This document shows positions 1 through 6,821 of a stretch of DNA of 6,821 bases, in pieces. The notes under the pieces were generated by a model. It was not told where the DNA came from. It was given only the letters and a program-made list of their open reading frames with translations, and made no database searches. This stretch comes from an uncultured archaeon. GTDB lineage: Archaea; Iainarchaeota; Iainarchaeia; Iainarchaeales; CSSED10-239. Each line of letters begins with the position of its first letter. Within the stretch, counting starts at the first letter, position 1. The position numbers and the translations under genes were made by a program. Where the stretch lies: NCBI GenBank assembly GCA_964463155.1, contig CAYXAY010000037.1, positions 1-6,821 of the forward strand, read 5' to 3'.

Positions 1-24
1 AAATTATTTATATACGGTGAAAAG

Positions 25-735
25 ATGGCTAAAAGAATAATTTCAACTCTTAAAAAAAGAATAAATGAATTTAAAACCAGAGAAACAGCAATAAGACCAA
101 AGACCAAACAAATTTTAAATTCAATAGAGAAAAAATATAGTTCTCCTAAAGAATATTTCGATAACAGAATTCAAAAAATTACTTCAGAGTTTTATGCTTT
201 AAATGATATTTTAAAATCTAAAGAATTACCCATTAACCCAAGAGATATTAAATTAAATCCAAAAGATCCATTGTATAATGAAAAAAGTAAATTTCTTGCT
301 AATCAAACAGCATTAAGATTAACAAATAGAATTAATCCAAAAAAAATAGGAAATGTTTTTGAAATAAAGTTAACACTTATTTTAAAAAATAAAAAGCTTT
401 CAGCACATGAAAAGAGAAAACAACTTGCATCTTTACTTGAAGAAGTAGATTCTGTTTATAATAGATTTGAAATAGGGAATAAAATTAGAATTCTTGAAAC
501 AGAAGTAAGTAAAAATGTAGAGAGAGCAACTAATATTAACAAAGAAATAGATTCTTTTTTAAAAGATAATTCTGTTAATCTTATAGAAAAGAAAGAGTTA
601 TTGTCTTTTTTAGAGTTTTGGAAAAGAAATATTAGAAACACAAATGCAATTTTAAGAGAATATAAAAGTAAATTGTATGATATAGAATTATTAAAACAAA
701 AAATAATAATAGAAATCCGCAGAATCAAAGGATAA
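25..735 (+). CDS. Hypothetical Lys/Asn/Glu-rich, probably largely alpha-helical/coiled-coil protein (236 aa); no domain recognised
   Basis: Long ORF in AT-rich DNA with ATG at 25. A GGTGA Shine-Dalgarno motif lies at 16-20, 4 nt upstream. The stop at 733-735 is only 5 nt before the next start, which has its own AAGGA at 728-732, suggesting co-transcription or coupling with the DHH gene. The antisense ORF 456-764 is low-complexity and judged spurious. I recognise no catalytic motifs or TM segments. Confidence 0.6.
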   Translation: MAKRIISTLKKRINEFKTRETAIRPKTKQILNSIEKKYSSPKEYFDNRIQKITSEFYALNDILKSKELPINPRDIKLNPKDPLYNEKSKFLANQTALRLTNRINPKKIGNVFEIKLTLILKNKKLSAHEKRKQLASLLEEVDSVYNRFEIGNKIRILETEVSKNVERATNINKEIDSFLKDNSVNLIEKKELLSFLEFWKRNIRNTNAILREYKSKLYDIELLKQKIIIEIRRIKG

Positions 736-740
736 TAATA

Positions 741-1688
741 ATGAAAACAATAATTTTTTATCATAATGATCTTGATGGCTTATCTTCGGCTTTAGGTTTT
801 GTATATAATGATTATTTAGATAGATTTTCTAAAATTATTCCTACCTATAAAAAATTAAAAAAACATTATTATTTTTATGAAGTCCATTATGGAATGGATA
901 ATATTTTTGAAATATTAGAAAAAAATAACATAGATATAAATAGATTTGAAAGGGCCATAGTTTTAGACTATAGTTTTAGTAAAGAGACAATGTCTAAATT
1001 CTTAACTGTTTTTAAAAAAAAATTTGTGTGGATTGACCACCATAAAAATATTATTTCTGAAATGTCCGATTTAGAAATTGAAGGATTAAGAGATATTAAT
1101 CATTCATCAAGTGTTTTAGTTTGGAAATATTTTAATACAGAACCAACTTTGTTTTCACAATATATTCAAGACATGGATCTATGGACTTGGCAATTACCAG
1201 ATTCAAAAGATGTCTTGCAATATATCGATTTTTTATATCTTCAAATTTATGATAAAGATAAAGATCGTGAATTTGAAATAATTAATGAGTATTTAAAACT
1301 ATTCAACGATGATTATTTTAAAGAGTGTTTCCCAATATTTAAAGAATATGGAAAATTAATGAATACATATATTAACACAAAAGTAAAAGATGATGTTTCT
1401 ACTGGAAAGGTAATAGTATTTGATGGAATAAAAACTTATGTTGTTAATTCTCAGTTTAAAGCAGGATATATTTCAGAATATATTTTTAATTCCGAATTTT
1501 ATAAAGATATAGAAATGATAATTGTTTGGTATAGATATTATACAAAAGGACAAACGCAAAAAGATTTTGATAAAATAAGTCTAAGATCAAAAAATATTGA
1601 TTGTTCAATTATTGCTAAAAAATACGGCGGAAATGGGCATCCCAAATCTAGTGGATTTATTTGTGATGATTTTTCAAAGTTAATTTAG
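741..1688 (+). CDS. DHH/DHHA1-family phosphoesterase, stand-alone NrnB/COG2404-like (oligoribonuclease or cyclic-nucleotide phosphodiesterase type)
   Basis: All DHH-superfamily motifs appear in the canonical order. Motif I is FYHNDLDG (762-779). Motif II is VLDYS. Motif III is WIDHHKN, with DHH encoded at 1035-1043 as gac cac cat. Motif IV is DMDLW. The DHHA1 signature GGNGHPKSSGF lies near the C-terminus (GGNGH at 1626-1640). Size is 315 aa with no extra sensor or TM domains. Confidence 0.85.
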   Translation: MKTIIFYHNDLDGLSSALGFVYNDYLDRFSKIIPTYKKLKKHYYFYEVHYGMDNIFEILEKNNIDINRFERAIVLDYSFSKETMSKFLTVFKKKFVWIDHHKNIISEMSDLEIEGLRDINHSSSVLVWKYFNTEPTLFSQYIQDMDLWTWQLPDSKDVLQYIDFLYLQIYDKDKDREFEIINEYLKLFNDDYFKECFPIFKEYGKLMNTYINTKVKDDVSTGKVIVFDGIKTYVVNSQFKAGYISEYIFNSEFYKDIEMIIVWYRYYTKGQTQKDFDKISLRSKNIDCSIIAKKYGGNGHPKSSGFICDDFSKLI

Positions 1689-1743
1689 TTAAATACAAAA
1701 ATCTTTAAAAGTGTTTTGTATCTAATTTATTGTGGGATAAGAT

Positions 1744-3117
1744 ATGGACGAAAAATATGATGTAATATTTATTGGTGCTGGACCTGCTGGAATTTTTGGA
1801 GCTTATGAACTTTCTACGAATAATCCTCAATTAAAAATTTTATTAATAGACAAAGGACAACTTGTAGAAAATAGACAAAAAACAGATGTCATGACTGGTT
1901 TTGGGGGGGCTGGAACTTTTTCTGATGGCAAACTTCATTTTACTCCGGTTTTAAGTCATGAAAAATTGTTTCATCTTTATACAATATCAGAATATCAAGA
2001 CTATTTAAACTATGTTGAAAAATTATTTTTAAATTTTGGAGTTCCTGCAGAATACTATCCAAAAGATCTTAAGAAAACCCAAGAATTGGTTGATCTTTCT
2101 CAAAAGCATAACATAAAATTATTTATAAGAAAAACAATACATGTAGGAACGGACAAACTTCCGGCAGTAATAAAGAAATTTCAAGATTATTTAATTGAGA
2201 AAAATGTAATATTATTACCGAATACAGAAGTTTTGGATTTATTAGTTAAAGATAATATTATTCACGGAGTAATTCTTGCCGATGGAACCGAAATTAAATC
2301 TAAATATGTTGTTTGTGCACCAGGAAGATATAATTCTTCGTGGATTGAAAAGATTTCATTAAAGCACAATCTTGAAAAAATGTATGAAAAAATAGAAGTG
2401 GGGGTAAGGGTTGAATTCCCAGCAGCTTTAATTGAAGAACACGCAGAATTAATGTATGAAACTGTTTATTTGATGTATTCCAAAACATATGATGATGTTG
2501 TTAGAACTTTTTGTCCTTGTCCTCGCGGATATGTTGCAACAGAAGAATATGATGATTTTGTTTGTGTTAATGGGCATAGTAATCATAGCTTAGATGGGAA
2601 AAATTCAAATTTTGCTTTGGTTACAGAAGTAAAGTTAACAGAACCTTTAGAAAATACAAGACTTTTTGCAAACTTTGTGGCCCAAGGTGCAACATTAGTT
2701 GGTGGTGGGAAACCAATTGTTCAAAGAGTTAAAGATTTAAAAGTTGGAAGAAGAAGTACATATTCAAGACTTCAACACGCACACATTACTCCATCTTTAA
2801 AAGAAGCTATTCCTGGTGACATTGGTCTTGCTCTACCATATAGAATTACAAAAAATCTAATAGAAGGAATAGAGCTGCTTGATAAGATTTTTCCAGGTCT
2901 TGATGGAGATTCCACATTTCTTTATGCCCCGGAGGTAAAATTTAGATCTACAAAGATTAAAACAAACAAACATTTAGAAACACATATTAATAATCTTTAT
3001 ATGGCAGGGGACGGTGCGGGGGTTTCTGGAAACATTGTTGGAGCAGCAATAACAGGAATAATTGCAGCAGAAGGAATTTTAGAAAAAGAAAAACGAAAAT
3101 CAATTAAATTATTTTAA
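1744..3117 (+). CDS. FAD-dependent dehydrogenase/oxidoreductase, COG2509-like (function uncharacterised)
   Basis: The N-terminus carries a Rossmann dinucleotide-binding motif, DVIFIGAGPAGIFGAYEL (GAGPAG at 1774-1791). The motifs GFGGAGTFSDGKL and FCPCPRGYV match those I recall as characteristic of the uncharacterised FAD-dependent dehydrogenase family COG2509. The C-terminal MAGDGAGVSGNIVGAAITG is a typical second FAD-contact motif. Size is 457 aa. Confidence 0.85.
   Translation: MDEKYDVIFIGAGPAGIFGAYELSTNNPQLKILLIDKGQLVENRQKTDVMTGFGGAGTFSDGKLHFTPVLSHEKLFHLYTISEYQDYLNYVEKLFLNFGVPAEYYPKDLKKTQELVDLSQKHNIKLFIRKTIHVGTDKLPAVIKKFQDYLIEKNVILLPNTEVLDLLVKDNIIHGVILADGTEIKSKYVVCAPGRYNSSWIEKISLKHNLEKMYEKIEVGVRVEFPAALIEEHAELMYETVYLMYSKTYDDVVRTFCPCPRGYVATEEYDDFVCVNGHSNHSLDGKNSNFALVTEVKLTEPLENTRLFANFVAQGATLVGGGKPIVQRVKDLKVGRRSTYSRLQHAHITPSLKEAIPGDIGLALPYRITKNLIEGIELLDKIFPGLDGDSTFLYAPEVKFRSTKIKTNKHLETHINNLYMAGDGAGVSGNIVGAAITGIIAAEGILEKEKRKSIKLF
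3083..3099 (-). terminator. Oligo-T tracts downstream of the GGDEF-like gene stop, embedded in the last codons of the FAD-dehydrogenase gene
   Basis: Plus-strand agaaaaagaaaaacgaaaat (3081-3100) reads attttcgtttttctttttct on the minus strand, giving T4, T5 and T5 runs within 30 nt of the minus-strand stop (3109-3111). Confidence 0.3.
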
Positions 3118-3741
3118 TCTTTTTTGATATTCATAACAATAAGTAATATATCTATCCGCAATTTGTTTTAAATATTTCCTATTACAAGAAAGATCAATAA
3201 TAAATTCATCACCGGCCGCATCATTTTTTCTATTATTTAATAAATCGTTACTATTTAGCATGTCTTTTTCTTTTCGATCCTTTGAGTTTCTTATATTTTT
3301 AGATAGTGCTTTTCCTATTGCTTCAAGATATCTATCAACAGTCTCATATCCATATTTTTTATTTAAATAGTGCATAGAATCGGCATCAAATAAAAAGATA
3401 AATCTATTTTTAATATTATATTTTTTTGTTTTTTCTAATCTTTTCTTTTCAATATAATATCCTAATTTATTTAGTAATTTAGTTTTAGGATCTCTTTTTA
3501 ATATTTCTAAATCTTTGAGTGCATTAGGAAAATTAGATAATTTTTTTTCAAGTCTTATATATGCATTAATAATTTCAGATGGAATAATATTTATATATTT
3601 AAGTTTTGGTCCGTTGTAAATTTCTACATTAAATTTTTTGTGTTTGTATTTGTTTTTCTTTGCAATTTTTAAAGCTTCTTCGGCTTCTAAAAGATTGTGT
3701 CCAATTCCAACACTTAATTTTATTAAAACCTTTTCATTCAT
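3109..3741 (-). CDS. Minimal stand-alone GGDEF-like nucleotide cyclase (AGDEF active-site variant), apparently circularly permuted; 210 aa
   Basis: Motif-level match to the GGDEF domain. DPKTKLLN (aa 84-91, 3469-3492) matches D-x-L-T-G-L-x-N. FIFLFDADSMHYLNKKYGY (aa 114-132) matches hhhh-D-x-D-x-F-K-x-h-N-D-x-Y-G-H. ETVDRYLEAIGKAL matches xxGDxxLxxvAxxL. AAGDEFIIDL matches GGDEFaill (AGDEF at 3202-3216, plus-strand aaattcatcaccggc, which is gcc ggt gat gaa ttt on the minus strand). The normally C-terminal element vtvSiGvA...AD-ALY-AK-GRN is instead matched at the N-terminus, LIKLSVGIGHNLLEAEEALKIAKKNK (aa 6-30). The CDS itself is well supported: it is a clean ORF with a consensus TATA box 23-30 nt upstream of the ATG. 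The functional call rests on by-eye motif recognition only. Confidence 0.6.
   Translation of the reverse strand: MNEKVLIKLSVGIGHNLLEAEEALKIAKKNKYKHKKFNVEIYNGPKLKYINIIPSEIINAYIRLEKKLSNFPNALKDLEILKRDPKTKLLNKLGYYIEKKRLEKTKKYNIKNRFIFLFDADSMHYLNKKYGYETVDRYLEAIGKALSKNIRNSKDRKEKDMLNSNDLLNNRKNDAAGDEFIIDLSCNRKYLKQIADRYITYCYEYQKRLK
3118..3125 (+). terminator. T6 tract immediately downstream of the FAD-dehydrogenase stop, embedded in the 3' end of the convergent gene
   Basis: The sequence after the TAA at 3115-3117 is tcttttttg, with the T run at 3120-3125. Confidence 0.35.
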
Positions 3742-3763
3742 AATAATTATGTGATTTAAGAAA

Positions 3764-3771
3764 TATATAAA
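3764..3771 (-). promoter_or_regulatory. Archaeal-type TATA box (TTTATATA on minus strand) positioned for a leaderless transcript of the GGDEF-like gene
   Basis: Plus-strand tatataaa at 3764-3771 reads TTTATATA on the minus strand, 23-30 nt upstream of the A of the ATG (3741). This is the spacing expected if transcription starts at or next to the start codon. No Shine-Dalgarno motif lies between the box and the ATG, unlike the neighbouring genes. Confidence 0.5.
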
Positions 3772-3802
3772 TTCATACCCCTTATTTTTTTGTGAATTTG
3801 TT

Positions 3803-3818
3803 AAAAAATAAGAAAAAA
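3803..3818 (-). terminator. Oligo-T termination signals directly after the CofE-like stop codon
   Basis: Plus-strand A6 runs at 3813-3818 and 3803-3808 give two T6 runs on the minus strand, beginning 1 nt after the TAA (3820-3822). This is typical of archaeal intrinsic termination and separates the CofE-like and GGDEF-like transcription units. Confidence 0.45.
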
Positions 3819-3819
3819 T

Positions 3820-5007
3820 TTATATAAACCCTCTTACAATAACGATAGGAGTATTAGCATCAGCACTCCCAGAAACTAAGTCTGCAAGACTTGCTACAAG
3901 ATTTCTTACCTTTCTTGGTGTTGTTCCTTCACAAGATATCTTACCTTTGTCTGTGCTGCATTTGATTTTGTTTTTTTCCTTTTCAATTTCTTTTTCTATC
4001 TGTTTTTTGGTTTTGCCTTCATTAAGAAGTTTTTGCATCAAGTATTTTGTTTTAACACCAACCCTTCTTATTTTTTCAATGCCGGGAGTTACTCCAAAAG
4101 CACATACAGGATCAGCAAGCTCGTAGATTCCCGATTCTGGGTCTTTGTAAGCACCATCGCCATATACCATGACCTCAATGTTTTTTTTGAATTCTTTTTT
4201 AATCATTCTTTGGATGTCAAGACAAACCTTGTCAGCACCTCTTGGTGGAAGTTTCAATATCCCTTTTTCAGGATCAAGAATATTAGACCCCAAAAGACCA
4301 TACTCTGAATATGCTTTTTTATTTTTGTCTGAACAGATATCCTGTAAGGTTATTGTGTTTTTTAAATGTGGTTTAATTTCTTCAATAATTTTTTTTCTTC
4401 CATGAATGTTTGAGACAATTATTCCAGTGGGCTTCTGTTTCAAGATGTATGTTGTTTGATTTGAAAGATAGATTTCTGCTTTTGCTTTTTGTTTCTTAAT
4501 AATGTCTTCATAAAACGTGATATAGTCTATTCCGGTCTCTGGATGTTTGAATCTTTCTTTTCCTATTTTCTCTAAAGTTATCTTATCTTCAAGTTTGATT
4601 TTTTTATTTTTTAAAAATTTAGTCGAAATTATTTGGTTCCCTTCTTCGTCTGCAGGAAAAGACAATTGAACAACTACCTTGCCTTTTGGCACACAACTAG
4701 CTATTGCTTGAAGTATTAAAGAAAATCTGTTTCTGGAAGTTATTGGAAAGATTACTCCAATTGTGGAGTTGTCTTTTAGTTTAAGTTTAGAAATTACTTC
4801 GGTTTTAATGTCATCAACACTAACAAAGTTATTTTGTGTTATTGCAGTCACCGCTTCCTTTACGCAAACAATGTCTCCATTACCAATCAAGTTTTTGTTT
4901 TTCTTAAATGTGTTTTTGATAACTTCAATTAAATTATCCTTTGGTATTATGATGCCTGTCTTTATACCGTATGCAATTACTCCTATATTTTCTTTTTTAT
5001 ATTTCAT
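3820..5007 (-). CDS. CofE-like protein (F420-0:gamma-glutamyl ligase family, PF01996/COG1478-like), long form with insertions; substrate unknown
   Basis: Three regions match CofE signatures. NGDIVCVKEAVTAITQ corresponds to GD-h-hVh-S-K-hhSKAEGR. GSNILDPEKGILKLPPRGADKVCLDIQRMI...IEVMVYGDGAYKD corresponds to NAGID-SN...LLLP-DPD-SA-L...GVIITDT-GR. The C-terminal VASLADLVSGSADANTPIVIVRGF (IVIVRGF at 3826-3846) corresponds to ADEhAAAA-LhMG...PhVhhRG. A GAGGA Shine-Dalgarno motif lies on the minus strand (plus-strand tcctc, 5017-5021), 9 nt upstream of the ATG at 5007. At 395 aa it is much longer than the ~250-aa canonical CofE. Confidence 0.75.
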   Translation of the reverse strand: MKYKKENIGVIAYGIKTGIIIPKDNLIEVIKNTFKKNKNLIGNGDIVCVKEAVTAITQNNFVSVDDIKTEVISKLKLKDNSTIGVIFPITSRNRFSLILQAIASCVPKGKVVVQLSFPADEEGNQIISTKFLKNKKIKLEDKITLEKIGKERFKHPETGIDYITFYEDIIKKQKAKAEIYLSNQTTYILKQKPTGIIVSNIHGRKKIIEEIKPHLKNTITLQDICSDKNKKAYSEYGLLGSNILDPEKGILKLPPRGADKVCLDIQRMIKKEFKKNIEVMVYGDGAYKDPESGIYELADPVCAFGVTPGIEKIRRVGVKTKYLMQKLLNEGKTKKQIEKEIEKEKNKIKCSTDKGKISCEGTTPRKVRNLVASLADLVSGSADANTPIVIVRGFI

Positions 5008-5108
5008 AATTTGTCATCCTCAAATAGAAGTAAATAAAAATGCTTTTAAATATTTGTATTTTCTATATTTATTGAAAAACATATTATTGTTATAAAAGGT
5101 GAAAACTC
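5008..5108. promoter_or_regulatory. Divergent promoter region between the CofE-like gene (-) and the zinc-ribbon gene (+)
   Basis: This is a 101-bp AT-rich spacer. The palindromic ttttaaatattt around 5044-5055 is TATA-like on both strands, about 26 nt upstream of the minus-strand Shine-Dalgarno region. The motif tatattta at 5064-5071 lies about 27 nt upstream of the plus-strand GGTGA Shine-Dalgarno region. The assignments are by eye only. Confidence 0.4.
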
Positions 5109-5582
5109 ATGGTATTATACAAATATTGTCCAAAATGTTATTCTTTAAATGTTGTTATTGAACCAGGAACTATGAATCACAAATGTAAACAATGTGGTTT
5201 TGTAGGAGTTATTGCTCAAGACAGCATTGATAAAATAAATGTTATGAAAAAGTCAAAGGATACTCAAAGATCTTCCGCATCTTATCAAGGTTCAATATCT
5301 AATCTAAGAACTGGCAGTCTAGGAAATGACTGTGAGGTTATGATAAAAAAAGACGACCCCTTCAATGATGAAATTGAAGCAATAGATGCTCCTCAAGGAA
5401 ACTATTCAGATAAGGATTTTGAAGATAAAGAAGACAAACTAGAATCTAGACAATCAAACATCATGAAAAAAAGAGCAGCACCAGCAAACAACCTTCCATC
5501 ATATGGTCTTTCTAAGAAAGACAATCGTTCAGTAAAGGAAAGACTAAAGGAAAGAGGTGGAAAAGACTGGGGTCTTTTGTAA
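5109..5582 (+). CDS. Zinc-ribbon protein with long disordered Ser/Asp/Glu/Lys-rich C-terminal tail (157 aa), function unknown
   Basis: The N-terminus has CPKC (5127-5138) and CKQC (5184-5195) spaced 15 residues apart, the classic C4 zinc ribbon arrangement. The remaining ~120 aa are low-complexity and charged. A GGTGA Shine-Dalgarno motif at 5098-5102 lies 6 nt upstream of the ATG at 5109. The antisense ORF 5402-5650 is judged spurious. Confidence 0.65.
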   Translation: MVLYKYCPKCYSLNVVIEPGTMNHKCKQCGFVGVIAQDSIDKINVMKKSKDTQRSSASYQGSISNLRTGSLGNDCEVMIKKDDPFNDEIEAIDAPQGNYSDKDFEDKEDKLESRQSNIMKKRAAPANNLPSYGLSKKDNRSVKERLKERGGKDWGLL

Positions 5583-5655
5583 ATTGGAGGAAACATATCT
5601 GAAAAAGAAAACAAACAGTAAACACAATAAGTAATTAATACTTTGGGCATTATTG

Positions 5656-5714
5656 GCTTTAGTTATTTAGTTAATATTAATTAAGGTTATTGCCAGAGGT
5701 AATGCAACTAAAGC
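5656..5714 (+). other. Candidate structured RNA element: 9-bp outer stem enclosing two small internal hairpins
   Basis: The segment gctttagtt (5656-5664) is the exact reverse complement of aactaaagc (5706-5714). The 41-nt interior contains the palindrome ttaatattaa and a short hairpin attgcc-aga-ggtaat (6 bp including one G-U pair). It lies in a ~250-nt stretch with no credible ORF. The strand is not determinable. Confidence 0.25.
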
Positions 5715-5833
5715 AATAAGTAATCAAGCACATAATCAAAAACAACAATTAAGCTAATAACCCGGATACCTGCTATTTAAAGTTTCATTTAAATTGTCAT
5801 TGTTGAGATAACGAATATTGTAATAATAGAGAA

Positions 5834-5929
5834 ATGAGAGGAACAAAAAGTTCAATAAATTCACACACCCTTTGTGAAATTTGTGGTATTAATACTGGTT
5901 ATAGAGGCACATTTTCAATAATGGATTAA
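5834..5929 (+). CDS. 31-codon mini-ORF (MRGTKSSINSHTLCEICGINTGYRGTFSIMD) with eL37-like N-terminus; possibly a remnant or non-coding
   Basis: ATG at 5834 and TAA at 5927-5929. The pattern M-x-G-T-x-S-S...H-T-L-C-x-x-C-G resembles the N-terminus of ribosomal protein eL37 ([23 protein letters not shown]). It lacks the basic residues and the second CxxC pair, and no other frame supplies them. There is no convincing Shine-Dalgarno motif. Confidence 0.2.
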   Translation: MRGTKSSINSHTLCEICGINTGYRGTFSIMD

Positions 5930-5958
5930 ATAATTTAATCTTTAAAGATTAAATTATT
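5929..5958. repeat. Perfect 30-bp palindrome (15-bp arms, no spacer) between convergent 3' ends; candidate bidirectional terminator hairpin
   Basis: The arm aataatttaatcttt (5929-5943) is the exact reverse complement of aaagattaaattatt (5944-5958). The palindrome overlaps the last base of the mini-ORF stop and the TAA of the Endo IV gene (5954-5956). A T-rich run follows on the plus strand. Confidence 0.5.
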
Positions 5959-6821
5959 CTTTTTTTATTTTTTCATACTCTTTTTTTAAAACTAAAGCAT
6001 CGGTGTGTGGCACAGGGCTTTCGGAGATGATGACCCCAGAGGCCTTGCTTTCAACAAGCTTTTCAAGAATTTTCGTGTAAGGAAAATCCGAGTCTTTCAA
6101 AAACACATGGTTTCTTTCGCCTTTTGGGGAGTATTCAATCCCTGACATATGACAATGTATTTTCTTTAAGTAATCAGGATAACTGTTCAGCTTTTCAAAA
6201 AAAGAATAAATGTTTTTCTGCTCTTTGAAAAACCCATTTCCACGAGCATGCTGATGCGAGAAGTCAATTACTGGTAGTACATTTTCTGATTTATATTTGT
6301 CATAAAAATAAAAGACATCTTCAAAGGAACCAACTTGTGTTTCTTTTCCTGTAAGTTCCAAACCAATGTTTATTTTTTCTTTGTTTCCTTTTTTTTTAAC
6401 TTGTTCAATTATCTCCCCAATTCCATTAGAGATTTTAGAAAGAGCCTCTTGTCTCTCTTGTTTTTGAAAATAACCCGCATGGAAAAGAGCAATTTTTGAA
6501 CCAATCTCTTGTCCAACTAAAAGTGTGTTTGTGATATAGCAAATACTGTTTCTAATAATCTCTAGATCAAAAGAACAAAGATTAATGTAGTAGGGGCAAT
6601 GTATACTAAGTAAAATCTGTTTTTCTTCTGCAGTCTTTCTAATCTCTTTTAGTTGTTCTTTGTTATTAAGCTTAAGATAAACCCCTCTAACAAACTCAAT
6701 TTCAAGAGCCTCTAAACCATAAGAAGAAACCTGATGTATACCAAGAGTTGTCTGGTCTTTTATTTTTGGCAATATCCGATTACCAACTCCAGGAATTCCA
6801 GCAGTTCCAAAAAAAAGTTTA
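5954..6821 (-). CDS. Endonuclease IV-family protein (AP endonuclease 2 / xylose-isomerase-like TIM barrel), 5' end beyond window edge
   Basis: Metal-ligand motifs appear in Nfo order: HCPYYINLCS, LFHAGY, IGLELTG, VIDFSHQHARG, IHCHMSG, GERNHV and VIISESP. The reading frame stays open upstream of the ORF-track TTG (6770-6772) to the window edge. That upstream stretch translates as KLFFGTAGIPGVGNRI, and FGTAGIP is the conserved N-terminal strand I recall from archaeal Endo IV-like proteins. The true start is therefore at or just beyond 6821. Confidence 0.85.
   Translation of the reverse strand, partial: KLFFGTAGIPGVGNRILPKIKDQTTLGIHQVSSYGLEALEIEFVRGVYLKLNNKEQLKEIRKTAEEKQILLSIHCPYYINLCSFDLEIIRNSICYITNTLLVGQEIGSKIALFHAGYFQKQERQEALSKISNGIGEIIEQVKKKGNKEKINIGLELTGKETQVGSFEDVFYFYDKYKSENVLPVIDFSHQHARGNGFFKEQKNIYSFFEKLNSYPDYLKKIHCHMSGIEYSPKGERNHVFLKDSDFPYTKILEKLVESKASGVIISESPVPHTDALVLKKEYEKIKKE

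What the first reader, a model, noticed from the sequence alone, without database searches (positions are those of the whole stretch)
3109..3741. Stand-alone, apparently circularly permuted GGDEF-like nucleotide cyclase (AGDEF) in an archaeal-looking genome
The 210-aa ORF at the window centre carries the full GGDEF motif set, but in a rotated order. Residues 84-184 read like the N-terminal two-thirds of a GGDEF domain. They contain DPKTKLLN (the DxLTGLxN helix), FLFDADSMHYLNKKYGY (the metal-binding hDxDxFKxxNDxYGH block), VDRYLEAIGKAL (GDxxLxxvAxxL) and AAGDEFIIDL (the GGDEF beta-hairpin). The protein then ends one helix later. The missing final element, strand vtvSiGvA plus helix AD-ALY-AK-GRN, is instead recognisable at the extreme N-terminus as LIKLSVGIGHNLLEAEEALKIAKKNK. 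Residues known to matter in PleD/WspR-type cyclases are retained: the first Asp of DxD and the Glu of GDEF (metal), the Asn of the FKxxND block and the Asp of GDxxL (guanine reading), and the Lys of the AK motif (phosphate). This argues for an active enzyme rather than a decayed domain. A/S-GDEF variants of the GG[D/E]EF motif have been reported active in bacteria. There is no sensor, receiver or TM domain and no canonically spaced RxxD I-site. A ~15-residue Lys/Asn/Asp-rich insertion precedes the AGDEF hairpin. I know of no described circularly permuted GGDEF family, and GGDEF signalling is nearly unknown in archaea. If confirmed, this would be a new architecture of the palm-fold cyclases (GGDEF / Cas10 palm / class III cyclase).
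Basis: partly seen in the sequence, partly recalled or inferred. Interest (0 to 1): 0.88.

Follow-up and report, generated by a model that had tools for sequence, protein, structure and literature searches.

The report
Circularly permuted GGDEF enzyme in archaea
This 210-residue archaeal protein is a GGDEF-type nucleotide cyclase domain whose last strand-helix-strand has moved to the front of the chain; it belongs to a conserved, apparently undescribed family of such rearranged enzymes in tiny (DPANN) archaea, where this kind of signalling has hardly been studied.

Summary
The ORF (3109..3741, minus strand, 210 aa) and every quoted motif are real. Pfam GGDEF matches residues 83-153 above threshold but covers only the first half of the model. 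The N-terminal block (residues 5-44) maps to the C-terminal strand-helix-strand of canonical GGDEF domains in HMM, profile-profile and PDB-sequence comparisons. Moving it to the C-terminus turns a 108-column match into one continuous 155-column match; reversed and shuffled controls do not. Two AlphaFold models (pTM 0.81 and 0.75) show the rotated element order, and their structural matches are almost exclusively diguanylate cyclases. At least 70 cluster representatives share this order. Their best-conserved residues include the catalytic ones (D119, N127, R171, G177-D178-E179-F180, K28). One close relative, P0079, has the canonical order. Named relatives are all from DPANN archaea. There is no sensor domain, no canonically spaced I-site and no conserved neighbour. 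The most likely function is a stand-alone, dimerising dinucleotide cyclase, probably making c-di-GMP. Enzyme activity, product and a permutation-aware 3-D superposition remain untested. The proteins are already auto-named "diguanylate cyclase", but I found no description of the permutation. Verdict: a new variant of a known kind.

The parts
3109..3741 (-). Complete gene for the 210-aa circularly permuted GGDEF protein, stop codon included at 3109-3111. Its last 9 bases overlap the 3' end of the convergent FAD-dependent gene (1744..3117).
   Evidence: ORF list; 100% identical database protein P0001 on a 6821-bp NCBI contig; family alignments.
3610..3729 (-). Residues 5-44, the relocated C-terminal module of the GGDEF fold. 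It consists of a strand (LIKLSVGIG, E9-14), a helix (LLEAEEALKIAKKNK, H17-29, carrying the invariant phosphate-binding Lys28 of the 'AK' motif) and a strand (FNVEIY, E38-41).
   Evidence: It aligns to canonical GGDEF profile positions 133-176 of 204 and to the AD.ALY.AK helix of solved DGCs 5m3c, 4zmm, 7e6g and 4zve. pLDDT is 93-95. G12, I13, G14, A20, A23, A27 and K28 are conserved in 65-70 of 70 members.
3493..3609 (-). Residues 45-83, a linker with two helices (H55-67, H72-80) that joins the old C-terminus to the old N-terminus. It occupies the place of the stalk (signalling) helix that precedes canonical GGDEF domains and is a candidate dimerisation element.
   Evidence: Model secondary structure. 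The longer Foldseek alignments (147-162 columns) are mostly to DGCs that include the stalk or coiled coil: SiaD, WspR, GCN4-WspR, DgcB and the phytochrome-DGC. The dimerisation role is inferred.
3292..3492 (-). Residues 84-150, the first half of the GGDEF domain. It contains DPKTKLLN (alpha0); the strand with metal-binding D119 (FDADSMH); N127 and D136, which are the guanine-reading positions; and helix VDRYLEAIGKAL.
   Evidence: Pfam PF00990 matches residues 83-153 to model positions 3-73 at 28.7 bits. The hhalign pairing lines up with DiD.FK.iND.yGH..GD. D119 and N127 are present in 70 of 70 members.
3244..3291 (-). Residues 151-166, a low-complexity Lys/Asn/Asp-rich insertion of variable length across the family. 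It is flanked by conserved R151 and D166, which align with the R and D of the canonical RxxD I-site, so the I-site spacing is destroyed.
   Evidence: pLDDT is below 50 at 151-161. R151 is present in 68 of 70 and D166 in 66 of 70 members. The same region is disordered and longer in P0025.
3112..3243 (-). Residues 167-210: strand E168-171 with invariant R171, a hairpin lengthened by 3 residues, the A176-G177-D178-E179-F180 signature, strand E179-185 and the final helix H188-207. The new C-terminus lies where canonical domains continue into the variable loop before the next strand.
   Evidence: R171, D178 and E179 are conserved in 70 of 70, G177 in 69 of 70 and F180 in 66 of 70 members.
3764..3771 (-). 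TTTATATA, 30 to 23 nt upstream of the ATG. This is a possible archaeal TATA box for a leaderless transcript, which would give the gene its own promoter inside the 78-bp gap after the CofE-like gene. The evidence is weak.
   Evidence: Sequence read. The element sits at the same position in the closest relative L008, but conservation is unclear in more distant loci. The region is about 22% G+C, so chance occurrence is likely.

Best explanation
The gene encodes a stand-alone GGDEF-fold nucleotide cyclase whose chain is circularly permuted. The canonical last three elements (strand 'SxGxG', helix 'A[D/E]xALxxAK', final strand) now form residues 5-44. A two-helix linker (45-83) follows. The rest of the domain then runs from DPxTxLLN to the helix after the AGDEF hairpin (84-210). 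The folded domain should therefore have the same active site as PleD/WspR-type diguanylate cyclases. By that analogy, D119 and D178/E179 hold Mg2+, N127 and D136 read the guanine, and R171 and K28 (from the relocated helix) hold the phosphates. The proposed mechanism follows. Two copies associate, probably through the internal helical linker that replaces the canonical stalk. In lineages with tandem paralogues they may form heterodimers. Each copy binds one GTP, and the pair condenses them into a cyclic dinucleotide, most probably c-di-GMP. With no sensor domain and a broken RxxD I-site, control would come from expression level or a protein partner, not from a fused sensor or product inhibition. 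Shown here: the permuted order, its conservation, the retention of catalytic residues, the GGDEF-like predicted fold and the DPANN-archaeal distribution. Inferred: the exact 3-D placement of the N-block, dimerisation through the linker, catalytic activity and the identity of the product. My split confidence is about 0.9 for the permuted GGDEF fold, about 0.6 for an active NTP-condensing enzyme and about 0.45 for c-di-GMP as the product.
For: Pfam GGDEF scores above its gathering cut-off but covers only model positions 3-73.

Moving residues 2-44 to the C-terminus raises the Pfam score from 28.7 to 35.9 bits and adds a second stretch. Reversed, shuffled and truncated controls stay at 28.0-28.4 bits. 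The mCpol and GdpP-GGDEF hits then run from the GDEF hairpin through the relocated block.

A local canonical-GGDEF HMM gives 65.8 bits for the native sequence (model positions 5-109) and 78.9 bits for the de-permuted one (positions 5-157 in a single domain).

With hhalign (70-member family against 69 canonical domains), the native order gives 108 columns plus a separate hit placing the N-block at template 133-177. The de-permuted order gives one 155-column hit (score 168.2 against 148.4, E = 3.5e-26). The reversed control gives 108 columns. The N-block alone gives P = 4.9e-5, and 198 of 200 shuffles score 18.0 or less against 27.6.

In 13 canonical GGDEF proteins the N-block lands just downstream of the main match and never upstream on its own. 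In the tandem GGDEF-GGDEF proteins P0128 and P0164, one native-order match crosses the domain junction. The same mapping appears in solved DGC sequences.

The AlphaFold model of the window protein has pLDDT 83.7 and pTM 0.81, five strands, and the order beta-alpha-beta / linker / alpha-beta-alpha-beta-beta-alpha. The N-block has pLDDT 93-95. All top 50 Foldseek PDB hits are GGDEF-domain structures (nearly all diguanylate cyclases); isolated GGDEF domains align over about 123 columns at rmsd about 3.5 A with TMt about 0.5, which is what a sequential aligner should give if a quarter of the domain is permuted. The distant member P0025 replicates this.

At least 70 cluster representatives share the order. 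G12, G14, D119, N127, R171, D178 and E179 are present in 70 of 70, G177 in 69 of 70 and K28 in 67 of 70.

P0079 has the canonical order yet scores 119 bits on the de-permuted family HMM against 43.6 bits on the canonical HMM.

An AGDEF variant is an experimentally active DGC (PMC3974145), and some family members carry a true GGDEF motif. A canonical, intact GAF-GGDEF protein is encoded on the same Pacearchaeota contig as family member P0024.
Against: There is no biochemical evidence for any member.

It does not rest on a permutation-aware superposition.

Several residues differ from the canonical consensus: His124 replaces the Lys of 'FK', Tyr132 replaces the His of 'GH', three residues are inserted between R171 and the signature, and there is no clear equivalent of the second phosphate-binding Arg of 'AKxxGRN'. 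Any of these could change or abolish the chemistry.

Isolated GGDEF domains without a dimerisation module are often poorly active, and dimerisation through the linker is only an inference.

No EAL, HD-GYP or PilZ gene was seen on the contigs examined, and no partner gene is conserved next to the family.

c-di-GMP has never been demonstrated in an archaeon, and it was not detected in Haloferax or Sulfolobus (PMC8646023).
Confidence: 0.6

Rival explanations
1. The protein has the permuted GGDEF fold but a different chemistry. It could make another nucleotide signal (3',3'-cGAMP, c-di-AMP, linear pppNpN, or cyclic oligonucleotides as Cas10 and mCpol do), or it could merely hydrolyse NTPs as the GdpP GGDEF-like domain does.
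For: The N-block resembles the C-terminus of mCpol both in Pfam and in solved mCpol structures (9mnr, whole-sequence E = 8.9e-4; 9nwn). A GdpP-type GGDEF hit appears after de-permutation (16 bits). The Lys of 'FK' is His here, and the hairpin is 3 residues longer. The guanine-reading Asp position (D136) varies among D, N, T and S across subfamilies. From my own knowledge, such variation accompanies relaxed base specificity in Hypr GGDEF enzymes.
Against: The window protein itself keeps both guanine-reading residues, N127 and D136. The mCpol and GdpP scores are below their cut-offs (19.2 against 26.4; 16 against 30), whereas GGDEF is above its cut-off. All 50 top structural matches are GGDEF-domain structures. 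There are no PADLOC hits and no CARF, effector or other defence-type neighbours.
Confidence: 0.22
2. It is a catalytically dead GGDEF-like domain that acts as a nucleotide-binding receptor or protein-interaction module, as many degenerate bacterial GGDEF domains do.
For: The motif is AGDEF, not GGDEF. There is no recognisable dimerisation or sensor domain. Several consensus residues are replaced.
Against: The most strongly conserved positions across 70 diverse members include the catalytic and substrate-binding ones: D119, N127, R171, G177-D178-E179-F180 and K28. Degenerate receptor-type GGDEF domains typically lose these. AGDEF is active in VCA0965 (PMC3974145). The canonical RxxD site that receptor-type domains use to bind c-di-GMP is the element disrupted here.
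Confidence: 0.12
3. It is not a permutation. On this reading it is a C-terminally truncated GGDEF remnant with an unrelated N-terminal extension, or the arrangement is an artefact of gene calling or assembly (for example, mis-split tandem genes).
For: Each placement of the N-block on a single canonical protein is individually weak, with domain E-values of 0.01-9. Tandem copies exist in some relatives. Pfam on the native sequence sees only half a domain.
Against: The start and stop are at equivalent positions in at least 70 representatives from many samples, including a single-cell genome. In the window the gene is flanked by unrelated genes with no GGDEF fragment nearby. The N-block is the most confident part of two models and among the best-conserved parts of the family. 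Profile-profile and de-permutation tests with controls all point to the GGDEF C-terminus.
Confidence: 0.04

Closest known systems
Canonical GGDEF diguanylate cyclase domains (Pfam PF00990; PleD, WspR, DgcZ, SiaD, T. maritima TM1788)
   Same: The predicted fold is the same, and all top structural matches are of this kind. The motif set is the same: DxLTGLxN, the metal-binding Asp, the guanine-reading Asn and Asp, Rx..[G/A]GDEF, SxGxG and the AK helix. It is above the Pfam cut-off. An AGDEF variant is known to be active (PMC3974145).
   Different: The chain order is rotated: the last beta-alpha-beta is N-terminal, and the new termini lie in the loop between helix alpha3 and strand beta4. The former stalk is an internal linker. 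There is no fused sensor or receiver domain. The RxxD I-site is split by a 14-residue disordered insertion. His replaces the 'FK' Lys and Tyr replaces the 'GH' His. Three residues are inserted in the hairpin. The hosts are DPANN archaea, not bacteria.
P0079, a canonical-order relative from a JGI metagenome (L007:1802-2578)
   Same: It shares the family's idiosyncrasies: DGDxxHxxN, GYxxVD, the short SVGxG-to-EA..AL..AK link and the GDE[FY] hairpin preceded by RxNGS. It scores 119 bits on the de-permuted family profile against 43.6 bits on a canonical GGDEF profile.
   Different: The SVGVG...ALMKAK block is at the C-terminus, which is the canonical order. It is a singleton on one 3.5-kb contig. 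It lies 24 bp downstream of a RelA/SpoT-like gene. Whether it is basal to the permuted clade or nested within it is unresolved.
Minimal CRISPR polymerase (mCpol, PF18182; Panoptes OptS, PDB 9mnr) and Cas10 palm domains
   Same: These are small stand-alone palm-fold nucleotide cyclases. The N-block resembles the mCpol C-terminal strand-helix.
   Different: Scores are below the Pfam cut-off (13.5-19.2 against 26.4). The order is not permuted in mCpol. There is no defence-system context and no PADLOC hit. The guanine-reading residues typical of GGDEF are present.
Other circularly permuted catalytic domains: cpGTPases (YqeH, RsgA), the permuted HD domain fused to Cas10, and permuted palm motifs in permutotetravirus and birnavirus RdRps
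   Same: They set a precedent that nucleotide-handling folds, including palm-fold polymerases, tolerate permutation with activity retained (PMC7825114, PMC3150331 and PMC4666646, seen).
   Different: They are different folds or families. None is a GGDEF or class III cyclase-type domain. Searches of the held library for a permuted GGDEF or diguanylate cyclase found nothing.

Membership tests
GGDEF domain / diguanylate cyclase (PF00990) | Significant match to the family profile | tested here: met
   PF00990 scores 28.7 bits against a gathering cut-off of 23.8 (E = 1.3e-6), but only over model positions 3-73 of 161. After de-permutation it scores 35.9 bits in two stretches. hhalign probability against canonical domains is 99.5-99.7%.
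GGDEF domain / diguanylate cyclase (PF00990) | All secondary-structure elements of the domain present in the canonical N-to-C order (alpha0-alpha1-beta1-alpha2-beta2-beta3-alpha3-beta4-alpha4-beta5) | tested here: not met
   All elements are present, but the order is beta4-alpha4-beta5 / linker / alpha0...alpha3. This is the defining difference, so it is a permuted variant and not an ordinary member.
GGDEF domain / diguanylate cyclase (PF00990) | GG[D/E]EF signature hairpin | tested here: met
   The window protein has A176-G177-D178-E179-F180. D178 and E179 are present in 70 of 70, G177 in 69 of 70 and F180 in 66 of 70 members. The first position varies (A, G, S, T, N), and several members have GGDEF. 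AGDEF is active in VCA0965 (PMC3974145).
GGDEF domain / diguanylate cyclase (PF00990) | Metal-binding Asp at the end of beta1 (PleD D327 equivalent; numbering from my own knowledge) | tested here: met
   D119 aligns with the first Asp of DiD.FK and is present in 70 of 70 members.
GGDEF domain / diguanylate cyclase (PF00990) | Guanine-reading Asn and Asp (PleD N335 and D344 equivalents) | tested here: met
   N127 is present in 70 of 70 members. D136 is present in the window protein and most members, but is N, T or S in some subfamilies.
GGDEF domain / diguanylate cyclase (PF00990) | Phosphate-binding residues: the Arg before the signature and Lys/Arg on the AKxxGRN helix | tested here: inconclusive
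   R171 (70 of 70) aligns with the Arg before the signature, but 3 residues are inserted. K28 (67 of 70) aligns with the AK Lys. There is no clear equivalent of the GRN Arg; K31 is a possible substitute.
GGDEF domain / diguanylate cyclase (PF00990) | RxxD inhibitory site five residues upstream of the signature (common in the family but not universal) | tested here: not met
   R151 and D166 align with the I-site R and D but are separated by a 14-residue disordered insertion. R171-K-N-D174 is only one residue from the signature.
GGDEF domain / diguanylate cyclase (PF00990) | Synthesis of c-di-GMP from 2 GTP by a dimer | not testable with these tools
   This needs biochemistry. Dimerisation through residues 55-80 is inferred only from the position of the linker and from Foldseek alignments to stalk-containing DGCs.
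Circularly permuted variant of a domain (general criteria) | Two segments match the parent profile in swapped order, and rejoining them gives one continuous, better-scoring alignment while controls do not | tested here: met
Circularly permuted variant of a domain (general criteria) | Permuted order conserved across a family, with a relative in the parental order | tested here: met
   At least 70 representatives have the permuted order. P0079 has the canonical order.
Circularly permuted variant of a domain (general criteria) | Permutation-aware 3-D superposition places the relocated segment in its original spatial position | not testable with these tools
   Model coordinates are not exposed. 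Indirect support only: five DSSP strands as in GGDEF, pTM 0.81, N-block pLDDT 93-95, and sequential Foldseek alignments covering about three quarters of the target domains.
mCpol / Cas10-type palm cyclase in a defence system | Profile match above threshold and association with CARF or effector genes or a CRISPR or defence context | tested here: not met
   PF18182 scores 13.5 bits (native) and 19.2 bits (de-permuted) against a cut-off of 26.4. There are no PADLOC hits and no such neighbours.

The most novel reading that the evidence does not exclude
This family is a DPANN-archaeal invention. It is a circularly permuted, sensor-less GGDEF cyclase that is catalytically active and supplies a cyclic dinucleotide second messenger (c-di-GMP or a relative) in Nanoarchaeota, Woesearchaeota and Pacearchaeota. 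It arose by duplication and fusion or fission of a canonical gene, with P0079 and the tandem paralogues as relics of that process. The permutation frees the stalk from an upstream sensor, so the enzyme would be controlled in a new way, by expression, heterodimerisation of paralogues or a partner protein. That would make nucleotide second-messenger signalling in host-dependent archaea directly testable.
Probability: 0.35. Interest if true: 0.78.

Novelty: new variant of a known kind. Interest (0 to 1): 0.62.

Why it matters
GGDEF domains are among the most abundant bacterial signalling enzymes, and their architecture (sensor, stalk, then cyclase) underlies every current model of how they are switched on. 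A conserved family in which the chain is rotated, the stalk is internal and no sensor is attached would be the first natural circular permutant of this fold that I could find described. It offers a natural experiment on how dimerisation and regulation work. It also places an apparently intact cyclic-dinucleotide synthase in DPANN archaea. These are organisms with tiny genomes and host-dependent lifestyles, in a domain of life where c-di-GMP has never been shown. A simple expression and LC-MS experiment could therefore settle whether such signalling exists there. On the practical side, domain-based annotation currently sees only half a domain, and Pfam and NCBIfam models would need a permuted model to capture the family properly.

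Tried and rejected
- **Conserved gene neighbourhood.** The order AP-endonuclease / Zn-ribbon / CofE-like / cpGGDEF / FAD-dependent / DHH-like is shared only by relatives at 55% identity or more. It is absent from members at 44% or less, and those loci share no neighbours with one another either. I therefore rejected an operon-level link to the CofE-like, FAD-dependent or DHH-like genes.
- **Defence-system membership.** There were no PADLOC hits for the protein or five neighbouring gene products.
- **RNA elements.** The window has no Rfam family at gathering score and no tRNA. Bacterial-type promoter and terminator scans were at or below the shuffle expectation.
- **Archaeal TATA-like element.** It is present upstream but clearly shared only with the closest relative, so I kept it as a weak hint only.
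- **Genome scan with the diverse alignment A2.** The scan was repeated with A1, which biases the taxonomic picture towards close relatives.
- **Taxonomy of the most divergent subfamilies.** The cluster look-up returned no organism names, and the P0053 contig context is not diagnostic. Restriction of the whole family to archaea is therefore not established.
- **Direction of the permutation.** A first tree script timed out. A faster neighbour-joining analysis placed P0079 inside the permuted clade in 21 of 40 bootstraps, with some saturated distances, so this is unresolved.
- **P0079 relatives.** A homology search found only P0079 itself.
- **Shuffle null for hhalign.** Two of 200 shuffles gave impossible scores of about 133 over 5-17 columns. 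I treated these as a numerical artefact and report them as such.
- **GTP cyclohydrolase III.** I considered this archaeal palm-like enzyme of flavin and F420 biosynthesis because of the CofE-like neighbour. No profile hit supports it.
- **Literature.** Searches for a permuted GGDEF or diguanylate cyclase returned only unrelated uses of the term.

Full report
**1. The observation**

Pfam's GGDEF model matches above its gathering score (28.7 against 23.8 bits). It covers only residues 83-153, which correspond to model positions 3-73 of 161. Residues 6-31 give a faint hit to the C-terminal end of the minimal CRISPR polymerase model. NCBIfam gives only sub-threshold partial hits to diguanylate cyclase models over the same residues. 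phmmer against PDB sequences finds GGDEF domains. In 4urs and 4urg a second, very weak stretch pairs query 20-41 with the last helix of the domain.

**2. The family**

A word-indexed search found 25 proteins of 178-265 aa. The full-length ones cover the whole query, and some are auto-named 'diguanylate cyclase [archaeon]' or 'GGDEF domain-containing protein [Candidatus Pacearchaeota archaeon]'. An exhaustive profile search of 1.84 billion cluster representatives gave 71 hits at E ≤ 1e-10. Most of these are 200-280 aa and span nearly the full profile.

After filtering, 70 full-length sequences have the N-block first. Their most conserved positions are:
- G12, I13, G14, A20, A23, A27 and K28 in the N-block;
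- D84, T87 and G94 in the first helix;
- D119, N127, G131, V135 and G143;
- R151, D166 and R171;
- G177-D178-E179-F180, plus R197, Y203 and Q206.

The first signature position varies (A, G, S, T, N), and several members have a true GGDEF.

**3. Is it a circular permutation? Sequence tests**

(a) Rejoining by hand. Moving residues 2-44 to the C-terminus raises the Pfam GGDEF score to 35.9 bits with two stretches. Reversed, shuffled and deleted controls stay at 28.0-28.4 bits. The mCpol and GdpP-GGDEF hits then extend from the GDEF hairpin through the relocated block. With a local HMM of 69 canonical domains, the native protein scores 65.8 bits over model positions 5-109. The de-permuted protein scores 78.9 bits as one domain over positions 5-157.

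(b) Profile-profile comparison with hhalign:

| Arrangement | Result against canonical GGDEF profile (204 positions) |
|---|---|
| Native family | 108-column hit (template 11-119, score 148.4) plus a separate hit placing the N-block at template 133-177 |
| De-permuted | One 155-column hit, template 11-176, score 168.2, E = 3.5e-26 |
| Reversed control | 108 columns, score 148.6 |
| N-block alone | Template 133-176, P = 4.9e-5 |
| N-block reversed | P = 0.013 |
| N-block shuffled | P = 0.24 |

In 200 column shuffles, 198 scored 18.0 or less against 27.6 observed. Two gave impossible scores of about 133 over 5-17 columns, which I treat as a program artefact.

(c) Reverse direction. The family HMM run on canonical proteins places its N-terminal block just downstream of the main match in 13 cases and never upstream on its own. 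In two tandem GGDEF-GGDEF proteins, one native-order match runs across the junction between the domains. The same mapping is seen on the sequences of solved DGCs 5m3c, 4zmm, 7e6g and 4zve.

(d) A canonical-order relative. P0079 (258 aa) has the family's peculiar features but carries ISVGVGYTFEQANEALMKAKDIK at its C-terminus. It scores 119 bits as a single domain on the de-permuted family HMM and 43.6 bits on the canonical GGDEF HMM. On the native-order family HMM it splits into two swapped pieces. It is a cleanly called gene on a 3.5-kb contig with no second copy beside it. It is a singleton, and its position as basal or nested is unresolved.

**4. Structure**

AlphaFold2 with the 22-sequence alignment gives mean pLDDT 83.7 and pTM 0.81. 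The elements are E9-14, H17-29, E38-41, H55-67, H72-80, H92-104, E113-120, H123-130, H132-148, E168-171, E179-185 and H188-207. The only disordered stretch is 151-161, and the N-block has the highest confidence. That makes five strands, as in a GGDEF domain, in rotated order.

All 50 best Foldseek matches in the PDB are GGDEF-domain structures, nearly all diguanylate cyclases. Isolated domains align over about 120-125 columns at about 3.5 Å with target-normalised TM about 0.5. That is roughly three quarters of the target, as expected for a sequential aligner faced with a permutation. Most of the longer alignments (147-162 columns) are to structures that include the stalk or coiled coil preceding the domain.

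A second model for the 34%-identical P0025 (pLDDT 77.9, pTM 0.75) has the same order, and its top 26 hits are again GGDEF domains. I could not run a permutation-aware superposition because model coordinates are not exposed. The exact 3-D placement of the N-block is therefore inferred.

**5. Active site**

From the hhalign pairing, with PleD numbering taken from my own knowledge:

| Window residue | Canonical equivalent |
|---|---|
| D119 | Metal-binding Asp (D327) |
| H124 | Replaces the 'FK' Lys (K332) |
| N127 | N335 (guanine) |
| Y132 | Replaces H340 |
| D136 | D344 (guanine) |
| R171 | R366, with a 3-residue insertion before the signature |
| A176-G177-D178-E179-F180 | GGEEF |
| K28 | K442 |

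R151 and D166 align with the R and D of the RxxD I-site but are separated by the 14-residue insertion, so a canonical I-site is absent. AGDEF is a proven active variant (PMC3974145). Conservation falls on the catalytic positions, which argues for an enzyme and against a degenerate receptor domain.

**6. Host and context**

All named relatives come from archaeal MAGs or SAGs:
- unclassified 'archaeon' bins (84-61% identity, same gene order);
- a Nanoarchaeota single-cell genome;
- two Woesearchaeota MAGs;
- a MAG labelled Methanosarcinales;
- Pacearchaeota.

The window's gene order is kept only among relatives at 55% identity or more. One lineage has a tandem duplicate (P0021 and P0012). More distant members sit in unrelated contexts with no recurring partner. 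No defence signature was found. One Pacearchaeota contig also encodes an intact canonical GAF-GGDEF. The taxonomy of the most divergent subfamilies could not be established.

**7. Literature**

Full-text searches for a permuted GGDEF or diguanylate cyclase returned nothing relevant. Galperin et al. 2018 state that, among finished genomes, GGDEF response regulators are absent from archaea and that only one archaeal GGDEF domain was then known (PMC5847659). A 2021 paper notes more than 300 BLAST hits in archaea, many of them in Asgard and DPANN, and failed to detect c-di-GMP in Haloferax and Sulfolobus (PMC8646023). Permutation of other nucleotide-handling folds, including viral palm polymerases, is known.

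**8. Verdict**

This is a conserved family of circularly permuted, stand-alone GGDEF-fold proteins in DPANN archaea with an intact-looking active site. The most likely mechanism is a homodimeric (or paralogue-heterodimeric) dinucleotide cyclase making c-di-GMP, regulated by something other than a fused sensor or a canonical I-site. Activity, product, oligomeric state and the 3-D placement of the N-block remain to be shown.

It is a new variant of a known kind, not a new kind of system. Its interest is substantial for c-di-GMP and archaeal-signalling specialists and moderate in general.

Noticed in passing
window 3820-5007 (minus strand): The co-directional upstream neighbour is a 395-aa homologue of F420-0:gamma-glutamyl ligase (PF01996, E = 1.9e-35), spread over residues 14-393 against a 218-position model, so it carries about 170 extra residues. 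Its NCBIfam CofE scores (about 29 bits) are far below the equivalog cut-offs (180-274). A GTP-dependent CofE-like enzyme in a DPANN-type genome is unlikely to serve F420 biosynthesis. Its function is unknown.
   Followed up: partly
window 741-1688 (plus strand): A 315-aa protein has a sub-threshold DHH hit (22.8 against 28.1 bits) and a weak match to the C-terminus of NrnA. In bacteria, DHH/DHHA1 enzymes degrade pGpG, pApA and c-di-AMP. It lies two genes from the cyclase, but the linkage holds only in close relatives.
   Followed up: partly
L001:9211-9861 and 10001-10660 (also L002, L003, L010): There is a tandem duplication of the permuted gene (P0021 and P0012, 55% and 66% identical to the window protein) in one lineage, between the CofE-like and FAD-dependent genes. 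The two could form heterodimers, and they are the kind of substrate from which duplication-fusion could regenerate the canonical order.
   Followed up: partly
L007:836-1777 and 1802-2578: The single canonical-order relative (P0079) lies 24 bp downstream of a 313-aa RelA/SpoT-like (alarmone synthetase-type) gene. This pairs two nucleotide second-messenger enzymes. The next gene downstream looks ScpA-like.
   Followed up: partly
L004:14590-15618 (minus strand): A canonical GAF-GGDEF protein with all catalytic motifs intact (RYGGEEF, FDLDFFKHYNDTFGH, ALYKAKQSGRN) lies about 4 kb from the permuted family member P0024 on a Pacearchaeota contig. Both forms therefore coexist in one DPANN genome.
   Followed up: partly
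window 3244-3291 (residues 151-166) and the family alignment: R151 and D166 are conserved (68 and 66 of 70) and align with the R and D of the canonical RxxD inhibitory site, but an insertion of about 8-40 disordered residues, variable in length, separates them. Whether they still form a c-di-GMP-binding site in 3-D is unknown.
   Followed up: no
Family alignment, column of window residue D136: The guanine-reading Asp is replaced by Asn, Thr or Ser in several divergent subfamilies (for example P0043, P0047, P0051, P0061, P0066, P0072, P0093). From my own knowledge, Ser/Thr at this position in Hypr GGDEF enzymes goes with ATP acceptance and cGAMP synthesis, so product specificity may differ within the family.
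   Followed up: no
window 5109-5582 (plus strand): A 157-aa protein has an N-terminal C4 zinc ribbon with weak similarity to TFS/TFIIB ribbons (E = 0.0016-0.0085), followed by a long charged, probably disordered tail. It is conserved in the syntenic relatives (48-56% identity).
   Followed up: no
window 3109-3117: The cyclase gene and the convergent FAD-dependent gene (1744..3117; PF21688 FAD-depend_C) overlap by 9 bp at their 3' ends. No terminator-like structure was found between or around them.
   Followed up: partly
L005:11964-13520 and L015:7295-8848: An archaeal helicase (Helicase_C + HTH_61 + Helicase_dom4_arc) lies 0.6-1.2 kb downstream of the permuted gene, on the opposite strand, in two distant loci (P0025-type, about 33-34% identity to the window protein). 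This is probably lineage collinearity, but it is the only neighbour seen twice among distant members.
   Followed up: no
window 5583-5953: A 370-bp gap between two convergent genes has no ORF of 40 aa or more confined to it and no Rfam or tRNA hit. Syntenic relatives (L001) have an extra 85-aa gene in the corresponding interval.
   Followed up: partly
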